Translations under genes and position numbers: made by a program
The notes under the pieces: generated by a model
What the model was told of the DNA's origin: nothing
The model's input: only the letters and a program-made list of their open reading frames with translations
Databases searched by the model: none
DNA from: a virus
Length of the DNA stretch: 64,000 bases
Reading direction: 5' to 3' (one strand)
UHGV virus genome: UHGV-0311442
In this document: one piece after another, positions 1 through 64,000 of the stretch
Numbering within the stretch: the stretch's first letter is position 1
How the letters are laid out: each line of letters starts with the position of its first letter

Positions 1-298
1 CGTTCTGCTTAAAGCCGGTGTCATTATCCCCTAAAACTATGGAGTTCCCACCTAAAGCATTGGCGGTTCCAATACCCAATGCTCCATTCAATTGACCGCC
101 AGATAATGGCAACGCCCCAACGTCGGCAGCAGTTGGCTTGTTTCTCGTATTGTACACGCGACGCCAACCTGGTGAGTAAGTATCGCCGTTAAATACGTAG
201 ATAAACTCCGCATTAGTGAGTGCGCCGGAGACGCTCGTCGTTGTGGCGGTCGTTATACGGATCGTGTAGTTGTTTGTGCTATTGCCATTACTAATCAC
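1..298 (-). CDS. Second tail-fibre gene, N-terminal part only (continues past window start); no ATG, so GTG start at 298-296 coupled to the upstream stop, or frameshift fusion
   Basis: Minus-strand frame open from stop at 319-317 to the window edge; translation ...NGDTYSPGWRRVYNTRNKPTAADVGALPLSGGQLNGALGIGTANALGG... resembles the conserved N-terminal motif of phage tail fibres; different frame from 291..3863. Confidence 0.45.
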   Translation of the reverse strand, partial: MISNGNSTNNYTIRITTATTTSVSGALTNAEFIYVFNGDTYSPGWRRVYNTRNKPTAADVGALPLSGGQLNGALGIGTANALGGNSIVLGDNDTGFKQN

Positions 299-3200
299 TT
301 CTATAACGGCCCCAGCTAACGGAATAGCCCCCACAACCCGTCTCGCTGTGTGGTATGTGCGCACTAGCGGCATAAGCCCATGCACAGCGAGCAACCCACG
401 ATCTTGTGGTAAATGCGCCGTTATTTTTCAATAACGTCACTAGCTGTGCTGTAGTTATTGCAGCGCCATCAGCGCCAGTTTCTAACCAACCACTAGGTGA
501 TGCCGGGCAACCTATATCGGCAGGCCCTAACGATATATTTCTAGTGCCGTCAAATGCGATACCGTTAATGGTACGAGCTGTCTGCAACTTTGTGGCCGTG
601 GCTGCGTTTCCGGTAGTCGACTGATTACCAGTCTGGTTTACACCAGGTAAACTGATGTCTTTAGTACCATCAAAAGCCACACCGCCTATATTTCGCGCAG
701 TCTGAAGTTTAGTCGCTGTCGCAGCATTACCTGACGTATTCTGGTTACCGGCTTGGTTAACCCCCGGTAAATTGATATCCCCAGTACCGTCAAAGGTAAC
801 GCCACCTATTCTTCGAGCGGTTTTCAGTTTCGTCGCGGTAGCGGCATTGCCGGTAGTATCTTGATTACCTGTGGCATTTACGCCAGGAATGCTGTCACGG
901 GCAGTATAAACTTGTGCCCAATCTGACCACGGTGCATCGTTAGTGTCTCGACGACTACGAATATAAACTGGCGCGTGCGCACCGCTCGTGCCAGACCAAC
1001 CGATTAACAGTTCACCTTCACCCACTGCGGTAGAGCCACCCAAATGCAGCAAGTTACCATAAGCGGTCGGATAACCGTTATTGTAAACTTCGTACATCTG
1101 AATACCGGGTGTACCTTTGTTTGAACCGGATAGAGCAGTAACCCGACCACGGCCCACCAGGGTGTTGATATTGATGTCAGCAGAACCATCGAATCTCACG
1201 CCGTTAATATTTCTGGCAGTTTGAAGTTTAGTGGCTGTACCAGCATTACCCGTGGTGTTTTGATTACCCTGTTGGTTAACACCTGGGAGGTTAACGTCGC
1301 CGCTACCATCGAAGGCGACCCCACCAATTCTACGCGCCGTCTTTAATTTAGTGGCGGTTGAAGCGTTGCCTGTTAACTCACCTGCTAACCCTTTTGCAAA
1401 GGTCTGTTTTTCTGCCCAGGTGTGCGAAGCGCTCAATACAGGCATCTGCCGTGGAGTAATAGTACGGTTACCTGGATTACCCGCAAGGCGAACAGCAAAG
1501 AATCGATAGTTGGCGGTAGACACTGTACTACGCCAAACCAACATACTCCGACCTGAGGATGCGCCATCTGATGGACCAACCAGAATGCTAACTAAGTTAC
1601 CGTCAATAACACCCCAATCCATTCCCGCAGGAATGTTTTTCATGGTGTTAAGTGGTGTACAGATTAACTCGCCCGGTTTAAAGTCATAGGTTTGCCAGTC
1701 TAAAGGATCAACATTCGCGCGTTCACCGCCGATACCTAATACCAACGGAAGCGAATACGATGTGAAAACCTCACGCCAGTCACTCCAAGCGTTACCCGTA
1801 CGGATACGTTGGAATTTACGACCTTTAGTTTCTGCACCCGTACCGTATGTAGTATAATTCTGTTCGACCCCTGTACCGTCTAAGCGTAAGGTAACTTCAC
1901 AAACGCCTAATATGGTTTCGCCAGAAGAACCGGTAAGTGGGCCGTTAGTTGCCTCACCAGTAACACTGAAACGACCCGGTTTAACGAGATCGTTAAAATT
2001 GGCTTTAAAGAAAGCACCGTCAGTCTGATAACCAACCTGAATCCAATCTTCCCATTGTGGGTTTGATGAATCCCACGTTGCAGTCAAACCACGGACATAC
2101 ATTGTACCACGACGCGTAGTGTATCGCTGCAACCGTCCGAAAAGACCACCTTCCATTACTTCTAGTACGCCTTGCGCACCACCACCTTCTTCAGGGTAAT
2201 GTCTGCTAAACACAGCCAGCGAACTGCTTGAGTTTCGCCAGTTACCCATATGCTCAGCGCCACCCAGAGAGTTCAAGTCTATAGAGGTAGATAACGGACG
2301 TACACCAGTAGTTACCATTCTCCACGGTGACCAGGGTCCATTGGCACCATTCCACGCACCTGACAACATACGGTTGTACACGTTACCATTACGACAGGTA
2401 AAACGTTGCGCACCGCTATAATTACCGGCTTTATACACTTCCAGATAACCGACCGCACCGTCTTCTGGGAAGTGTTTTGCCATCGACGCATTGGTTGATG
2501 TCGACTTAGCCCACGTTCCTGTGTAATTGGCATCTGGAGCAAATGTGTTAATATCAGCATCTACAGGCATTTCGCCACGGAAACGCAGATAGGTATCAGG
2601 AGATAGGCCGATGTTTCGAGCAAAAGTTTCTTTATCTGGGATATCAGCGCCGTTAGAGTTTTTCTGTAACGCACCATTCGCTTTATCTACGGTGGTTCTT
2701 AATCCCAAGAAATTGATGATATCCGCAGTTGACCCTTTCGCTAACAAGGATCTGGCCGTTTCTGTAAAATCCGTTAATCCGACATTATTACTGCCGGTGA
2801 AATACATGAGTTTGTTTGCCGCTGTGGTGACTGCGGCAATAGCGGTGAGTAACGGACTGAGAGGTTGTTTCTGCGCAAGCTCCTCAGTAATCGTTGTTGC
2901 GAAGTTAGGGTCATTACCTAACGCCTCAGCTAATTCCGCTAAGGTATTTAGCGTCTCGGGTGAAGAACCAACCAATTCCGCGATTGCGTCACGCACCCAG
3001 GACGTTGTGGAGATACTCGTGTCGTTCGAGTCCTTCGGCGGTTTTGGGGATGTCGGCTTACCCGTAAAATTCGGCGAATGTTTATTGGCTTTTAACTGTA
3101 ATTCGTCGTTCAGCTGTTTAACCGTGGACGGTGTGGCGGCCTCAGTCACAGATTCGCTAGTCAGTGTATTGTTAAGTTTAACAATGCCTTTACCGGTTGT

Positions 3201-3863
3201 AGTAGCGTCAACTAAACCCTGTGCAGCGATTTTCTCCGCACGTAGGGCGGCTGATTCCGATCGCGTTGCTGCACCTTCTGAACTTTCCTTATCTTTCGTG
3301 ACCTGTGCAGCAATCTTCTCCACTGCGCCTTTACTGGCCTCAACTGAAGCCGCAGTATTTTCAACGCTGGTAGCCGTCTGTTGAACTTGTCCGGCCTGTT
3401 GCGTAACCGTTTCTGCTTTCTTAGTTACATCAGCCGCTGCAGCCGTCACCGATTGTTCGCTTGTAGCGATAGCTTGAGCTTTCTCATTTACCGACTGTAA
3501 TACACTATCTACGGCAGTTTTCGCGGCTAAAACTTCAGCGTGTTTTTTGCTAACCTCAGCAGTTTTAGTGGCAACGGTTCCCGCTTGCTCGCTAACTGTG
3601 GAAGCTAACGTGTCAGTTTGTTGCTTCGCTGTTTCTGCTAAGTCTTTTGCTTGTGTGGCTTCTGTTGCAGACTGTTGCGATTTGGCCGCCGCCGTTTGTG
3701 CGTCAGCAACCGCGTTTCTGACGGTGTCAATATCCGCAACAATCTCGCGGACAGGTAACTGATAATCCCTTTCGTCTTTCGAAAAAAGTAAAACGCCTTC
3801 ACCGATATCCCCGGTGTATGGACGTAAATCGTGTAAACGAATTTTCTTTACCGCTTTAGCCAT
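291..3863 (-). CDS. Long tail fibre protein (1190 aa)
   Basis: N-terminal Ala/Thr/Gln-rich coiled coil; conserved fibre motifs HSPNFTGKPTSP and TLNTLAELAEALGNDPNFATT; C-terminal tandem 39-aa repeats (TGNAATATKLQTARxIxGVxFDGTxDIxLPGVNQxGNQ). Confidence 0.9.
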   Translation of the reverse strand: MAKAVKKIRLHDLRPYTGDIGEGVLLFSKDERDYQLPVREIVADIDTVRNAVADAQTAAAKSQQSATEATQAKDLAETAKQQTDTLASTVSEQAGTVATKTAEVSKKHAEVLAAKTAVDSVLQSVNEKAQAIATSEQSVTAAAADVTKKAETVTQQAGQVQQTATSVENTAASVEASKGAVEKIAAQVTKDKESSEGAATRSESAALRAEKIAAQGLVDATTTGKGIVKLNNTLTSESVTEAATPSTVKQLNDELQLKANKHSPNFTGKPTSPKPPKDSNDTSISTTSWVRDAIAELVGSSPETLNTLAELAEALGNDPNFATTITEELAQKQPLSPLLTAIAAVTTAANKLMYFTGSNNVGLTDFTETARSLLAKGSTADIINFLGLRTTVDKANGALQKNSNGADIPDKETFARNIGLSPDTYLRFRGEMPVDADINTFAPDANYTGTWAKSTSTNASMAKHFPEDGAVGYLEVYKAGNYSGAQRFTCRNGNVYNRMLSGAWNGANGPWSPWRMVTTGVRPLSTSIDLNSLGGAEHMGNWRNSSSSLAVFSRHYPEEGGGAQGVLEVMEGGLFGRLQRYTTRRGTMYVRGLTATWDSSNPQWEDWIQVGYQTDGAFFKANFNDLVKPGRFSVTGEATNGPLTGSSGETILGVCEVTLRLDGTGVEQNYTTYGTGAETKGRKFQRIRTGNAWSDWREVFTSYSLPLVLGIGGERANVDPLDWQTYDFKPGELICTPLNTMKNIPAGMDWGVIDGNLVSILVGPSDGASSGRSMLVWRSTVSTANYRFFAVRLAGNPGNRTITPRQMPVLSASHTWAEKQTFAKGLAGELTGNASTATKLKTARRIGGVAFDGSGDVNLPGVNQQGNQNTTGNAGTATKLQTARNINGVRFDGSADININTLVGRGRVTALSGSNKGTPGIQMYEVYNNGYPTAYGNLLHLGGSTAVGEGELLIGWSGTSGAHAPVYIRSRRDTNDAPWSDWAQVYTARDSIPGVNATGNQDTTGNAATATKLKTARRIGGVTFDGTGDINLPGVNQAGNQNTSGNAATATKLQTARNIGGVAFDGTKDISLPGVNQTGNQSTTGNAATATKLQTARTINGIAFDGTRNISLGPADIGCPASPSGWLETGADGAAITTAQLVTLLKNNGAFTTRSWVARCAWAYAASAHIPHSETGCGGYSVSWGRYRSD
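528..893 (-). repeat. Tandem 117-nt (39-aa) tail-fibre repeats, block 2 (3 copies)
   Basis: Three near-identical units encoding NQxTTGNAATATKLxTARxIGGVxFDGTxDIxLPGV. Confidence 0.8.
1158..1364 (-). repeat. Tail-fibre repeats, block 1 (about 2 copies)
   Basis: Same 39-aa unit, about 88 aa upstream of block 2. Confidence 0.7.
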
Positions 3864-4065
3864 GATATTTAATTCTCTATCGGGAGCTAAAAGATCTGAG
3901 GAAGTGTTTTACCCCTCAACATTTTTATAAGCGGATTATTATACTGGTTTTAATCCATCATCTTCTAACGTGAAAGTGATGCCCAACTCCGCGCTTCATG
4001 ATTTGGGATTTTTAAGTTTTGATAAAAGTTTGCTTTGGCCTCCATTACCGGTAAAACGGTCAAGT

Positions 4066-4512
4066 TCATGTAGCCGGGTTTTCTTCAGCTGTGTCGTCAT
4101 CTGGAACCTCAAAGGTAAGAACGGCATCATCACCAATACAGAAGATCGCATCATCTTCGTTTGCTAATGCTCGTTCTGTTGTATCGAATAACGTCACCAT
4201 AAACGCATTCATCCACGCAGGAGAATCGTCAGCAACGTTAACAGCAATGGGTTCGTTACCTAAGGTGATATCTGCAGCACGTAAATCTTCGGGTTGTAAG
4301 TTCGTTCCGCAGAATTCATTTACAACACCTAAAATGTCACGAAGGTTGTCTTCAGTACCGTCTAACGAAATCAAAATAGGTTCAGACGCTAACACTTCGT
4401 CCGCATCCAAACGGTCGTAATAAACAACCACAGAAGCACCATCAGGTTTCCTGATTTTTGTAATCTCTGTCAGTGTGTTACGACGCGAAGTGGTCGGGGA
4501 CGGGTTTGCCAT
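4066..4512 (-). CDS. Hypothetical acidic protein (148 aa); start trimmed to ATG at 4512
   Basis: The listed ORF start at 4671 sits inside the terminator hairpin of the upstream gene; internal Met chosen; acidic C-terminus. Confidence 0.5.
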   Translation of the reverse strand: MANPSPTTSRRNTLTEITKIRKPDGASVVVYYDRLDADEVLASEPILISLDGTEDNLRDILGVVNEFCGTNLQPEDLRAADITLGNEPIAVNVADDSPAWMNAFMVTLFDTTERALANEDDAIFCIGDDAVLTFEVPDDDTAEENPAT

Positions 4513-4640
4513 AGTGTTGCTAATACGGATTTCGTTTAGAGACAACCGTGAACCGTTATCGTGGTTGATTAAAGCGACCACTAATTCGGCTGAGGCCAGA
4601 CTTAAATCAGGTACGTAAGTAGTCACTAAAACCTCCCAGA

Positions 4641-4688
4641 TCAAAAAAAAATAAAAACACCTACCGCCCATAGAATCGGGCGGTAGGC
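4641..4688 (-). terminator. Rho-independent terminator
   Basis: 10-bp stem CCTACCGCCC/GGGCGGTAGG followed on the minus strand by a T-run of about 17 nt; 27 nt after the stop of 4714..5088. Confidence 0.8.
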
Positions 4689-4713
4689 GGTCATTTTACA
4701 GCTAAATATCAAA

Positions 4714-5088
4714 TCAGACCGTTAGTTCTCCACATAACTCAACGTCGATACCGAACGTCATTCCCACTTCTTGAAGTTTGTTCGCCAGTAGGTGACGATG
4801 ACAAAACTTACCTGCGGGACAATAGCACATCAAAACCAAATCTTCGTGTCTAAGCAACGAGACCAACGTTTCGGCATCGGTATCTAACAGTCGTTCGAGT
4901 TTGTACAAATACTTTACCGTGTATTCACGCTCAGCGGCAGCGTCTTGGGCAGAATTTTTATACGCCATTAGGAAATCCCAGTCGGGGGCGAGTTCCTTTC
5001 GCCCTGACTTCACAGTGATATCCACTGCGTGAAATCCTTTTTGCTTAGCTAACCGCCACTTAGCGAGTTGTAGCGTCCAGATACGCAT
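4714..5088 (-). CDS. DUF488-like protein (124 aa)
   Basis: C-terminal LMCYCPAGKFCHRHLLA resembles the DUF488 signature; ATGA stop/start coupling with the upstream gene. Confidence 0.5.
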   Translation of the reverse strand: MRIWTLQLAKWRLAKQKGFHAVDITVKSGRKELAPDWDFLMAYKNSAQDAAAEREYTVKYLYKLERLLDTDAETLVSLLRHEDLVLMCYCPAGKFCHRHLLANKLQEVGMTFGIDVELCGELTV

Positions 5089-5288
5089 TAGGAACGAGTC
5101 TGCGATTCAGCCATCAGCGCACAACTTTTTACAGCCTGTGCATGAAGCTCTGTACCTGGTGTGTAATCCTTTATACAATCCTGATACAATTCACGTTTTG
5201 TTTCTAGAACACGATTATCGTACTCAGCACTTGCTAGTGCACCTGCGATAAGGATAAAAACTAGAATCGGCAACCAAATTTTCATCAT
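5088..5288 (-). CDS. Small membrane protein (66 aa), paralog A
   Basis: N-terminal TM helix IWLPILVFILIAGALA, then a domain with two Cys (YQDC...KSCAL). Confidence 0.55.
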   Translation of the reverse strand: MMKIWLPILVFILIAGALASAEYDNRVLETKRELYQDCIKDYTPGTELHAQAVKSCALMAESQTRS

Positions 5289-5494
5289 CCATCTCCCATA
5301 CGTTTAGCGTATTCCGTACACGCCATTACTAATTCGGCGTAACGTGGATTATCTACAGTAGTACCTGACATACATTCACGGTAAAGGGTCTCTCTACGTG
5401 ATTCGTCAGACGTCTTAACGTAGAACATCAGCATCGATACAATCAGCGCAGTTGAAACAATTGCCGAGATGATATATCCGTCATTTATTTTCAT
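5285..5494 (-). CDS. Small membrane protein (69 aa), paralog B
   Basis: TM helix IISAIVSTALIVSMLMF, then YREC...MACTEY; same architecture as 5088..5288. Confidence 0.55.
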   Translation of the reverse strand: MKINDGYIISAIVSTALIVSMLMFYVKTSDESRRETLYRECMSGTTVDNPRYAELVMACTEYAKRMGDG

Positions 5495-6011
5495 CTATAA
5501 AACACCATGGTTCTGGATAAAACTCTGTAAGTAAATCAACGTAAAAACTATGTAAATTTGTTAGCGTTATAACACGCCCTAACAAATCATGCTCAGTACG
5601 GTGATAAATCACTACAGAAGTTTCTGATACACGTTTAACATGTATATGGCCCACATCTTTAATGCTCTGATACAATCGTCCGAAATCGACCGTACCGACC
5701 GCATCAGATGAGTCCGTAACCGAGTACCGTATACGTGGGGTTTCATTCCCCACCATCGATAAAAATTCCGCTGCTGTTATTGCATAAACCTGCCCTGAAA
5801 AGGATAGGTGGGGAATTACCTCTTTACGTAATGCACTACTTGAAATCTTAGCAAAGACCTGAGTTTCCTTTAGGCGCATTATTTCGCCCAATTTCTTCAA
5901 GTCTTTGTTATAATTCAGAAAAGCAACCACCTTTTCATCGTGCGTAATCGGCGGCCATTCGACCGCCTTTGCCCGACATTGCCTAAACCAACTCACAAGT
6001 CGCGCTATCAC
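5481..6011 (-). CDS. Hypothetical protein (176 aa)
   Basis: ORF in tightly packed minus-strand operon. Confidence 0.55.
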   Translation of the reverse strand: MIARLVSWFRQCRAKAVEWPPITHDEKVVAFLNYNKDLKKLGEIMRLKETQVFAKISSSALRKEVIPHLSFSGQVYAITAAEFLSMVGNETPRIRYSVTDSSDAVGTVDFGRLYQSIKDVGHIHVKRVSETSVVIYHRTEHDLLGRVITLTNLHSFYVDLLTEFYPEPWCFIDENK

Positions 6012-6013
6012 GT

Positions 6014-6706
6014 TTAGTAATCCTCTTCCTGATTCACTACCGATTGGATACGGGTTGCGACTTCGTTAGTGTCCAGGTCAGTTTCGTCTACTTTATCCAC
6101 GAGCTTCTGTACTTTACGTACATGGGATTCAGTAACATCAAAACGACCACGATCGGCTAACAGCAACGTTACCATATCCTTACGCGAAACCATCAGTTCT
6201 TCTTCAGGTAAGTGTAAGGATTTGTCTAACAGACCCGAATGCATGAAGTTTTCCAGTAAGCGTTCTTCTCCCTGGTCAAAATCATAACGTTCGTTAGGTG
6301 CAGCAACAAAAGCGTAACCGAAGTAGTTTTCTTCCGTCTCACGTAGCGACTTGATGATCTTGTCACCGTGTTGACAGAAATCACTTAACGTGTAGTCGTC
6401 AAGCGTTGCCACGATGGTTTCTGCTTGCACGCCGTTATCTGTTTCGTACAGATGCGCAACCCAGAGTTTCCAGTTACGTGGCTCGTCAAACAAACCACCG
6501 ATTAACATATCGGTAGCCGCCATGCGCATACGCGGTGACGTTGTAAACTGGAAACCACGACCTGCGTACGGACCGATAGGACGAATAGAGCTACCGACGA
6601 AAGTAATGCGGTTTAACGCATTCTCAGCAATAGTGTGCGCAGTGCGCTTAGCGGCTGCTTTCGGGTTATACTTTTTGTTACGAGGTTTCTTTTGTTTGGT
6701 AGCCAT
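6014..6706 (-). CDS. Hypothetical protein with basic N-terminus (230 aa)
   Basis: N-terminal KKPRNKKYNPKAAAKR; ORF in operon. Confidence 0.6.
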   Translation of the reverse strand: MATKQKKPRNKKYNPKAAAKRTAHTIAENALNRITFVGSSIRPIGPYAGRGFQFTTSPRMRMAATDMLIGGLFDEPRNWKLWVAHLYETDNGVQAETIVATLDDYTLSDFCQHGDKIIKSLRETEENYFGYAFVAAPNERYDFDQGEERLLENFMHSGLLDKSLHLPEEELMVSRKDMVTLLLADRGRFDVTESHVRKVQKLVDKVDETDLDTNEVATRIQSVVNQEEDY

Positions 6707-7188
6707 TATTTATTCTCAACTAATACGGTGTGAAATGCTTTATAAAGAGCTTGACGTGTCTCAACTAACGCAGGGCGATTAATCAAGCACATGTATCCGA
6801 TTTTCCAAGACCAGTAAGAAGTGTCATCGGTATTTAATCCATAGTCAGGTTCAAGATATACCAAATCCGTGTATGCATCTGGTATATAAAGACGACACAA
6901 ACTAAGATTCCAGAAATTCGGTAAATCTGATTTTGCAAGTTCGGTCATAACCTGCATTGGAATCTGACTTCCAATAGCGTCTGTTGCAAAAACGATATGC
7001 AAATTTCCAGGTGACTTAGAATACATACCGTGACCTTCACAACTCCACATTGTCGCCAAGTGCGGATGGTCGTTGATTAGCTTGCAGGTGTCACGAACAC
7101 CTTTTTCAATATAGCCGTTTTTAACTGCAAACTGAGCACGCTCTTTAAATGACGCCAACCTTTCTGCATCAACAGAAAATTGATTCAT
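6706..7188 (-). CDS. Hypothetical protein (160 aa)
   Basis: ORF with 1-nt stop/start overlap to the upstream gene. Confidence 0.55.
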   Translation of the reverse strand: MNQFSVDAERLASFKERAQFAVKNGYIEKGVRDTCKLINDHPHLATMWSCEGHGMYSKSPGNLHIVFATDAIGSQIPMQVMTELAKSDLPNFWNLSLCRLYIPDAYTDLVYLEPDYGLNTDDTSYWSWKIGYMCLINRPALVETRQALYKAFHTVLVENK

Positions 7189-7649
7189 GTTGGGTTCTTC
7201 CCTAAAATTATCTCACGCATTTCCAGGTAGGTGTCAAACGGCACCACGGTGTCTTTATAACGTAGCGTTACGTAGGTTACAAAATGTTGGGGTGCCAGGA
7301 AAGGACGTTTTGGTGACCCGTCGTGATTGTAATACTGCTTCGGACGATATTTGTTGAAAATATCTTCCCGTGGGAACAATGATTTCTGAATAACCACTTC
7401 CCAACGGTGTGGCGTTTCCAAGAGCCCAATACGGATCAGCATACCGTCTACCCACCGGCTCATGTTTTCGGTTAATACGAAACTGACGTGGTGGTGCTGT
7501 ACCTCTGCTAACGCGACTTCGGGTTCTTTATCCAGTCGCATTAATACCGCAAACAGTGGGCGATAATCAGAATCGTACAAGTCACGGAAAGCAGTTTTCT
7601 CACGCTGTTTAAACAACTCAACAATTTCTTTAGATTCGAAGTAATTCAT
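7185..7649 (-). CDS. Hypothetical protein (154 aa); start moved to ATG at 7649
   Basis: ATG at 7649 gives an ATGA overlap with the stop of 7646..8041. Confidence 0.5.
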   Translation of the reverse strand: MNYFESKEIVELFKQREKTAFRDLYDSDYRPLFAVLMRLDKEPEVALAEVQHHHVSFVLTENMSRWVDGMLIRIGLLETPHRWEVVIQKSLFPREDIFNKYRPKQYYNHDGSPKRPFLAPQHFVTYVTLRYKDTVVPFDTYLEMREIILGKNPT

Positions 7650-8041
7650 TTTGAAATCCCCAATTCGTAAGTAACTAAATCGAACAAACACATTTCCAGC
7701 ATCGCTTGATACAACGTGTGTTCCCCATTACCCACAAAACCATTGTTCAACATTTTATACGTATCTATTCCAAACATCGTCTTTACGTCTATAGGACGTT
7801 TTTCGAGAATACGTAATAGCGATATTTCCATTACAATCCAATAAGCAGGCTCAACCTTAATTCTGAATAACGGATTGATTTTACTTATTGTTTTATCCCA
7901 AATATTAAACCAGCGAACCCATTCTGTGCTATTCTGGGGTTTACGCAATCTAAGACGCGTATACGGTGAGTTGTTATATTGGTCGATAAATGTCCTAACG
8001 ACATCAGCTTTTCTTGACATTATACCTATTATTGCGGTCAT
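7646..8041 (-). CDS. Hypothetical protein (131 aa)
   Basis: ORF in operon. Confidence 0.5.
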   Translation of the reverse strand: MTAIIGIMSRKADVVRTFIDQYNNSPYTRLRLRKPQNSTEWVRWFNIWDKTISKINPLFRIKVEPAYWIVMEISLLRILEKRPIDVKTMFGIDTYKMLNNGFVGNGEHTLYQAMLEMCLFDLVTYELGISK

Positions 8042-8087
8042 CTCTATATTCTCCTAATCATTAAAATAGCCGCAGTTGTAAAAAAGA

Positions 8088-8609
8088 CTACGGGTTAAAA
8101 GGCAGCGGTTTGCAATCCCGCTTTTTCAACTCCTCTACTAACTCAGGTAATGTACACCAACGTTTAAATTGGTTGTTAGCTTTAAAGTGGCTGAGAATCT
8201 CCTCAATGCGCTCAATAGACCACTTCCCTTTCCCTACGTTGTCTAGATCCTTACGTACCGAGAGCGTCTCAATGGTAAACGCTAACTCTGAACTATCCGA
8301 GTGGTCGTACAACAATCTTACTGGTGTTGGTTGGTGTAGCGTAACACGCCACCCTGACTCTTTAGCCCAGTAGACGTCTTTAATTCGACCGCTGACGTCA
8401 ATTACGGAACTGATATAAGTCCAATCACTATCCAGTTTGTTCTTTTCGGCGGTTAATGCATCTTCTAATCGTAAGGAGTTAGGGGACGGAATCCACCAAC
8501 CGTACTTACCGTAATAATCGTCTATTACAGTAATACCTTCGTAATACAAATATTGTGTTTTTGTATTAACGAATATTTCATCGCCAATTAAAACCGCGTT
8601 TATCTTCAT
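8088..8609 (-). CDS. Hypothetical protein (173 aa)
   Basis: ORF; 4-nt overlap with upstream gene. Confidence 0.55.
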   Translation of the reverse strand: MKINAVLIGDEIFVNTKTQYLYYEGITVIDDYYGKYGWWIPSPNSLRLEDALTAEKNKLDSDWTYISSVIDVSGRIKDVYWAKESGWRVTLHQPTPVRLLYDHSDSSELAFTIETLSVRKDLDNVGKGKWSIERIEEILSHFKANNQFKRWCTLPELVEELKKRDCKPLPFNP

Positions 8610-9094
8610 CGTAAGTGCTTCCTGTAAAACAAGTCATAGGCGGTCGAGCTAGATGGATCAATAGAACCTACCAATGGCATAATTTTCTTTTCTGATATTC
8701 CAGTTGCCCAAGCAGCTCGCGCAAAACCTCCGCCAGAACCCGTTGTCCAAACCGCATTTTTATTTATTACAAACGTTTTAAACTTATCTGCTACTAATGT
8801 CAGCCAATGTGTTTCTTTAGCCGTAAAAATGACGATTTGATCGTATATTCGCTCTTTTTCGATAAGATCCGCAAGCAAGGGCTCAACCTTCTTACGTTTA
8901 TCCTCGTCTAAATATTCTTCTATAGCAGCGGTAATCGACATTTTCCAAAACTCGGTGTCCAGTACACGTTCACCTGTATAGAAAACAAACTTGTTTTTGT
9001 GTTTATGCAGTTTGGGCAATTCTTTAACCGTACCAGCATAATCCACAAGTCGGTCAGCTAAAATGTAATCCTTTGTTACCAATACCGTTGTCAT
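8606..9094 (-). CDS. Hypothetical protein (162 aa); start trimmed to ATG at 9094
   Basis: Listed N-terminus runs through the upstream terminator hairpin; ATG at 9094 has GAGG 7 nt upstream. Confidence 0.5.
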   Translation of the reverse strand: MTTVLVTKDYILADRLVDYAGTVKELPKLHKHKNKFVFYTGERVLDTEFWKMSITAAIEEYLDEDKRKKVEPLLADLIEKERIYDQIVIFTAKETHWLTLVADKFKTFVINKNAVWTTGSGGGFARAAWATGISEKKIMPLVGSIDPSSSTAYDLFYRKHLR

Positions 9095-9104
9095 CACACA
9101 CCTC

Positions 9105-9146
9105 GAAGAAAAATAAAAGTACCCTCTCTCCAGACGGAGAGAGGGG
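9105..9146 (-). terminator. Rho-independent terminator
   Basis: Stem CCCTCTCTCC/GGAGAGAGGG, loop AGAC, then minus-strand T-run; directly after the stop of 9153..9422. Confidence 0.8.
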
Positions 9147-9152
9147 CACTGC

Positions 9153-9422
9153 TTAAATCTTACGGCTGCTACCGTAGCAGCCACAACCTGCTGTCGTTTT
9201 CGCAGCACTGACCGGTGCTAACGCAGCCATCGTACCATCGGCCTTAACAATGTGTAAGTTATTTACGCGAGTCAGACCTTTAAAGGTAATCTTCACACCC
9301 TTGCGTAAACTCTTCACATCAAAACCGTCGAGTTTGAGTGTTTTAACCTTTTCAGGTTTACCTTCTTCGTAATAGGAAAGAACATTACCTGCACGTTTTT
9401 CAACAATATAAATCTTACCCAT
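9153..9422 (-). CDS. Small protein (89 aa) in its own promoter-to-terminator unit
   Basis: GGAG 10 nt upstream, conserved promoter-like motif upstream, terminator downstream; perfect 9-bp inverted repeat GGCTGCTAC-C-GTAGCAGCC at 9164-9182 in the last codons. Confidence 0.6.
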   Translation of the reverse strand: MGKIYIVEKRAGNVLSYYEEGKPEKVKTLKLDGFDVKSLRKGVKITFKGLTRVNNLHIVKADGTMAALAPVSAAKTTAGCGCYGSSRKI

Positions 9423-9445
9423 TTTAGATTACTCCATTTAGTTAA

Positions 9446-9480
9446 GTGAGAATTCTCACATAGATGAAATATATCTTAAA
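9446..9480 (-). promoter_or_regulatory. Conserved promoter-like motif, instance a
   Basis: Minus strand AGATATATTTCATCTATG-TGAGAATTCTCAC; about 30 nt upstream of the ATG at 9422. Confidence 0.45.
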
Positions 9481-9495
9481 TTTTTTAGACAATTA

Positions 9496-9816
9496 TCAGC
9501 ATAGCGCGATGTTAACCGACTTACCAGGTAGCGGGAAATGCTGAAGTTCTATCGATAGAAGTTTCCTGTCAATAGTCAGTATTTCATCAACGTTGGGCGT
9601 AAGACGGAATACAGCGCGCGGTAACGTGAATGGCACATTCGACGAGCAGTTGTTTAACAGTATCTGATCCTGAGAATAGTCAATTTCTACCACCCTCGCA
9701 ATTACCCAACGTTCGTGAATCTCACCACCTAGAGGTGCGGCGAGTACCCGTTGCAAGCGCTGTGAATTCGTTTCATCGGTATTAGTGTGGTTTTGGTTCG
9801 ACATAAGTTTCCCCAA
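9496..9816 (-). CDS. Hypothetical protein (106 aa)
   Basis: ORF; overlaps upstream gene. Confidence 0.45.
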   Translation of the reverse strand: MGKLMSNQNHTNTDETNSQRLQRVLAAPLGGEIHERWVIARVVEIDYSQDQILLNNCSSNVPFTLPRAVFRLTPNVDEILTIDRKLLSIELQHFPLPGKSVNIALC

Positions 9817-10117
9817 ACACGTATACGTGTTCAGTCACGTATGCAGATTCTGTTTCAAGCGTCGGTTTAGCGACACGCCACTTCCATGCGCCGGTTTCAG
9901 GATCTTGCCAGGACAACAAAAGAGAACCCTCACAAATTTCAGAGGTATCGACCTCAGGGTGGAACAACATGAATTCGTTTTCGTTGTCGTCCACTACGAC
10001 GAATTGGCCTTCTTCTACCCTTTCGAACTTAGCAACACCTACTACAGTTGCCGGTTCCCCAACGGTAAACACCATTTCTTGTTTTGGTAAATCACGGTGA
10101 ATCGCACTTAACCACAT
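9782..10117 (-). CDS. Hypothetical protein (111 aa)
   Basis: ORF; GAGGAA 9 nt upstream of ATG. Confidence 0.55.
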   Translation of the reverse strand: MWLSAIHRDLPKQEMVFTVGEPATVVGVAKFERVEEGQFVVVDDNENEFMLFHPEVDTSEICEGSLLLSWQDPETGAWKWRVAKPTLETESAYVTEHVYVFGETYVEPKPH

Positions 10118-10171
10118 TTAAGCTGTTCCTCAATTAATTTTTGTTTACGTGTGCATAATTAGACACGAAAG

Positions 10172-10212
10172 CGTAAAAATAAATACTCCCTCTCTCCAAA
10201 CGGAGAGAGGGA
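10172..10212 (-). terminator. Rho-independent terminator
   Basis: Same stem as at 9122-9145 (CCCTCTCTCC/GGAGAGAGGG) plus T-run; after the stop of 10217..10723. Confidence 0.8.
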
Positions 10213-10216
10213 AAGT

Positions 10217-10723
10217 TTACAGTACGTTTTCTTCGCGATCGTCTACTAAAATAGAAGTAATCACATAGCGCGCTAAGCGACTGCGTGCTTCTTCCGTTTC
10301 TTCTTCAGAAGGTAGCTGTTCGCCCGCAGGTGCACACAACGTTAGCCCAGACTCACGAAGCTGTTCGGTATAGTCTTCCACGGCGGAGTCGAACGTACCG
10401 CGAATACCTGCTACCGCATCCATAATCTCGTCGTTCGGAATAATGGATTCTTTTAGCACAGCGTGAGCATCCGTAGGCTCTACCATTTGCAGGTTCTGTT
10501 CTACCAGCAACGCCTGTTTCGCTAAGCTGTCGGTGATAAAGCAAGACAGAATCTTTTCGAAATCGTCTAACGAGAATTCGGTGTCTTCAGATGCCCCGGT
10601 AATCAGTTGCCCGTAGCGATTAAAGAATTCTTTACAACGTGTTTCGTAGTCAGCTTCTAAGTCGCGAACACCGAGATCAAAATCGTGCTGCTCAAGCTGA
10701 TTAAAATCCAGAGTCTCTTTCAT
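10217..10723 (-). CDS. Hypothetical acidic protein (168 aa)
   Basis: ORF with terminator downstream. Confidence 0.6.
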   Translation of the reverse strand: MKETLDFNQLEQHDFDLGVRDLEADYETRCKEFFNRYGQLITGASEDTEFSLDDFEKILSCFITDSLAKQALLVEQNLQMVEPTDAHAVLKESIIPNDEIMDAVAGIRGTFDSAVEDYTEQLRESGLTLCAPAGEQLPSEEETEEARSRLARYVITSILVDDREENVL

Positions 10724-10761
10724 CTCTAAGTCTCCAGTTAAGAGGTCATATTACCTGCTGG

Positions 10762-10989
10762 TTAGAGTGCCAACGTTAACCCGGTATGGGTTTCTACTGA
10801 ACCAACACCGTCACGCGCTTTTGCTTTGGCGATGAGTTTGTCAATCACGCGCTGATGGCTACGAGTAATGACTTTACCTGGATAACCGATAATCAGCACG
10901 TTCTCAGTATTAATAACCGCCGAGAATTCGTTATCACCTGCGACGTAAGTAATCTTTTTGTCTTTGGTTACAATACGTTTGATTTCCAT
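10762..10989 (-). CDS. Hypothetical small protein (75 aa)
   Basis: ORF in operon. Confidence 0.5.
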   Translation of the reverse strand: MEIKRIVTKDKKITYVAGDNEFSAVINTENVLIIGYPGKVITRSHQRVIDKLIAKAKARDGVGSVETHTGLTLAL

Positions 10990-10998
10990 TCAATGTCC

Positions 10999-11772
10999 TT
11001 AAAAGATAAAATGGCCAGTTAATGCTTCTACTTCAACACCAGACATTGCTGGAGGTGCTGAGTATGGAAAAGTAAGACGCACGGTTGCACCCTTTAAATA
11101 CGCAATACGGCAGTATGCGGTCAAGAGCGCATTCCCGTAAGTACGGTCGTTATAGAAGAAACCTTCGGTTGCAAACGTCTTTTCGTTGATTTTCGAATAG
11201 ACTAAAATACCTTCAACTTTACCGTCTTTACGACAGCACAGCCCTTCGGCAGCCCCAATAGCTAACAATCCCAGGGAGTACGTATCCAAACTGACATTAG
11301 CCACCTTAGGAATCGTAAACGTTTCTTCTAACGTTAGAGATTCAATGTCAACTACATCAGGTAAATCGGTGGGAACTTCGGGTTCTTCAGTAAACGTCAG
11401 GTCATAGTCGATAGACGTCGGCTGCATACCCAAAAACGCCATTAACTGATCACGATGATTTAGGTCATTGGCAGGGTAGGCGACATCAAACATCTCCACA
11501 TTTAACAACCGTTTGAGTTGTGCGAAATTGATGTTCTTCTTCGCAAACACAACGATTGCTGACATGTAGAAAATCTTACCGTCAGTGCGGCCGGAGAAGA
11601 TTCCTTGCAGCTGATTCGTGTTCGAAAGAATGATAAAGGTCGGATCTTCAGATTCGCGAATGACGTCCTTTTCCAGTAACCCTTTCCGTACACGGGTTAG
11701 TGAAACCATTTTCCCGTCCACACCAATTGCTAAATGGTCATTACGATAATCGTGGATATCCACTATGCGCAT
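10999..11772 (-). CDS. Hypothetical protein (257 aa), translationally coupled to dam
   Basis: Start overlaps the dam stop by 1 nt. Confidence 0.6.
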   Translation of the reverse strand: MRIVDIHDYRNDHLAIGVDGKMVSLTRVRKGLLEKDVIRESEDPTFIILSNTNQLQGIFSGRTDGKIFYMSAIVVFAKKNINFAQLKRLLNVEMFDVAYPANDLNHRDQLMAFLGMQPTSIDYDLTFTEEPEVPTDLPDVVDIESLTLEETFTIPKVANVSLDTYSLGLLAIGAAEGLCCRKDGKVEGILVYSKINEKTFATEGFFYNDRTYGNALLTAYCRIAYLKGATVRLTFPYSAPPAMSGVEVEALTGHFIF

Positions 11773-12587
11773 TAGAGCACTCCCAGTAATTCAGTCACTG
11801 TTTTCCGAGCGGCACCAGACGCACCCATATAGCGACCAACTTCAATACTACGCCACTCAAAACCGTAATAAATTTCTCGGGTGAGTAGGGTGTCTGCATT
11901 TGACAAAACGACGCTGTTGCCACGTTCCACCTGCTGCTGTAGTAACTTGGCTAATTCACGATGATCCGTTTGTGAGAATTCTTTACGGTGGTATTGCGCA
12001 TGTTTCGCGGTATCCGATAACGGAATATAAGGAGGATCAGCATAAATCACGGCATCCTCAGGTGTCCGTGCTAATACAGAACGAAAGTCCTCACAAACAA
12101 TTTCCAGATACTCAACTTCTGCGCAACGTTTAGCCCAATCCCGAATTTCTTCTAATGGATAATAAACGCCGTTCGGGTAACGTCCAAACGGAACATTGAA
12201 CCCACCACTACTGTTATAACGACACATCCCGTTATAACCGTGACGCATTAAGTATAAAAACATTGCAGCACGTTCAACTTCGGTCATCGTTTTACCGCTA
12301 TTAAACAGTTCACGACGTTCCATATACTTTACAGTGGTATTGCCGTCTAAGAACAACGGTTGCGATGCAGCGATCAGTTCTTCAGGCTGTTCACGCGCAA
12401 CACAAAGTAAGCGTATCAAATCGGGGTTAGAATCCGATAGAATATACCGGCTGTAATTCGTATTTAGGAAAACAGACCCTGCGCCCACAAACGGTTCTAC
12501 AAAGGTTGTACGTTTAGGTAAGACCTTTTGTAATTCACCCAAAACGCGCGTTTTCCCACCCATCCATTTAATTATCGGTTTCCGCAT
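11772..12587 (-). CDS. dam: DNA adenine (N6) methyltransferase, Dam family
   Basis: KWMGGK, FVEPFVGAGSVFLNT..SRYIL.D.N.DLI (SAM-binding motif I), FLYLMRHGYNGMCRYN..GGFNVPFGRY, catalytic DPPY; closely resembles E. coli Dam throughout. Confidence 0.93.
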   Translation of the reverse strand: MRKPIIKWMGGKTRVLGELQKVLPKRTTFVEPFVGAGSVFLNTNYSRYILSDSNPDLIRLLCVAREQPEELIAASQPLFLDGNTTVKYMERRELFNSGKTMTEVERAAMFLYLMRHGYNGMCRYNSSGGFNVPFGRYPNGVYYPLEEIRDWAKRCAEVEYLEIVCEDFRSVLARTPEDAVIYADPPYIPLSDTAKHAQYHRKEFSQTDHRELAKLLQQQVERGNSVVLSNADTLLTREIYYGFEWRSIEVGRYMGASGAARKTVTELLGVL

Positions 12588-13566
12588 TATATCCGCCTTG
12601 TAACGATGACACTTCGTCGACTAACACCAATTTGACATGATTTTTCTGACGCTCCCAACTGACGACGTTTTCGTCACGCACTAAAACAAATTCGTATTCG
12701 TAGGGGCGGAATTTAAATAATTCGACGGCCAGGTGCCTGAATGCAGGGTTGTTATTGAAACACCCTATCTCTAATGGTGCCGCTGTTGTCGATGCAATTT
12801 GTAGAGCACGATACAATAAAGTCCGTCCGATACCACGACCCCGATGTGTCTCACTTACCGCAATGGCTTTTAATTCACATTCGTTAAGATTACGCAATTT
12901 AACTTGCACCGCGCCCACAACATCGTTGCCGTCCATCCAAACGTAGGTGTGGTGGTTGACATGACGTACTAACTCCACCAACGTTTCGACTTGTGGCATG
13001 ATTTGACGTGAGCGACTCACAGGGTCAGCGTTGATGTTTTCAACGACACTCGTACCCAAAAGCAACATAAGCTGTTCACGTTGTGCAGCGGTTAGCTCTT
13101 TATAAAAATCGCCGGAAATGTTCTTCACGTTTGTTGGTAGAGCGATATCCAATAACGAGCGTGTACCTAAACGATACGTAGTGTGGGTGTGTCTAAATCC
13201 TAAGTCATTAAGCTCAGCGATTTCTTCTACACCACTGGCGATTCGATTAAGATACGTAAAACCGGTATAGTCGAGTACCAGTAGCAGGTTCAGTTTGTTC
13301 AAACAACCCGGTACAATTTCATGCATATACAAACAGTGTAACGTTGGGTCGCCGTAAATGTGTTTTGTGATGATAAACCCTTGGATTGTTTTTCCTTTTT
13401 GTAAAGAGAACGTATTCAGTTCACTATTGCACAACGCCTCACGAATCACCGCGCCGTTAGGGCCCGATAAACATGCCTGAAGTTGAGGGTTGCGAATATC
13501 TCTACGTGCTAACCGACCTACTGTTAAATCCGTGGCGGTATGTTTTATAATCTTCATAAAAGCCAT
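12568..13566 (-). CDS. Two-domain protein with C-terminal GNAT acetyltransferase domain (332 aa)
   Basis: C-terminal GAVQV...IAVSETHRGRGIGRTLL matches GNAT motif A. Confidence 0.6.
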   Translation of the reverse strand: MAFMKIIKHTATDLTVGRLARRDIRNPQLQACLSGPNGAVIREALCNSELNTFSLQKGKTIQGFIITKHIYGDPTLHCLYMHEIVPGCLNKLNLLLVLDYTGFTYLNRIASGVEEIAELNDLGFRHTHTTYRLGTRSLLDIALPTNVKNISGDFYKELTAAQREQLMLLLGTSVVENINADPVSRSRQIMPQVETLVELVRHVNHHTYVWMDGNDVVGAVQVKLRNLNECELKAIAVSETHRGRGIGRTLLYRALQIASTTAAPLEIGCFNNNPAFRHLAVELFKFRPYEYEFVLVRDENVVSWERQKNHVKLVLVDEVSSLQGGYNAETDN

Positions 13567-13616
13567 GTTAATTACTCCTTAAAAGGTCGTCTCAAAACAA
13601 TACGCTAAAGTTGTAA

Positions 13617-13648
13617 AAACAAAAAAGAAAGGGGAACCGAAGTTCCCC
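13617..13648 (-). terminator. Rho-independent terminator
   Basis: Stem GGGGAAC/GTTCCCC, loop CGAA, then T-run on minus strand. Confidence 0.75.
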
Positions 13649-13660
13649 AATTATTAAACA

Positions 13661-14332
13661 TCATGCAGAAGGGGCAGAGTTTGTAAAAGCAAGATTGGGT
13701 GTCAAGCCAGCTTTCCCTAATTTTTCATACAGGTAATTGAAAAATCTGAGATGGGCGTCGTAGTGGCCAGCCGCTACTCGCTGACCGTAAACTTCTACCA
13801 AGTCAGGCGAAAACTTAATATGGCAGTTTTGTCTAGAGAACAAAGGTTGTTGCACCCCACCCTTAATTAAGATGCGATACTTTTTACCGTCGTCTGTTAC
13901 GGCGTGAAGAATATTTGTACTGAAATGGAAATAGATAGAAGGGTTAAAACACAACCAGGTGGCGGCAGTGATTAGTAAGTCAGCTAACTTAACAGCGATT
14001 TTGTCAAGTTCAGGCCCTTCAAACTTATGCATTAACCGCAGAAGAATTTCAGTAATAACCGTGCCTGTAAGTAATTTGTCTCTATTGAGACCAGGTGCAA
14101 CCGCCAAAACATCACCATTATAAGTGCAGACAAGTGTGAATAAGTTGAAAGGCTGGTCTTGATAAAGTTCGAAAACCAGGTCAGTATACGGGCTAAAAGT
14201 TAAGAATTTCACCCCGAGTATTTCATTAACGCAGGGTAAAAGCTCAACTTTCACAGGCGGTTGTGCTTCGTTAACTTTAGTCTCGTTCTTTACAGTTTCT
14301 TCAATTACAGTTTTACCAATTTTCGGTGGCAT
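13661..14332 (-). CDS. Hypothetical protein (223 aa)
   Basis: ORF; AAGGAG 9 nt upstream of the gene below. Confidence 0.6.
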   Translation of the reverse strand: MPPKIGKTVIEETVKNETKVNEAQPPVKVELLPCVNEILGVKFLTFSPYTDLVFELYQDQPFNLFTLVCTYNGDVLAVAPGLNRDKLLTGTVITEILLRLMHKFEGPELDKIAVKLADLLITAATWLCFNPSIYFHFSTNILHAVTDDGKKYRILIKGGVQQPLFSRQNCHIKFSPDLVEVYGQRVAAGHYDAHLRFFNYLYEKLGKAGLTPNLAFTNSAPSA

Positions 14333-14353
14333 GATAATACTCCTTCAGGTTGA

Positions 14354-14713
14354 TTAGTGCGTTGCGGTGTTAGTGATAAAACGCACATTCTTCGTGGTGC
14401 GTTTAATGGACGTGTTTGCAACGTAGTCCAACGCTGATTCTACGTGAACGGTTACTGAGCAACGACCCTTAACGGAATTAAAACTAATCTGGTATTTCAG
14501 ACGAATCGCATCAGCAACTTTCATCATAATCGGCAAGCTTAAACGTTCTGAGTGATCGTTCTTAATAGACGAGATAACAGGTTGTGAAACTTTCGCAAGC
14601 TGGGCAAGTTCACGCTGGGTAATGTCTTTTGTGGTCAAGTGACGAATTACGTAAGACAAGTGAAGACCGAATTTACGTTTTGCCAGAACGATGGAATTGT
14701 GATTGTAAGCCAT
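14354..14713 (-). CDS. Helix-turn-helix DNA-binding protein (119 aa)
   Basis: ITQRELAQLAKVSQPVISSIKN is a typical XRE-type HTH; GGAG 9 nt upstream; promoter-like motif upstream. Confidence 0.6.
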   Translation of the reverse strand: MAYNHNSIVLAKRKFGLHLSYVIRHLTTKDITQRELAQLAKVSQPVISSIKNDHSERLSLPIMMKVADAIRLKYQISFNSVKGRCSVTVHVESALDYVANTSIKRTTKNVRFITNTATH

Positions 14714-14760
14714 TGTAAATACTCCTTTAGGTTAACAAGTCGGTGTAAAGAGTTAGTTGT

Positions 14761-14792
14761 AACTCTCATCTAAGTAAAATATATCTGAGAAA
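14761..14792 (-). promoter_or_regulatory. Conserved promoter-like motif, instance b
   Basis: Minus strand CTCAGATATATTTTACTTAGA-TGAGAGTT; between the terminator of tmk and the HTH gene. Confidence 0.45.
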
Positions 14793-14826
14793 AAATAAAA
14801 TATAGGTACCACCCAACGGTGGTACC
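14791..14826 (-). terminator. Rho-independent terminator
   Basis: Stem GGTACCACC/GGTGGTACC, loop CAAC, then T-run; after the tmk stop. Confidence 0.75.
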
Positions 14827-14833
14827 TAAGCGG

Positions 14834-15457
14834 TTAGTTTGCTAAAATGTGCGTAACAATCTCAGCGGCTTTCAAACGGTAATCGTCATTCTGCGTTACT
14901 GGTAATAATGCGTGAAGACAACCACCTTCTGTTAAGATGTGATGCGCGAAACGATAATGGTCGCGTAGGCCATCCCAACATTGATTGTCCATTAGATACT
15001 TAACCGTAAGTACCTCATCGTCCCAATTCTTACCTTGTTCTTCTACACGTTTCTTAAATCGCGCTAACGCTGTTGGGTAATCAACATCAGTCCAAACATA
15101 AAGGTCGGGTGCGTGGAAATGACGAGTTAGCTTACGTTGGAAAACTACGTCCTTGCCATCTGTCCCCTGATAAACAATCGTTGAAGGGCAAAAACGATCG
15201 AAAATGACGACATCGTACTCGTCAACAACATGGTCTAACGTGTGAAGGAAGTCATCACACATTGCTTCAGCAATTTTTGTTTTCGAAGCAGACTGTACAA
15301 CCAAGCTACGTGCACGAATACCCGCCTCGGTTTCAGACGTCGGATGGTTCCGAATACACACTTTTAATCCTGCGGACTCCAACATCGCTTTTACCATTTT
15401 ACACAACGTTGATTTCCCAGAAAAATCAGGACCATCAATAGACACGGTCTTAAGCAT
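14834..15457 (-). CDS. tmk: Thymidylate (dTMP) kinase
   Basis: P-loop IDGPDFSGKST and the Tmk-type DRF..S..VYQG motif. Confidence 0.8.
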   Translation of the reverse strand: MLKTVSIDGPDFSGKSTLCKMVKAMLESAGLKVCIRNHPTSETEAGIRARSLVVQSASKTKIAEAMCDDFLHTLDHVVDEYDVVIFDRFCPSTIVYQGTDGKDVVFQRKLTRHFHAPDLYVWTDVDYPTALARFKKRVEEQGKNWDDEVLTVKYLMDNQCWDGLRDHYRFAHHILTEGGCLHALLPVTQNDDYRLKAAEIVTHILAN

Positions 15458-15479
15458 TATTGTTTTACCTTTACGCGCT

Positions 15480-15510
15480 TTTAGATAAAAGGGGTGTAAA
15501 AAACACCCCT
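15480..15510 (-). terminator. Rho-independent terminator
   Basis: Stem GGGGTGT/ACACCCC then T-run. Confidence 0.7.
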
Positions 15511-15519
15511 TAGTTTTAC

Positions 15520-16134
15520 TTACAATTCAAAATATGTGGAAATTAAGCTCTCAAGGTTACGTTCTTCGTACACTTCCTTACTCGTAGGGTAACCGACGGT
15601 ATGGTATTTCGCTGTAAAAGAAATGGCCTTGTTTGCAACGACGTACCGGTCATCGATACTCACCTTTTCAGGATGCTTGAGGCTGAGCGTGACGGTACGT
15701 ATATGGGTCACCTCAAAATCTTTGATGATAACGCGATCTCTGTGTCGTGAGATAGCAAAATTGCTACTGCCCGCCACGAACTCCTCATAACCGCCGACCA
15801 ATTTAAGAGCTGCTAAACATGCAGTATAAGCGGGATATTTATCAGCCAATAGTTGTTCTTTTGTTACAAAGAGTTTATAGTCTTCCTCATCGCGAAGGTA
15901 TCTCAGCAATAATTGGGAACGGAATTTCGACAACAGTCTTTCGTACTGCGATTCCCAGAGTTTTCCATTTTCAGTGAAGAGATGACCAACGGTATACTTT
16001 AATTTCTCACCTTCATAAATCAAAAGCGAATTTTTCGAGACAAAGCCCGCATTCTTTCTATTTTCGCCAATTTCATTTTCAGCAACTTCAACTAAAGTGT
16101 AGTTGTTAGGGAGTTCAAAGCGCTTAATTTCCAT
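15520..16134 (-). CDS. Hypothetical protein (204 aa)
   Basis: ORF flanked by promoter-like motif and terminator. Confidence 0.6.
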   Translation of the reverse strand: MEIKRFELPNNYTLVEVAENEIGENRKNAGFVSKNSLLIYEGEKLKYTVGHLFTENGKLWESQYERLLSKFRSQLLLRYLRDEEDYKLFVTKEQLLADKYPAYTACLAALKLVGGYEEFVAGSSNFAISRHRDRVIIKDFEVTHIRTVTLSLKHPEKVSIDDRYVVANKAISFTAKYHTVGYPTSKEVYEERNLESLISTYFEL

Positions 16135-16169
16135 AATTTATCTCTCTTTAAATTGGTGAGTTACCGACT

Positions 16170-16202
16170 CACTACGGTTGTCACATTGATAATATCAATC
16201 TG
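16170..16202 (-). promoter_or_regulatory. Promoter-like motif, variant instance e
   Basis: Minus strand AGATTGATATTATCAATG-TGACA followed by inverted repeat GTGAGT..ACTCAC. Confidence 0.35.
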
Positions 16203-16217
16203 TAATAAAATTTAGGG

Positions 16218-16254
16218 TAAAAAAAAAGAAACCCGCCCCTACCGTTAAGTAGGG
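16218..16254 (-). terminator. Rho-independent terminator
   Basis: Stem CCCCTAC/GTAGGGG then a 9-nt T-run. Confidence 0.75.
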
Positions 16255-16262
16255 GTAAGGTT

Positions 16263-16868
16263 TTATTGGTGATCAACAATCGGACCACTCCACACTTCTG
16301 ACGTTTGTGGTGCGGTGAGGTTAGCAGCCTGTGCAGACGTTACGCACAGCAAGACTAACCCTTGTTTAGCAAGATAGTGTTGCATTCTTGCTGCCTCCAC
16401 GGAGGTGTCCACAATAACGAGCTCAGCGCCACGTAGAAGCGTTAGAGCCGCTTGTCCCTCCTGTGGCGTGGTTAAAGCATCACTGTCGTCCAGAATGCGT
16501 TTAAGGCGGTTATACGCCAACCCAGTTACATTACTCCGACCTGCACGAAGATCAACAACCATATCGTTATATTCCCCCACCACTTGTTGCGTCGAATTGG
16601 GATAAAATCGAAACGCGGCACGGCGGCGTTTACGACGCACCTCAGAAATCGCGCGTTGTAAAACCAGCAAAACGTATTTCGGTGCCGCTTCGCTATTCGG
16701 TCGACGCATCTTGGCTAAACGCGCAGCTAAATCCAAAATTTTCGTTAAGGGATAGCGATGTTTAAACCCGTCACGTTCGATAGTAACGCCACGTTTAGGC
16801 AACTTGCCCGTTTTGTTGATATACGATACTGTAATCAATAGTAATGAATCGAGAATCATCTCTGACAT
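16263..16868 (-). CDS. Hypothetical protein (201 aa)
   Basis: ORF. Confidence 0.55.
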   Translation of the reverse strand: MSEMILDSLLLITVSYINKTGKLPKRGVTIERDGFKHRYPLTKILDLAARLAKMRRPNSEAAPKYVLLVLQRAISEVRRKRRRAAFRFYPNSTQQVVGEYNDMVVDLRAGRSNVTGLAYNRLKRILDDSDALTTPQEGQAALTLLRGAELVIVDTSVEAARMQHYLAKQGLVLLCVTSAQAANLTAPQTSEVWSGPIVDHQ

Positions 16869-16882
16869 TACAAGGCCCTCTC

Positions 16883-17254
16883 TTAGAACCCCTCAAGAAC
16901 AGCTTTCACAAATTCGTAAACCGTGCGTCGGTGTTCTTCAAGCGGATAAACAAACTTAGAATAATCGTTGTTCCAGACAACCGGATAGAGGTCGCCATCA
17001 CAACTTAAATAGCTCTTACGAACCATGTAATAATCTAAACCTACACGGAAGTTTAACGACAGACTACCGTGTTTACTACAAACGTGTAACTGGAGCGATT
17101 TCACACCGTCGTGAGTTGGTGATTCAATCGTTTCCGCATACAATACATCCGAACACTGTTCTATAGCGCTAACGACATCTCTGAGGTTGTTGTCTGCATC
17201 GATGGTCGCTTTTCGGAGAGCGTCGGTGTATTGCTGAAGTTCTCGATAGAACAT
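16883..17254 (-). CDS. Hypothetical protein (123 aa)
   Basis: ORF; N-terminus overlaps the end of 17161..17793 by 94 nt. Confidence 0.45.
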   Translation of the reverse strand: MFYRELQQYTDALRKATIDADNNLRDVVSAIEQCSDVLYAETIESPTHDGVKSLQLHVCSKHGSLSLNFRVGLDYYMVRKSYLSCDGDLYPVVWNNDYSKFVYPLEEHRRTVYEFVKAVLEGF

Positions 17255-17793
17255 CCTGCTAATCTCCTGTCTCTACCGTATGGCAGAGGAAATGCTTTGT
17301 GTTCAAATTCTGCAACGACATACGCAGGATAGAACAAAAGGTATTTATAGAACGTAGACAACGTAACGTTTTTCTGGGTGGCTAAAAAGTAATTAAGATC
17401 GGGGTTGTCTGGAAAAGCAAAATGCAACCCTGTGTATACCTGACCTTTATACTCCCCATTAAAGGGTGTGACTGCACATCGTGGGTGTGTCGGCTCGACG
17501 TGTAACCAACGACTTCTTACGTGATAAACGCCACGGACTGTCGCGTTTCGTGTTTTACCCAAATAACGGCAACGGATATTCTTTTCCCACGCCGCACGTT
17601 GAGTGGGTGAACCCAGAGAAACAAACCGCGTTAAAGCTTCAGGTGTAAAGTAATCAAAAATGCCGGTCGGTAAACACCAACACGCTTTATCGATTCGTAC
17701 CACTCTCCAACCAGGACGAAAACCCACAGCGTAACGCTCTACACCAAAAGTATATCTAGACCCGTCATGAAACGGTACTAATCTTGCAGCCAT
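17161..17793 (-). CDS. Hypothetical protein (210 aa)
   Basis: ORF; C-terminal about 30 codons overlap the next gene. Confidence 0.5.
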   Translation of the reverse strand: MAARLVPFHDGSRYTFGVERYAVGFRPGWRVVRIDKACWCLPTGIFDYFTPEALTRFVSLGSPTQRAAWEKNIRCRYLGKTRNATVRGVYHVRSRWLHVEPTHPRCAVTPFNGEYKGQVYTGLHFAFPDNPDLNYFLATQKNVTLSTFYKYLLFYPAYVVAEFEHKAFPLPYGRDRRLAGCSIENFSNTPTLSEKRPSMQTTTSEMSLAL

Positions 17794-17794
17794 T

Positions 17795-18262
17795 TTAGAT
17801 TTCCTTTATCATTTCCCTGCATTCGGTACGGAATCCCATTTTCTCATACAAGGAGATAGCTTTAACGTTGTTGTCTAACACATCCAGACTCATCCAACCA
17901 CAACCTTTGGACTTTCCGTATTCACGAACTTTGTCCATAAGCGCACGTCCTACCCCTTGAGAACGTGCTTCGGGAATCACATAGTAGTTCCCAATATAAA
18001 CAAATGTGTCCTTCGAGCAAGAACCTATTGAGAACGTCATGAAACCCAGAAGTTGTTCGTTGTCATCCACGGCACACGCACAGAGATAATCTTGGGGCCA
18101 AATCTCTTCTAAGTGTTCAATTGGGTTGAACGTGTCGCGACCGGTTAACTGACTAATACGCACTTTTTCTTCTGCGAACAGCATGTTGTGCAGTTTGAGT
18201 ACCTGGTCGCCGTATAACTTTCCGTATTTACTGTCGGGTTTGAGAATAATAGTAATACGCAT
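17795..18262 (-). CDS. GNAT family acetyltransferase (155 aa)
   Basis: YVIPEARSQGVGRALM...GFR matches GNAT motifs A and B. Confidence 0.8.
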   Translation of the reverse strand: MRITIILKPDSKYGKLYGDQVLKLHNMLFAEEKVRISQLTGRDTFNPIEHLEEIWPQDYLCACAVDDNEQLLGFMTFSIGSCSKDTFVYIGNYYVIPEARSQGVGRALMDKVREYGKSKGCGWMSLDVLDNNVKAISLYEKMGFRTECREMIKEI

Positions 18263-19395
18263 TATTTAACCTCAATCAGCGACAACCTGCACCACACCAG
18301 TAACCCTTCCGCAACGCGCACTAACGAGGTAGTAAACGCATCTTCTAAACGCAGTGCGTTTTTATAACGTACGGTAGCGTCGCGTAACTCCCGCCCTTCA
18401 AGCGACTTAAGTTCCTTACGCATACGCTGAATTTCGTCATAAATTCCTGTATACCCTACACTACGTCGTTTCGCACCACGCTGACGTAACGCTCGGATAA
18501 TGTTTCTAACGGCGTCGAGTGCTGAACCGATTTCGTGCAAGTTCAGAGATTTGATTGTGTGGCCAAAATCACCGTCGCGAGCAATCGCCCACTCAATCTT
18601 ACCGTTGTTGTGTTCAACGACCACCACGTTACCTGGCCACGGGTATGCTTTCACCGTTTTAAACGGATCGATAATACCGAACAGCCCTGCGCTTCGTTTA
18701 ATCGCCCAGTTCGTTGACCGGCCCACTTTCTCCAAACCACTCTCGGTAACTTTCTTGCTCTTACCGATTAACGTACGTGTTTTAACAGTATACTCGTTGA
18801 CCATCGCATCCATTGCACTCAGGTTCTTACTGAACTCAATACATGCTTTTACGTTAGGCTTGTCTTCTAAACAAACTTTGGTTGTCCAACTTCCCGTGTC
18901 ACAGTCAACCGGTTCTAAAGTGTCCTTGATACCGAGTAAACTTAAACGTGCTTCTAACTTCTGTAGCTTGCGCTCTAACGACGATGCTTTGGACGTCGCT
19001 TCTTTCAGTTCATTAATAACTTCTTTACCGGCGGCTTCCGCGAAGTCGATAAAACGTAAGGCCAATTGCTTAGAATGTTTACCTGCGAATTTTCCAGACG
19101 CTTTGGCTCCCGCCACTGCTGCTTTTCCAGCAACGCGTCCAACTCCCTTAACCGCTCTGCCGGTCGCACGCGCGACCGCTTTACCTACCCCTGCGTAAGG
19201 CTCGGTGTCCGCAACAAATTGCGCGCGTTCCATCATCGCTGCAGACTCCAACGCAACGTGGACATCATCTAAAGCCCACCGTTTTCGGATAGCGACAACC
19301 GCCGGATAATTGTCTTTAACATTAAGCGATTCTAACGCGACCAAACGATCGTAGTCATCGCAAAGGACTTCTAAATCGGAATCTAATGTTGACAT
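18262..19395 (-). CDS. Hypothetical protein with Gly/Ala/Lys-rich segment (377 aa)
   Basis: ORF; low-complexity AGVGKAVARATGRAVKGVGRVAGKAAVAGAKASGK. Confidence 0.6.
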   Translation of the reverse strand: MSTLDSDLEVLCDDYDRLVALESLNVKDNYPAVVAIRKRWALDDVHVALESAAMMERAQFVADTEPYAGVGKAVARATGRAVKGVGRVAGKAAVAGAKASGKFAGKHSKQLALRFIDFAEAAGKEVINELKEATSKASSLERKLQKLEARLSLLGIKDTLEPVDCDTGSWTTKVCLEDKPNVKACIEFSKNLSAMDAMVNEYTVKTRTLIGKSKKVTESGLEKVGRSTNWAIKRSAGLFGIIDPFKTVKAYPWPGNVVVVEHNNGKIEWAIARDGDFGHTIKSLNLHEIGSALDAVRNIIRALRQRGAKRRSVGYTGIYDEIQRMRKELKSLEGRELRDATVRYKNALRLEDAFTTSLVRVAEGLLVWCRLSLIEVK

Positions 19396-19445
19396 CCTTT
19401 ACCCCATTTTAAGCTAAAGCGGGGAGAAGCCCGCCCTGACTAACT

Positions 19446-19994
19446 TCATAATAAGCGTAGGTCTTCTAACCACTTAGATGCATCCGTAACATGATAATAA
19501 CAAGGGATGTTCAGTGACTGTGCGTAGCGGACACCCATCGCCGTACCCCCTTTTGGATTTCCCTTTTTATCATGCTCAGCGTAATAATAGACGGCGTCTA
19601 CATGATCGTCCAAAGAATCACCTGATACAATATTTAAGTTTCGTCCATGCAACACCCAAGCTATTTCCGATAGCTTATCAGGATTAGGGTGAAGCGATGC
19701 CACAATCCCACGATAACGGACGTCTTGTGGAATAACGCGAAAATCCACATTCGGATGTAACTTACGTAACCACAACTTACGTTCGTCAGGCAAATAACAA
19801 ATATGTGGTCCTGGTTCAGTACGTGCTAACATAAACTGTAATTGGTCTGGTCCTTTGTAACAACCGCCTGACCGCGTTTCGATACTGTGCTGTTTATTAC
19901 GAAGAATTTTGAACCCGCGTTGCAACACATCCAACATTTCATGCATCGTGTCTTCGGGCGTTTCTCGAGAACCAATAATAGCAATTTTATACAT
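19446..19994 (-). CDS. SLOG/DprA-like Rossmann-fold protein (182 aa)
   Basis: N-terminal IAIIGSRE..., then SGG..G.D and a C-terminal segment laid out like the DprA/Smf nucleotide-binding domain; GGAGGTG 5 nt upstream. Confidence 0.45.
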   Translation of the reverse strand: MYKIAIIGSRETPEDTMHEMLDVLQRGFKILRNKQHSIETRSGGCYKGPDQLQFMLARTEPGPHICYLPDERKLWLRKLHPNVDFRVIPQDVRYRGIVASLHPNPDKLSEIAWVLHGRNLNIVSGDSLDDHVDAVYYYAEHDKKGNPKGGTAMGVRYAQSLNIPCYYHVTDASKWLEDLRLL

Positions 19995-20019
19995 TTGTCA
20001 CCTCCATACTGAAGTTGTG

Positions 20020-20067
20020 AAGTGAAAAAAAAAGAAAGCAGGAGAGAACCTTTTCAGGGTTCTCTCC
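20020..20067 (-). terminator. Rho-independent terminator
   Basis: Stem GGAGAGAACC/GGTTCTCTCC then a 9-nt T-run. Confidence 0.8.
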
Positions 20068-20081
20068 TATCGGTGATGTTA

Positions 20082-20744
20082 TCACGCTTCTAAACCACTT
20101 AAAACGACGGTCTCGAGTAACGCTTTGCCCATCCAGACGTCCAACTCACCATCTAAGCCCCCTAAAGGACGTTTATTCAGTTCGTTGTTGTAATTAAGTC
20201 CGTCAAGGGTTTTATTCGTAATAATTTGCCCAATATGAAGCGGTAGAATAAATCGATTTCGTGCGCTATAAATAAACGAATCACATTCGTAAATTACCAC
20301 ATAGCGCTCGAGATCCTCATCATACTCAACGTGACACTGCGAGCCCGTGTCCCATGCACGCGACAAAACCATACCACGGTCTTGACACATCTTCTCCACC
20401 GACACTTTCGCGGACTCTGCCCATTTATCGTAATTTTTAGGTTGGCCGTTTTCGAAATCGAACCAATCCAGATACTTACCGGGAATATCAAGAAAGTCGT
20501 TCAATTGAAGTTTCGTGTAAGATATCATCACCGCGTCGTTAATATCATTGCGGTTAGTTAACTTTACTCGATACCGACCTTCCGGTGTGGGTGCGCCTAT
20601 TAAAGAAACATCCACTTTCTCAGCCGAAAGCTTTTTACGTACACTGCCGCTATTACAGTAACTAACGAGGTTGAGTAAGTTCTGTCTATGACCAACTTCA
20701 AAATCAATTACAAAAGACATACAAACTCCGCGGGGGTTAATCAC
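20082..20744 (-). CDS. Hypothetical protein (220 aa)
   Basis: ORF. Confidence 0.6.
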   Translation of the reverse strand: MINPRGVCMSFVIDFEVGHRQNLLNLVSYCNSGSVRKKLSAEKVDVSLIGAPTPEGRYRVKLTNRNDINDAVMISYTKLQLNDFLDIPGKYLDWFDFENGQPKNYDKWAESAKVSVEKMCQDRGMVLSRAWDTGSQCHVEYDEDLERYVVIYECDSFIYSARNRFILPLHIGQIITNKTLDGLNYNNELNKRPLGGLDGELDVWMGKALLETVVLSGLEA

Positions 20745-21136
20745 TAATACCCGTATAATGGGTACCGTGCGGTGATCTCATCACCAACATAGAAAGTTAA
20801 ACGTTGAACATTAATACTTTTATTTGCGTAGGGTACAGTTTCTAACGTTACCTTTACACTGGCAGAACAACTACCCGGATCAACAAACTGATATGTACGC
20901 CGTTTGATGTTTACCAAATAGTAGCCGCCTGCCGGGCACAATTCGGTTTTACCGTAATTTACCGTGGCGAACTCATCGTTTTGAACTGCAACAACTGGCT
21001 GGTCGGTAGATTTAAAAACGACGGGTTTATCGCCCGGCACTGTAGGTTCAAAACGACTAATATCGTGCGGTTTAAATTCCGCGAACGCGGAAAATGAAAG
21101 TAACGTTAGAAATAGGGTAATGACAGTTCGTTTCAT
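20744..21136 (-). CDS. Secreted/periplasmic protein with signal peptide (130 aa)
   Basis: N-terminal MKRTVITLFLTLLSFSAFA-EF is a typical Sec signal peptide. Confidence 0.6.
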   Translation of the reverse strand: MKRTVITLFLTLLSFSAFAEFKPHDISRFEPTVPGDKPVVFKSTDQPVVAVQNDEFATVNYGKTELCPAGGYYLVNIKRRTYQFVDPGSCSASVKVTLETVPYANKSINVQRLTFYVGDEITARYPLYGY

Positions 21137-21612
21137 CGGTCTACCTCATCAAGATGATCGCGTAGCCATGGCATCGACTCTAAGCGCGGAATCATATTCC
21201 GTGTGTTCGGCGAAAACCATAGCGCTTCACGATATTTCTTTTTGAAACGTTCCCAGTGATACGAGAAAGGTTTGGGTGTAAAACCGCGCTCTTTTAGCAC
21301 CTCCTCCCAAACCAAGTCTTTAATAAAATCGTCCACTAAAATTAATACCAACACTTTCCATTTACTGCGTCGGTAGTGCCGTGTAAAAGATTTGCGGAGA
21401 TCAGAAAAGTCCTCTCGACGACGAGAACGTACTGCTGGAGTTGCCTTCTCTTTAAATTGCGAACAAGGATTATGTTGTAGTATCGTTACAGGAACTCCCC
21501 GAACACGGCCTGTACGTAAATCAACCTCGTGTGCGGGGATAACTTCAACGCAACGTAACACTTTTGCTTTATTGCCTTCCAAGCACCGCGTCTCATATTC
21601 GACACGAATCAT
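21133..21612 (-). CDS. Hypothetical basic protein (159 aa)
   Basis: ORF; 4-nt overlap. Confidence 0.55.
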   Translation of the reverse strand: MIRVEYETRCLEGNKAKVLRCVEVIPAHEVDLRTGRVRGVPVTILQHNPCSQFKEKATPAVRSRRREDFSDLRKSFTRHYRRSKWKVLVLILVDDFIKDLVWEEVLKERGFTPKPFSYHWERFKKKYREALWFSPNTRNMIPRLESMPWLRDHLDEVDR

Positions 21613-21631
21613 TTTGGGCTCTCAACTGTTT

Positions 21632-22108
21632 CTAATAAATCTTATCCGCAACAGAGAGAAAGATGGGGGTGTTTTCAATAAAATCCACCAAATATCCTTC
21701 TTCCGGCGGGGCGTATGACGAATCAACGTTACTGTTCGTCATACGAAAATACCGACGGGAGTCACTGGCAATAAACCATCGGTCTATTTGGAAGCCTTTT
21801 TTGGAAAAGAAACACAGTCCGTCAATGTTTGAGGGATGCACACGACACATCACCATTTGACGATCTGAATTAAGTTGAACGTATTTCAGTAAAAAGGAAC
21901 CTACACCGCTACGACGAGAACCTTCGGCCACTACCAGATAGATAAGATTCCCCGGCTCCCAGATTGCAACCCCATGTGTAATATCATCTTCAACGGCCAA
22001 CGTAATTTTAACTGGCGTTTCTCGAATCGAATTTAAGTCTTTGACGTATTCACGTAATTCAGGAAATTTAGCGGAAATTTTGTCTTCGGTAATATCTAAC
22101 TGCTGCAT
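21632..22108 (-). CDS. GNAT family acetyltransferase (158 aa)
   Basis: VVAEGSRRSGVGSFLL...KKGF matches GNAT motif A. Confidence 0.75.
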   Translation of the reverse strand: MQQLDITEDKISAKFPELREYVKDLNSIRETPVKITLAVEDDITHGVAIWEPGNLIYLVVAEGSRRSGVGSFLLKYVQLNSDRQMVMCRVHPSNIDGLCFFSKKGFQIDRWFIASDSRRYFRMTNSNVDSSYAPPEEGYLVDFIENTPIFLSVADKIY

Positions 22109-22761
22109 TATTGTTCCCCTATCGATAAAACGTTTTTAACAAATTCATCCCACGTGGTGTTCCCACCAGAAGTAAATAAACTGCTAAGTGGAACGTTTCG
22201 ATGCTGTGGAATAATCGCATCGAGTTTCGTTACTGGAACTTCGGCCCATAAAGCCCAACCGTACAACCCCTCCACTGTTTTTCTCTCACCACGTAGGGAC
22301 GGCACCCACCAGGTAAACTGTATGAATCTTTTACCACGACAGATTTTAAGGCTGGTAGTAAAACCGTGGTCTAACATCCGAACGTCGTCAAACTTACAAT
22401 TAATCGAGAAAAGACCATAACGGGCAAGCAATCTCCTTATCTGTAACATTAGGTCGTTTTGGTATTTGTTCAGTGTGACAGTGTCTACAAAAACCTGTCC
22501 CTTCCCGACCCCAAACCCTTTCTTTTCTAAATGCTCCGCCATTAAGGCAGACGTACTCCCCTCTACACCCGGACAATCTAGACTGCCGGATAAAGGTACT
22601 GCACGATAATAGCGATGGAGCGTCTCTTGAAAAGCCGCCGTAACAATTTTTTCCTCTTTAACGAAATCAACAATTTCCCCATTGGAGGTGACCAACGGTC
22701 CAACCTTCAGATCCTGAATAGGTATCAGTAACGTTCTGGTCATTAAGCGTAATGGTTCCAC
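22108..22761 (-). CDS. Hypothetical protein; start reassigned to GTG at 22761
   Basis: In-frame GTG with AAGAAGGAG 7 nt upstream; the listed start at 22788 is also a non-ATG codon. Confidence 0.5.
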   Translation of the reverse strand: MEPLRLMTRTLLIPIQDLKVGPLVTSNGEIVDFVKEEKIVTAAFQETLHRYYRAVPLSGSLDCPGVEGSTSALMAEHLEKKGFGVGKGQVFVDTVTLNKYQNDLMLQIRRLLARYGLFSINCKFDDVRMLDHGFTTSLKICRGKRFIQFTWWVPSLRGERKTVEGLYGWALWAEVPVTKLDAIIPQHRNVPLSSLFTSGGNTTWDEFVKNVLSIGEQ

Positions 22762-22804
22762 AATAGCACTCCTTCTTTTAAGTCTCACAGTATGTTTAAA
22801 AATT

Positions 22805-22846
22805 GTAAAAATAAAAAGAAGTAACCTCTACCCGAAGGTAGAGGTT
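22805..22846 (-). terminator. Rho-independent terminator
   Basis: Stem AACCTCTACC/GGTAGAGGTT, loop CGAA, then T-run. Confidence 0.75.
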
Positions 22847-22850
22847 AATG

Positions 22851-23429
22851 TTATTTCGTTGTTGGGCTTTCTGTCTTCGACTTAAGCTGGCCTGATTTCT
22901 CAAGCTTCTTCTCAACAACTTTTGTGGCTATCTCAAGAGACTTATAAGCCAACGTTTTAATCGGCCAAGTCGCAAAAACAACCAATGCAAAGAACGGTAC
23001 CAATGTCACAATCAGAACATCTAAACTGTCTTCTGGAAAATGCTGGTGCGTGTCGTAACCCAGGAACCCGGTTACAATAACCGTCGCCAACGTCAGGAGG
23101 ACAATAATGAACTTCTGGGGACCGGCTAATTTCGGCCATAAGGTTAGCATGGTTTCTTTGCTAATCTCATCCCCTAGAGATTCCACAGCGTCAGTTGCCT
23201 GCTGATGGAATTGTTCTGATATTTTGCCTAAGTTATCGATTAGCGTCGGGCGTAAGTCGGAAAGAATCTTTGTTCCCGAACGGGTAACGTCAACGTCGAC
23301 GTCATCCCCATACGCCGCTTTCAAGAGTTTCGTTAACTGTTCAGACTGTTCTTTACTTAACTTTCTGTTTCCAGCTTGGATCAATAAGTCAAGTATTTCA
23401 GTGGGTAGTGCTTGTGTGCTCGGTTCCAT
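22851..23429 (-). CDS. Membrane protein with two TM helices (192 aa)
   Basis: Soluble N-terminal about 100 aa, then FIIVLLTLATVIVTGFLGY and VLIVTLVPFFALVVFATW. Confidence 0.6.
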   Translation of the reverse strand: MEPSTQALPTEILDLLIQAGNRKLSKEQSEQLTKLLKAAYGDDVDVDVTRSGTKILSDLRPTLIDNLGKISEQFHQQATDAVESLGDEISKETMLTLWPKLAGPQKFIIVLLTLATVIVTGFLGYDTHQHFPEDSLDVLIVTLVPFFALVVFATWPIKTLAYKSLEIATKVVEKKLEKSGQLKSKTESPTTK

Positions 23430-24073
23430 TATCGTTTTCTCCGACGCCTTCTCCGCCTGGAGGTCTTAGTCGACTTTTGTTTAGGCGGTAGCAGGCTGTT
23501 TAAGTTTAACAGATTTACCCTGACGAAAATATTTCCCACCGCCACAGCATCAATACTGTGCTCATCTAACGTTGTAATATCAAACAAAGCATGTTCGCGA
23601 TAGAGCTTGGTCACGGCCCGAAACATATCGGTTTTATCCGTCCCCTTCGCTTCCACCCCAACGAATGATTTTACAATGATAGGATTGAAGCCGTGTAAAA
23701 TTTTCTCCGGGTAAACGTCCCACAAAGTACGTCGCAACATTAATTGTAGTTCGACACCAGATTCATAAGCGGAGAGTTTTGCTCTCCGCATAAACGGTGT
23801 CTCTGTTGCAACGAAAGTTGGGCAGGCAATCCGAAGAAATTCACGGTAACAAGCTTCGAGCTTAACTAAACGATCGTCACGTTTACCGACACACTCTGCA
23901 AACGCATTTGGATGCGTTGGGTCTAATACATGCATGGTATCAGCCCAAACCACTTCGGCTTGATCGCTGCCGTATTCCCAATCCAATACTGCCATACCAA
24001 GATGGCTCGTACCGGGGTCTATTGCCGCGATTCTTACCATCTTATCTGGAAGTCTCGGCTCGGGTATCAACAT
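23429..24073 (-). CDS. RuvC-like Holliday junction resolvase with poly-Arg C-terminal tail
   Basis: RuvC catalytic layout: IAAIDPGTSHLG, VATETPF, DEHSIDAVAVG; C-terminus KTSRRRRRRRKR. Confidence 0.75.
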   Translation of the reverse strand: MLIPEPRLPDKMVRIAAIDPGTSHLGMAVLDWEYGSDQAEVVWADTMHVLDPTHPNAFAECVGKRDDRLVKLEACYREFLRIACPTFVATETPFMRRAKLSAYESGVELQLMLRRTLWDVYPEKILHGFNPIIVKSFVGVEAKGTDKTDMFRAVTKLYREHALFDITTLDEHSIDAVAVGNIFVRVNLLNLNSLLPPKQKSTKTSRRRRRRRKR

Positions 24074-24960
24074 CAGTTAGCTGTCCCCAGGAAGAACGGT
24101 GCAGGCTGTCCGATACGAATGGTCAAAGACAATTTGTCATTCGTCTGTGCCAGGTTGGTAAACATCGAAATATAGTACAACGCCTGAACACCGATCGCCT
24201 CGTTATAGCTGAATTTAGACCCAGTTGCAGAATCCCCGGACGCGACCTGGTCTAACCCTGAGCAGAGCGCCAGTTCAGAGATAATTGAACTACGCGGGCT
24301 ACCACGCATAATGCTCGTTACGTTCATATATTCCTGAACATCAAAGTCTGTCCACGGAATAACCAGGTCAGCACCTGACTCCACATAACGGCCATCTGGG
24401 ATTGCAACGGTACCATCGTCGTCGTAATCGTAGTCCGGCAATACTTTCGGTACGGGGTTTAATTCCGTGTCTGTGTACACAAAGTCTTCGACGGTCTCAA
24501 CACCGTTCTCACGCCTGATATCGTAATCGGTGGTTTTTACAGCGCGCATGTCGATGCGTTTTAAATAATACGCCCAGTATTCGCGTTTGTTAAACGTTTC
24601 CAAAGTACGAAAAGCGTAGTTCTTACGTTGTTCGTCAGACAGATCATTGTCTTTTGTACGCAGGACAAACGGAACGCGGGAAAACATCCCGGAAGCAATA
24701 GGTTCTTTACCTACAGGCACAACGTCAGCCACCACATCAGAGGTGTCGACCATATGGCCACGGTTGCCAATTGCCATGTACTGCAAATGAGGACGCGCTT
24801 TACCGTCCGGCACTGGCGTTTGCATGAGTTTATAAAACTCATTCAGTGTGGATTTTTGCGGGTATTGCACGTCAGCACCGGTAATTAATGCGGTAGCCAA
24901 ACGCATCGCATTAAGCGTTACCGTCGAGAGTTTACCGTCGTAAACTTTGACATTAGACAT
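24073..24960 (-). CDS. Hypothetical protein (295 aa)
   Basis: ORF; 1-nt overlap. Confidence 0.6.
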   Translation of the reverse strand: MSNVKVYDGKLSTVTLNAMRLATALITGADVQYPQKSTLNEFYKLMQTPVPDGKARPHLQYMAIGNRGHMVDTSDVVADVVPVGKEPIASGMFSRVPFVLRTKDNDLSDEQRKNYAFRTLETFNKREYWAYYLKRIDMRAVKTTDYDIRRENGVETVEDFVYTDTELNPVPKVLPDYDYDDDGTVAIPDGRYVESGADLVIPWTDFDVQEYMNVTSIMRGSPRSSIISELALCSGLDQVASGDSATGSKFSYNEAIGVQALYYISMFTNLAQTNDKLSLTIRIGQPAPFFLGTAN

Positions 24961-25480
24961 TGATTAATTCTCCTGGGCGGAACCCATCCAACGCCAATTT
25001 CGTCACAAGAGACGCCAATTTGCGTGGGGTGGAATCAGTAAATACGACCGGAATCGTTCCTTTAAAAGACAAATGATTCGGGACGAGACGAACATCATAA
25101 GAATCCAGCTCCTCTGAAATCGGCTCAATCATAATGTCGTCGGCACGCAGGTCAATCCCTGTTTGCGCAACGATATAATCAGCCAACTCTTCGCTGGACG
25201 TTACTGCGCCTTTCGGTACACTCACCGGTTCATCGGCCAGGAACGTTGCCAAATCAACGCGAGTTAAAATGAATTCCTGGTTTCCGACAACGCCGTTACG
25301 GAAGACGGCAGCAACCTTTGATTCTAGTCCGTAACGTTGACGTTCTGCTAAAGTTAGTGGTTGAACGCCGTTTGCGTTAAACTCGATGTTATCAGCAGTA
25401 TAGGATAGACTAAATACGTAGTTAATCCGGTCTACTAAAATTTGTTTAGGTGCTTTCGTTAAATCGACACGATATGCCAT
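24953..25480 (-). CDS. Hypothetical protein (175 aa)
   Basis: ORF. Confidence 0.6.
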   Translation of the reverse strand: MAYRVDLTKAPKQILVDRINYVFSLSYTADNIEFNANGVQPLTLAERQRYGLESKVAAVFRNGVVGNQEFILTRVDLATFLADEPVSVPKGAVTSSEELADYIVAQTGIDLRADDIMIEPISEELDSYDVRLVPNHLSFKGTIPVVFTDSTPRKLASLVTKLALDGFRPGELINV

Positions 25481-25487
25481 GATTCTC

Positions 25488-27671
25488 TCACTTAGGTAGC
25501 TGGTCTAACGTAAACCCTTCGAGATCGTTAATTTTCACCTGTTCGTTTAACGCCCAGTCGTCAAGTGAAGACTTGACCTTAACAACCCCGGTGGTCGGTT
25601 CATTAATATCCACCACGACTTGCTGATTCACTCTCACACGGATACCCATGTAAATGTTCATCCGTAGTTTGATGTGTTGCGGCATGGACAACTCTTTAAT
25701 CACCGGCGCAGCGGGAAGCACTTTGTCCGTCGTCATGTGTTGATGTCGCGTAACTGACTGTACGCCTAAGAGAGGTTCAATGATGGTAACTGTACCCTCC
25801 CCACTCATAGGGATATCCCCTAAGATCGGACAAAGCGGGTCCATAACGTCGTAAGAATCTGACCCCATCCGCGCAGCAAAATGTACGGTATACGACGAAA
25901 GCTTGGTCATCAATCGAACCATCGCGCGCTGTATTTCAGATTGCGAAATGGTTGCACGCGTTTCAAGGTTTGTTGCGGTGTTCAATGCATCGACTGCAAT
26001 ATCTTGCCACGTCTCTGCAGAGACCAACGTATAGTCTAACCCAAAGGTCTTAAAGAACTCGTCGTAGTTACGATACTTTAACTTTAAATCACAGCGATAA
26101 TCGCGATAATGGTAATCGAACAGCATTAAACCCGCAGCACGATCGGGAATCTTACGGCGGTTTTGGCTGTAACGCCAACGGCGTCGCTTCTGTAAGATAA
26201 TTTCATTAATCGTATCGTAAAGTTCGTCGGCACTGAGAATGGTCCCGACTACCTCGGTGTGGGTGTCGGTGTAGTAGTTAATCAGCGCATCGAAACGGTG
26301 TTCCCAACTCGGGATAAGATGTTGTTCCATTTCATCGAAGGGCACCCAACGTTTAATCAACACATCAAAAACGTTAAATACGGGGATTTCTTCAAGGGCA
26401 ACATCGGAGTAACCTTTATACGCCGCGTACAAAAACAGTGCCAACAGTTCTTTCGAACTTAACTTTAATGTATCGCCGTTCGTTGGGTTAAGAATCTCGT
26501 GGTAGATGTTGTATTTTCCCTTCGCTACCAAATGTACCCATTCATTAAAGAGGTTATGTGTGTATTCAAAACGCTCAATAGCTTCTGGGTCAACGGCGGT
26601 TACTTCTACGAGCTTCGTCGTTAAGTTAGGATATTGTGTCAGACTCAGTCGCGTGTCTAAGTCTTCTTGGTACTCTGGTTCGTACGCCGGGTTGTTATAC
26701 GCTAACCCCACCTCTTTTTGGATTATGTCCGTAGTGGTAACAATATCCAAATCGCGTCCAGAGTCTTTCTCTGTGTAGTTTAAAGATTGCTGATAACCGA
26801 TAGGCAACGGTGTTAAGGTTGAATCGTCATCATCTTTCGGTTCGTGAATCTGCTGCGCAACATTATACCCAACCGCAGGCATTCCCCAGCCTGTCAGTAG
26901 CGCATCGATTTGCCAATCGAAGATCTCCTCTTTCCCTGAATTGCGTTCCCAGTATCGAATATTTCGATAAAGAATGAATTTTTGTTTCTGAGTCAGGTAC
27001 GGCATAAACTCATGCAGTTCCTGGTGCGAAGCTAAAAATTCGGTAACGAAGAAAGAGTGTGTTTCTGTCGTATGCTGTAAAGAAGAACGAATATAACCAA
27101 TTATGCCCGGTAGCTGCGGAAACAACATGCAGTAGAAAGCTAACACAAACGCATCGTTGTGGACCTTCCAACCCTCAGCCATGTACCGGACGTGGGCTGC
27201 ACGAATTCTCGCTTCCAGTCGGCTAATCAATGACGTCTCTTGTGATTCTACTAACGAACTGTCGTAGTACAAAATAGAACAATCGTCTACACGTAACGCG
27301 TAATTTAAATCGATTGGCGTAAAGACGCCGCGAATATAAACCGCGTATTCGGGATAAGTTGCGATCAACGCCTCGATATACTCGACATTCGAACGAAAAA
27401 CGTTAGAGGTCTTTTTATGACGGGACAGGTTGGCTGTCGTTAATTCTATCTGCTCTTGCGTGTCGAGCGACGTGATGTAAATGGGTTTATCCATTTCGTG
27501 ACGTTGTCCTGCTAAATGCAGGTAGTATCGCCACGTACTACGGTTATCGGAAACGAAACCGCCGTTCTCGGTTATTGCCAGATTCATCTGTTGTGCGATT
27601 GATTCTGATTTAATAATCAGCGATTTCGCCAACGCGATGTTCTGATCACGAAATATGTTAAATCTCTGCAT
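25488..27671 (-). CDS. Large hypothetical protein (about 727 aa), possibly structural; start set to ATG at 27671
   Basis: Listed start at 27683 is TTG; ATG 4 codons in. Confidence 0.65.
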   Translation of the reverse strand: MQRFNIFRDQNIALAKSLIIKSESIAQQMNLAITENGGFVSDNRSTWRYYLHLAGQRHEMDKPIYITSLDTQEQIELTTANLSRHKKTSNVFRSNVEYIEALIATYPEYAVYIRGVFTPIDLNYALRVDDCSILYYDSSLVESQETSLISRLEARIRAAHVRYMAEGWKVHNDAFVLAFYCMLFPQLPGIIGYIRSSLQHTTETHSFFVTEFLASHQELHEFMPYLTQKQKFILYRNIRYWERNSGKEEIFDWQIDALLTGWGMPAVGYNVAQQIHEPKDDDDSTLTPLPIGYQQSLNYTEKDSGRDLDIVTTTDIIQKEVGLAYNNPAYEPEYQEDLDTRLSLTQYPNLTTKLVEVTAVDPEAIERFEYTHNLFNEWVHLVAKGKYNIYHEILNPTNGDTLKLSSKELLALFLYAAYKGYSDVALEEIPVFNVFDVLIKRWVPFDEMEQHLIPSWEHRFDALINYYTDTHTEVVGTILSADELYDTINEIILQKRRRWRYSQNRRKIPDRAAGLMLFDYHYRDYRCDLKLKYRNYDEFFKTFGLDYTLVSAETWQDIAVDALNTATNLETRATISQSEIQRAMVRLMTKLSSYTVHFAARMGSDSYDVMDPLCPILGDIPMSGEGTVTIIEPLLGVQSVTRHQHMTTDKVLPAAPVIKELSMPQHIKLRMNIYMGIRVRVNQQVVVDINEPTTGVVKVKSSLDDWALNEQVKINDLEGFTLDQLPK

Positions 27672-27682
27672 CGGAGACCCCA

Positions 27683-30400
27683 ATGGACGATATTAGTAAA
27701 TTAACGGGCGACCCCGCCGTAGCTGCAATTCTTCGTAAAACTACGGGCCCAGCACCCCAGCAACAACGCGGTACGCGTAGCGAGGGTGGTTCTACGCCAA
27801 CACGTCAGGAACTTGCAGGAATTGTAAGTTCGCGTATTCGTACTATCAAAAATGCGGAACGTATCTTTGATGCGTTACCTGAACTCGAAACGATTGTTAC
27901 CATTGCAACTTCGAGCTTGCTGTCGACAAAAGACTTAATCAACACCACGTTGATTTACGACAACATCGCAGACATTCCAATTGACTTACGCAATGACCTA
28001 CTGACACCAACGCGTGATTATCATGATAACGTACGTCAATTACCTAAGAAATTATATCAGTGGATTTACGACGCGTTAAAAACAAAAGGCGCAAGTCCAG
28101 TGATGATAATCTCGGACAACGGATTTGACCAGTTGTTCGGTTTAGACGCCAAAGTCGCTACCGAGTCCGTACGTCGTTCTCAAGCTGCCTTTTTCGAAGA
28201 CCAGCTCGGTATTCTCGGCCCAATCAACGGGCAAGAAGACGGGCAACGCGTAGGTGTGGAATCTATACTGAGTCGTGTTCGTGGCCCTGTTAAAGGACCA
28301 CAGTCGCTGAAAATCAATTTCAGTAACCACGATAAGATGTTCTCAGATAAGTTCGAAATGGACATCTCGATCACCGACAACCCACGTATCACGTTACTAC
28401 CCCATGCTTATCGTCGAATCGCTCATGAGAACGCACGTACTGGTCTCTACGGCCAATTAGAGCAAGCCGCATATGAAAAGCCTGCCACACCGACAGGTGC
28501 TACGCCGTATGAAGTTAATCAACAGTTTAACGATCGTCAGCGTGACGCGGCTGAAAAAGGCTTCATTAACTTAGGCGATCTGAACGAAGCGTACAAAGGT
28601 ACACCAAAAACTCAGACTTATGGTGATATTCCGATTATTTCGATGAATGAAAACAACCAAATCGAATATTTCGAATGTCTATTGCCTGCTGAGTCTACCG
28701 CACCGTTGGTTATCGGCGACGACGTTCGTAACCCTATTGGGTTTCTGACCATTATTGACGATATGGGTAACTTCATCAACTCACGTTCTTCACTTTACGG
28801 GGACGCGAACTTTATGAACTACCTTAATAACGATGGCATGACGGACAGTATTATCAACCGCTCTAATTTAGGTTTGGGTAATACCTCTCGTATAACGCCA
28901 GAGATCGCCAACCGTTTAAGTGCCCGTTGTAGCGAGATTGCTGAGAACGAATTTACCCGTGCGTTAAGCCAGGCATTGGGTGGAGCTGAAATCAGCATGA
29001 AAATTACCGAAACTTTCGGTCGTATTCTGCTGGCACGTCACCTCGCAAAACGTCACACACAGGTTGTCTATATCCCGGCTAATAACTTGTGCTACTTTGC
29101 AACGGACTTTAACGAAGATGGTATTGGGGTGTCTATCACCGAACGTTCCTTTATCATCTCTACGGTCAGGATGGCACTGTTGTTCGCAACGATGAACTCC
29201 TCAGTGTTGAACTCAGCACGTCACATGCAATACGACATTGAGTTATCGCCAGACGATATGAACGGTCAGAAAACGGTTGACCAAGTTAAATCAGATATTC
29301 TCAACTCCTATAACCGTCGTTTACCGATGTGGGGTGATATCAATGACGCTTGGTCAATGGGGGCTAATGCCGGGATTGCATTTAACGTGACGGGTAACGA
29401 ATACTACGCCAGTCATAAAGTGTCGGTTTCGGACACAACGCCTGAGTATAAAGTGCCCGATCAACAAATCGATGAAAACTTACTCCGTCGTACTTGTCAC
29501 ATCGCGTGTGTAGACCCGGATCTTGTTTTGACGCCGGAAAACCTGGAATTTGCTTCACAGATTTATTCCAAGTCACTGCTGGTGACTCAGCAAATCGTGA
29601 AAAAACAAGAAATTCTGTCTACGCCGTTAACACGCTACGTGACAAACAGTTTGCAAGCCTCTCCTAAGTTACAAGCAGAGCTGATTCGTGTTATCGTTGA
29701 ATATATTCGCAATCAAAATCCTAATGTAACAGGTGAAGACTTGACCAAACAAACGTCAGAGTATCTGGCGAAGTTCATCAATGGCATGAAGGTCACCTTA
29801 CCACCACCAGACACATCAGCTTCTTCTTCACAAGCGGATCTGTTTGATAAACGCTATGAGTTCATTGAGAAACTGGCGGATCTGGTTGTTACCGACGATA
29901 TTTCGAATATGCTTCAGAATGAAGGTATCGAAATGCAGCCTGATGATCTCAAGACGATGATTAAATCGTTCTATACGCGTAACTGGCTACGCAATCAGGG
30001 CATCGAAACCGATCTGTTTGATTTGATCTACGACGAAGATAAGCGTGGTGAAAACGTCAAGATGATTTCTGATGAAATCGCAGCAGCATCGAAGACGCTG
30101 ATTCAGTTAGCTAAGCGAACAACAGGTAAAGTTGAAACCTTAGCAAAAGCGGCTGATTTGAATCCTGAGGACGCCAATAGCTTCGGCGGGGGTAGCGACT
30201 TCGGTGGCGGCTCTGAAGACGACGGTGGCTTAGGGGGCGATGAGGACTTAGGTGGCGACGATATGGGCGGTGATGAAGACTTGGACATGTCTGATGATGA
30301 AACGACGGAAACCGATACGACAACGGAAGAAGACGTTTCTGCTGAAGACACAGACGAGACGGATACCGGTACAGACGACAACGCCGACGAAACTCTCTAA
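27683..30400 (+). CDS. Large protein with acidic Gly-rich C-terminal tail (905 aa), possible virion protein
   Basis: GGAGA 6 nt upstream; last about 70 aa GGGSDFGGGSEDDGGLGGDEDLGGDDMGGDEDLD...; strong terminator downstream. Confidence 0.8.
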   Translation: MDDISKLTGDPAVAAILRKTTGPAPQQQRGTRSEGGSTPTRQELAGIVSSRIRTIKNAERIFDALPELETIVTIATSSLLSTKDLINTTLIYDNIADIPIDLRNDLLTPTRDYHDNVRQLPKKLYQWIYDALKTKGASPVMIISDNGFDQLFGLDAKVATESVRRSQAAFFEDQLGILGPINGQEDGQRVGVESILSRVRGPVKGPQSLKINFSNHDKMFSDKFEMDISITDNPRITLLPHAYRRIAHENARTGLYGQLEQAAYEKPATPTGATPYEVNQQFNDRQRDAAEKGFINLGDLNEAYKGTPKTQTYGDIPIISMNENNQIEYFECLLPAESTAPLVIGDDVRNPIGFLTIIDDMGNFINSRSSLYGDANFMNYLNNDGMTDSIINRSNLGLGNTSRITPEIANRLSARCSEIAENEFTRALSQALGGAEISMKITETFGRILLARHLAKRHTQVVYIPANNLCYFATDFNEDGIGVSITERSFIISTVRMALLFATMNSSVLNSARHMQYDIELSPDDMNGQKTVDQVKSDILNSYNRRLPMWGDINDAWSMGANAGIAFNVTGNEYYASHKVSVSDTTPEYKVPDQQIDENLLRRTCHIACVDPDLVLTPENLEFASQIYSKSLLVTQQIVKKQEILSTPLTRYVTNSLQASPKLQAELIRVIVEYIRNQNPNVTGEDLTKQTSEYLAKFINGMKVTLPPPDTSASSSQADLFDKRYEFIEKLADLVVTDDISNMLQNEGIEMQPDDLKTMIKSFYTRNWLRNQGIETDLFDLIYDEDKRGENVKMISDEIAAASKTLIQLAKRTTGKVETLAKAADLNPEDANSFGGGSDFGGGSEDDGGLGGDEDLGGDDMGGDEDLDMSDDETTETDTTTEEDVSAEDTDETDTGTDDNADETL

Positions 30401-30426
30401 ATAGCAAAAAAAATAATTCGAGCTTA

Positions 30427-30465
30427 CTCCGACCCTTCTGGGGTCGGAGTGGCTTTTCTTTTTTT
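30427..30465 (+). terminator. Rho-independent terminator, probably bidirectional
   Basis: Stem CTCCGACCC/GGGTCGGAG then TGGCTTTTCTTTTTTTT; A-run on the other side. Confidence 0.85.
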
Positions 30466-30765
30466 TCACCACGCTATCTCGTCTTTCTTAATAGCAAGGT
30501 CTAGCATCACTCCTATTGCTAAGGGATCGTTATCGTACGCCGTCAGTTTCGCTAACAGTTCCGACTGACCTGATTTCTTGACGGCTTTCAGTAGCTCATT
30601 ACGGGCATTATAGTAGATAAGCCAGTATCTACCGTGATTGATTTTGGTGTTTGAATGCTCTAATAAGTAGCGATTAAACTCCATGGTTGCTTTGGTTTCA
30701 GGTAACTCAAAACGAAAACGTGGGCTACGTTCGTAGTCTACATTAATAACGACATATTTAATCAT
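30466..30765 (-). CDS. Hypothetical protein (99 aa)
   Basis: ORF. Confidence 0.55.
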   Translation of the reverse strand: MIKYVVINVDYERSPRFRFELPETKATMEFNRYLLEHSNTKINHGRYWLIYYNARNELLKAVKKSGQSELLAKLTAYDNDPLAIGVMLDLAIKKDEIAW

Positions 30766-30852
30766 TTCCTCATTCCCTCACTATAGTGGGCGGCTATAAT
30801 AAATTGGGGAATAAAAATAAAGGAGGAGAGCCGAAGCTCTCCTGTGGGGCGA

Positions 30853-31137
30853 TTAGACAATAGCGGCAATACGTTCTTCTAACAACAACTTCTCTGCGGC
30901 CATTACCTCCAGTTCCGCAGTGATCAGTTTCACTTGGCGATCGTCAATGAAAATTGGGCGTTTTTCAATGAACTGTTCGCGTTCGTGCATCCGAACTTGG
31001 AGTTGGTATAATTCCAGATTAAGTTGTTGCTTTAAACGAGCGGCGGTATCAATCTCCTTTAACTCAATTTTTGTATTACTATAATCAACATAGGCTGCCA
31101 TGTTACTGTCCTGTGGTGTCTGTAGATTAGGGGGCAC
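30853..31137 (-). CDS. Small coiled-coil protein (94 aa)
   Basis: ORF; heptad-like ELKEIDTAARLKQQLNLELYQLQ. Confidence 0.55.
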   Translation of the reverse strand: MPPNLQTPQDSNMAAYVDYSNTKIELKEIDTAARLKQQLNLELYQLQVRMHEREQFIEKRPIFIDDRQVKLITAELEVMAAEKLLLEERIAAIV

Positions 31138-31145
31138 GAAGCCCC

Positions 31146-32798
31146 TTAGTAACGCACTGGTGCGGTAATTTCACCATTGCTAAGCAGTGTATACGATGCC
31201 GACGGGGTAGCCAGCTTCACAATAGCTTCAGGTGCGCGTTGGTTAATTGCTTCATAGATACCGACAATAGGTTCAAACGCATTACCGAAGGAGGAAATCT
31301 CTACGATATTGCGTCCTTTTGCAGACGGGTAATCCGCAGGCAGCTGGATAGTGTAAGTTACGCGGCAAATTTCAATAGCACGATCGTTAGATTTCAGACG
31401 GAAGTGCAGCTTACGAACAGAACGTGCAACCAGCAAGCACAGTTCGCGGAAGAAATCCGCAGCCGTGGTTACGCCATTTTCACCGATAGTGCGCGGGAAC
31501 AGCGTGTCACGGAAGTATTCGAGATCGCTTAAGTTACAATCGAATTGTACAAATTTCGTACCTGGAATTCCTTTACCGTAGTTTGTCGCAACAGAAATCG
31601 CGTTATGAACCAAAACCGTGAGTGTTGCGTTAAACTGCTGACAAAACTCCACACAGCTTTGTTTCAGTGTATCCGGCTCCTCTGCCTGAGTATTGAAATA
31701 TTGCAGTAGGCGCTCAGACATTTTACGGATGCGGAACACCTCATCGATCGTACGCTTCAGCATTTCTTCCGGATCGTCAATATCGCGAATATCTTCGATA
31801 CCATCGATTGCCTGGCGGGTGGCAGTATAAAATTCTTGAAGGTAAGTTTTGCTCGAATCCGTACTCACCATCGGGAACAATTTATACTCGCTTTCGGTTT
31901 TCACCATCACATCCGCTTCATCATAAACGCAATAATCGACGTCTTCATTATCGATGATTTCGTCAACCTTTTCTGACCAATTGTGATGGCTAGAATACGG
32001 TGAATTTTTGATGCGTTCATTGAGTTCTTTCGGCGTAAGAATATTTTTCTTAATCTGTTCTCTAAGTTCGTGATCTAAATAGTCTTCCACAATTTCCACC
32101 CGGAAATGATCGATGATAGGTTTATTGTAACGTTCGACAAGTTCTTCGATAGTTTTCTCGTCGAGCTCACGCGGCTTGTTAGCTTCCACCATAGACTGCG
32201 AAACAGTCGGTTTAGGCTGTGCCTGTTGCACGGGTTGCTGTGCAGGTTGTTGTGCAGGCTGGCCGAAGTTACCTTGCGGTTGCGGTGATTGTTTCTGTGC
32301 CGCTGTGCGCGGATCGTAAGTTGACATTGGGATAGAACCCCCTTGTACCGCTGGTGCTGGTTGTGGACTACCATAGCCGCTGCCTGGGAAGCTAGACGCT
32401 GGCATCGCTAAGCTCGGAGACCCACCCATTGCTGGGCCACCAAAAGTGCTCGATTGCGCCATAAGCTGTTTAGCTTGCACCGCATACTGATTCGCCGTAC
32501 GGAATTCCTGTTCCAGCTGGCTGTGAATACGCGGGTCCAGTGGCTGCATACCACGCCCCAGTAAGTCACTATACAGCGTCGATTTAAAAGTTGCCAGAAT
32601 CGCCGATGCAGTTTCGTTATCTGGACGACGGTTGTATACAAACCACGTGGCGACGGTAACGGCATTATCCATGTATTTGTCGTCATTCAATCCAGCAGCA
32701 CGTGCTTGATTACAAAGATACGATAAAAGTTCATCACGACCACTGGAGATCGTGCTATAGATGTGGTTACGAATTACGTCTTTATTGACAGTTGCCAT
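31146..32798 (-). CDS. Hypothetical protein with Pro/Gln-rich linker (550 aa)
   Basis: ORF; low-complexity linker SPQPQGNFGQPAQQPAQQPVQQAQPKP. Confidence 0.7.
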   Translation of the reverse strand: MATVNKDVIRNHIYSTISSGRDELLSYLCNQARAAGLNDDKYMDNAVTVATWFVYNRRPDNETASAILATFKSTLYSDLLGRGMQPLDPRIHSQLEQEFRTANQYAVQAKQLMAQSSTFGGPAMGGSPSLAMPASSFPGSGYGSPQPAPAVQGGSIPMSTYDPRTAAQKQSPQPQGNFGQPAQQPAQQPVQQAQPKPTVSQSMVEANKPRELDEKTIEELVERYNKPIIDHFRVEIVEDYLDHELREQIKKNILTPKELNERIKNSPYSSHHNWSEKVDEIIDNEDVDYCVYDEADVMVKTESEYKLFPMVSTDSSKTYLQEFYTATRQAIDGIEDIRDIDDPEEMLKRTIDEVFRIRKMSERLLQYFNTQAEEPDTLKQSCVEFCQQFNATLTVLVHNAISVATNYGKGIPGTKFVQFDCNLSDLEYFRDTLFPRTIGENGVTTAADFFRELCLLVARSVRKLHFRLKSNDRAIEICRVTYTIQLPADYPSAKGRNIVEISSFGNAFEPIVGIYEAINQRAPEAIVKLATPSASYTLLSNGEITAPVRY

Positions 32799-32837
32799 TA
32801 TTATACTCCTGTTACGTCTTTTCTATAATTTAATTCG

Positions 32838-34613
32838 TTAACGGCCAATCTTCGCAATGTCTTCTTCGGTTGCTTGGATCAACTCGTTGAGTTTTGGATT
32901 ACGTACCATCACCAGTTGGGTGTTCGTCTTCATATACGGATTGAGAATACCCGATTTGAACGGTGATGATTTCGGAATGTAATACACGTTACCACATTCC
33001 AGATGAGATGCAGAGGCATGTTTTGTCCGGTCATTAAGGTTAACCGTCTTACCGCCCTTGCTGTTACGTTTTGATTCTGTTTCTGTCTGGCTGATAGCAT
33101 GGGTTGAAACCCCCAGCACCATAGACTCGGTAGAAGCGTTGAAATAACTTACACCGCCATTGCCGGTAATGTTGCGTAATACCAGGCTGGTTACAATGTC
33201 TTTATTCAACGCACTGCGTATCATGTTCGCACAAGACTCCGGTGTTCGATTTTCCGTTTGTCCCAAGTGGAAACGAATCGCTGCGATGGTAGGCGTAAAG
33301 CCACGCTCACCCAATAACAGGTAATCTGTTACGGTCAGACGTTTTCCATACATTGACGGAATATCACCTTGTTTCGTAAGGCGCGTTCTCACCATCAACT
33401 TCGTCGCGTACCAGAAGAAATCAAACATATCCATATCGTCCGGGATATCGGGATCTGACATCATTAACTCGCCACGGAATGTTGAGTTAACGTAACGTTC
33501 ACACTCCGTATAGTGCTTCGTCATGCTGTGTGCCAGTTCAATATCGGACGGTTTAAGTCCAACAATACTTCTCCCCAAAATCTCCCGCCAAATTGCGGAG
33601 GAATTCAGGTTTAGAACATCGTCCTCCATTGCAAGTTCGTTAATCGCGGTAAACAACGGCGGTAAAGGAACAACGTTGCCGTTTTTAATCGCTTGCTTTC
33701 CGCAATAATAGTGCGCTGCTTTAAAGAATGCAGAAATCGCCACGAGTAATAAGTGCTCGTTTTGATCCCATCCCGCTTTATCGAGATTTGGTAAAGCCTC
33801 TGCAGGAACCGTCACTACGTACATAATCGACCGATTATGTTTAGGCTCACCTGAACTGATTACTACTTTTTTATCGAGATCGATTTCAGGTACTTTGAAT
33901 GCAGGATATATCTCCACATCCACGCCAGTATAACGTTTGATGGCTTCCTTAAATCCATAACGTCCGAATAGCCAGTACATTAACGGCTTTTCGTCCGTGT
34001 CAGGATGTGTGGCGTTTTTGGCTTTAAACAAATTGTTTGTTCCGGGTAAGAACAACTCTTCTTTCTTCCCATTCACTAAAATCCGTACCGGGTGCTTACA
34101 GAATTTTAATGACGCTTTACGTTTAAAGTCAAAATTAACAAACACCCCGCCGTGCTCACGACAGATACCCGGCTGATGAATAACAGGTGCAACATGATAC
34201 GTTGTTCCGTAATAGTTCATCAACCCACCACGACGAATGAAAGGCAAGTTAATCGGTCTTGAGATTGGTCTTGAGTCTCCAGGAATACGGAACGACGACA
34301 TGACCATATACGCATCGGTATTCGCGATAGACATCACACCACGACGCTTATCCATCCTGCTGCTCTCTGAACGAGACAGCTTATAGATAAAAGTTTCGAA
34401 CGGCGACATTAAACGAACACCCAACACGGCCAAGCCTTCAGGAACACGAGGGTTCTCTACAGGATGGTAATCTAGCTCACGTTTCAAGATACGATGTACA
34501 CGATCGTGAATACCATCTTTGGCTTGTGTATAACCGACTCCTTCCGCAATCGCACGGTTAAAGGGTACTATTTTACCACTCTCTTTAAGCTTTTTGATTG
34601 CATCTTTAAACAC
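32838..34613 (-). CDS. Hypothetical protein (591 aa)
   Basis: ORF; GGAG 7 nt upstream. Confidence 0.7.
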   Translation of the reverse strand: MFKDAIKKLKESGKIVPFNRAIAEGVGYTQAKDGIHDRVHRILKRELDYHPVENPRVPEGLAVLGVRLMSPFETFIYKLSRSESSRMDKRRGVMSIANTDAYMVMSSFRIPGDSRPISRPINLPFIRRGGLMNYYGTTYHVAPVIHQPGICREHGGVFVNFDFKRKASLKFCKHPVRILVNGKKEELFLPGTNNLFKAKNATHPDTDEKPLMYWLFGRYGFKEAIKRYTGVDVEIYPAFKVPEIDLDKKVVISSGEPKHNRSIMYVVTVPAEALPNLDKAGWDQNEHLLLVAISAFFKAAHYYCGKQAIKNGNVVPLPPLFTAINELAMEDDVLNLNSSAIWREILGRSIVGLKPSDIELAHSMTKHYTECERYVNSTFRGELMMSDPDIPDDMDMFDFFWYATKLMVRTRLTKQGDIPSMYGKRLTVTDYLLLGERGFTPTIAAIRFHLGQTENRTPESCANMIRSALNKDIVTSLVLRNITGNGGVSYFNASTESMVLGVSTHAISQTETESKRNSKGGKTVNLNDRTKHASASHLECGNVYYIPKSSPFKSGILNPYMKTNTQLVMVRNPKLNELIQATEEDIAKIGR

Positions 34614-34623
34614 GCCATGCTCC

Positions 34624-35634
34624 TTACGTTAGCATCCCTATAAATGCGACACCCGCCGCCAAATACGCAGGGACAGATTTAAATAGGTCTGAGCCGTCCT
34701 TACGAATGTAAGAACGCGTCTCGTAGAATTCTTTACGCGCCTCAGCCCGTGACTTCGCTTCCAATTCCTGTTGCTTGAATGCTAAAGTCAATCGCTCCTT
34801 TTCTAAAGCCATGCTCTGTAGTTGTTTCTTGTGTTCCAATTCTAACTTGTCTTTTGCCGAATCCAAGCTTTCTAATTTTTCTTTGTACTGCTCCTCTAAA
34901 CGTTGCTTAATCTCAAAGAGGCCGGGAACTGCTTCTTGCCATCGAAACGCGTCCGCCGTTGCCTCATCCTTAAATAATCTAAACGGTGAAGTAATGTCGT
35001 CAAATTCAAAATGAATCATTCGACTCCCTTCCACCCTCGTTCCACCTCCTATTATCATGTAAACGCCCGGTTCATAATAGCGTGACGTTATTGGTTCGAT
35101 TTTCATTTTCGTACCGTAGAAACGTAGCCACCGATAATTGTCAGGCTCGTCGTAGCGTTGCACAACAACAACACCCAATGTAAATTCAGTGCGCTCACCT
35201 CCAGGGCGCATAGTTGGGGGTTTACTATCTAAGCGTATCGGTGTTGTTGAGAAAGCAAAGCCTAACTGCTTTAGTACAACCAAATCTCCTCGCAGCAACG
35301 CACCAACGTCGTTTACTGCATACTCTAACGTTACCTCCCCTTTTTCTTTCAATTGGTCGCAAAAGCGAGAAAACTGTTTTCCCGGCATCAGTTCAGCAAA
35401 CCCATTGAGATTCGCGCATCTTCCGTATGATTGATACGTAACGTAAACGATAACCCCATGCTCATCAGCGGGGTTTTTCGAAGCATTTAAAATAAAGCTA
35501 CCGCCACTGGTTTCAGTGACGTGGATAGGCACGCCAGTGTTATTTTCAAACGTAACAAGTTTCCTCAATCCTGACGTTTGATACAACGAGCGTTCAGAGA
35601 TACTGGGCACCACATCAATATCAAGACGTTTCAT
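34624..35634 (-). CDS. Protein with C-terminal coiled coil and hydrophobic C-terminal anchor (336 aa)
   Basis: About 80-aa coiled coil, then terminal VPAYLAAGVAFIGMLT. Confidence 0.6.
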   Translation of the reverse strand: MKRLDIDVVPSISERSLYQTSGLRKLVTFENNTGVPIHVTETSGGSFILNASKNPADEHGVIVYVTYQSYGRCANLNGFAELMPGKQFSRFCDQLKEKGEVTLEYAVNDVGALLRGDLVVLKQLGFAFSTTPIRLDSKPPTMRPGGERTEFTLGVVVVQRYDEPDNYRWLRFYGTKMKIEPITSRYYEPGVYMIIGGGTRVEGSRMIHFEFDDITSPFRLFKDEATADAFRWQEAVPGLFEIKQRLEEQYKEKLESLDSAKDKLELEHKKQLQSMALEKERLTLAFKQQELEAKSRAEARKEFYETRSYIRKDGSDLFKSVPAYLAAGVAFIGMLT

Positions 35635-35761
35635 GGGAACCCAAGCTAAATTTTAATGATGACACATATCTTTAGTTTAAACTGTATTTTTTCCATACAT
35701 ACTCCTTTAAAACCAACTGACCGTCTCCCTTTAATAATATCTATCCAAAAAATAATAGAAA

Positions 35762-35806
35762 GAAAAAAATAAAAGGTCTAAGCCCCGAAGGGCTTAGACT
35801 CTTTTT
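35762..35806 (-). terminator. Rho-independent terminator, bidirectional
   Basis: Stem GTCTAAGCCC/GGGCTTAGAC, loop CGAA, A-run before and T-run after. Confidence 0.8.
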
Positions 35807-35814
35807 AAGCAAGA

Positions 35815-38109
35815 TTACTTACCAGCAGCAGCTTTGCCTTCGCCAGCAACGTTACCTGCTACACCACCTTCGGTTTGTTTCTGACCGTTCTGTTCAACAG
35901 AAACATTGTAAGCCAGTTTTTCTTCAACCAGTTTGGTGATGCCTTTAACCCAGATCAGACCAGTGATCGGGCAGTGGCAGATGTGCGCGTTACGCGGCTG
36001 TACGGCCAGCTCTTTAGAGGTAGAACCGTTACGCTGAATGTTGATGTTGGTAACCATGATCGGAGACCAGAAGTGGTTACCCCAGTTCAGCACGTTGTAG
36101 GAACCATCGTCCGCAGTCGGAACTTTCAGGAACCATTGCAGACGACGAGTCCAGGAACCGTCAGCTGCGTTGTAGATACGCCAGCGGTCATCGTTGGTGG
36201 TGATCACTTCGTATTCGTAGCGATCGCCCAGCAGACGTTGGTCGCCCTGTACCAGCAGCAGCATAGATGCAGTCGGTTCGTCAGTTGCAATAACAACTTT
36301 CGGCAGAATGTCCGGATCGGCAGTGTACAGACGCAGCGCAGGAATGAAGCGAGATTCCTGGATAGCCTGAGTTACTTGATTACCGATACGCTGTACCAGG
36401 CCCTGACGAGCGTTGATCAGTGCATCTTTGGTATCCAGGGACTGTACAACTTCATCAACGTTGTAGTCAGACTCTTTGAACCACGGAGCAACCCAGTGAC
36501 GGCCCAGACCACGAATGGCCGGTTTGTCCCACGGAGTGATCATGCTTGCAGCAGCGTTACGTACCGCTTCGGTGTAAGACAGCGTCTGAGTAATAGCCAG
36601 CTGTTCGTTACGGATGTTAACTGCGGAAATCAGGTCGTCCAGACGTTCGGTATCGTCGTATTCAACGCCAACCGGAGACTTGGTCAGAATCGGAGAACCG
36701 TATTGCAGTTTGTAGTTTTCTTGTTCCCAGATTGGGTCAAGCAGCAGACCCTGGGTACGACGGTTTTCGTTGGTACGAGTACCATCGAAGCGCCAGCCCA
36801 TCAGTTCAAGTTTCAGACCGTCCAGGATAACTTTGCCGGTACCAGATTTGGTATCAACTTTGTTACCGGTAGCATCGTACAGACCTTCGATTTCCAGTTT
36901 GTGACCAGCGATGTCAACTTTACCACCGAACTGACCGGTAGTGAACAGAGACATGTTGATGGTGATCACATAACGCAGGGTGTAGGAGTTCTGACCCAGC
37001 GCTTGTAGTGCCGGAATAGCTGCACCAGTCCAGTCGGTAGTTTTCGCGTTCAGAGAGAACGCAGTACGACGGAATTGCAGTACCAGCTCACGGCCATCAC
37101 CTTCAGCAGGACGCTGGAAGGTTGCGAACTGCATATCACGAACGTGCAGTTTGATGAACTTACCTGCTTTCGCTTCTTCGGTCGGTTTACGTACGGAAAT
37201 CAGCAGGCTGCCCAGAGCACAACCCGGTGCGATTTCATCAGTTTCGTCGTAACCTTCCTGAACGATACCCGGATGCGCAGACAGCTGGAACAGGTTCAGA
37301 GTGTCTTTAGCAAAGCTCAGGTAGTTAGTCGGGTACGGAGGTACACGGCCCAGGCGAACAGATTCGTTCGGTACCAGTTCTTCGCTTACGAAGTATTCAG
37401 CGTTTTCACCGGTTTCCATTACGTAAGGAACGATGTTGATCGCTTCGTCCTGGAGAACGGTGTGGTCGGTCAGTGCGTTGTGCAGCGGACGACGATGATC
37501 TTCAACAACGTCTTTGCTCAGCAGTGCGTTCATTACACCGCGAGAAACGGTGGTCACTTTGGTACGTACGGTAATACCAACATCGTTAGTGTCAACGGTG
37601 ATGGTCGGGAACAGAGTCTCAGCGAAACGAGACTGAGTTTCCAGAGCACGTACGTTCAGCGTCCAGGTCAGACCCAGGTTTTTGTCGTAGTCTTTGTTGG
37701 TGTAGTATTCCTGAGCGACAACCATACGCTCTTTGCCCCAGTCGCCGTTACCAGCTTGGGAACCAGGAATCGCAACGTCCAGGTTAAAACGGCTATGGAA
37801 TTCTGGTTTAGCGTATTCTTGCGCTACTTTTTCTTGCAGGTCCATACCGTGACCAGCAGCACCCAGAATCATTGCAGAAGCAACTTCCGCAGCGTGGGAC
37901 ATTTTCTTACCGCCAGCAAACGCGTTTGCGTAGTGCTGTGCAGCGTCGTCACGCAGGGTACCAAAAACTTTCGTGTTGCTACGTACAGATTCACCAGCAA
38001 CGATGGTGTTCCACATTTCGCCAGCACTGTTGTTACTAATGACGCTTTGTACCAGCGAGTTACCAGCTTGTACGAGTTTCTCCAGATTAGAGATTCGGGT
38101 ATCTTTCAT
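35815..38109 (-). CDS. Highly expressed structural protein (764 aa); major capsid or tail sheath candidate
   Basis: Strong bias to E. coli-optimal codons (CTG, GGT, CGT, AAC, GAC); own terminator; size fits a jumbo-phage capsid or sheath protein. Confidence 0.75.
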   Translation of the reverse strand: MKDTRISNLEKLVQAGNSLVQSVISNNSAGEMWNTIVAGESVRSNTKVFGTLRDDAAQHYANAFAGGKKMSHAAEVASAMILGAAGHGMDLQEKVAQEYAKPEFHSRFNLDVAIPGSQAGNGDWGKERMVVAQEYYTNKDYDKNLGLTWTLNVRALETQSRFAETLFPTITVDTNDVGITVRTKVTTVSRGVMNALLSKDVVEDHRRPLHNALTDHTVLQDEAINIVPYVMETGENAEYFVSEELVPNESVRLGRVPPYPTNYLSFAKDTLNLFQLSAHPGIVQEGYDETDEIAPGCALGSLLISVRKPTEEAKAGKFIKLHVRDMQFATFQRPAEGDGRELVLQFRRTAFSLNAKTTDWTGAAIPALQALGQNSYTLRYVITINMSLFTTGQFGGKVDIAGHKLEIEGLYDATGNKVDTKSGTGKVILDGLKLELMGWRFDGTRTNENRRTQGLLLDPIWEQENYKLQYGSPILTKSPVGVEYDDTERLDDLISAVNIRNEQLAITQTLSYTEAVRNAAASMITPWDKPAIRGLGRHWVAPWFKESDYNVDEVVQSLDTKDALINARQGLVQRIGNQVTQAIQESRFIPALRLYTADPDILPKVVIATDEPTASMLLLVQGDQRLLGDRYEYEVITTNDDRWRIYNAADGSWTRRLQWFLKVPTADDGSYNVLNWGNHFWSPIMVTNINIQRNGSTSKELAVQPRNAHICHCPITGLIWVKGITKLVEEKLAYNVSVEQNGQKQTEGGVAGNVAGEGKAAAGK

Positions 38110-38121
38110 TTGTTTAATACC

Positions 38122-46536: not shown

Positions 46537-48025
46537 TCTCTGTTCCTCGCATGGTAATAATGGTCGAGTTCAGCACCGTCAATAACACACGGGCTTCTAC
46601 GTTCGGAATCAGTTTATTAATGTCATCGATAACACTCGGCGGTAACACCGGCTTATCCCACCACCAATCAGGAACGTCCCATTTCGGGAACAGCCATTCA
46701 ATTAATACTTTCGCTGCCTGCGGATATAACTGTAATGGCCAGAGGTTCATTCCACGCCAGTCAAACATGACCGATTCGGTTAAGTAATAACCCTTATTTA
46801 CTTTCAGGTCACGACCTTTAAGCGAAAACGTATTTCCTTCCCAATGGTAGAAACGCGGTTCGATAATCTGTCCCTCTTCGAACAGCTCGATACGGAAAAC
46901 ACCCGTCTGTCCTGTCGGGTCGATCGCACGACAATGTTCGATATACGGTAGTAACGCTTCGTTCCACTCGTAAGGTAAATCTTCCGTAGACATCACCTTC
47001 GGCGATAACATGTTGTCCGGTTCAAAAACAACGTCTGTACCGAAAATCGGTAAGAGTTTATCTTTTAACGGGGAATGTGTACGGTGGAACTGTTCTGTCG
47101 GTGACAGTAGATACGGTAAACGAATATACTGACGGGTTTCATTAATCCACCACGTTGAATCGAGATTCTTTTGTTGCGGATGACGATACACCAGTTCTTC
47201 GTTAGACACCCACGGTGGGTCTATCTCTGGCCAATATTCATCAGGCAGAGGTGTCTGATTGATGATATACGGATACGAAACCACAATCTCTTCAGGGCGC
47301 TGATAAGAGAAACGGATAACGAACGTTGCTTCCCAGTGGTTTTCATCTTTATCCCAAGCCGGTGTTTGAACGTCGTATACTGTTTCTAAACGCGTAGGTG
47401 CGTAACGTACCGCAATGGTTTCCTGACCACCGGCGACATTAGCAGCGCGGAACACGTCAGGTGTAAAGTACGCTTTGAGGTAGGCTTTAAAATCATCAAA
47501 CGTCGGTACACGAGTCCCTGCGGCAACATAACAGGCGTTCAATAACTTTAGTGCCGGTTTCGGAATATAATAAAACGCTTCTGACTCGGTCATCGTCGAA
47601 TAACGACCCATGTCCACTAACGAGTCTAAACGGTTTGTCCAGCGCAATAACTCATCACGTGAGGCACTGGTACGTCGTAAGGTTACTGTTACGTTATACA
47701 TCGTTCTAACGGGCCAGGCGCGTACCTGATCGACACGATTCTCGAAGAAGTACGGTTCAGCCTGCTGACCAACCTGACGGTTGATTCTTGCCCACTCATC
47801 ACGTTCTTCTTCTACTTCAACGTAAACCTTTTCAGGTGAACTGTACTCTACTTCTGTACCGTCACCTAAAGTAGAATCCGGCTGATGGGCGCTATTGAAT
47901 TCATCGAGGAAAACAACCGCTGCTGTATCAATACCAGACTCATTAAGTACACGTTGTATAACACCATCGATTATTGGTTTGCGAATGGTCGCGTCTAACG
48001 ACGGAATTTCAAAATACTGTTGCAT
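46517..48025 (-). CDS. Hypothetical protein (502 aa)
   Basis: ORF; AAGGAA 9 nt upstream. Confidence 0.7.
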   Translation of the reverse strand: MQQYFEIPSLDATIRKPIIDGVIQRVLNESGIDTAAVVFLDEFNSAHQPDSTLGDGTEVEYSSPEKVYVEVEEERDEWARINRQVGQQAEPYFFENRVDQVRAWPVRTMYNVTVTLRRTSASRDELLRWTNRLDSLVDMGRYSTMTESEAFYYIPKPALKLLNACYVAAGTRVPTFDDFKAYLKAYFTPDVFRAANVAGGQETIAVRYAPTRLETVYDVQTPAWDKDENHWEATFVIRFSYQRPEEIVVSYPYIINQTPLPDEYWPEIDPPWVSNEELVYRHPQQKNLDSTWWINETRQYIRLPYLLSPTEQFHRTHSPLKDKLLPIFGTDVVFEPDNMLSPKVMSTEDLPYEWNEALLPYIEHCRAIDPTGQTGVFRIELFEEGQIIEPRFYHWEGNTFSLKGRDLKVNKGYYLTESVMFDWRGMNLWPLQLYPQAAKVLIEWLFPKWDVPDWWWDKPVLPPSVIDDINKLIPNVEARVLLTVLNSTIITMRGTENAQSEA

Positions 48026-48114
48026 TGGCTTGTTCCTTCGTTATAGTCATATCACAGGCGCGAAATGAAAAAAAAATAAAAGGGAACCGAAGTCCCCTTT
48101 TACGTTTACCCTAC

Positions 48115-48411
48115 CTATAACAGATAAGGTATACCTTCAAAGATAATCTCATCGTTAGCGAAGCCAACAGACGCTTCCTCGCCCCCAGATGTGGTTGCCC
48201 AAATCTCTGCCGCAAAACGCTGATTGTTAATCAACAGCCCACGGTTGTTTTCGAACAACACTATCAAGATCAACCTGACGCTTTTCTCTTGATGTAAACG
48301 ACGTATAAAGGCGTGCTTTACAGAGGAAGGATACCAGGTGAAGCGCGCTATTTTCCCTTTCGCAACTCTACCTAAAAAGAGCTTTTCTAAGGTTACAAAC
48401 TCAGTGCCCAT
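48115..48411 (-). CDS. Hypothetical protein (98 aa); start trimmed to ATG at 48411
   Basis: ORF downstream of the DHFR gene. Confidence 0.45.
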   Translation of the reverse strand: MGTEFVTLEKLFLGRVAKGKIARFTWYPSSVKHAFIRRLHQEKSVRLILIVLFENNRGLLINNQRFAAEIWATTSGGEEASVGFANDEIIFEGIPYLL

Positions 48412-48937
48412 CTCTTTTCCAAATCTGATAATGCCAACGCGGAACATCGCTATCCGGTTTGGAAGCGTGTGTTAAGTTATAAACCAAACTAAACTCGTTA
48501 CGATCGATTTCAGGAAAGAACGCATCTGCGCCATCGACTTTAACTTCTACGCGTGACAAGTAAATCTTATCCACGTAAGGTAACGCCTGATGGTAAATTT
48601 CTGCGCCGCCGATAATAAAGATTTCCTTAGGATAACCCTTTTTCTCAACCTCGGTTTTGAGGAATTCAATAATCGAACCCATTTCACCCTTAAGGTTAAG
48701 CACCCCATCGATTTCGGGCACACCACCAGGTCTTCTCGTTAACACGACATGGTGGCGATTTGGTAGGGGTTTATACCCTAACGATTCCCATGTCTTGCTT
48801 CCCATCACGATAACTTTACCTGATGTAAGTGCCTTAAAATTCTTTAAGTCATCGGGAATACGCCACGGCAGTTTATTGTCTTTCCCTATTTCGTTATTCA
48901 ATCCAGCAGCAGCTATCATCGAAACTGTAATTGTCAT
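48401..48937 (-). CDS. folA: Dihydrofolate reductase
   Basis: SMIAAAGLNNEIGKDNKLPW...VIVMGSKTWESLGYKPLPNRHHVVLTR...IGGAEIYHQALPYVDKIYLS; start set at MTITVSM, giving an ATGA overlap with the upstream stop. Confidence 0.88.
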   Translation of the reverse strand: MTITVSMIAAAGLNNEIGKDNKLPWRIPDDLKNFKALTSGKVIVMGSKTWESLGYKPLPNRHHVVLTRRPGGVPEIDGVLNLKGEMGSIIEFLKTEVEKKGYPKEIFIIGGAEIYHQALPYVDKIYLSRVEVKVDGADAFFPEIDRNEFSLVYNLTHASKPDSDVPRWHYQIWKRDGH

Positions 48938-49239
48938 TTCTTTATCTCCAGTGAGCCTCTTAAATGGCGTATAAAATCTTTTCGGGTATACCGGCTCGTT
49001 TTGTACTGATCGGCCAAATGGTAAACGGTAATATACCGCCCTTTGGCTTCCATATGCAAATGCGTTATATTGCCATCGTTCGTAGGGAGTGGCCTGATCA
49101 GTGGAATCATCAAATCCCCATTCCAACCAGGTTCATTAAGTCTCGGTATCAGTAATCGAATGTCTAGCCGTTTTACGCAGTACACCACATTACTTTCCGG
49201 CAACTTAACAACACATATCGCATCGGCTTTGAGTTTCAT
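48934..49239 (-). CDS. Hypothetical protein (101 aa)
   Basis: ORF coupled to DHFR. Confidence 0.55.
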   Translation of the reverse strand: MKLKADAICVVKLPESNVVYCVKRLDIRLLIPRLNEPGWNGDLMIPLIRPLPTNDGNITHLHMEAKGRYITVYHLADQYKTSRYTRKDFIRHLRGSLEIKK

Positions 49240-49240
49240 T

Positions 49241-49792
49241 TTAACCTTCCTGATATTGTCTAATTCCGTAATCAGGTAGAATGTTTTCTACTGTGGCTTT
49301 CGGTACAACTGAAAGCTGATTGTATAAATTCAACAAATCCTCACGCAGTAACTTCTGCTCAATATCAAGTTTATAGCAAGCCAGTTCTTTTTCTAGCGGT
49401 TTAAGTAATACAACGCGGGTTTGAAAACCGTCAATAGGCTCAGGAACACGATAACTGCGGCGACGGTAGAACGTTTCCAGCTTCGAATAATCACGAATGT
49501 ATGTTTTCGTCAGCGTAGAATAACCTGCGTCTAACATAAACTTGTAGAACGGACGTAAAGCAATGAAGCGATTATATTCCAGGTGCTCTGGAATATAGAA
49601 TTCGTAATTGCCGTAAGTAAGCGTAGAGAGTTGAGAACCATTACAATGCGCGCAGTTAATAAAAATAGCCAGCCCAATCATCACTGGACGTGGGACGATA
49701 AGGGTTTTATCGCCAAACTGAATGCGGAAAATTTCCTGCTGTAGGCTGGTTTCAGATACGACTTCAGCGTCTAAGATATTAAATTTGTTCAT
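49241..49792 (-). CDS. Hypothetical protein (183 aa); start moved to ATG at 49792
   Basis: The listed first 16 codons are the upstream terminator; AGGAG 8 nt before ATG 49792. Confidence 0.6.
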   Translation of the reverse strand: MNKFNILDAEVVSETSLQQEIFRIQFGDKTLIVPRPVMIGLAIFINCAHCNGSQLSTLTYGNYEFYIPEHLEYNRFIALRPFYKFMLDAGYSTLTKTYIRDYSKLETFYRRRSYRVPEPIDGFQTRVVLLKPLEKELACYKLDIEQKLLREDLLNLYNQLSVVPKATVENILPDYGIRQYQEG

Positions 49793-49813
49793 TTCTATTC
49801 TCCTAAAGGTCGA

Positions 49814-49838
49814 AAAAATAAAGCCCTCCGTAGAGGGC
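49814..49838 (-). terminator. Rho-independent terminator
   Basis: Stem GCCCTC/GAGGGC, loop TACG, then TTTATTTTTT. Confidence 0.7.
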
Positions 49839-49845
49839 ATTCTGA

Positions 49846-50487
49846 TTATAAAGCTTCGAAGAAACGATCTACCGCCTGCGCAGCGGTAAGGTTAATCTGA
49901 ATGAAAGTGCTTTCCTGTTCTGTTTCTTCGCTTGCTACCAACGGGAGCAGCTTAAAGCCATCACCTACTTCCAAGACGCGCTCCACGATACGCGGTATGT
50001 CATTTAATCCAGATAATGCACTGGCGACATCATCCATACGCATCTCAGCCGTGTCATTCGCAATGTTGCATACCAGTTCTTCTTTCGTAGGTTCAACAAT
50101 ACGAAAGTAGATAACGGTTGTAAAGAGCTTATTCTCGCCTTCACAGATAACAACGTGCGAATCTTCAAAAGAGTAATATTTCACACCATCAAATGTTCTG
50201 GTAACAACTGGGGTGTTGACGTCTTTAAGCAAGCTGCTTAAAAAGGTCTGTGGCAAACGGTTCTGATTTTCTGCTTTATACACAAATTCACGGCGACCGA
50301 CTTTCAACACTTCTTTATCGAGGTCCTTACAGCCAGCGTCTATAGCCCTTGCTAACCAAATCGAAATTGCAATAACTTCGGCTTGATACAACGATAAGAC
50401 TCTTGCGTTTGGCGCAGCCAATACAAGTTTGTCACCTTCAACAGAAAAGGCACAATCGAAGAAGTCAGCTAAATTGTAACGTGTCAT
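49846..50487 (-). CDS. Hypothetical protein (213 aa)
   Basis: ORF; GGAG 8 nt upstream; promoter-like motif upstream. Confidence 0.65.
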   Translation of the reverse strand: MTRYNLADFFDCAFSVEGDKLVLAAPNARVLSLYQAEVIAISIWLARAIDAGCKDLDKEVLKVGRREFVYKAENQNRLPQTFLSSLLKDVNTPVVTRTFDGVKYYSFEDSHVVICEGENKLFTTVIYFRIVEPTKEELVCNIANDTAEMRMDDVASALSGLNDIPRIVERVLEVGDGFKLLPLVASEETEQESTFIQINLTAAQAVDRFFEAL

Positions 50488-50534
50488 GATAATTCTCCTA
50501 AACGTAATAAACAGGTCGTTAAAAGATTACAATG

Positions 50535-50566
50535 TAATCTCACTAAGGTAATATCTATCTGAGATT
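50535..50566 (-). promoter_or_regulatory. Conserved promoter-like motif, instance d
   Basis: Minus strand CTCAGATAGATATTACCTTAG-TGAGATTACA..TGTAATCT. Confidence 0.45.
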
Positions 50567-50572
50567 ATTTTT

Positions 50573-50623
50573 AATGCGAAAAAAAAAGAAAGGGGAGAAC
50601 CACCCCATTACAGGGTGGTTCTC
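50573..50623 (-). terminator. Rho-independent terminator
   Basis: 11-bp stem GAGAACCACCC/GGGTGGTTCTC then a 9-nt T-run. Confidence 0.85.
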
Positions 50624-50641
50624 TTACTAAACAATCAGGGA

Positions 50642-51904
50642 TTATTTAGATTTTTCGTAAGCAGCGATACCTGCGGAGATATAGCCGTTCAGACCGCCAG
50701 CCAGATGTTTCTGAGTAGAGGCAATAACTTTCTCGCCCAGAGACACTGCCTGGTTAATGCTGTTGATGTAACGACGTGCGGTACGTACAGATTCGGTCAG
50801 TTCCGGTTTTTCGTCGATCTTCACGCTGTCGATTTCTTTCAGCAGCTTCTCAATCTGCTGGCTGAATTTCTCGCGAGCCTGTTCGGTCTTACGATATTCC
50901 AGAACGTTCTTCTCAATCTGTTTACCCACTTCGTTGAAGAAGGCATTGGTCTTAGCCAGTTCGCTAACAGACGGAGTTTTAACGTTGGTTTCAGCACGGT
51001 TTTCAGCTTCCACGTAGCTGGAGCTAAAGCCGCCTTCTTCGTCATATTCCATCTTCAGCGCCATGTTACCAAGTTTGAACTTGTTAACATCTTCTTTGGC
51101 CAGAGCAGCGAAGTCTGCTTTCAGTTTCTCAACTTTAGCGCCATCGCCTTTAACGACACTACCAACCAAATCCGTACCGTTGTTCAGGAAGCTCTGAACG
51201 TTACCACTGTAGTAGGTGGAAACGTGGTTCAGGATATTCTTCAGGCGCACCAGATCGTCACCAACGAATTTACCGTCGACAGACAGAGACTTGATGAAGC
51301 CACCAGAGATTTCATCTTTCTTCTGTTTGCCCAGTTTACGAATAGCTTCGTCGTATTTCTTAGAACGAGCCTGGATGGATTTACCCTGGTTGGAGAATTT
51401 CAGCCAACGATCTTTGATCTTACGGCCTTGTTCTTTCAGCCATTCCCAAATACGTTTCAGGAAGGCTTTAATGTCGTCCCACAGGGATTCACGAGCAACC
51501 TGGCGACGGTTACGAGAACCGTAGGATTCGTGAGCAACAGAAGAACGGTGATCGAAGTTCCAACGAGAACGGATAGATTCCTGAGCAACGTCCAGCGCAG
51601 TCGCAGCGTCGTCCGGCATATCTTCTTCGGCGTCCATCGGGTCTTCGCCGTCTTCACCAGCACCCTCGCCGTCAGCAGCGGCCTGAGCTTCGTCCAGAAC
51701 ATCCAGCTGAGCGTCGGTTTCGTCACCGTCTTCTGCCAGCAGTTCAGCGTCAGCGTCCAGGGCTTCGATCGGTTTGGTATCATGCTCGATATCGGCCAGA
51801 GTACCTTCAACAGATTCTGCTGGCAGTTCGATGCCGTCTGGAACTACAGTGGCAGTAGCTTCCATCGATTCACGAGCGGCGCGAGTTTTTGCGAAATTTG
51901 CCAT
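50642..51904 (-). CDS. Abundant acidic virion-type protein, paralog 1 (420 aa); scaffold, internal head or capsid candidate
   Basis: N-terminus MANFAKTRAARESMEA identical to 51981..53252; acidic about 100-aa N-terminal region with several [SAG]-x-E motifs; optimal codon usage; shared C-terminus GLNGY..AGI.AY.KSK. Confidence 0.75.
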   Translation of the reverse strand: MANFAKTRAARESMEATATVVPDGIELPAESVEGTLADIEHDTKPIEALDADAELLAEDGDETDAQLDVLDEAQAAADGEGAGEDGEDPMDAEEDMPDDAATALDVAQESIRSRWNFDHRSSVAHESYGSRNRRQVARESLWDDIKAFLKRIWEWLKEQGRKIKDRWLKFSNQGKSIQARSKKYDEAIRKLGKQKKDEISGGFIKSLSVDGKFVGDDLVRLKNILNHVSTYYSGNVQSFLNNGTDLVGSVVKGDGAKVEKLKADFAALAKEDVNKFKLGNMALKMEYDEEGGFSSSYVEAENRAETNVKTPSVSELAKTNAFFNEVGKQIEKNVLEYRKTEQAREKFSQQIEKLLKEIDSVKIDEKPELTESVRTARRYINSINQAVSLGEKVIASTQKHLAGGLNGYISAGIAAYEKSK

Positions 51905-51922
51905 TTTAAGCTTTTCCTCTAA

Positions 51923-51941
51923 GGGGAACGACGTGTTCCCC
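51923..51941 (-). other. Hairpin between the two paralogs, next to the RBS of paralog 1
   Basis: Stem GGGGAAC/GTTCCCC; no U-tract on the minus strand. Confidence 0.4.
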
Positions 51942-51980
51942 TATTGATTTATTTCAAGAACTGTACGAGCGTAAGTCTAA

Positions 51981-53252
51981 TTATTTAGACTTTTTGTACG
52001 CGCCGATACCAGCACCCAGGTAACCGTTCAGACCGCTAATAACGGTGTTAGCTACGTAGCTAACGGCACGGTTCAGGGTCTGGTAGTTCTTCACAGACTG
52101 ATCAGCGGCTTGACGTGCATTACGCAGTCCTTCCCACTTACTTTCGTCTTTTTCGTTGTTCAGCGCGTTGGACGCTTTTTCAGCAGCCTGTTGCAGTTTC
52201 ACGATTTCAGAATCGTAAGCACGGAAATCTTTCAGTACAGCTTCGAAGCCTTTACCGATCGCTTCCAGAGCAGATGCTGCGCCAGCCATTTCAGAAACAG
52301 ACGGAGTAGCCACTTCTTTATCGTCAGAAGCGTCACCGGTGCTCATGAAAGCAATTGCGGTGAACTTGTGGCCGCCAGCCAGTTCTTTAGTACCAGCCTG
52401 AACGTATGCGTTGCCCGGCAGTGCCAGCAATTTAGACGCATCACCTTTTTCAAAGTTCGGCAGAGAATGCAGTTTAGACGCTGCTTTACCAAACAGTTCA
52501 ACCGGCTGATCGCCACGCATCGCTTTGAATGCGTCATCGTCGCCTTTGGTAACAGCAGTCACAGCTTCGCCAGCTTGTTTTTCCAGTGCGTTGATAGCAC
52601 CTTTCGCTTTACCTGCGGTCACTTCTTTAGCGATGGCAATAGAGCCAGCAGCATCGAATTTACCTTCGATGGACAGTTTGGTGATAAAGCCACCGGAAAC
52701 GTTGTCTTTATCTTGTTTGCCCAGCTTGCGGATCATTTCCTGATATTTCTTCGCACGTTTCTGTGCGGTCTTACCGACGTTGAAATATTTCAGTTTCAGG
52801 TCTTTGATTTTCGCAATCACTTCTTTACAGAACTGAATGAAACGCTCGTAAAGACCTTTCAGGGTTTCTTTCCAACCTTCCTGGGCAGCAACAGTCATGC
52901 CACGGCCACGGCGATAGGATTCGCGAGCCAGTTTAGTACGCTCCAGGTTCCAGCGACGTGCGATGGATTCCTGTGCCACTTCGTGCAGGGCAACCGCTTC
53001 TTCCGGCATTTCTTCACCGTTAGCAACGGCTTCTTCCGCCTGTTCGATAGCGTCTTCAGTACGCTCGGTATCGGCAGCCAGGGTTTCACCGTCGGTTTCC
53101 AGCTGATCGAGCTGACCGTCGATAGATGCTACGTCCGCAAGTTGGACGTCCAGGTTCTCTTCTGCCGGTTCAACGTTGCTGATACCGTCGATTACTTCAT
53201 CGGCCGCTTCCATCGATTCACGAGCGGCGCGAGTTTTTGCGAAATTTGCCAT
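51981..53252 (-). CDS. Abundant acidic virion-type protein, paralog 2 (423 aa)
   Basis: Same N- and C-terminal blocks as 50642..51904; shared KKY.E.IRKLGKQ.KD..SGGFI.KLS..GKF and TPSVSE. Confidence 0.75.
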   Translation of the reverse strand: MANFAKTRAARESMEAADEVIDGISNVEPAEENLDVQLADVASIDGQLDQLETDGETLAADTERTEDAIEQAEEAVANGEEMPEEAVALHEVAQESIARRWNLERTKLARESYRRGRGMTVAAQEGWKETLKGLYERFIQFCKEVIAKIKDLKLKYFNVGKTAQKRAKKYQEMIRKLGKQDKDNVSGGFITKLSIEGKFDAAGSIAIAKEVTAGKAKGAINALEKQAGEAVTAVTKGDDDAFKAMRGDQPVELFGKAASKLHSLPNFEKGDASKLLALPGNAYVQAGTKELAGGHKFTAIAFMSTGDASDDKEVATPSVSEMAGAASALEAIGKGFEAVLKDFRAYDSEIVKLQQAAEKASNALNNEKDESKWEGLRNARQAADQSVKNYQTLNRAVSYVANTVISGLNGYLGAGIGAYKKSK

Positions 53253-53311
53253 TTCGTTTATTTCCTTTGGTTATATAACCCAATTACACGCCCCTAGAAT
53301 GAGGGGCCCCC

Positions 53312-53872
53312 TTAGGGACGTGCGATTTTCAAAAACACTGCTAACGACGAGATCATGTCGGACAACCCGTTCGGGCGCGTCATCCAGCGTGCCAGCAGTT
53401 CATGGTCTGCATAAGATAAAAGACGTTTGCTACACTCAACAGATTGGTGAGCAGAGCCCATATTACGTACAGTACCTCGGCGACCAAACGCAGCAGCTAA
53501 TAGACGCGAGCCTAATGCACCCGTCTGTTCAACATTCTTCGTGTTACGAACATCGTTCATATACGACGACAGCAAAGTCGACCACTGCCCTAACGTCACA
53601 TTACGTCGCTTACCATCCAGCAAGAAATCTACACTTTCGTTATAAAACGTATTAAAGGTAAATCCGACCTGCGGATATTCGTCATATAATACTTGCTGCA
53701 AAGAATCCGCAGCCATCAGACGAAAGTACGGTAAAATAACGGCGGCGGCTTCCAGTGTTTTGTGAATAACCTCGTCATCGTGTGTGTCGATTGGGTTCTT
53801 CGATAAAATCGACATGTAGGATTTAATGCGCTCTACAGCAACATTAAATTCAGGACTATCGTGCTCAAACAT
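53312..53872 (-). CDS. Hypothetical protein (186 aa)
   Basis: GGAGAGG 5 nt upstream. Confidence 0.65.
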   Translation of the reverse strand: MFEHDSPEFNVAVERIKSYMSILSKNPIDTHDDEVIHKTLEAAAVILPYFRLMAADSLQQVLYDEYPQVGFTFNTFYNESVDFLLDGKRRNVTLGQWSTLLSSYMNDVRNTKNVEQTGALGSRLLAAAFGRRGTVRNMGSAHQSVECSKRLLSYADHELLARWMTRPNGLSDMISSLAVFLKIARP

Positions 53873-53889
53873 TCGCCTCTCCTAACGGT

Positions 53890-54825
53890 TTACGCTAAAC
53901 CGTATTTCTTTTCAAGACGCTCACGCTTGTGCTTGAGTTCCATCAGATGCTTTTCACTGATTTCAATCAGTTTCTCAATGTGGGCATCACCCTTACCTTC
54001 TGCGACTTGCTTTTTGTAAAGTAAGATACGCAGTTCCGCCGCTTTCGCCGCTTCTACACACTCGTCGTACTTATCCATCTGCCGTTCAGCGATATTCAAA
54101 CGTACGCGCAATATCAGTGAGATTGGGAACGGCACACTGCTCATTCCCAGTGGGTCAACGGAGCTCGAACCGAACTGTTGCGCCAACTCACCGTAAGTTT
54201 CGTCGTTAAAGATCGCTTCAGGAATTTCCGCATAATCCGCTTTCAGTTTATTCAGCGGCGTTGCCAGCACACGGACAGCAATGCAGTAAGAAATAGAACG
54301 AGTATTGAGGTATTGAAGGTCATTCGGACCGACGCCTTTTACTTCAATATTCGAGCCTTCTACGGCGGCTATTTCTTCTGCGGTTACGTAGTTAAGTAAG
54401 GTGGCACTGTAACCTGTAAAGAAATCAATCAGGTCAAGCAGTCTGAGCACCGTTAATTTATTGAACGTCATTGAAGACGTGACTAACGCTTTACCAATGT
54501 CACGCGTAATACATTGGTCTAAGAAAGAACGCAATTGTAGCGTGTTTTCCATCGAAGCAACGATGTATTCCAGCATCGAAGGATTACGGAGACCTTTGGC
54601 TTCCAGACCGGAATTCCGCAGGTATTTAACCAAATCATCCGACATGTCCTGCACCGTTTTCGATTTAAACGGCTTGCCTTCTTTCGACGCTACCAGCTCT
54701 TGCAGAGACTGGAAACGTGGTAAAAGTTGTTCACCAATCGCATCGCAGTTTGATGAGAGTTGGTTTTTCAAGTTTGTTGCTTCAAAGCTCGGCAACAACA
54801 TAGCGAGCATATTCGGGATTGCCAT
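53890..54825 (-). CDS. Hypothetical protein (311 aa)
   Basis: ORF. Confidence 0.65.
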   Translation of the reverse strand: MAIPNMLAMLLPSFEATNLKNQLSSNCDAIGEQLLPRFQSLQELVASKEGKPFKSKTVQDMSDDLVKYLRNSGLEAKGLRNPSMLEYIVASMENTLQLRSFLDQCITRDIGKALVTSSMTFNKLTVLRLLDLIDFFTGYSATLLNYVTAEEIAAVEGSNIEVKGVGPNDLQYLNTRSISYCIAVRVLATPLNKLKADYAEIPEAIFNDETYGELAQQFGSSSVDPLGMSSVPFPISLILRVRLNIAERQMDKYDECVEAAKAAELRILLYKKQVAEGKGDAHIEKLIEISEKHLMELKHKRERLEKKYGLA

Positions 54826-54835
54826 GCCTTACCCC

Positions 54836-55942
54836 TTAAAGAACTGGCTGAGCGCCAGAGCGATACGCTTCGATGATTTTATTTACATCGGCGCTACCAG
54901 ACTTCGATTTACTAAAGTCAGATTTATCGAGTTCCTGAGAGCCATTCTGACCACGGGTATAAATGGTGACACGATTCCAGGTGGTGTCCACAACAACATA
55001 GTAGACAGTCAGGGTGTCTTTGAACACACGTTGACGGATATTGAAATCGTCGAATTCACCACCGAGTTGTGCGGTCAAACCGTCGATGGTGTCTTGAGAA
55101 ACCACCATGACGGAAGAAGCGTTATTGATAGACGGTGCCAGAGACAGCAACCCAGACAACCAGTTACCGTTCTTCTTCTCCATCATCTTACGGTAATAAC
55201 CGGACTTATCGCGATAACGGTTCTTACGATATTCTTCTACCAGGTCGTTACAGAACGCGATGTCTTTTACGTAACCCAACGCGCCAACGCGTGCACGCAG
55301 CCAACGTTCCCAGAATGTTTTCGTCTGGTCGCTGAACGCAATCAGTGTTTCAATTTGTTCTGTCGGTAAGGATTTCACATCCAAACGTAGACGCATTGGG
55401 AGTTCGACTTTATTACCGTCACGTTCGAATGTTACTGAGAACATCTTCCCGTTGGACAACCCTTCTTGATCGAAAAGCTGTTTAATCGGATCAGCTTTCC
55501 CACCACTGACTGAACCTTTTGATTCTTGAGCAACGCGACGGGCAGATTCGCCGACTGCAATGCCGATTTTATCGTATGACGGTAAACCATAACGGGCAGA
55601 TTCGCCGACTGCAAGCGCTGCTAAGCGGGAGCCGGTGCGGACTGCATTATCAAGCGCACTACGACGTGTGCTGACCTGATCCAATGTACCGATAATATCG
55701 ACATCCGGTACACCGGTTAACAGAGAGATAGCCGTTAGTTGGTTTCCTGCCAGCAAAATTTGGATTTTCTCCAGAATTCCCGGAAGGTAATCTAAACCCA
55801 GCAGGCTTTGTTCGACTAAGGTAATGTGCTCGTTATAGAGCACTGAGTTAAATTCCTCCATCGACTCCGCACGTGAACGAAACAGCATGGGAAGTCTGGA
55901 GAGGAAAGAGACAACGCTTGTCTCAAACGTTTTTTCTAACAT
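54836..55942 (-). CDS. Hypothetical protein with internal 8-codon duplication (368 aa)
   Basis: ORF; AVGESAR encoded twice by a 23-nt direct repeat. Confidence 0.65.
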   Translation of the reverse strand: MLEKTFETSVVSFLSRLPMLFRSRAESMEEFNSVLYNEHITLVEQSLLGLDYLPGILEKIQILLAGNQLTAISLLTGVPDVDIIGTLDQVSTRRSALDNAVRTGSRLAALAVGESARYGLPSYDKIGIAVGESARRVAQESKGSVSGGKADPIKQLFDQEGLSNGKMFSVTFERDGNKVELPMRLRLDVKSLPTEQIETLIAFSDQTKTFWERWLRARVGALGYVKDIAFCNDLVEEYRKNRYRDKSGYYRKMMEKKNGNWLSGLLSLAPSINNASSVMVVSQDTIDGLTAQLGGEFDDFNIRQRVFKDTLTVYYVVVDTTWNRVTIYTRGQNGSQELDKSDFSKSKSGSADVNKIIEAYRSGAQPVL

Positions 55943-55968
55943 TTTCCTAATGAACTCCGGAGTTAAAG

Positions 55969-64000: not shown

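Follow-up and report, generated by a model that had tools for sequence, protein, structure and literature searches.

The window that we analyzed, which is a stretch of 64,000 nucleotides from the virus genome UHGV-0311442, begins with what appear to be two tail fiber genes on the minus strand. As judged by comparison with homologous loci, the "second fiber gene" belongs to one long tail fiber gene, whose 3' part is out of frame because of one extra G in a run of G's. We think that the extra G is, on balance, a genuine insertion that arose very recently in this phage genome by strand slippage and that truncates the fiber. Whether it arose by mutation or in base calling, a one-base frameshift in a fiber gene is commonplace and has precedents; it is no novel arrangement of genes, and the mechanistic questions that it poses are not new. 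For annotation, the two open reading frames (ORFs) should be described as one frameshifted fiber gene (either a pseudogene or a sequence error), rather than as a pair of genes or a gene that starts in an unusual way.

Two reading frames, one fiber gene

The long fiber ORF runs from 3863 to 291 on the minus strand, encodes 1,190 amino acids, and ends with the stop codon TAG at 293-291 (ORF listing), as the initial annotation reported. A second minus-strand frame, which encodes ...ADVGALPLSGGQLNGALGIGTANALGG..., is open down to base 1, also as reported. It had been described as opening at 316, just 8 codons before the stop of the long ORF. Instead, it opens at 427, after a stop codon at 430-428, and the TAG at 318-316 is in neither of these frames but in the third. 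Because the second frame is open from 427 and not from 316, the overlap of the two open frames extends over 427..294, which is about 45 codons rather than 8. Possible start codons in the second frame are an ATG (373-371), a first GTG (334-332), and a second GTG (298-296); the earlier observation that it lacks any ATG from 316 down to 1, and that a GTG is available at 298-296, was correct.

When the two frames were compared to phage records with tblastn, the frame of the long ORF matched both the P1-like genome MH422554 and phage Cyrano up to ...HSETGCG, where the matches in this frame end, and the second frame matched the same two phages starting at ...VGAIPLAGAVIEV. These two matches lie end to end and in frame with each other in MH422554, where they are part of a single annotated tail fiber gene. 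The window can be divided accordingly, with all of the parts on the minus strand. The 5' part of the tail fiber gene, in its native frame, is at 330..3863 and includes codons 1-1178, from the ATG at 3863-3861 to Gly1178 (GGG at 332-330). It ends in the run GGGGG at 328..332 (CCCCC on the plus strand), which has a one-base insertion relative to the GGGG of relatives and is the point of the frameshift. Past this point, the long ORF has an out-of-frame tail at 291..329, with 12 aberrant codons at 329..294 (GYSVSWGRYRSD) followed by the TAG at 293-291. The 3' continuation of the gene is in the shifted frame at 2..328, which holds codons 1179-1287 of the repaired gene (AIPLAGAVIEV...GDNDTGFKQN) and reaches the window edge. 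The rest of the shifted frame, at 333..427 (KITAHLPQDRGLLAVHGLMPLVRTYHTARRVV), is open but noncoding: it has no homology, and matches of homologs in the second frame begin only at query residue 32 (tblastn). The ATG at 373-371 and the GTG at 334-332 both lie in this noncoding part.

Several features that had seemed to mark a second fiber look different in light of the homologs. The last 45 or so residues of the long ORF had been called atypical, but the tail 'WVARCAWAYAASAHIPHSETGCG' is conserved in homologs; the stretch WVARCAWAYAAS...SETGCG is conserved as well, and only the last 12 residues are out of frame. The motif ADVGALPLSGG was taken for the N terminus of a fiber, but it is internal and corresponds to about residue 1258 of 1541 in the fiber of CP173450. 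The suggestion that a frameshift joins two fibers was right about the change of frame, but this change breaks one fiber gene instead of fusing two. The change had been placed around 300-330, and the actual site, 328-332, is at the edge of that range. The downstream frame is preserved beyond what chance would give, to judge from its identity to the matching part of intact fibers (across the junction-spanning module, 99% to those of L007, L010, and L014).

A single extra G breaks the frame

A megablast search with positions 1-4000 of the window found no match among phage records, and the exact junction pattern was absent from the genome contigs and viral contigs that we searched. Scanning metagenome contigs for the junction pattern led to L007, which is 95.9% identical to the window over 13.5 kb, and to L008. 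L010, L012-L014, and L018-L027 were found via exact neighboring proteins, and L002 is a 222-kb record from Enterobacter ludwigii.

When the window was aligned to L002, L003, and L004 at the nucleotide level, each alignment contained exactly one 1-nt gap, and it was in GGGGG at 332..328. This run is also the sole gap relative to L007, L008, L009, L010, and L014. Four of these (L007, L008, L010, and L014) have GGGG, and the tens of bases that flank it on both sides are the same as in the window. Across the relatives, the site is G4, GGT, or GGC, and it is in frame in all of them. If one G at 328-332 is deleted, then the window has an uninterrupted 1,287 codons to its edge. Thus, an indel at a defined site, with a length that is not a multiple of 3, accounts for the frame break.

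The initial annotation proposed a comparison with homologous fiber loci, and all 12 loci that contain the module read through the junction in one frame. In 12 of 12, T-G-C-G-[A/V/I]-I-P-L-A-G is encoded in a single frame (codon table), and a 140-amino-acid query for the module had a single in-frame match at each locus. The window alone splits this module, with residues 1-71 in one frame and residues 65-140 in another. The fibers of the relatives are single ORFs of 1,477-1,559 amino acids. Two apparent exceptions were rejected: L009 seemed to have a second split fiber, but the apparent split is an N-gap in the scaffold, and L025 seemed to have an uncalled fiber, but its gene is intact and is merely missing from the gene index. 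With these exceptions dissolved, there is no sign of recurrent disruption of the fiber in this family.

The end of the gene lies beyond the window, but it is represented by P0015, a protein of 343 amino acids from a Logan assembly, whose start was called at GTG 334-332 by the gene caller. The first 111 residues of P0015 are the same as the window's second frame, except for the initiator Met (residues 3-111 correspond to 2..328), and P0015 continues for 232 more residues, up to a Peptidase_S74 domain (PF13884). P0015 is an exact continuation of the frame in the window, and the domain itself is beyond the window. Joining the 1,178 native residues to 341 residues from P0015 gives a repaired gene of 1,519 amino acids. 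So, as the initial annotation had envisaged among the outcomes that would speak against its reading, removing an indel (one G at 328-332) restores a single frame. The repaired fiber aligns without gaps to the 1,519-amino-acid fibers of L010 and L014 (96.7% and 97.2%, respectively). The native-frame part by itself matches the fibers of L010 and L014 at 96.6%, and it matches residues 1-1136 of the CP173450 fiber at 79%, in one frame.

Profiles for protein families also cross the junction. PHROG 3299 and 6722 (E about 1e-100) each span it in one stretch, as does the structure of the phage Mu fiber (PDB 8ju3, E = 3e-29). Therefore, the break is within a domain and not at a boundary between genes or domains. 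Elsewhere in the fiber, Pfam Phage_fiber_2 matches residues 221-261, and in the fiber of L008, PF13884 is found at the C terminus (E = 1.3e-13).

Real mutation or sequence error?

We favor a real mutation because the G5 allele is also found in a separate Logan assembly and because the 64 kb contain no other gene with a broken frame. First, the exact 1,190-amino-acid product (P0123) and P0015 are recorded on one Logan contig of 40,711 bp (cluster member listing). Only the GTG at 334-332 of the G5 allele could supply the initiator Met of P0015, so this contig carries G5. Other exact matches to the window's proteins are on Logan contigs of 13,576 and 125,033 bp, which implies that the Logan assembly is different from the contiguous 64-kb window. 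Second, of the 83 proteins of CP173450, 70 have a homolog in the window (by tblastn), and all of these except for the fiber align in one frame, nearly all of them at full length. When compared to L007, G5 is the only frame-breaking indel within coding sequence in 13.5 kb. We infer that the extra G is present in the DNA rather than in the reads only. The mutation would be recent because the 341 downstream codons have not decayed: no other lesion is found in them, and their identity to intact relatives is 97-99%.

It is possible, but less probable, that the fifth G is a homopolymer miscall, that is, that this is a sequencing or consensus error and that the phage itself has GGGG, with an unbroken fiber gene of 1,519 codons. 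The lesion is a one-base change in the length of a homopolymer; the four closest relatives have G4 and are identical around the site; and the downstream frame is perfectly kept. (Undecayed codons fit an error just as well as they fit a recent mutation.) Also, the G5 allele was found in one sample only, among the 40 members listed of a 60-member cluster at 90%; the other nonpartial members among those 40 have 1,480-1,559 amino acids. The Logan contig may come from the same reads, so it is perhaps not independent with respect to the chemistry, and a homopolymer miscall would give this same picture if both assemblies were built from one read set. On the other hand, none of the other 22 runs of five or more G's or C's in the 64 kb breaks a gene, and neither does any other homopolymer. 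Every other shared gene has a single-frame alignment to its homolog from CP173450, and G5 was reproduced by a second assembler. Finally, a run of 5 bases is short for a systematic indel error on short-read platforms, if such a platform was used here.

Predicted effect on the fiber

If the mutation is real, then a slipped-strand insertion that lengthened G4 to G5 would shift the frame after Gly1178. Translation would read 12 wrong codons and would then stop at the TAG at 293-291. The remaining 341 codons, of which 109 are inside the window, would be left in the +1 frame without a start codon of their own. The predicted product, of about 125 kDa and ending with ...GCGGYSVSWGRYRSD, would retain its N-terminal region along with most of the shaft and would end in the middle of the Mu-S-like domain. 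It would lack the distal shaft and the tip, as well as the C-terminal intramolecular chaperone (Peptidase_S74). We infer that the truncated protein is nonfunctional. In T5 pb1, Peptidase_S74 forms a trimeric intramolecular chaperone (PMC4690869). Full-length relatives of the window's fiber, and P0015, share a C-terminal Peptidase_S74 with T5 pb1 and with endosialidase-type fibers. However, the shaft and tip modules are unrelated to those of T5 pb1, and the S74 domain that belongs to the window's gene is beyond base 1, in a different frame from the beginning of the gene.

A real G5 allele would probably be a null or crippled allele of the fiber, comparable to its closest precedent, the frameshift in stf of laboratory phage lambda. 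A passage in PMC12617516 (citing Hendrix & Duda 1992) states that the stf frameshift blocks the synthesis of side fibers and that the gene is intact in Ur-lambda. In both lambda PaPa stf and the window, a frameshift breaks a long fiber gene, the relatives have one ORF, and the downstream piece lacks its own start; as with lambda PaPa stf, the two same-strand ORFs of the window are together colinear with the single fiber ORF of relatives. In contrast to the window, lambda is a temperate siphovirus with a proven lesion in a dispensable fiber, whereas the window is from a Seoul-like jumbo myovirus with a probable lesion. If the lesion is real, it would be a further case of the loss of a fiber via a single-base slip, as in laboratory lambda. 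It would also be a natural example of a truncated receptor-binding fiber, which would affect the prediction of host range and therapeutic use.

The window is from a Seoul-like jumbo phage, related to SPN3US and Asesino. Nearly identical genomes, 221-228 kb in size, occur widely among assemblies of E. coli, Enterobacter, Salmonella, and Shigella isolates, and some of these genomes are labeled as plasmids. The presence of these genomes in isolate assemblies fits with "persistent virulent phages" (bioRxiv 10.1101/2024.12.31.630880). We speculate that persistence in a host culture could relax selection on the organs of adsorption, which would make a real null allele plausible. It seems very improbable that G5 is not only real but selected. 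In that scenario, the loss of the long fiber, or its production in trace amounts by rare +1 slippage on GGG-G, might lower readsorption and killing and thereby stabilize coexistence, and G4/G5 slippage would act as a crude reversible switch. Against a real null allele, the window shows no second fiber gene at this locus, so such an allele could carry a cost if the phage is free-living.

No clear sign of a second gene, recoding, or inversion

The initial annotation proposed that the downstream frame is a separate gene that begins at GTG 298-296, with coupling between stop and start. Termination-reinitiation could in principle use either this GTG, which is 3 nt before the TAG at 293-291, or GTG 334-332, from which the gene caller did call an ORF (P0015), and the product of this second gene would keep its own S74 chaperone domain. 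But homologs already match the second frame over the 11 codons between the G run and GTG 298. The GTG at 296..298 is an internal Val codon (…AVIEVISNG…), and this Val is conserved inside the intact fibers of L002-L004, L007, and L008. The split is not conserved in any of the 12 homologous loci; the break interrupts a domain that PDB 8ju3 shows as a single chain; and the downstream fragment lacks the N-terminal region that is common to all of the fibers. We rejected ATG 373, GTG 334, and GTG 298 as restart codons because of their weak SD complementarity. Their SD energies are -2.0, -3.6, and -4.7 kcal/mol, respectively, as compared to a median of -6.1 kcal/mol for 59 real starts in the window. 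Even GTG 298 is in the bottom 19% of real starts, and both GTGs are at the level of the background of internal codons (10th percentile, -5.2 kcal/mol).

We also considered whether the frame change might be a programmed recoding site (by a +1 ribosomal slip on GGG-G or by transcriptional slippage) or whether the G run might turn the fiber on and off by phase variation. The sequence GGG GGC would let tRNA-Gly re-pair in the +1 frame, the product would then have the native ...CG-AIPLAG..., and reversion of G5 to G4 by slippage is possible in principle. A +1 recoded product from G5 DNA would span ...SETGCGAIPLAG... / ...SETGCGAIPLAGAVIEVISNGNSTNNYTIR, and the full-length protein would be about 160 kDa. 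However, the shifted arrangement is unique to the window, as the relatives are all in frame with G4, GGT, or GGC. The next codon in the 0 frame is GGC, which is neither rare nor a stop; by codon usage, it is an ordinary sense codon. The fold of the downstream RNA is not distinctive (z = -1.09). The 64-kb window has 23 runs of G or C of at least 5 bases, and none is longer than 6, so the run at 332..328 does not qualify as a hypermutable tract. Tracts at which slippage is known to occur are far longer: the poly-G tracts of receptor-binding genes in Campylobacter phages have about 9 bases or more, as compared to 5 in the window. These tracts and the +1 frameshifting of E. coli prfB do share with the window a G-rich slippery sequence at the change of frame, but unlike sites of the prfB type, the window has no stall codon, no apparent conserved stimulator (as judged from the downstream fold), and no conserved shifted state. 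We therefore rejected recoding because of nonconservation, the length of the tract, and the RNA structure. Overall, we did not detect an evolved start site, a recoding signal in the codons or the downstream fold, or a hypermutable tract at the junction. Given the upstream homology, the weak SD energies, the run counts, the fold, and the nonconservation, we consider a separate gene, recoding, and phase variation to be very unlikely, each to about the same extent.

An invertible segment of the P1/Mu shufflon type was rejected because the loci of Seoul-like relatives contain neither an invertase nor an inverted cassette: there is no 3' cassette on the opposite strand and no match to a recombinase Pfam in these loci, and the window ends before the corresponding region. 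The genes downstream of the fiber in the relatives are on the same strand and are gp38-like (Pfam GP38 and Gp38_N); gp38-like proteins act at the tip of the fiber. In contrast, the P1-like locus L003 has both: a gene for an invertase and, in the opposite orientation, an alternative 3' cassette. P1 and Mu resemble the window in that they have 3' segments of fiber genes without a start codon. Those segments are joined via inversion by Cin or Gin, whereas the discontinuity in the window is a frameshift. The junction module itself is homologous to the S-type fibers of P1 and Mu (Sc-Sv), with 79-85% amino acid identity to MH422554 and phage Cyrano. Among structures of the Mu fiber, the junction module matches 8ju3, as described above, and the distal part matches 5yvq.

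Relationship to known phages

The window (1-64000) is from a Seoul-like (SPN3US-related) jumbo phage. Its syntenic relatives are 221-228 kb in length and, where compared, about 90-98% identical to it (L001, L002, L005, L006, and L018-L027). These relatives come from isolates of E. coli, Enterobacter ludwigii, Salmonella, and Shigella, and are recorded as "plasmids" or as WGS contigs. Certain proteins from the window are found in exact form in hundreds of contigs. The spread of Seoul-like genomes among isolate assemblies fits with a preprint on "persistent virulent phages" (10.1101/2024.12.31.630880).

Possible modular evolution of the fibre locus

The module of the fibre that spans the junction (107-527, minus strand) is 79-85% identical, at the amino acid level, to the fibres of two other phages, the P1-like MH422554 and the SSU5-like Cyrano. 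The module also matches S of phage Mu (PDB 8ju3). Yet the fibre of the jumbo phage CP173450, which is otherwise closer to the window's fibre, has an unrelated module at this position. This combination suggests that virulent jumbo phages and temperate phage-plasmids have exchanged cassettes.

At the other end of the fibre, residues 1-51 are 47% identical to the N terminus of a 153-amino-acid protein from CP173450; these two N termini may be a common attachment module. Immediately upstream of the fibre, CP173450, CP134650, and L009 (a related locus) have an additional 3-kb gene for a 1001-amino-acid "phage tail protein," which is absent from the window and from its close relatives L007 and L010 (compare 3863-4066 of the window to 10831-14298 of L005).

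Downstream, which lies beyond base 1 of the window, the relatives' fibres end with a chaperone domain of the self-cleaving type (Peptidase_S74), and the next gene or pair of genes encodes Gp38_N/GP38 domains, as in T-even adhesins (L010, 15791-17144; L009, 12831-14136). An S74-ended fibre adjoining gp38-like genes seemed to be an unusual pairing. In one of the relatives, L013, a gene for a Caudo_TAP chaperone takes the place of the gp38-like genes.

Variable intergenic runs

Some intergenic A/T runs of the window differ in length from those of L007, L010, and L013: T9 and T5 runs upstream of the DUF7941 gene (about 4645-4657, minus strand) and a shorter A5 run (10138-10142). These could act as promoter or terminator elements or could merely be spacers that are prone to slippage. 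In total, the window contains six A9 runs.

Follow-up and report, generated by a model that had tools for sequence, protein, structure and literature searches.

Small exported proteins are encoded by some of the least annotated genes of phages, and studies of T4 Spackle, Imm, T5 Llp, and Cor revealed both how infected cells are defended and which envelope machines phages touch. Spackle (gp61.3), Imm, and Llp, all from lytic phages, are small, exported, and responsible for superinfection exclusion; acting periplasmically or at the membrane face, they target the lysozyme of an incoming phage, its DNA entry, or the receptor, and Spackle and Llp are described as disulfide-containing. Among bacterial proteins, the small membrane proteins MgrB and SafA regulate PhoQ.

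We analyzed a stretch of 64,000 nucleotides from the viral genome UHGV-0311442 (the window), which comes from a jumbo phage of ~225 kb, a distant relative of SPN3US. Its list of open reading frames (ORFs) contains, on the minus strand, a gene for a 69-aa protein (5285..5494, stop codon at 5285-5287) and a gene for a 66-aa protein (5088..5288, stop codon at 5088-5090), with the positions and lengths given in a preliminary description of the locus. The first gene is supported by the ORF list, dN/dS, and homologues, and the second by the ORF list, dN/dS, and the annotations in relatives. The tandem arrangement with translational coupling proposed in that description was also recovered, as the stop codon of the 69-aa gene and the start codon of the 66-aa gene overlap in an ATGA at 5285-5288. 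Three nucleotides downstream of this start, a second ATG (5283-5285) would give a 65-aa product; a GGAG sits 7 nt ahead of it, and it is the annotated start in relatives.

The pair belongs to a longer coupled chain. Upstream, a 176-aa ORF with no Pfam or PHROG match (5481..6011, minus strand) runs 14 nt past the start of the 69-aa gene; homologues of 173-175 aa occur at the equivalent position in relatives. Downstream, the TAA stop of the 66-aa gene overlaps, in a TAATG, the ATG of a 124-aa DUF488-N3a gene (4714..5088, minus strand; Pfam PF22751, E = 4e-12; phrog_2450), which anchors the synteny with SPN3US, Asesino, and CR5. A consensus scan located a hairpin resembling an intrinsic terminator at 4658..4689 on the minus strand (9 GC pairs in a 13-bp stem, followed by a T-rich tail), which probably ends the transcription unit containing the pair before the virion and tail-fibre genes; the pair lies about 0.4 kb upstream of these.

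Both genes are under purifying selection, with dN/dS values against two relatives of 0.13-0.15 for the 69-aa gene and 0.13-0.19 for the 66-aa gene, and with many synonymous changes. The 69-aa protein has 33 close homologues, each of 70 aa, and a 70-aa and a 65-aa gene stand in tandem with the ATGA overlap in all examined contigs of close relatives. A reading of the pair as non-coding RNA found no match of note in Rfam.

Each protein begins with a hydrophobic helix, with Kyte-Doolittle 19-residue maxima of 2.24 for the 66-aa protein (residues 1-19) and 2.32 for the 69-aa protein (residues 8-26). The preliminary description had spoken of membrane proteins sharing one N-terminal transmembrane (TM) helix. 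Each has a hydrophobic N-terminus, but the two helices are separate, with none in common, and the term membrane protein suits the 69-aa product, predicted to be signal-anchored, but not the 66-aa product, which is probably secreted; that probable secretion had been overlooked, as had membership in a large family composed mostly of lipoproteins.

In the 69-aa protein, a 20-residue hydrophobic helix without an A-x-A site (residues 7-26, YIISAIVSTALIVSMLMFYV; 5417..5476, minus strand) is predicted to be an uncleaved signal anchor with N-in/C-out topology. The positive-inside rule is neutral for this protein, and the orientation was assigned because the protein is homologous to lipoprotein and secreted family members. 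Residues 27-69 (5288..5416, minus strand) form the predicted periplasmic domain, with Cys41 at 5372-5374 and Cys59 at 5318-5320. The 66-aa protein starts with a predicted Sec signal peptide (residues 1-21, MMKIWLPILVFILIAGALASA; 5226..5288, minus strand) that comprises K3, a 15-residue h-region, a Gly at -6, and an A-S-A|E signal-peptidase I site, and the small residues at -3/-1 are retained in most relatives (ASA, ANA, AKA). Since its helix resembles a cleavable signal peptide, the product is probably secreted as a soluble periplasmic peptide of ~45 aa and is then no membrane protein. The mature domain (residues 22-66; 5091..5225, minus strand) is a helix-loop-helix carrying Cys38 (5175-5177) and Cys56 (5121-5123). 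The calls of cleavage and topology are rule-based predictions, and we consider this account of the anatomy and export of the pair very likely.

The two conserved cysteines of the preliminary description were borne out. Each protein has exactly two, C38/C56 in the 66-aa protein (LYQDC..KSC) and C41/C59 in the 69-aa protein (LYREC..MAC), both spaced C-x17-C. Neither Cys varies across 45 distinct homologues of the 66-aa protein or 30 of the 69-aa protein. The core CIKDYTPGTELHAQAV[KR]SCALMA is near-invariant across the 45 homologues of the 66-aa protein. In alignments A1-A3, the two Cys are the sole invariant columns, with an Ala four residues past the second Cys at ≥90%, and in the window proteins the first Cys follows a conserved aromatic residue at a distance of three positions.

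The AF2 model of the 66-aa protein (pLDDT 80) has a helix up to residue 39, a loop at 40-46, and a second helix at 47-64, with Cys38 where helix 1 ends and Cys56 halfway along helix 2; the model of family member P0097 is likewise a helical hairpin (pLDDT 89.5). The C-x17-C cysteines are most likely joined via the host DsbA in a predicted intramolecular disulfide that would staple the hairpin, and the second, outer Cys pair found in 35% of family members, in a nested order (C1..C2...C3..C4), was counted as support for it. It is not obvious, however, that a tight hairpin would juxtapose Cys38 and Cys56 as they are placed in the 66-aa model, and a less likely alternative is an intermolecular disulfide.

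The two proteins had been taken for paralogues beforehand. BLASTP of one against the other gave E = 2e-4, and hhalign of the mature domains gave P = 5e-4, or 2.7e-5 once SPN3US gp116 joined the 69-aa family; judged by these alignments, the paralogy is modest but beyond chance. SPN3US gp116 is also the nearest individual relative of both window proteins (BLASTP E = 1e-4, 4e-4). A tblastn search with both proteins against 50,697 phage records gave no match even at E = 10, neither protein was matched at E ≤ 0.1 in a PHROGs HMM scan, no match came from Pfam, NCBIfam, PADLOC, or PDB sequences, and fold searches gave nothing significant. Word-indexed protein searches returned close relatives only (≥74% identity). 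The distant relatives were first found via the syntenic slot in SPN3US and Asesino and later by profile searches. A DUF1311/LprI lysozyme-inhibitor fold was considered for the pair and discarded for want of a significant fold or Pfam match.

These profile searches led to a phage-restricted family of 418 clusters, the phrog_10627-like family. An HMM of this family, built from 145 domains that did not include the window pair, ranked the two proteins first and second among the 819 ORFs of the window (E = 2e-4 for the 69-aa protein and 0.07 for the 66-aa protein). By hhalign, the 69-aa protein matched the family with 90% probability (P = 1.4e-6), the 69-aa protein together with gp116 with 95.6%, and the 66-aa protein with 63%. 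At the level of profiles, the link appears convincing for the 69-aa protein plus gp116 and weaker for the 66-aa protein alone, and membership of both window proteins is likely.

Most members of the family are lipoproteins that carry F.EC..LP.GP..T.YNDWDEVV..C. Among 185 members, 76% have a lipobox and 17% a TM helix or a signal peptide with the same domain behind it, and this placement of the domain was counted as support for a periplasmic location. In the family lipoproteins, the +2 residue is Asp in 20% and Glu in 19%; it was not taken as evidence of inner-membrane retention. Viral contigs yielded 60 family loci, versus only five in bacterial genomes covering 185,579 species. Several members score 13-18 bits, over the signal region only, against the NCBIfam entry-exclusion model NF033894 (EexN), whose cut-off is 33 bits; this lead was dropped, as the matches vanish when the signal peptides are removed and the mature sequences are searched.

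The window proteins depart from the canonical members in several respects. Their spacing is C-x17-C versus C-x21-23-C in the family, the loop motif LP.GP..T.YNDWDEVV is absent from both, and hhalign places a 5-residue deletion in their loop; they were therefore assigned to a divergent subgroup, apparently one of loop-shortened, non-lipoprotein paralogues of the SPN3US gp116 type within the phrog_10627-like family. Since the loop motif is missing and the PHROG HMMs are blind to the pair, its target or function may differ from that of the other members.

The position of the genes is also shared with relatives. The slot between a phrog_6965 homologue and the DUF488 gene was found in the window, SPN3US, Asesino, Stratton, and CR5. 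In SPN3US it holds gp116 and gp118 with gp117 between them, in Erwinia phage Asesino gp134, and in Cronobacter phage CR5 an overlapping pair of two-Cys lipoproteins, CR5_125/126; in the window it is occupied by two copies in tandem, with genes of the gp117 and gp118 types missing. The preliminary description had pointed to a homologous pair elsewhere as a check, and pairs were indeed found, in tandem in every close relative examined, overlapping in CR5, and as gp116/gp118 in SPN3US. Over 34 non-redundant family loci, the neighbors include DNA methyltransferases, an exonuclease, a helicase, and small uncharacterized genes; family members sit amid early and DNA-metabolism genes, outside lysis cassettes. 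Protease-like genes recur beside family genes, namely SPN3US gp117 and, in KoPa-4-like phages, an overlapping upstream SprT-like gene (PMC5694885). The speculation in the same paper that gp118 is possibly the lost C-terminus of the SPN3US protease paralogue gp117 is hard to reconcile with the signal peptide that gp118 carries.

The most plausible class for the pair would be an exclusion factor or a membrane-targeted host modulator, two of the roles put forward in the preliminary description. We propose that the 69-aa protein would sit in the inner membrane by its signal anchor, with its C-terminal domain of ~43 aa in the periplasm, while the 66-aa protein would be exported by its Sec signal peptide and set free as a periplasmic peptide of ~45 aa. 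Translational coupling would hold the two in a fixed proportion, and they may function as an anchored-plus-soluble complex. Such a complex could attach either to a conserved component of the envelope or to the device with which an incoming phage pierces the cell wall, and this binding would shield the infected cell against secondary infection. Exclusion is put forward as the likeliest job because of the analogy with T4 Spackle, T4 Imm, and T5 Llp. The whole statement, that the pair are exported, envelope-acting proteins serving superinfection exclusion, is tentative and falls somewhat short of even confidence; exclusion taken by itself as the function, being argued from analogy, is possible but doubtful.

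A broader proposal would treat the phrog_10627-like proteins, the window pair among them, as a widespread but unrecognized class of envelope effectors in virulent phages. They would be disulfide-stapled hairpins on the periplasmic side of a membrane, behind interchangeable anchors (lipid, TM, or none), which would bind a conserved Gram-negative envelope component or incoming tails and, in jumbo phages, form a two-protein complex of one anchored subunit with another that is soluble or likewise anchored. This is speculative, and we regard it as rather unlikely. If true, it would represent a new superinfection-exclusion or envelope-takeover mechanism common to phages from ~30 kb to 360 kb.

Instead of serving exclusion, the exported hairpins might attach to a protein of the host periplasm or inner membrane, either inhibiting or activating it, and so keep the envelope intact or re-program it through the long jumbo-phage cycle. 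Candidate targets are sensor kinases (as PhoQ is for MgrB and SafA), peptidoglycan hydrolases, proteases, and envelope-stress sensors. This reading draws on the same anatomical evidence as exclusion, and the present data fit both alike. The placement of family genes among early and accessory genes and the recurrent adjacency of protease-like genes would suit such modulators, as would the loop motif, which is strongly conserved in phages of hosts as different as Pseudomonas, Xanthomonas, Erwinia, Cronobacter, and Salmonella and for that reason suggests that the target is conserved and not a phage receptor, which would vary. The pair, however, resembles neither MgrB nor SafA nor any known inhibitor in sequence or fold, and a DUF1311/LprI-type protein (3gi7) was matched by Foldseek without significance (E = 4.3). 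Host modulation without exclusion is, on balance, unlikely.

Lysis control, the other role envisaged beforehand, was disfavored. The pair would then be a holin/antiholin or spanin-like module (cf. T4 RI/T and Rz/Rz1) that sets the time of lysis or completes it, and the adjacent, overlapping genes for one inner-membrane-anchored and one exported small protein bear a superficial likeness to two-component spanins and antiholins; yet a periplasmic part of ~43-45 aa is far below periplasm-bridging length, and it contains no coiled coil. Similarly, although the wider family consists mostly of small lipoproteins, as o-spanins do, neither window protein has a lipobox or any Cys within or after the signal region beyond C38/C56 and C41/C59, and the conserved folded hairpin domain is unlike the proline-rich o-spanins. 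The surroundings argue in the same direction: the neighbors in the window are the DUF488 gene and uncharacterized genes, none matching a lysis family; no endolysin, holin, or spanin occurs in the 25 most-matched of the 93 neighbor families at the 34 family loci; and few upstream neighbors at family loci have an N-terminal TM helix that would make them i-spanin candidates. The 69-aa protein also lacks the charged cytoplasmic C-terminus typical of holins. A lysis module is thus improbable. Assignment of the pair to the spanins was ruled out on lipobox, length, and context, and assignment to the holins or antiholins on the single TM helix, the C-terminus predicted to lie outside, the missing adjacent endolysin, and the missing sequence match.

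The pair could also be part of a phage-made membrane structure, namely the early lipid vesicle with which Chimalliviridae-type jumbo phages enclose the genome they inject, either as proteins of its membrane or as proteins sent to its lumen, or could take part in virion morphogenesis. The window phage is akin to the SPN3US-type jumbo phages, relatives of which form membrane-bound early vesicles (PMC10541120), but the wider family occurs, mostly as lipoproteins, in non-Chimalliviridae phages of 20-100 kb. The closeness to the virion and tail-fibre genes would point to a structural role, but the terminator-like hairpin parts the unit from them, and a Sec signal peptide leads to the periplasm and not to particles. 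In the literature on SPN3US, we did not find gp116 or gp118 reported in virions. We consider a vesicle or virion component very improbable. Least credible of all, and practically negligible, is the view that the ORFs are chance or decaying remnants with a coincidental Cys pattern, for although both are very short, neither is matched directly by a PHROG or Pfam model, and the 70-aa homologue was left unannotated by PGAP in the E. coli 98232 record, dN/dS is 0.13-0.19, both ORFs are intact across dozens of independent contigs, both carry the invariant Cys pair, and the profile links to the 418-cluster family are significant, most clearly for the 69-aa protein.

What is new here is the link that unites the gene pair, SPN3US gp116 (phrog_28359), and the phrog_10627 family as a superfamily with 418 clusters or more, the prediction that its domain faces the periplasm behind interchangeable anchors, and the retention of two side-by-side copies by jumbo phages. 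It is a modest advance in annotation, and the design is a familiar one. Lambda Rz/Rz1 resemble the pair in their adjacent or overlapping genes, in combining a type-II inner-membrane protein with a small exported one, and in having functionally important Cys, but the window pair differs from them in lacking a lipobox, a coiled coil, periplasmic reach, and a lysis-cassette context. The EexN/TrbK entry-exclusion proteins of conjugative plasmids are, like members of the big family, small lipoproteins, a resemblance for which homology is unsupported. MgrB and SafA also have a single N-terminal TM helix and a short periplasmic tail, with two conserved periplasmic Cys in MgrB; they are bacterial and, judged by the missing database matches, non-homologous, and their tails are much shorter and lack the helical hairpin. 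T4 Spackle, T4 Imm, and T5 Llp have no sequence similarity to the pair in a PDB profile search and no fold match; they share with it a small size and export (by signal peptide, TM helix, or lipobox), a resemblance of design and lifestyle only. Closer to the pair is the 69-aa SPN3US gp116, which has the same length class, hydrophobic N-terminal helix, and C-x17-C spacing, and occupies the same place directly after the phrog_6965 gene; it differs in being only ~30% identical and in being present as one copy, with the protease paralogue gp117 between it and gp118. The phrog_10627 family (SPN3US gp118, Asesino gp134, CR5_125, Pseudomonas phage KoPa-4 gp95) differs from the window pair, which lacks both the lipobox and the C-terminal beta extension, but it shares with the pair the export signal, the two-Cys helix-loop-helix, and the Ala four residues beyond the second Cys.

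Both members of the pair, the 69-aa ORF (5285..5494) and the 66-aa ORF (5088..5288), lie on the minus strand within a long series of minus-strand genes and overlap by an ATGA. In relatives, the second gene starts at the next ATG, giving 65 aa, and a GGAG stands 7 nt before that ATG. The 3′ end of the upstream 176-aa ORF falls 14 nt into the 69-aa gene, and the stop codon of the 66-aa gene shares bases with the ATG start codon of a DUF488-N3a gene (4714..5088, minus strand; Pfam E = 4e-12). The DUF488-N3a protein has weak PADLOC matches to candidate defence proteins (PDC-M45C, E = 4e-5) and is kept in 288 phage records, Vibrio and Pseudomonas jumbo phages among them.

A strong terminator-like hairpin 3′ of the DUF488 gene (4658..4689, minus strand) stands between the pair's unit and a downstream DUF7941 virion protein and 1190-aa tail fibre. 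The mechanically called 201-aa DUF7941 ORF (4066..4671, minus strand) starts within this hairpin; since 186-187 aa are called in relatives, the gene probably begins further downstream. Upstream of the gene block holding the pair, two nearly identical terminator-like hairpins (9122..9145 and 10186..10213, minus strand; CCCTCTCTCCGT.TGGAGAGAGGG then a T-rich tail) lie ~1 kb apart, suggesting a reused terminator or regulatory hairpin. No Rfam family accounts for the pair region.

Both ORFs are real genes. Against two relatives differing at many synonymous sites, the 69-aa gene had a dN/dS of 0.13-0.15 and the 66-aa gene one of 0.13-0.19, with 0.02-0.10 for the genes flanking them. Close homologues (at least 74% identity) form 52 and 33 sequence clusters for the 66-aa and 69-aa proteins, respectively, many of them on 220-230-kb contigs, and on every such contig examined a 70-aa and a 65-aa gene adjoin with a 4-nt overlap. 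For the E. coli 98232 replicon, RefSeq (PGAP) lists the 65-aa gene, but the upstream 70-aa gene, the homologue of 5285..5494, was missed and leaves an unannotated gap (2763-2975 of the stretch L019, NZ_CP173450.1 52758-58738).

This replicon, a 221,873-bp circular "plasmid" of a clinical strain, is 88% identical to the window over 3 kb. Megablast of the window against 50,697 phage records gave no match, and at the protein level it shares 57-65% identity with Salmonella phage SPN3US (Seoulvirus) and Erwinia phage Asesino. Judged from these comparisons, the source is an SPN3US-related jumbo phage of ~225 kb, not previously described. Close protein homologues also occur on 220-230-kb contigs from numerous assemblies of Salmonella, E. 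coli, and Shigella isolates; the phage appears to persist in, or contaminate, isolates, possibly in a carrier state.

The preliminary description gave both proteins an N-terminal TM helix, which probably holds for only one of them. The 69-aa protein has a 20-residue hydrophobic helix (7-26) and, because this lacks an A-x-A cleavage site, looks like an uncleaved signal anchor. The 66-aa protein begins with MMKIWLPILVFILIAGALASA, followed by EYDN, and its single Lys, a hydrophobic core of 15 residues, a Gly at position -6, and Ala at both -3 and -1 form a textbook Sec signal peptide pattern with a predicted signal peptidase I cut; positions -3 to -1 read ASA, ANA, or AKA in most relatives. Cleavage and topology are here predicted by rule. 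The C-terminal ~45 residues common to both proteins hold exactly two Cys (LYQDC-x17-C in the 66-aa and LYREC-x17-C in the 69-aa protein), and both Cys, described as conserved, proved invariant across 45 distinct homologues of the 66-aa and 30 of the 69-aa protein. In the AlphaFold2 model of the 66-aa protein (pLDDT 80), one helix extends to residue 39 and, after a loop (40-46), a second spans 47-64.

That the coupled genes are tandem paralogues was also confirmed: BLASTP aligned the two proteins across the Cys-bracketed core (E = 2e-4), and hhalign of the two family alignments with the hydrophobic N-termini cut off gave P = 5e-4, falling to 2.7e-5 once SPN3US gp116 joined the 69-aa family. gp116, which also has C-x17-C, is the nearest single protein to each pair member (E = 1e-4 and 4e-4), and the pair would most simply have arisen when a gp116-type gene was duplicated in tandem.

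When 1.84 billion representative proteins were searched exhaustively by profile, 418 clusters reached E <= 1e-3 and 104 reached E <= 1e-10. Members of this wider, phrog_10627-like family span 57-214 aa (median 90) and share the motif F.EC[LM]..LP.GP..T.YNDWDEVV..C...A. Among 185 distinct members, 76% carry a lipobox and 17% a TM helix or signal peptide, mixed anchors that would place the two-Cys domain in the periplasm; an additional outer Cys pair in 35% is nested around the inner, universal pair, which argues for a predicted intramolecular disulfide within the latter. PHROG assignment puts canonical members in phrog_10627 and gp116 in phrog_28359, both without assigned function, and the family had no matches in Pfam, NCBIfam, or PADLOC. 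Sub-threshold NCBIfam matches to the entry-exclusion lipoprotein EexN vanished once signal peptides were cut off, and a DUF1311/LprI-type identity was rejected on a Foldseek match of only E = 4.3.

Because the search profile included window sequences, an independent HMM of 145 big-family domains only was used to score every one of the 819 window ORFs of at least 35 aa. The 69-aa ORF ranked first (E = 2e-4) and the 66-aa ORF second (0.07), the next ORF scoring 1.4. hhalign to the big family gave 90% probability for the 69-aa protein (P = 1.4e-6), 95.6% when gp116 was added to it (P = 1.2e-8), and 63% for the 66-aa protein (P = 6.9e-5), with a 5-residue deletion falling in the loop. Together with synteny, these results support the pair as a putative divergent, loop-shortened subgroup of the big family; for the 66-aa protein alone the case is weaker. 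The pair would be a shortened variant, not described before, within a phage family that is catalogued but uncharacterised. As the subgroup lacks the signature loop motif, it may recognise another partner.

The search for homologues in other large phages found exported two-Cys genes in the same slot, which is flanked by a phrog_6965 gene and the DUF488 gene. In SPN3US it holds gp116 (69 aa, hydrophobic N-terminus), gp117, a prohead-protease paralogue (PMC5694885), and gp118 (110 aa, signal peptide cut between AHA and A, C-x21-C); no function is given for gp116 or gp118 in the literature searched. In Erwinia phages Asesino (4070-4246 of L002), Stratton (3257-3433 of L004), and pEa_SNUABM_29 (3242-3439 of L006), a 58-65-aa two-TM protein directly precedes a signal-peptide two-Cys protein. 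The two-TM protein stands where the window has the 69-aa gene, and a small membrane partner may be a constant of the module. Cronobacter phage CR5 has two overlapping lipoprotein genes, CR5_125 (lipobox LAGC, with the family's canonical motif) and CR5_126 (LTAC, divergent). From these slots, a pair of predicted exported two-Cys proteins is an old feature of the locus, with an N-terminal anchor that varies from lineage to lineage.

Protease-like genes repeatedly adjoin family members: an HslV-like ORF in the window (8606..9208, minus strand), the S80 prohead-protease paralogue that lies between the two-Cys genes, or ahead of them, in SPN3US-type phages (gp117, 4185-4670 of L001), and an upstream SprT-like metalloprotease gene overlapping the family's lipoprotein gene in KoPa-4-like Pseudomonas phages (gp94, 2908-3390 of L007). 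A functional link is possible. The window encodes other small predicted exported proteins: a 47-aa ORF (42094..42237, minus strand; MISVKHKKAIFAVVIAVVLGC...) with a lipobox-like VLGC and three Cys, possibly a lipoprotein, matches phrog_8574 (function unknown; E = 3e-23), and a 130-aa protein (20744..21136, minus strand) with a classical signal peptide (SFSAFA before EF) and two Cys matches phrog_5248 (function unknown).

In large phages, family genes sit in arrays of small genes of unknown function. Only five family loci were found in bacteria (one genome each of 185,579 species), which marks this, by distribution, as a phage family rather than a prophage moron. Around 34 non-redundant loci on viral contigs, 132 flanking ORFs were compared with PHROGs; DNA methyltransferases, exonuclease, helicase, primase, and transposase recurred among them, and an N-terminal TM helix was rare in upstream neighbours. 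These context data are compatible with an accessory function in the infected-cell envelope. Modulation of a host envelope protein is ranked second, just after exclusion, and is likewise a tentative reading of the pair. The lysis control once suggested is spoken against, as endolysin, holin, and spanin were all missing from the 25 most-matched of 93 neighbour families.

The preliminary observation is thereby confirmed and sharpened and its interpretation partly supported; interest is moderate, the family being large and experimentally tractable but its design familiar and the functional reading an analogy. Superinfection exclusion is tentatively ranked first because, in virulent phages, the characterised small exported proteins other than spanins are superinfection-exclusion factors, namely Spackle and Imm of T4 and Llp of T5.

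Follow-up and report, generated by a model that had tools for sequence, protein, structure and literature searches.

Why does a single phage genome carry three genes with an acetyltransferase motif, do these genes encode real members of the GNAT family, and on what might their products act? The window analysed here, a stretch of 64,000 nucleotides, is part of a novel, previously unsequenced SPN3US-like jumbo phage. A first-pass annotation had listed three such genes from the presence of GNAT motif A, and all of them exist exactly as listed, on the minus strand, with the pattern [RQ]xxGx[GA] occurring exactly once in each:

12568..13566, minus strand: ORF A, 332 aa, tandem-GNAT protein, orthologue of SPN3US gp104 (Pfam, PHROG 8663, AF2 model)
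12826-12843, minus strand: motif A of ORF A, RGRGIG, at aa 242 (pattern match)
17795..18262, minus strand: ORF B, 155 aa, single-domain GNAT, orthologue of SPN3US gp95 (Acetyltransf_1, PHROG 3810)
17948-17965, minus strand: motif A of ORF B, RSQGVG, at aa 100 (pattern match)
21632..22108, minus strand: ORF C, 158 aa, divergent GNAT, orthologue of SPN3US gp88 (PHROG 7861, PDB 7DQG)
21899-21916, minus strand: motif A of ORF C, RRSGVG, at aa 65 (pattern match)

By itself the motif is a weak argument: of the 75 ORFs that six-frame translation of the window yields at a length of 100 aa or more, which served as background, 9 contain the same six-residue pattern. This frequency, together with an ORF C that stays below the Pfam threshold, would favour chance matches in ORFs lacking any acetyltransferase homologue. 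Profile and structure comparison leaves that explanation close to negligible and refutes it for ORF A and ORF B. Against Pfam Acetyltransf_1, ORF A scores 47.9 bits (cut-off 20.7) over aa 198-280, and PHROG 8663 matches it over its full length (E 3.5e-47); motif A lies in the β4-α3 loop of a GNAT fold. ORF B exceeds the cut-offs of Acetyltransf_1 (70.9 bits), Acetyltransf_7 (53.7 bits), and Acetyltransf_10 (41.4 bits), and matches PHROG 3810 (E 1.6e-44) as well as 26 PDB GNAT chains at E ≤ 1e-3. An alignment of the ORF A C-terminal domain with the ORF B family by hhalign is likewise significant (93%, E 4e-7).

ORF C is recognized as a GNAT by remote homology. Its best Pfam match, Acetyltransf_7, falls short of the gathering score of 27 with 22.9 bits, but it aligns end to end with PHROG 7861, annotated as acetyltransferase (E 1.7e-70), and with the putative acetyltransferase 7DQG in the PDB (E 1.4e-61), the sequence of which is 100% identical to SPN3US gp88. 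The ORF C family aligns with the ORF B family over 85 columns with motif A in register (hhalign 85%, E 6e-6), and weaker matches are obtained with PDB 3ld2 (E 1e-3) and NCBIfam PRK10562 (E 4e-4). R-x-x-G-x-G/A is present in four of four family members, the variants RRSGVG, RRGGVG, RECGAG, and RRQGVA all falling within the consensus. A single-sequence AF2 model of ORF C (pLDDT 42.5) was too low in confidence for use, and we found no publication on the function of 7DQG/SPN3US gp88. ORF C would be a putative acyltransferase of the gp88/7DQG family. Among 40 other ORFs of the window that were scanned, no further GNAT match was obtained.

ORFs A, B, and C are syntenic orthologues of SPN3US gp104 (30% identity), gp95 (48%), and gp88 (61%), respectively; orthology and synteny were compared with SPN3US, phiEaH2, Caitlin, Asesino, and Kwan. 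A recent duplication or expansion of the three genes was considered and rejected, since their products show no pairwise similarity (phmmer E ≥ 0.86). As judged from their sequences, they are ancient separate lineages and not duplicates of one another. All three are under purifying selection when compared with the nearest relative, L007, with dN/dS values of 0.10 (A), 0.05 (B), and 0.07 (C). The R-x-x-G-x-G of the β4-α3 loop, kept in each protein, would hold the pyrophosphate of acetyl-CoA as in other GNATs, and the proteins are therefore expected to move an acetyl or another acyl group from CoA onto a primary amine. GNAT-fold acyl-CoA N-acyltransferases that form a syntenic set by inheritance would account for these observations, and we consider it probable that the window encodes three functional, anciently diverged N-acyltransferases of the gp104, gp95, and gp88 types. 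As known relatives of the phage possess the same three genes, the finding is largely an ordinary one. The three families already bear an acetyltransferase annotation in about 50-60 related phage genomes, assays have been published for one of them and a structure deposited for another (7DQG), so that the presence of A, B, and C, which are fresh members of phage acetyltransferase families already known, matters little in itself.

ORF A consists of two domains:

13168..13527, minus strand: N-terminal GNAT-fold domain of ORF A, aa 14-133, without motif A (model topology, conservation)
12625..13128, minus strand: C-terminal GNAT domain of ORF A, aa 147-314 (Pfam, hhalign to the ORF B family)

That the GNAT part forms the C-terminal domain of a larger protein had been seen before and agrees with the position of the Pfam match within the 332 residues. 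The N-terminal half had been missed; in the AF2 model (pLDDT 80, pTM 0.73) it is a second GNAT fold with the topology β1-α1-α2-β2-β3-β4-α3-β5-α4-β6. ORF A therefore combines two GNAT folds in one polypeptide, and tandem GNATs rank best among the full-length fold matches of its model. The pattern [RQ]xxGx[GA] has no match in the N-terminal half, and a jackhmmer search started from this domain retrieved nothing beyond its own orthologues. Four close relatives were all that a word-indexed search returned for ORF A and for a four-sequence profile, and SPN3US gp104 was then used as a bridge query. In the N-terminal domain 20% of the columns are invariant, including G72-D-P-x-L-x-C-x-Y-x-x-E83 and L96-x-L-D-x-T-G-F103. 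In the C-terminal domain G245, I246, and G247 are invariant across nine family members, and the usual position of the general-acid tyrosine is occupied by Ala in the clade of the window and by Tyr in the SPN3US clade. Catalysis is likely to reside in the C-terminal domain, and by analogy with MshD the motif-less N-terminal domain would probably form the acceptor-binding face. The gp104 family is recognized here as a tandem GNAT family in which the motif-less domain is the better conserved half.

The genomic neighbourhood of ORF A includes the following features:

11772..12587, minus strand: Dam-type N6-adenine DNA methyltransferase (PF02086, E 3.4e-57)
13661..14332, minus strand: gene for a 223-aa protein that co-varies and co-occurs with ORF A (comparison with L008 and Erskineviruses)
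12550..14293, no strand: mosaic (allelic replacement) cassette of about 2 kb comprising the 223-aa gene and ORF A (DNA identity to L008)
10999..11772, minus strand: gp106-like gene, 257 aa, start/stop-coupled to dam (PHROG 9941)

ORF A had been placed, correctly, directly upstream of dam, which it overlaps by 20 nt. The adjacency of GNAT and dam genes is kept in SPN3US, Caitlin, Kwan, L007, and L008, the overlap being 20 nt in L007 and 8 nt in L008, and the Dam of the window is 67% identical to SPN3US gp105. ORF A is probably linked to Dam in translation and belongs, together with the 223-aa gene, to an exchangeable accessory cassette. In L008 the products of the cassette are 39-42% identical to those of the window (39% for the 223-aa protein), whereas flanking genes are 82-95% identical; DNA identity drops from about 84% in the surroundings to about 50% within the cassette. 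One boundary, the left one, is sharp and lies at about 14293, where identity falls at the start of the 223-aa gene, and at the other side identity recovers gradually within the 5' half of dam. Both ORF A and the 223-aa gene are missing from the Erskineviruses phiEaH2 and Asesino, which retain dam. The 223-aa protein has no match in Pfam, PHROG, or PADLOC. Exchange of two genes as one unit between otherwise near-identical genomes, as seen here, is usual for host-interaction genes, and in the ORF A cassette it may be the sign of a new phage effector.

ORF A and the 223-aa gene might accordingly be read as an anti-defence or host-specificity module, with a variable host target for acetylation by the tandem GNAT; such a target would explain why the module is replaced between close relatives. 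The poorly conserved cassette on a well-conserved backbone, its sharp boundary, and the joint absence of the pair from Erskineviruses speak for this reading, as does the place of ORF A in the top three when 22 syntenic genes are ranked by divergence from SPN3US. GNATs are known in such roles: AcrVA5 acetylates and thereby inactivates Cas12a, and the bacterial effector VipF has a tandem GNAT. We nevertheless hold the reading to be doubtful, since neither protein shows homology to known anti-defence proteins, recent dN/dS of ORF A is low, a terminator-like hairpin separates it from the 223-aa gene, and its conserved neighbour is dam rather than a known counter-defence gene. An extended version, that the pair is a mobile two-gene module, variable between lineages and set next to dam, whose tandem GNAT acetylates a fast-changing host target, for instance a host-specific factor or defence protein, with the partner helping or regulating, and that the unannotated gp103, gp106, and gp107 families on either side of the GNAT-dam pair are cryptic GNAT-fold paralogues, is offered as speculation. 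If it were true, these families and the GNAT-dam pair would make up a hidden cluster of acyltransferase-fold genes. The gp106-like protein, only 24% identical to SPN3US gp106 and 23% to phiEaH2 gp029, possibly has a cryptic GNAT-like fold: the ORF A model matches in Foldseek a 276-aa Kwan protein of the same length as the product of the gene downstream of Kwan dam. That neighbouring genes may encode cryptic GNATs is suggested solely by Foldseek matches to unnamed BFVD entries, which were paired with genes by length, and hhalign comparisons with the ORF A family are not significant for the gp106-like (E 0.11), gp103-like (E 0.019), and gp107-like (E 0.34) families. It is very unlikely that ORF A modifies DNA together with the overlapping Dam, for example by a Mom-like adenine acylation. 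The conserved overlap with dam and tRNA-dependent tandem-GNAT enzymes among the distant fold matches of ORF A would fit this idea, and Mom is a GNAT-fold enzyme that modifies DNA, but it consists of a single GNAT with an HTH-like insertion (PMC13219725), whereas the ORF A model is a tandem GNAT with no such insertion. Moreover, searches of Pfam, NCBIfam, and PHROGs gave ORF A no Mom-named match, dam occurs in phiEaH2 and Asesino without an ORF A, and the intact motif A of the acetyl-CoA type points to CoA as donor.

For ORF B a substrate can be proposed from published work on its orthologues. Its start codon overlaps the stop codon of the preceding gene:

18262..19395, minus strand: phiKZ-type internal head protein gene, with its stop overlapping the ORF B start (TAATG) (PF12699, 30 bits; PHROG 2497, E 5e-74)

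ORF B is over its full length 50% identical to phiEaH2 YP_007237670 and 46% to Caitlin YP_009292176, which occupy the same syntenic position. Both proteins gave N-acetylspermidine when present in E. coli BL21 ΔspeG, but none was obtained with the orthologue from SPN3US (Li et al., 2023, PMC9992855); the assayed phiEaH2 and Caitlin enzymes were confirmed here to be identical to the positional orthologues of ORF B. Host proteins, tRNAs, and small molecules had been suggested as targets of the three GNATs, and it is the small molecule that gains support, for the ORF B family, from these assays. The position aligned with Glu92 of SSAT is Gly91 in ORF B, His in phiEaH2, Caitlin, Asesino, and Kwan, and Tyr in SPN3US, and Tyr139, aligned with the general-acid Tyr140 of SSAT, is invariant in the ORF B family. 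ORF B thus differs from the active enzymes at this position, with Gly in place of His, and its activity on spermidine is therefore plausible but unproven. Since His, Tyr, and Gly at one position track two positive and one negative published assays, this residue, which we infer from the alignment to matter for spermidine activity, provides a testable reason for differences in polyamine activity. By analogy with its assayed orthologues, ORF B most likely acetylates a polyamine-like amine.

A less likely alternative is that ORF B acetylates a protein instead of a polyamine, for instance the N-terminus or lysines of the co-translated internal head protein or, in the manner of RimI, a ribosomal protein of the host. 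The coupling to the internal head protein gene, by start/stop overlap or close spacing, is kept in SPN3US, phiEaH2, Asesino, and Kwan, the corresponding SPN3US gp94 has been detected in heads (PMC10052503), and Iyer et al. (PMC7824862) have proposed roles like those of ribosomal-protein GNATs for some jumbo-phage GNATs. The spermidine-negative SPN3US orthologue and the Gly91 of ORF B would suit this alternative, and the top NCBIfam match is rimI (TIGR01575), which with 51.2 bits stays 35 bits below its equivalog cut-off of 86.4 (PaiA, 26 vs 250 bits). Two orthologues of 46-50% identity that do acetylate spermidine, and top PDB matches that are diamine, polyamine, and aminoglycoside acetyltransferases, argue for the polyamine-like substrate. 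That at least one of the three proteins is a catalytically dead GNAT fold with a structural use, as in the C-terminal domain of chimallin, which is a non-enzymatic reuse of this fold in jumbo phages (PMC9365700), appears unlikely. Although the window clade of ORF A lacks the general-acid tyrosine and its N-terminal domain lacks motif A, the pyrophosphate-binding glycines are invariant in all three families. Many active GNATs have no dedicated general acid or base. Lastly, we regard it as extremely improbable that A, B, or C is the toxin of a type II toxin-antitoxin pair that acetylates aminoacyl-tRNA (TacT/AtaT/KacT-like). The sizes of ORF B and ORF C (155-158 aa) resemble those of GNAT toxins, and ORF A has a co-varying upstream neighbour. 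An earlier judgement that such a pair is unlikely, as no small antitoxin-like gene is adjacent, is borne out: the neighbouring genes encode 159-377 aa without RHH or DUF1778-type domains, PADLOC gives no match, and there is no spare intergenic space at ORF B or ORF C and only 94 nt upstream of ORF A. The 223-aa protein, although it co-varies with ORF A, is not antitoxin-like.

The time at which these genes are expressed can be approached from the regions that precede them:

13567..13660, minus strand: intergenic region upstream of ORF A with a hairpin terminator and T-run (13631-13648), a TTTTTACAAC element (13610-13619), and an AAGGAG ribosome-binding site
22108..22788, minus strand: gp87-like gene, 226 aa, with its stop overlapping the ORF C start (window ORFs)
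22802-22811, minus strand: TTTTTACAAT element upstream of the gp87-like/ORF C operon, behind a terminator (22822-22847)

A hairpin combined with TTTTTTGTCTTTTTAC is also found upstream of SPN3US gp104 and Caitlin gp115. Neither sigma-70-type promoter matches (16 vs 23 expected) nor the bare 7-mer TTTTTAC (17 vs 21 expected) are enriched, and the longer 10-mer with its intergenic placement is the only promoter-like signal that stands out. The conserved T-rich/TTAC elements behind terminators upstream of ORF A and of the gp87-like/ORF C operon are promoter-like and compatible with early promoters of the virion RNA polymerase. The block had been called an early region, a label that is unproven; it is flanked by virion genes, and ORF B overlaps the internal head protein gene. 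In two SPN3US virion-proteome papers no virion evidence was found for gp88, gp95, or gp104.

Among known systems, the enzymes phiEaH2 YP_007237670 and Caitlin YP_009292176 are closest to ORF B, with which they share length, the place after the internal head protein gene, motif A, and Tyr139, the His/Gly91 difference setting them apart. The top PDB match of ORF B is human SSAT2/thialysine acetyltransferase (2bei, E 5e-10), and the polyamine acetyltransferase DpA is found at E 1e-6 (8a9o). SSAT2 and bacterial polyamine acetyltransferases (DpA, 8a9n/8a9o; SpeG; PaiA) resemble ORF B in motif A and in the tyrosine aligned with Tyr140 of SSAT and differ from it where ORF B has Gly in place of Glu92. 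ORF C shares with SPN3US gp88 (7DQG) 61% identity over the full length, synteny, and the overlap with the upstream gene; the gp87-like product itself is only 24% identical to SPN3US gp87.

ORF A can be compared with the tandem GNATs MshD (1ozp, 2c27), VipF of Legionella (6wqb, 7wx5), ORF14 of clavulanic acid biosynthesis (2wpw), and MAB_4324 (7q3a). Sequence identity to these proteins is 9-16% and global TM only 0.41-0.48, so the inter-domain geometry of ORF A differs from that of known tandem GNATs, its domains being either packed differently or mis-modelled. It differs from them further in being encoded by a phage, in its link to dam, and in the conserved patch of its N-terminal domain. The score of ORF A with the MshD equivalog TIGR03448 is 19.9 bits (cut-off 163.1), and only aa 157-283 are matched. 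The toxins AtaT, TacT, and KacT have the GNAT fold in common with the proteins of the window and are close in size to ORF B and ORF C, but the window genes have no antitoxin-type neighbour, no proximity to these toxins in profile or fold, and no match in the defence library. Rac of phiKMV-like phages, also a phage-encoded GNAT, serves host takeover by causing cleavage of the α subunit of RNA polymerase (PMC7552054) and is the model that Iyer et al. invoke for jumbo-phage GNATs (PMC7824862). Since SPN3US-like phages have their own RNA polymerases, shutting down the host enzyme is for them a different problem than for phages with Rac.

Three ORFs on the minus strand each carry one match to [RQ]xxGx[GA], the acetyl-CoA loop motif of GNAT acetyltransferases (motif A), as the first-pass annotation had described, and its placement of ORF A directly upstream of dam is equally borne out:

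12568-13566, minus strand: ORF A, 332 aa, RGRGIG at aa 242
17795-18262, minus strand: ORF B, 155 aa, RSQGVG at aa 100
21632-22108, minus strand: ORF C, 158 aa, RRSGVG at aa 65
11772-12587, minus strand: dam, Dam methylase (PF02086, E 3e-57), overlapping ORF A by 20 nt

The motif alone is little proof, because 9 of the window's 75 six-frame ORFs with a length of 100 aa or more contain it. The profile comparison proposed earlier as a check establishes GNAT membership for ORF A (Pfam Acetyltransf_1, 47.9 bits over aa 198-280, cut-off 20.7) and ORF B (70.9 bits in the Pfam profile search). ORF C reaches only 22.9 bits against Acetyltransf_7, under the Pfam cut-off of 27, and is assigned through PHROG 7861 "acetyltransferase" (full length, E 1.7e-70), PDB chain 7DQG (61% identity, E 1.4e-61) and alignment of its family profile to the ORF B family (85% probability, E 6e-6, motif A in register); inside its family, motif A shows permitted changes only. 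No further GNAT gene was found among the 40 other window ORFs scanned. Proteins A, B, and C lack pairwise similarity (phmmer E ≥ 0.86) and are linked to one another by profile methods only; they therefore represent old separate lineages, and a recent expansion of the three genes is ruled out.

The part of the finding with real upside is solely the cassette comprising ORF A and its upstream neighbour, a 223-aa gene:

12550-14293: mosaic cassette of about 2 kb, 223-aa gene plus ORF A, about 50% DNA identity to a 27-kb relative (L008), flanks about 84%

Backbone proteins of this relative are 82-95% identical to those of the window (HTH protein 91%, dam product 82%, 257-aa protein 89%), as against only 42% for ORF A and 39% for the 223-aa gene. 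At about 14293, where the 223-aa gene starts, DNA identity drops sharply to about 50%, compared with about 84% outside; this low level persists across ORF A, and identity climbs back gradually within the 5' half of dam. The Erskineviruses phiEaH2 and Asesino possess dam, without an ORF A orthologue or the 223-aa gene, whose product has no family match in Pfam, PHROG, or PADLOC. Such divergence might also arise by fast evolution in situ. In a near-identical metagenome contig (ENA ERZ28629423 scaffold_16, 225 kb), A, B, and C are 93-98% identical and in the same order, with dN/dS of 0.10, 0.05, and 0.07, respectively. Since recent dN/dS is low, exchange of the two genes as an accessory module, by allelic replacement, fits better than rapid in-situ change.

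An AF2 model of ORF A, built from a nine-sequence alignment (pLDDT 80, pTM 0.73), displays two GNAT domains in tandem. Residues 14-133 follow the GNAT order b1-a1-a2-b2-b3-b4-a3-b5-a4-b6, and residues 147-314 form a second domain bearing motif A. All 50 of the 50 best Foldseek matches in the PDB are two- or multi-domain GNAT-family proteins, at a global TM of only 0.41-0.48. ORF A was rejected as MshD (equivalog score 19.9 bits, cut-off 163). Its N-domain has no CoA-loop motif; invariant columns make up 20% of it versus 15% of the catalytic core in the nine-sequence alignment, and cluster in G72-D-P-x-L-x-C-x-Y-x-x-E83 and L96-x-L-D-x-T-G-F103. By analogy with MshD-type enzymes, the N-domain probably shapes the acceptor site. 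The usual general-acid Tyr position of GNATs (aa ~280, HLA) is occupied by Ala in the window clade and by Phe in the L008 allele, and Tyr is kept in the SPN3US clade; the alleles may differ in catalytic mechanism or competence.

In the BFVD, the ORF A model also matches uncharacterised proteins of the same phage group over 250-300 alignment columns, including J7KKF1 of phiEaH2 (256 aa), two proteins of Kwan (276 and 215 aa) and one of Huxley (214 aa). These matched proteins have 214-278 aa, lengths that agree with those of genes on either side of the GNAT-dam pair, and the flanking genes may accordingly encode cryptic GNAT-fold paralogues; sequence-profile tests of the flanking-gene families against the ORF A family were negative. 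In Kwan, five consecutive unknown genes of ~210-260 aa lie upstream of its GNAT. Candidate sites are:

10999-11772 (window): candidate cryptic GNAT fold
13661-14332 (window): candidate cryptic GNAT fold
16154-19887 (Kwan): candidate cryptic GNAT fold
21846-22465 (Kwan): candidate cryptic GNAT fold

For ORF B, the best PDB matches are human SSAT2 (E 5e-10), nourseothricin acetyltransferase, AAC(6')-Iy, and the polyamine acetyltransferase DpA. Catalytic roles have been ascribed to Tyr140 and Glu92 of SSAT. The Tyr aligned with Tyr140 is invariant in the ORF B family alignment; the Glu92-aligned position is His in phiEaH2, Caitlin, Asesino, and Kwan, Tyr in SPN3US, and Gly in ORF B. Li et al. (2023; PMC9992855) assayed candidate spermidine N-acetyltransferases from phages by expression in E. 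coli BL21 ΔspeG; N-acetylspermidine was made by phiEaH2 YP_007237670 and Caitlin YP_009292176, positional orthologues with 50 and 46% identity to ORF B, and not by SPN3US YP_009153389 (48%). The function with the best support for ORF B is thus polyamine acetylation, yet it is not a secure one, given the varying Glu92-aligned residue and the mixed orthologue assays, and acetylation of a protein substrate is a live rival. The start codon of ORF B (ATG) and the stop codon of an internal head protein gene share bases (TAATG), and SPN3US, phiEaH2, Asesino, and Kwan show the same coupling; SPN3US gp94 is a head protein (PMC10052503).

Within the block, ORF C ranks with the best-conserved of the non-structural genes (identity 61% to SPN3US and 67% to Asesino, block median ~50%). 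Over its 153 aligned residues, the 7DQG chain matches SPN3US gp88 at 100% identity; no publication on 7DQG was found in the indexed literature. The ORF C start codon overlaps the stop codon of a gp87-like gene (22108-22788, minus strand). The product of the gp87-like gene shares only 24% identity with SPN3US gp87, and no match to it was detected in Asesino, Kwan, or Caitlin, whereas ORF C is 45-67% identical to its orthologues in those phages. Divergence within the coupled pair is thus strongly asymmetric.

The earlier interpretation is supported in part: the GNAT genes and the judgement that a GNAT toxin-antitoxin pair is unlikely stand, and the assignment to an "early region" is not established. 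Neighbouring genes are large and without antitoxin-type domains, the space adjoining ORFs B and C is too small for hidden genes, PADLOC gave no matches, none of the three ORFs matches a toxin-family profile, and no GNAT toxin is among the fold matches listed for the ORF A model. Genes from 291 to 27683 all lie on one strand. The block is bounded by a tail-fibre gene and virion structural genes, with the internal head protein gene inside. Host-type promoter matches are not enriched in the window. Several intergenic sites share a GC hairpin with a T-run, directly followed by a T-rich tract ending TTAC(AAC):

13610-13619, 22802-22811, 8075-8084, 15493-15502, 40588-40597, all minus strand: T-rich/TTAC elements
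13631-13648, 22822-22847, 14803-14828, 20039-20069, 10186-10213: terminator hairpins

The 10-mer TTTTTACAAC occurs 15 times in the window with at most one mismatch (6.5 ± 2.6 in shuffles), six of them in non-coding DNA, which makes up 8% of the window. The ORF A ATG has one copy 43 nt upstream, and another heads the gp87-like/ORF C pair; none is directly upstream of ORF B. SPN3US gp104 and gp87, as well as their counterparts in Caitlin and phiEaH2, are preceded by the same arrangement, which is at most suggestive and makes the design a candidate early (virion-RNAP) promoter motif of this phage group.

Elsewhere in the window, a 392-nt gap in the ORF map (5089-5480) apparently encodes two short peptides with hydrophobic starts and similar, cysteine-containing C-terminal halves; they are possibly small membrane or secreted proteins that the annotation lacks. 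Further features are:

4714-5088: DUF488-N3a protein (E 4e-12)
48401-49126: dihydrofolate reductase with ~67-aa N-terminal extension, DHFR domain at aa 68-223
23429-24073: 214-aa protein, Kwan orthologue annotated RuvC-like

The sole megablast match in INPHARED at ≥85% identity is 122 bp long and lies in Erwinia phage Asesino, so the window represents a new genome of a new SPN3US-like lineage. The database entry "GNAT family N-acetyltransferase, partial [Escherichia coli]" is a fragment 89% identical to ORF A, which may reflect either an E. coli host or contamination. Homologues were detected by tblastn in 48 (A), 61 (B), and 62 (C) phage records, nearly all SPN3US-like jumbo phages of Salmonella, Erwinia, Escherichia, Proteus, and Cronobacter. 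The gene order of SPN3US corresponds one to one to that of the window: ORF C corresponds to gp88, with gp87 before it, ORF B to gp95, with the gene for internal head protein gp94 before it, and ORF A to gp104, followed by Dam gp105. These SPN3US counterparts are already annotated as GNAT or acetyltransferase, and the observation of three such genes is confirmed, with A, B, and C as new representatives of already known protein families.

What the first reader, a model, noticed from the sequence alone, without database searches (positions are those of the whole stretch)
19446..19994. Phage-encoded SLOG/DprA-like nucleotide-binding protein
The 182-aa protein starts IAIIGSRE and has SGG..G.D and C-terminal blocks arranged as in the Rossmann-like domain of DprA/Smf and related SLOG proteins. 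In phages such proteins could act in recombination mediation or bind nucleotide-derived signals, a possible counter-defence role. It has a strong RBS and its own terminator.
Basis: partly seen in the sequence, partly recalled or inferred. Interest (0 to 1): 0.45.

Follow-up and report, generated by a model that had tools for sequence, protein, structure and literature searches.

The report
DprA-like ssDNA-binding protein of jumbo phage
This is a real, well-conserved gene of a phiKZ-type giant phage that encodes a single-domain relative of the bacterial DNA-uptake protein DprA; the family is already recognised in phage annotation, but nobody has tested what it does.

Summary
The 182-aa ORF at 19446-19994 (minus strand) is real. 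It has a GGAGGT Shine-Dalgarno, and a metagenomic variant differs at 20 nucleotides with no amino-acid change. The claimed own terminator is not supported: the strong terminator lies upstream and belongs to the previous gene.

Both published DprA ssDNA-binding signatures (G-S-R and L-x-x-R-N) are invariant across the family. The LOG catalytic motif is absent.

Orthologues (57-62% identity) occur in SPN3US (gp92) and Asesino (gp108), and RefSeq already names them DprA-like. Iyer et al. 2021 noted DprA/Smf in jumbo phages.

The same domain is fused elsewhere to Dda-like helicase, AlkB, NADAR and Macro domains.

Verdict: a new member of a known, computationally described family. The biochemical role is inferred, not shown: most likely ssDNA binding, possibly nucleotide-signal handling. 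Interest is low to moderate.

The parts
19446..19994 (-). CDS of 182 aa (ATG 19994-19992, TGA 19448-19446). It is a single-domain DprA-like SLOG protein, orthologue of SPN3US gp92 and Asesino gp108.
20000..20005 (-). Shine-Dalgarno GGAGGT, with a 5-nt spacer (GACAA) to the ATG.
19965..19973 (-). Codons for G8-S9-R10, the loop after strand 1. This matches the DprA 'G-S/T/A-R' ssDNA-binding signature. R10 is equivalent to HpDprA Arg52.
   Evidence: It is invariant in 44 diverse family members and present in 135/135 full-length domain matches. It aligns to the DprA GSR/GTR motif. The motif is defined in PMC3950713.
19845..19871 (-). Codons for S42-G-G-C-Y-K-G-P-D50, which matches the 'SGxAxGxD' block of DprA (SGLARGID).
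   Evidence: G43, G48 and D50 are invariant. The block is aligned.
19638..19652 (-). Codons for L115-H-G-R118-N119, which matches the DprA 'F/L/Y-x-x-R-N/D' helix signature (HpDprA Phe140, Arg143, Asn144: the base pocket).
   Evidence: R118 and N119 are invariant and H116 nearly so. The motif is present in 126/135 domains. It aligns to FPRRN. The motif is defined in PMC3950713.
19542..19550 (-). Codons for G149-G150-T151, at the N-terminus of the helix after strand 4. This matches the SGS/SGT block of DprA (HpDprA Gly164). It is not the LOG motif PGGxGTxxE.
   Evidence: It is invariant and present in 135/135 domains, while the LOG motif is found in 0/135. It is aligned.
19689..19691 (-). Codon for H102, from the 'HP' motif. 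This histidine is specific to the family, is nearly invariant, and has no counterpart in the DprA signatures.
20029..20069 (-). Strong intrinsic terminator (12-bp stem, 7-nt loop, U-rich tail) belonging to the upstream gene 20082-20744. It leaves about 34 nt before the ATG of the DprA-like gene.
   Evidence: (z = -3.95)
19417..19436 (-). Short GC hairpin (GGGCGGG/CCCGCUU) in the 50-nt spacer before the next gene, an internal head protein.
   Evidence: z = -0.12; not called

Best explanation
The gene encodes a stand-alone DprA-type SLOG (Rossmannoid) domain of a phiKZ-like, SPN3US/Asesino-related jumbo phage.

Shown:
- It is a real gene under purifying selection.
- It belongs to phage family PHROG 768.
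- It has a SLOG fold whose nearest solved relatives are DprA and ShosA.
- The two DprA ssDNA-binding signatures (GSR loop; L-x-x-R-N helix), plus the SGG..G.D and GGT blocks, are invariant across the family.

Inferred:
- Like the DprA Rossmann domain, it grips single-stranded nucleic acid. One base would insert into the pocket formed by R10, L115/R118/N119 and G149-G150, with the arginines holding the phosphates.
- In the infected cell it acts on phage ssDNA intermediates. It may protect them, hand them to a RecA/UvsX-type recombinase during recombination-dependent replication, or recruit repair enzymes.
- It lacks the SAM and winged-helix domains of bacterial DprA. I therefore treat it as a minimal ssDNA-binding module, not as an orthologue of the competence protein.
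For: Family and fold:
- PHROG 768 matches at E 3.5e-43 over residues 1-172.
- The AF2 model has pLDDT 94.3 and pTM 0.90.
- A profile of 44 diverse members finds only DprA chains in the PDB at E about 1e-4.
- HHalign against five DprA/ShosA domains gives probability 96.7-97.3% and E 4e-10 to 6e-11 over 169-182 columns, with the motifs in register.
- DNA_processg_A is the most frequent sub-threshold Pfam match, in 22 of 44 members.

Motifs:
- G8, R10, G43, G48, D50, R118, N119, G149, G150 and T151 are invariant.
- The motifs are kept in 126-135 of 135 domains.
- PMC3950713 shows these two motifs make the base pocket of HpDprA. R52E and R143E cut ssDNA affinity about 315-fold and 173-fold.

Fusions of the full PHROG-768 domain to enzymes that work on ssDNA:
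- Dda-like SF1 helicase (P0099).
- AlkB-type dioxygenase plus NADAR (P0078).
- NADAR (P0094, P0131).
- NADAR plus Macro (P0115).
- HTH (P0058).

Literature:
- Phage NADAR and Macro proteins de-ADP-ribosylate ssDNA (PMC11543638, PMC11825919, PMC13309987).
- Iyer et al. [quoted passage not shown]
Against: - No binding or activity has been measured for any member of this family.
- The window protein fails every curated DprA model: Pfam PF02481 gives no hit at E <= 10 and NCBIfam gives none.
- The segment between strand 3 and the RN helix is arranged differently from DprA. The equivalent of HpDprA Tyr108 therefore could not be assigned.
- Gene neighbourhoods are not recombination operons. Here the neighbours are an internal head protein, GNAT acetyltransferases and unknown proteins. 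Elsewhere they are dCTPase/MazG, PhoH or RNA ligase 2.
- T4-like phages that already have UvsY also carry the gene. This argues against a simple role as a UvsY substitute.
- Two family-specific, nearly invariant histidines (H102, H116) have no explanation in the DprA model. They could indicate catalysis or a different ligand.
Confidence: 0.45

Rival explanations
1. Counter-defence sensor, sponge or hydrolase for nucleotide-derived immune signals. The SLOG pocket would bind, and perhaps cleave the N-glycosidic bond of, ADP-ribose-derived or cyclic nucleotide messengers such as the cADPR isomers of Thoeris. This would blunt abortive infection. Iyer et al. 2022 predicted this for viral SLOG domains.
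For: - The domain is repeatedly fused to NADAR and Macro domains, the contexts that PMC9503650 used for this prediction.
- The family has extra invariant polar residues (H102, H116, T12, D50) that DprA signatures do not require.
- Neighbourhoods in other phages are auxiliary or nucleotide-metabolism regions.
Against: - ThsA-type and LOG-type SLOG domains are structurally more distant than DprA.
- The LOG catalytic motif PGGxGTxxE is absent in 135/135 domains.
- No PADLOC model matches.
- NADAR and Macro phage proteins are now known to act on ADP-ribosylated DNA. The fusions therefore no longer point specifically to soluble signals (PMC11543638, PMC13309987).
- Fusions to Dda helicase, AlkB and HTH point to nucleic acid.
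Confidence: 0.2
2. ssDNA-targeting accessory of base-damage reversal, not a recombination mediator. The domain would find or flip modified bases in phage ssDNA and hand them to de-ADP-ribosylases (NADAR as in AdfN, Macro as in AdfM) or to AlkB. This would counter DarT-type and alkylating host attacks. The stand-alone form would work with separately encoded enzymes.
For: - Full PHROG-768 domains sit in one polypeptide with AlkB plus NADAR, with NADAR alone, and with NADAR plus Macro.
- DarT toxins modify ssDNA, and phage NADAR and Macro proteins reverse this (PMC11543638, PMC11825919).
- The close relative Asesino is a chimallivirus that encodes the Macro protein AdfM, gp217 (PMC13309987).
- DprA inserts a single base into the conserved pocket (PMC3950713).
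Against: - No NADAR or Macro gene lies next to the gene in this window or in the relatives I inspected.
- Most family members are stand-alone (130 of 182).
- The idea rests only on domain fusions, seen in 4-5 of about 20 fused proteins scanned.
Confidence: 0.15
3. A nucleotide or nucleic-acid N-glycosidase, that is, a LOG-like enzyme. The pocket would hold a base, and the family-specific His and Asp residues would catalyse base release from a nucleotide or from ssDNA.
For: - H102, H116 and D50 are invariant and not explained by the DprA model.
Against: - The LOG catalytic motif, including its Glu, is absent.
- D50 is also conserved in non-catalytic DprA.
Confidence: 0.07
4. ShosA-like antitoxin mimic. 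The phage DprA-like protein would replace or imitate the DprA-like antitoxin ShosA and so neutralise the PRTase toxin ShosT of the ShosTA defence system.
For: - ShosA's antitoxin activity needs ssDNA binding, dimerisation and RecA binding (PMC12961424).
- Phages are known to carry orphan antitoxin-like genes (PMC11825919).
Against: - Sequence similarity to ShosA is no greater than to ordinary DprA.
- The phage protein lacks ShosA's N-terminal region (about 308-318 aa against 182 aa).
- ShosTA is too rare to explain conservation in 266 phage genomes of many hosts.
Confidence: 0.03

Closest known systems
PHROG 768 / RefSeq 'DprA-like DNA recombination-mediator protein' of phages (SPN3US gp92, Erwinia phage Asesino gp108, phiEaH2, Phi92 gp047, Acinetobacter and Aeromonas T4-like phages)
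   Same: - Full-length match at E 3.5e-43.
- 57-62% identity to the SPN3US- and Asesino-group orthologues.
- Conserved gene order with Asesino and SPN3US.
- Same predicted fold, TM 0.7-0.8 in BFVD.
   Different: - It is 16-17 aa shorter than the Erwinia and Salmonella orthologues. It lacks their insertion after residue 60.
- The small gene that follows in Asesino (gp109) and SPN3US (gp93) is absent here.
Bacterial DprA/Smf (Pfam PF02481; PDB 3MAJ, 4LJK/4LJR, 3UQZ)
   Same: - HHalign probability 97%.
- Both ssDNA-binding signatures (G-S/T/A-R and F/L/Y-x-x-R-N/D), plus the SGxAxGxD and SG(S/T) blocks.
   Different: - It does not reach any Pfam or NCBIfam DprA threshold.
- It has no SAM or winged-helix (DML1) domains.
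- The region between strand 3 and the RN helix is rearranged.
- It has family-specific invariant H102 and H116.
- No competence context exists, and dimerisation and RecA binding are unknown.
ShosA, DprA-like antitoxin of the ShosTA defence system (PDB 8ZVA, 9VZO)
   Different: ShosA is about 310-330 aa, has an N-terminal extension and is paired with ShosT. No PRTase partner is present here.
Other SLOG clades: YpsA (2NX2), TM1055 (1RCU), Moco carrier protein (2IZ5), LOG (5WQ3, 5AJT), ThsA SLOG (7UXS), and phage YAcAr/DUF2493
   Different: - The RN helix motif is DprA-specific.
- The LOG motif is absent.
- Phage YAcAr/DUF2493 proteins match only at TM 0.4-0.5, against 0.7-0.8 for PHROG-768 members.
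- YAcAr is a sub-threshold Pfam match in only 4 of 44 members, and YpsA (DUF1273) in none.

Membership tests
SLOG (SMF/DprA-LOG) superfamily | Three-layer alpha/beta Rossmannoid fold with a parallel sheet, matching solved SLOG structures | tested here: met
   [not shown]
SLOG (SMF/DprA-LOG) superfamily | Gly-rich loop after strand 1 and a Gly-Gly-(Ser/Thr) cap of the helix after strand 4 | tested here: met
   G8-S9-R10 and G149-G150-T151 are invariant in 44 members and present in 135/135 domains.
PHROG 768 (phage DprA-like) | Significant full-length match to the family HMM | tested here: met
   E 3.5e-43, residues 1-172 on profile positions 3-170 of 191.
DprA/Smf (Pfam PF02481 DNA_processg_A) | Score above the Pfam gathering threshold (29.6 bits) | tested here: not met
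   The window protein gives no hit at E <= 10. Among 44 relatives, 22 give only sub-threshold matches, best E 4.7e-5. NCBIfam gives none.
DprA/Smf | Signature 1: G-S/T/A-R in the loop after the first strand (HpDprA G50-R52) | tested here: met
   GSR at residues 8-10 is invariant and aligns to the DprA GSR/GTR motif. The motif comes from PMC3950713.
DprA/Smf | Signature 2: F/L/Y-x-x-R-N/D in the pocket helix (HpDprA F140-N144) | tested here: met
   L115-H-G-R118-N119. R and N are invariant. The motif is present in 126/135 domains and aligns to FPRRN.
DprA/Smf | Accessory SAM (N-terminal) and/or winged-helix DML1 (C-terminal) domains | tested here: not met
   The 182 aa form a single domain. Some bacterial DprA proteins also consist of the domain alone (PMC3950713), so this feature is typical of the family but not universal.
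DprA/Smf | ssDNA binding, homodimerisation and RecA interaction or loading | not testable with these tools
   These need EMSA or MST, SEC-MALS, pull-downs or a multimer prediction. None is available here.
LOG (Pfam PF03641) | Catalytic motif P-G-G-x-G-T-x-x-E | tested here: not met
   The sequence at the equivalent place is PKGGTAMGV. The motif is absent from 135/135 family domains, and there is no Pfam hit.
YpsA / YAcAr (DUF1273 / DUF2493) SLOG clades | Profile match to PF06908 or PF10686, with closest structural similarity | tested here: not met
   [not shown]
ShosTA toxin-antitoxin (ShosA) | DprA-like protein encoded next to a PRTase toxin, ShosT | tested here: not met
   The neighbours are an internal head protein, GNAT acetyltransferases and unknown PHROGs. 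There is no PRTase.
Thoeris ThsA-type SLOG sensor | SLOG domain closest to the ThsA cADPR-binding domain, fused or linked to an effector | tested here: not met
   [not shown]

The most novel reading that the evidence does not exclude
PHROG-768 proteins may not be recombination mediators at all. They could be a phage-specific base-pocket module that recognises host-modified bases in phage ssDNA, such as ADP-ribosylated or alkylated bases. They might even excise such bases, using the family-specific His residues. In this reading they work with NADAR (AdfN), Macro (AdfM), AlkB and Dda-type enzymes as a widespread, so far unrecognised arm of anti-DarT and anti-DNA-damage counter-defence. In chimalliviruses this would take place inside the phage nucleus.
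Probability: 0.15. Interest if true: 0.6.

Novelty: new member of a known kind. Interest (0 to 1): 0.22.

Why it matters
The family is common. It occurs in 266 sequenced phage genomes, including SPN3US- and Asesino-type nucleus-forming jumbo phages, T4-like Acinetobacter and Aeromonas phages, and PVP-SE1- and Phi92-like phages. About 2,200 clusters at 50% identity match it in metagenomes, including 4-5 kaa multi-domain proteins. Despite this, it has never been tested experimentally.

Knowing its role would fill a gap in either of two fields. It may bind ssDNA, either for recombination or for repair of host-inflicted base modifications. Or it may intercept nucleotide immune signals. The first answer bears on giant-phage replication biology, the second on the phage counter-defence catalogue.

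For this window the result is mainly a clean annotation. It is an orthologue of an already named family, not a new system.

Tried and rejected
- Single-sequence searches against Pfam, NCBIfam, PADLOC and PDB sequences gave nothing meaningful. The only hits were chance matches such as FOG1 PR, ETV6 fusions and SEL1.
- A profile of close relatives only (A1) also failed to reach DprA in the PDB. The broader alignment A2 was needed.
- Megablast against phage genomes found no near-identical DNA.
- The 'own terminator' was tested and rejected.
- I looked for a RecA/UvsX-like gene or other recombination genes among 20 neighbouring and large ORFs of the window. I found only structural proteins, internal head proteins, GNAT acetyltransferases and unknown proteins.
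- I looked for a conserved functional neighbour across five other phage lineages. Contexts vary. The only recurring neighbour is RNA ligase 2 in some T4-like phages.
- I searched papers for experimental data on SPN3US gp92 and found none.
- The supplements of the two Iyer et al. papers are not held.
- The afdb50 fold library was unavailable.
I could therefore not measure whether H102 and H116 line the pocket, nor superpose the model on the HpDprA-ssDNA complex.
- From the HHalign register, I rejected equating Y67 of the 'YLP' block with HpDprA Tyr108.

Full report
**1. The observation**

The ORF listing finds an ATG-initiated ORF of 182 aa at 19446..19994 on the minus strand. The protein starts MYKIAIIGSRETPED. 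It contains SGGCYKGPD (residues 42-50), LHGRN (115-119) and GGT (149-151), and I verified the codon coordinates.

GGAGGT lies at 20000-20005, five bases upstream of the ATG, so the strong ribosome-binding site is confirmed.

The 'own terminator' is not confirmed.
- The scan reports a single terminator-like site in 19200-20300. It is upstream of the gene, at 20069-20039 on the minus strand, with 12 pairs and a CUUUCUUUUU tail.
- That site folds far better than shuffles (z = -3.95). It terminates the preceding gene, 20082-20744.
- The small GC hairpin in the 50-nt spacer downstream (19417-19436) is no better than chance (z = -0.12).

The ORF is a genuine gene.
- The identical protein is encoded in 47 blocks of public metagenome assemblies, on contigs up to 223 kb.
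- One of these copies differs at 20 nucleotides without any amino-acid change.
- tblastn finds homologues in 266 phage genomes.

**2. What phage this is**

The nearest cultured relatives are Erwinia phage Asesino (62% identity), phiEaH2 (60%), and Salmonella phage SPN3US and its kin (58%). All are jumbo phages of about 240 kb.

Gene order around the gene matches Asesino gp107-gp113 and SPN3US gp91-gp97. The gene downstream is a phiKZ-type internal head protein, and GNAT acetyltransferases lie on both sides. Asesino is a nucleus-forming chimallivirus (PMC13309987).

The window therefore comes from an uncultured phiKZ-like jumbo phage. The gene is the orthologue of SPN3US gp92 and Asesino gp108.

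**3. Family**

The single sequence hits no Pfam, NCBIfam or PADLOC model, and nothing meaningful among PDB sequences. It does match PHROG 768, 'DprA-like DNA recombination-mediator protein', at E 3.5e-43 over its whole length. RefSeq versions of the related genomes already carry that product name.

An exhaustive profile search against 1.84 billion representatives gives 2,216 matches at E <= 1e-3 and 280 at E <= 1e-10.

**4. Fold**

An AlphaFold2 model built on 25 relatives is very confident: pLDDT 94.3, pTM 0.90. It is an alternating beta/alpha Rossmannoid domain.

| Search | Result |
|---|---|
| Foldseek vs PDB | The same superfamily, with YpsA, TM1055, MCP and LOG first and weak TM scores of about 0.5 |
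| Foldseek vs BFVD | TM 0.7-0.8 to Phi92_gp047 and phage proteins named DprA-like; TM 0.4-0.5 to phage YAcAr/DUF2493 SLOG proteins |

The fold is unambiguously SLOG. DprA is the nearest clade, but by a small margin.

**5. Sequence-level link to DprA**

- A profile of 44 diverse family members (A2) finds only DprA chains in the PDB at significant E-values, 1.5e-4 to 3.8e-4.
- When each of the 44 members is scanned against Pfam, the commonest match is DNA_processg_A (22 members, all below threshold). LDcluster4 follows with 8 and YAcAr with 4. None matches LOG or YpsA.
- I assembled five DprA-type Rossmann domains: E. coli Smf from the K-12 genome and the PDB chains printed. HHalign of A2 against them gives 96.7-97.3% probability and E 4e-10 to 6e-11 over 169-182 columns.
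- The blocks align in register: GSR with GSR, SGG.xG.D with SGLARGID, LHxRN with FPRRN, and GGT with SGS.

**6. Motifs and mechanism**

Wang et al. (PMC3950713) solved H. pylori DprA with ssDNA. They defined two signatures of the DprA domain: G-S/T/A-R in the loop after the first strand, and F/L/Y-x-x-R-N/D in the pocket helix.
- Arg52 gates the pocket.
- Phe140, Arg143, Asn144 and Gly164 hold one inserted base.
- R52E and R143E lower affinity about 315-fold and 173-fold.

In the phage family, G8, R10, G43, G48, D50, R118, N119, G149, G150 and T151 are invariant over 44 sequences that share only 23-73% identity with the query. Among 135 full-length domain matches, G[STA]R and [GS]G[TS] occur in all 135, and x-x-R-[ND] preceded by a hydrophobic residue occurs in 126. 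The LOG motif PGGxGTxxE occurs in none.

The pocket-forming residues of DprA are thus the most conserved positions of the phage family. This is the main basis for inferring that the protein binds a base of single-stranded nucleic acid in the same way.

Two points remain open.
- The segment between strand 3 and the RN helix has a different order of secondary-structure elements from DprA. I could not assign an equivalent of Tyr108.
- H102 and H116 are nearly invariant and specific to the phage family. I could not place them in 3D.

**7. Domain fusions**

Of 182 related proteins in hand, 130 are stand-alone and 52 are longer than 260 aa, 14 of them above 2,000 aa.

| Protein | Architecture |
|---|---|
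| P0099 | PHROG-768 domain + Dda-like SF1 helicase |
| P0078 | AlkB-type dioxygenase + domain + NADAR |
| P0094, P0131 | domain + NADAR |
| P0115 | domain + NADAR + Macro |
| P0058 | HTH + domain |
| P0067 | DUF7831 + domain |
| P0122 | 4,369 aa, domain at the extreme C-terminus |

Iyer et al. 2022 (PMC9503650) described the same kinds of fusions for viral SLOG domains. They took them as evidence that viral SLOGs sense or degrade soluble ADP-ribose-derived signals.

Since then, NADAR and Macro proteins have been shown to remove ADP-ribose from guanine and thymine in ssDNA. This includes the phage proteins AdfN and the chimallivirus AdfM (PMC11543638, PMC11125620, PMC11825919, PMC13309987). Dda and AlkB also work on single strands. 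The fusions therefore fit an ssDNA-binding module at least as well as a small-molecule sensor.

**8. Genomic context**

No recombination genes flank the gene here. In other lineages the neighbours differ:
- dCTP pyrophosphatase in Acinetobacter phage Kimel;
- MazG-like pyrophosphatase in Pseudomonas phage Kassivere;
- PhoH in a Klebsiella phage;
- RNA ligase 2 in T4-like Karamvirus phages, where the start codon overlaps the ligase stop codon by one base.

Context therefore neither supports nor excludes a recombination role. T4-like phages that have UvsX and UvsY also keep the gene, which argues against a simple role as a UvsY replacement. That idea was raised by Iyer et al. 2021, who also noted that RecA homologues are widespread in group 1 jumbo phages (PMC7824862).

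**9. Verdict**

This is a phage-encoded, single-domain, DprA-like SLOG protein.

It does not qualify as a member of curated DprA/Smf (PF02481), because that threshold was tested and not met. It is a member of the phage sister family PHROG 768, and it keeps the DprA ssDNA-pocket signatures.

| Explanation | Confidence |
|---|---|
| ssDNA binding that acts on phage DNA intermediates | about 0.45 |
| Nucleotide-signal handling | 0.20 |
| ssDNA-targeting partner of base-damage reversal | 0.15 |
| Glycosidase | 0.07 |
| ShosA mimic | 0.03 |

The family is already annotated in RefSeq and discussed in two comparative-genomics papers. This is therefore a new member of a known kind, of low to moderate interest. 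What stays open is that no member has been characterised experimentally.

Noticed in passing
window 20029-20081 (minus strand): A strong intrinsic terminator (12-bp stem, U-run, z = -3.95) sits only about 34 nt upstream of the DprA-like ATG. This leaves no room for a sigma-70 promoter. The gene must be expressed by read-through or from a compact phage-RNAP promoter; a TATG lies just before the SD. The predicted 5'UTR also forms a second hairpin that pairs CACUUCA with the GGAGGUG Shine-Dalgarno.
   Followed up: partly
window 18262-19395, 50642-51904, 51981-53252 (all minus strand): There are three paralogous phiKZ-type internal head proteins (PHROG 2497; Pfam phiKZ_IP for the first). One lies immediately downstream of the DprA-like gene.
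   Followed up: partly
window 17795-18262 and 21632-22108 (minus strand): Two GNAT-family acetyltransferase genes (PHROG 3810 and PHROG 7861) bracket the locus. Both are conserved in Asesino (gp111, gp104) and SPN3US (gp95, gp88). Their targets are unknown.
   Followed up: no
window 19396-19445, compared with L001 8617-8883 and L004 3622-3894: Asesino (gp109) and SPN3US (gp93) have a small gene of about 88-90 aa between the DprA-like gene and the internal head protein. In this window only a 50-nt spacer lies there.
   Followed up: no
window 16883-17254 and 17161-17793 (minus strand): Two adjacent genes (PHROG 8535 and PHROG 9255) overlap by 94 nt. Overlaps of about 55 nt between their homologues are also annotated in Asesino (gp112/gp113) and SPN3US (gp96/gp97).
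   Followed up: no
L002 4004-4549 (Cronobacter phage Pet-CM3-4, LT614807.1): An unannotated 181-aa PHROG-768 homologue (MRLALIGSRET...FARN...GGT) starts on the last base of the RNA ligase 2 stop codon, which suggests translational coupling. Several T4-like records place the match under an 'RNA ligase' annotation.
   Followed up: partly
L015 1001-14110 (metagenome contig ERZ27271728 k141_83032): A 4,369-aa ORF has no Pfam domains other than a full PHROG-768 domain at its extreme C-terminus (residues 4186-4348). It is followed by a 1,621-aa ORF that also has no Pfam hits. About a dozen similar proteins of 4-5 kaa appear among the representatives.
   Followed up: partly
window-wide; loci L009-L013: The same phage, or very close variants, recurs in many public metagenome runs: ERR10900965, ERR11042499, ERR14760777, SRR29133897 and ENA PICK22-1. 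Contigs reach 224 kb. The phage is abundant but uncultured, and its closest isolate shares only about 62% identity for this protein.
   Followed up: partly

Follow-up and report, generated by a model that had tools for sequence, protein, structure and literature searches.

Two tandem open reading frames on the minus strand of a 64,000-nt stretch of viral DNA (the window), gene A and, downstream of it, gene B, begin with exactly the same nucleotides, while the rest of their coding sequences has diverged. How did this identity arise, and is it kept by selection? The initial annotation offered gene conversion or a nucleotide-level constraint, such as a translation-initiation element, and named a very recent duplication as the reading that would speak against such a constraint.

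Two internal head protein genes with an identical 5′ end

The identical run from the ATG was exactly 47 nt (Table 1). The segment was thus rightly recognized in the initial annotation, but its stated length of 46 nt is one nucleotide short and its 48-nt spans are one too long. A and B first differ at nucleotide 48 (GCG in A vs GCT in B, both Ala16), so that 16 identical residues are encoded. The second-longest identical run in the codon alignment was 13 nt. Beyond the first 16 codons, A and B shared 48.6% identity at the DNA level and 34.1% at the protein level, with saturated synonymous sites (pS 0.70) and dN of ~0.7, in agreement with the earlier view of them as diverged paralogs at both levels. 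The comparison of synonymous divergence along the genes, recommended with that view, therefore sets saturation outside the leader against 47 identical nucleotides inside it. Allowing as many as 3 mismatches, we found no further copy of the segment in the window, and shuffled sequences gave an expectation of 0.

Both proteins matched Pfam PF12699 far above its bit cut-off of 27 (A, 1.5e-73 and 248.7 bits; B, 3.5e-59 and 201.4 bits), each match covering profile positions 2–387 of 387, and phrog_2497, annotated as internal head protein (A, 5e-146; B, 1.9e-120). PF12699 comprises the phiKZ-like internal head proteins, and SPN3US gp53 and gp54 are paralog family A. phiKZ gp93 and gp162 (PF12699) and gp86 are distant homologs; phiKZ has 5–8 family members, whereas two are present here. 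A and B occupy the position of the internal head protein genes of SPN3US and Asesino: the tandem pair follows the gp50–52 orthologs and precedes the DHFR block, an order shared with SPN3US, Asesino, and at least 20 other genomes. A is ~69% identical in amino acid sequence to SPN3US gp53, and B is ~80% identical to gp54 outside its hypervariable central part (residues ~216–330); gene order, three-part precursor, and AXE sites are all alike. A and B are thus the gp53 and gp54 orthologs of an uncultured SPN3US relative of ~225 kb infecting Enterobacteriaceae, whose clade has only ~77% DNA identity to any INPHARED phage. A search of PDB chains by sequence with A and B gave no match.

Codon bias in A and B was strong (ENC 33.7, Fop ~0.8; medians over the 59 window ORFs, 50.2 and 0.50), and among these ORFs only the major capsid gene matched them. 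With this codon bias as a proxy, a high copy number of both proteins in the head is predicted. Among the ejection proteins of SPN3US, gp53 and gp54 rank highest in abundance, with >600 copies each (PMC10052503, PMC7411985, PMC7552025). The codon optimization and high abundance suggested in the initial annotation are therefore in line with the abundance of gp53 and gp54 (PMC7411985).

Whether the C-terminal domains adopt an HK97-type capsid fold or a helical one had been left to structure prediction, which gave a helical bundle as the predicted fold of A and B. A model built with AF2 from the two window sequences only was poor (pLDDT 45) and was left out of the fold search. Neither protein matched an HK97 or major head family in Pfam and PHROG, and the major head protein is encoded by a separate gene at 35815–38109 (phrog_3231, E 9e-280). 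With the helical model, these results led us to reject A and B as HK97-fold major capsid proteins.

Table 1 Features of the A–B locus (positions in the window).
Feature	Position	Strand	Description
Gene A	51981–53252	(-)	SPN3US gp53 ortholog; PF12699 internal head / ejection protein, 423 aa; leader, codons 1–12
Gene A acidic propeptide	52878–53216	(-)	Codons 13–125
Gene A predicted mature protein	51984–52877	(-)	Codons 126–423
Donor copy of the 47-nt segment	53206–53252	(-)	Gene A leader, MANFAKTRAARESMEA; exact repeat
Gene B	50642–51904	(-)	SPN3US gp54 ortholog; PF12699, 420 aa; leader, codons 1–12
Gene B propeptide	51488–51868	(-)	Codons 13–139
Gene B predicted mature protein	50645–51487	(-)	Codons 140–420
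Very probable converted tract of gene B	51858–51904	(-)	Replaces ancestral ATGGCGAATTTCTACAAAAACAAAATTGCTCGTGAGTCTATGGAGTC
Minimal tract	51859–51899	(-)	CDS nt 6–46
Maximal tract	51858–51906	(-)	−2 to +47
Stem-loop between A and B	51922–51942	(-)	8 bp, 5-nt loop; MFE fold
Intrinsic-terminator-like hairpin	50595–50623	(-)	13-bp stem and T-run; ends the A–B transcription unit
Invariant element	53285–53326	(-)	ATCGCACGTCCCTAAGGGGGCCCCT...AGGGGCGTGTA; overlaps the upstream gene's stop codon, precedes gene A

Origin of the identical segment

In five relatives (L004, L005, L006, L045, and L046), the gene B leader differs from that of the window at 16 of 47 nt (MANFYKNKIARESMES). These differences are confined to nt 6–46 of gene B; the 25 nt upstream of the tract are identical, and the propeptide region downstream differs by ~5%, so that the flanks are ~95% identical. 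The gene A leader was unchanged across the eight clade genomes compared, bar one synonymous change in L006. The pattern is that of interlocus conversion, in which a discrete patch equals the sequence of the paralog and relatives differ at the acceptor and agree at the donor. The ancestral B leader was found on all four B body types and the converted leader on only two. L043 combines a left side of the window type, the 47-nt tract included, with another B body, and this mosaic points to one conversion event with later recombination. In a protein database tally, the converted leader was present in ~33 protein clusters (121 contigs) and the ancestral leader in ~20 clusters (106 contigs). A patch with defined boundaries, its donor, its single origin, and its coexistence with the unconverted allele in nature are documented by these comparisons, and the 47-nt identity is very probably the footprint of one recent non-reciprocal gene conversion of 41–49 nt from A to B. 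The first alternative of the initial annotation was thus borne out by relatives with the same A leader and a different B leader.

In this event, the gene A leader would have been copied over the B leader 1,348 nt downstream, altering five residues of B (Y5A, N7T, K8R, I9A, and S16A). It would have been tolerated because the job of the leader is presumably the same in both proteins, which would make the leaders interchangeable. The polarity rests on parsimony; in principle, the leaders could have been identical ancestrally, and a foreign B leader could have entered the other lineages.

Short-tract interlocus conversion is known between tandem paralogs, e.g., bacterial rRNA operons and tuf genes. 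The A/B case resembles them in that a discrete patch is shared identically by paralogs that have otherwise diverged, with the acceptor overwritten and the donor left intact, and in that the phylogeny of the patch disagrees with that of its flanks. In contrast to them, the A/B tract is only 41–49 nt long, and the substrates were ~66% identical in the tract and ~50% elsewhere. The short tract and low substrate identity suggest that, instead of classical homologous exchange, template switching anchored by microhomology or T4-type recombination was at work. Microhomology in the conserved flanks (ATGGCAAAYTTY ... GCNCGNGARTC), together with the T4-like recombination machinery that these phages possess, would make such micro-conversions recurrent, which would explain the concerted evolution of the leader in other genera described below. 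Our literature search found no earlier report of conversion of the A/B leader. The proteins and the leader they share had been described before, and knowledge of what these proteins are is unchanged by the finding; new are the conversion with its polarity, the polymorphism, and the recurrence of such events. The locus offers a clean, datable short-tract conversion between anciently diverged tandem paralogs of a virulent jumbo phage, with both alleles in circulation.

A very recent tandem duplication or an assembly artefact would fit the tandem arrangement and the shortness of the repeat. However, the saturated divergence outside the leader marks the paralogs as ancient, and related phages carry A and B as distinct orthologs in five genera. 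Furthermore, L003, L043, and many NCBI/ENA contigs, which were assembled independently from different samples, have the same tract between unique flanks. Ancient divergence and independent assemblies refute both readings, which retain practically no probability.

Identity kept by a translation-initiation or mRNA element serving very high expression of both genes is also highly improbable. Such a constraint would agree with the position of A and B among the most codon-biased genes in the window, with the rare A/T-rich first codons (TTT, CAA, and GCA) in both paralogs across genera, and with weakly structured initiation regions. However, the unconverted members of the same clade carry their 16 differences in the first 47 nt of B behind the same RBS, and the two 5′ ends differ by 5–17 nt in other genera. 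The converted B initiation region was predicted to be slightly more structured than the ancestral one (−12.6 vs −8.5 kcal/mol), and an Rfam search gave no match. The folding of the −30 to +50 regions was no better than that of shuffled sequences (z-scores −1.05 to +1.11), with no conserved structure. The lack of a conserved structure in the initiation regions and of an Rfam match, and the commonness of unconverted alleles led us to reject a nucleotide-level element. The second alternative of the initial annotation was therefore not upheld, since about half of the sampled clade genomes differ in the B leader and many synonymous differences occur in other genera. For the rare A/T-rich codons shared at codons 2–6 (TTT, CAA, and GCA), selection acting alike on both 5′ coding ends could be part of the reason.

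The leader as a presumably processed and concertedly evolving segment

The precursors are presumed to consist of a basic leader of 12 residues up to a prohead-protease site (A-R-E/S, the slash marking the cleavage point), an acidic propeptide of ~110–125 residues with further AXE sites, and a body that would form a helical bundle, stay in the head, and then be ejected. Residues 17–125 are acidic (D+E vs K+R, 29 vs 9 in A and 34 vs 4 in B). A contains ARE-12, AQE-95, and AQE-125/GWKETLK at positions mapped in gp53 by MS, and B contains AHE-126 and ARE-139/SLWDDIK, the latter matching the gp54 maturation peptide (E)SLWDDIK (PMC10052503). The prohead protease gp245 of SPN3US cuts gp53 at ARE-12, AQE-95, and AQE-125, and gp54 at AQE-124 and ARE-137 (PMC10052503, PMC7411985, PMC7552025). 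The AXE sites of A and B are thus predicted prohead-protease cleavage sites, conserved with the mapped sites of SPN3US. The acidic N-terminal ~100 residues with several A-x-E sites, and their reading as prohead-protease motifs in a propeptide, had been noted from the sequence and agree with these MS-mapped cleavages, including ARE-12 inside the identical stretch (PMC10052503).

The leader (MANFAKTRAARE/S) is therefore a short peptide at the N-terminus with a prohead-protease site at its end; cleavage at ARE-12 was demonstrated by MS for SPN3US gp53 (PMC10052503), and A-x-E-S is invariant or nearly so among 52 homologs. In T4, the capsid-targeting sequence (CTS) of IPI, IPII, IPIII, and Alt is a short N-terminal peptide that is removed at maturation and conserved across diverse bodies (PMC3012670, PMC7411985). 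The leader resembles it as a short peptide ending at a prohead-protease site on internal or ejected proteins, whereas it shows no sequence similarity to the T4 CTS and precedes a further propeptide of ~110 residues. While the T4 CTS occurs on several otherwise unrelated internal proteins, the leader is limited to two paralogs: a regular-expression search over six frames of the window detected none beyond A and B, and a scan of IMG/VR with a degenerate leader DNA motif detected only the A/B pair of each genome. By analogy with the T4 CTS, the leader probably serves as a first protease-processed docking or targeting segment.

We compared the 15-residue leader across 13 lineages. Its identity was 0.88 between paralogs within genomes and 0.66–0.68 between orthologs; for the remainder of the protein, identity was 0.27 within genomes and 0.53–0.63 between orthologs. 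In 20,000 permutations, the observed value was never attained. Loss of Ala2 is common to both paralogs in Wellingtonvirus and Derbicusvirus. In SPN3US, pEa_29, pEa_4, and Caitlin, the variable codons 4–9 are nucleotide-identical between paralogs, including the rare codons GTA, AGT, CTC, and CAA, and old synonymous differences persist in the invariant ARESxE codons. N3, F4, E12, and S13 belong to only 16 invariant positions among 52 family members. As judged from these alignments, leader conversion events recur and the leader evolves in concert across the 13 lineages, making the gp53/gp54 leader an apparently exchangeable module in at least five genera. Most other genera show 4–6 synonymous differences between the paralog leaders, and parallel selection rather than conversion could partly account for amino acid identity there.

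The N-terminal 15 residues of the SPN3US paralogs are likewise identical (MANFVKSKLARESVE), as published in 2017 and likened to the T4 CTS (PMC5694885). While all 47 nt are identical here, SPN3US has six synonymous differences in the first 15 codons (8 nt in the first 48 nt), and the leaders of the two phages differ at 5 of 15 residues. Unlike in SPN3US, the event in the present clade is datable, polarizable, and visible as a polymorphism. The concerted evolution of the leader supports, without proving, the published idea of a giant-phage counterpart of the T4 CTS.

Conversion from A to B may also have been adaptive, if both ejection proteins dock on one prohead-core receptor (e.g., the gp243 ortholog, a scaffold protein, or the protease) and matching leaders are selected; we regard this as possible but rather doubtful. 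It is consistent with concerted evolution in at least six lineages together with a shared indel, with the commonness of the converted allele in nature, and with the strong conservation of the NF...ARES core. In SPN3US, incorporation of the gp53/gp54 family requires gp243 (PMC5694885). However, viable genomes in which the two leaders clearly differ are common as well, with mismatches between the A and B leaders at 7 of 16 residues in Asesino, 5 of 16 in Kwan, and 5 of 16 in unconverted clade members. The identity is therefore dispensable, and selection for homogenization is unproven. We only tentatively suggest that the leader of 12–15 residues serves SPN3US-like jumbo phages as a portable tag for capsid targeting, which recurrent micro-conversion would keep alike in both proteins because both would have to dock on one co-evolving prohead receptor. 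If so, the converted/unconverted polymorphism would be a ready-made experiment, and the tag could load foreign proteins into giant-phage heads.

Intergenic and flanking elements

A scan of the coding strand near A and B found no sigma-70-like promoter, which is uninformative because SPN3US-like phages transcribe with their own RNA polymerases. The invariant element preceding gene A showed no differences among 13 phages from 5 genera; it folds into a long stem and is present in a single copy in the window. An Rfam search with this element gave no match; we consider it a candidate stem-loop for regulation or processing of the operon.

The intergenic stem-loop was rejected as an intrinsic terminator: the sequence after the stem on the coding (minus) strand, UUAGAGGAAAAG, has no U-tract, and the terminator scan reported the plus strand only. 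The terminator of the A–B unit is instead the hairpin at 50595–50623. It lies 1–2 nt upstream of the invariant Shine-Dalgarno sequence of gene B (AGAGGA, 51915–51920). The hairpin placed near the RBS of gene B in the initial annotation is real: 13 phages have it at a conserved position, and 4 of 7 pairs show double compensatory changes.

Two tandem genes for internal head proteins

The products of gene A and gene B, the orthologs of gp53 and gp54 of Salmonella phage SPN3US, respectively, both matched PF12699 ('phiKZ-like phage internal head proteins'; 248.7 and 201.4 bits) in Pfam and phrog_2497 in PHROG. SPN3US and Erwinia phage Asesino share synteny with the region (ca. 77% DNA identity over the region), and their counterparts of both genes carry the annotation internal head protein; the ORFs adjoining the two genes match the same conserved virion-gene block. 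Genes A and B thus correspond to gp53/gp54, 'paralog family A' of SPN3US. Among the internal (ejection) proteins of SPN3US, gp53 and gp54 are the top two in abundance, with >600 copies each, and the T=1 inner shell of protease-deficient capsids consists of them (PMC7411985, PMC7552025).

The strong codon optimisation described in the initial annotation was confirmed: genes A and B showed an ENC of 33.7 and an Fop of ca. 0.8, compared with window medians of 50.2 and 0.50. Only the major head protein gene (ENC 32.3, Fop 0.84) equalled this bias, and these three genes were clear outliers among the 59 window ORFs. In all genomes and across genera, codons 2–6 of both paralogs include TTT, CAA, GCA, and AAT, which the remainder of these genes seldom uses, a pattern compatible with general selection in highly expressed genes for starts that are A/T-rich and unstructured.

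Structure prediction had been proposed to distinguish a capsid fold from a helical scaffold. The AlphaFold2 model, built on a 52-sequence alignment, was confident (pLDDT 83.4, pTM 0.83) and helical, and the major head protein is encoded by a separate gene.

Positions of genes, sequence elements, and protein segments related to genes A and B
Feature	Position	Strand	Description
Gene A	51981-53252	minus	ORF, 423 aa, tandem with gene B
Gene B	50642-51904	minus	ORF, 420 aa, tandem with gene A
Identical 47-nt run, gene A	53206-53252		from ATG
Identical 47-nt run, gene B	51858-51904		from ATG
Major head protein gene	35815-38109	minus	phrog_3231, E 9e-280; distinct from genes A and B
Intergenic hairpin	51922-51942	minus	1-2 nt upstream of the ribosome-binding site of gene B (AGAGGA, invariant)
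Terminator	50595-50623	minus	after gene B
Invariant element, ca. 42 nt	53285-53326	minus	ATCGCACGTCCCTAAGGGGGCCCCT..AGGGGCGTGTA; upstream of gene A, over the stop codon of the preceding gene
Leader helix	residues 4-14		short (AlphaFold2)
Disordered linker	residues 14-28		AlphaFold2
Propeptide	after linker		long, helical (AlphaFold2)
Body			four long helices and a small beta unit (AlphaFold2)

Gene conversion from gene A to gene B

Identical 5′ coding ends in otherwise diverged paralogs had been noted previously; both the identity and the divergence are real, with an exact run of 47 nt rather than 46 nt. No further copy of this run was found elsewhere in the window, where none is expected by chance, and the next-longest identical run in the A/B codon alignment was 13 nt; the identity is far beyond chance. 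Nucleotide 48 differs synonymously, giving 16 identical residues (MANFAKTRAARESMEA). Beyond the first 16 codons, DNA identity between the two genes was 48.6% and protein identity 34.1%; the proposed check on synonymous divergence showed saturated sites (pS 0.70), and dN was ca. 0.7. A very recent duplication, the alternative raised in the initial annotation, is excluded by this ancient divergence of the A and B bodies, and an assembly artefact is excluded because the same tract occurs in independent assemblies.

Close relatives were taken from IMG/VR, one locus (L003) being ca. 97% and three (L004, L005, and L006) ca. 88% identical to the window. L003 has the same identical pair of starts. In the other three, the gene A start is exactly that of the window, whereas gene B starts with ATGGCGAATTTCTACAAAAACAAAATTGCTCGTGAGTCTATGGAGTC, encoding MANFYKNKIARESMES. 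Gene B of the window differs from these unconverted relatives at 16 positions, all within nt 6–46, while the 25 nt 5′ of gene B are identical and the 373 nt after the patch differ by 4–8%. The patch is the gene A sequence of the same genome. Such a patch, with its donor unchanged, marks a short non-reciprocal transfer, here from gene A to gene B, and bears out the earlier suggestion of gene conversion. The converted tract is at least 41 nt (51859–51899) and at most 49 nt (51858–51906). This new result proves, at the nucleotide level, that a recent and very short gene conversion took place and in which direction.

The clade of the window phage is common in our protein search, with contigs of ca. 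225 kb both in metagenomes and in assemblies of Salmonella, Shigella, and E. coli. Gene B products with the converted leader, i.e., the N-terminal ca. 12–15 residues copied from gene A, formed about 33 sequence clusters (121 contigs), and those with the unconverted leader about 20 clusters (106 contigs). All four B body types are found with the unconverted leader but only two with the converted one, and all gene A products of the clade carry the MANFAKTRA leader; therefore, MANFYKNKI is the ancestral B leader. Another locus, L043, is of the window type in its left half, the 47-nt tract included, and switches to another body type at ca. nt 420–640 of gene B. The distribution is thus explained by one conversion event and later ordinary recombination between phages, and the conversion exists as a natural polymorphism, also a new finding.

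The initial annotation had also considered a constraint on the nucleotide sequence itself, such as a translation-initiation element, that keeps both 5′ ends identical. This is not supported, since unconverted B alleles are common, A and B starts in other genera differ by 5–17 nt, the initiation regions fold no better than shuffled sequences, the converted B initiation region is predicted to be slightly more structured than the ancestral one, and an Rfam search gave no match. The conversion may have been favoured by selection for matched leaders or may only have been tolerated.

The conversion left a 47-nt direct repeat with copies 1,348 nt apart. Exchange between them in a recombination-proficient phage would delete or duplicate gene A; no such variants were found among the loci examined. 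Many NCBI and ENA assemblies with the labels Salmonella enterica, Shigella, or E. coli contain contigs of the clade (ca. 220–227 kb; proteins P0002, P0057, P0061, P0065, P0073, P0076, and others), and the INPHARED phage set contained no record above ca. 77% DNA identity to the clade. This suggests an unrecognised jumbo phage travelling with enterobacterial isolates, as a carrier state or contamination.

Leader evolution, processing, and role

Ali et al. reported that SPN3US gp53 and gp54 are identical over 15 N-terminal residues despite 34% overall identity and called these termini reminiscent of T4 capsid-targeting sequences (PMC5694885). The genes and their shared leader were therefore already known for SPN3US, and leader identity at the protein level is not new. 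We compared leaders across 24 genomes from 13 lineages and at least 5 genera. Residues 1–15 grouped by genome, whereas the sequence past residue 16 grouped by paralog type. Within-genome A–B identity was 0.88 in the leader versus 0.66–0.68 between orthologs, and 0.27 versus 0.53–0.63 in the rest of the protein; the leader value was reached in none of 20,000 label permutations, which ignore phylogeny. Ala2 is missing from both paralogs in Wellingtonvirus and Derbicusvirus, and Met14 is present in both in the window clade. SPN3US, pEa_29, pEa_4, and Caitlin each have identical nucleotides in the two genes at the codons of variable residues 4–9, including codons rare in those genes (GTA, AGT, and CTC in SPN3US, CAA elsewhere), while the codons of the invariant A-R-E-S-x-E differ synonymously at most positions. 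This pattern fits older, still shorter conversion tracts anchored on conserved flanks. Since the leaders clearly differ in some genomes (7 of 16 residues in Asesino, 5 of 16 in Kwan), leader identity is not obligatory. The window conversion is one of a series, and this recurrent concerted leader evolution across the group is new here.

The SPN3US prohead protease gp245 cuts after A-X-E, at ARE-12, AQE-95, and AQE-125 in gp53 and at AQE-124 and ARE-137 in gp54 (PMC10052503, Table 2). The prohead-protease motifs recognised earlier agree with these mapped sites: gene A has RAARE/S at 12, VAQE/S at 95, and AAQE/GWKETL at 125, and gene B has ARE-12, AHE-126, and VARE/SLWDDIK at 139 (slashes, predicted cuts). 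The acidic N-terminal region of about 100 aa was likewise found, as a strongly acidic stretch up to ca. residue 125 between a basic 16-residue start and a mildly basic body. In the 52-member family alignment, N3, F4, E12, and S13 account for 4 of only 16 positions that are invariant, and A10 and R11 are nearly so, indicating that a short leader ending in A-x-E/S is fixed in the family. Leader removal is documented for SPN3US gp53 (ARE-12) and for phiKZ gp93 (SLE-13) and gp162 (between E17 and R18) (PMC10052503, PMC5694885, PMC11297242).

Five leader residues of gene B are naturally replaced in about half of the sampled genomes, which shows that the two leaders are interchangeable. This fits, without proving, a common docking or processing role. 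Unlike the T4 capsid-targeting sequence, the leader motif is confined to genes A and B: scanning IMG/VR with a degenerate DNA motif gave A/B pairs only, and the other window ORFs contained none.

Compared with close relatives, the gene B propeptide is 98% and the body ca. 62% identical. The phiKZ gp93 and gp162 propeptide fragments stay as fibres lining the capsid (PMC11297242), and by analogy, such a role may account for the better conservation of the propeptide. The low body identity applies to a hypervariable gene B centre (50915–51259, residues ca. 216–330). One clade contains at least four gene B body types, with raised dS (0.5–0.9) and dN/dS of 0.13–0.42, and L043 is a clear recombinant inside gene B. 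This variation resembles an exchange of alleles in the ejected body and recalls the diversity of T-even internal proteins.

Elements surrounding the two genes

The hairpin noted earlier near the ribosome-binding site of gene B is real: its position is kept in 13 phages, and at 4 of 7 pairs both bases have changed in a compensatory manner. The hairpin lacks a U-tract and was rejected as a standard terminator. It may protect the 3′ end of the gene A message or process it, or set the ribosome-binding context of gene B.

The invariant element shows no differences among 13 phages from 5 genera, while nearby coding DNA differs by 25–35%. It can form a stem of ca. 10 bp with an inner GGG/CCC stem, had no second copy in the window, and matched nothing in Rfam. 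It is a candidate promoter, processing, or 5′-stabilising element of the very highly expressed A–B operon.

In Salmonella phages SPFM5–SPFM20 (GenBank LR535903–LR535917; hits H82–H90), the gp53 region matched in 9–13 short pieces, and the predicted proteins (P0112–P0120) resemble shuffled blocks of the gp53 gene; the deposited records probably contain assembly or consensus errors.
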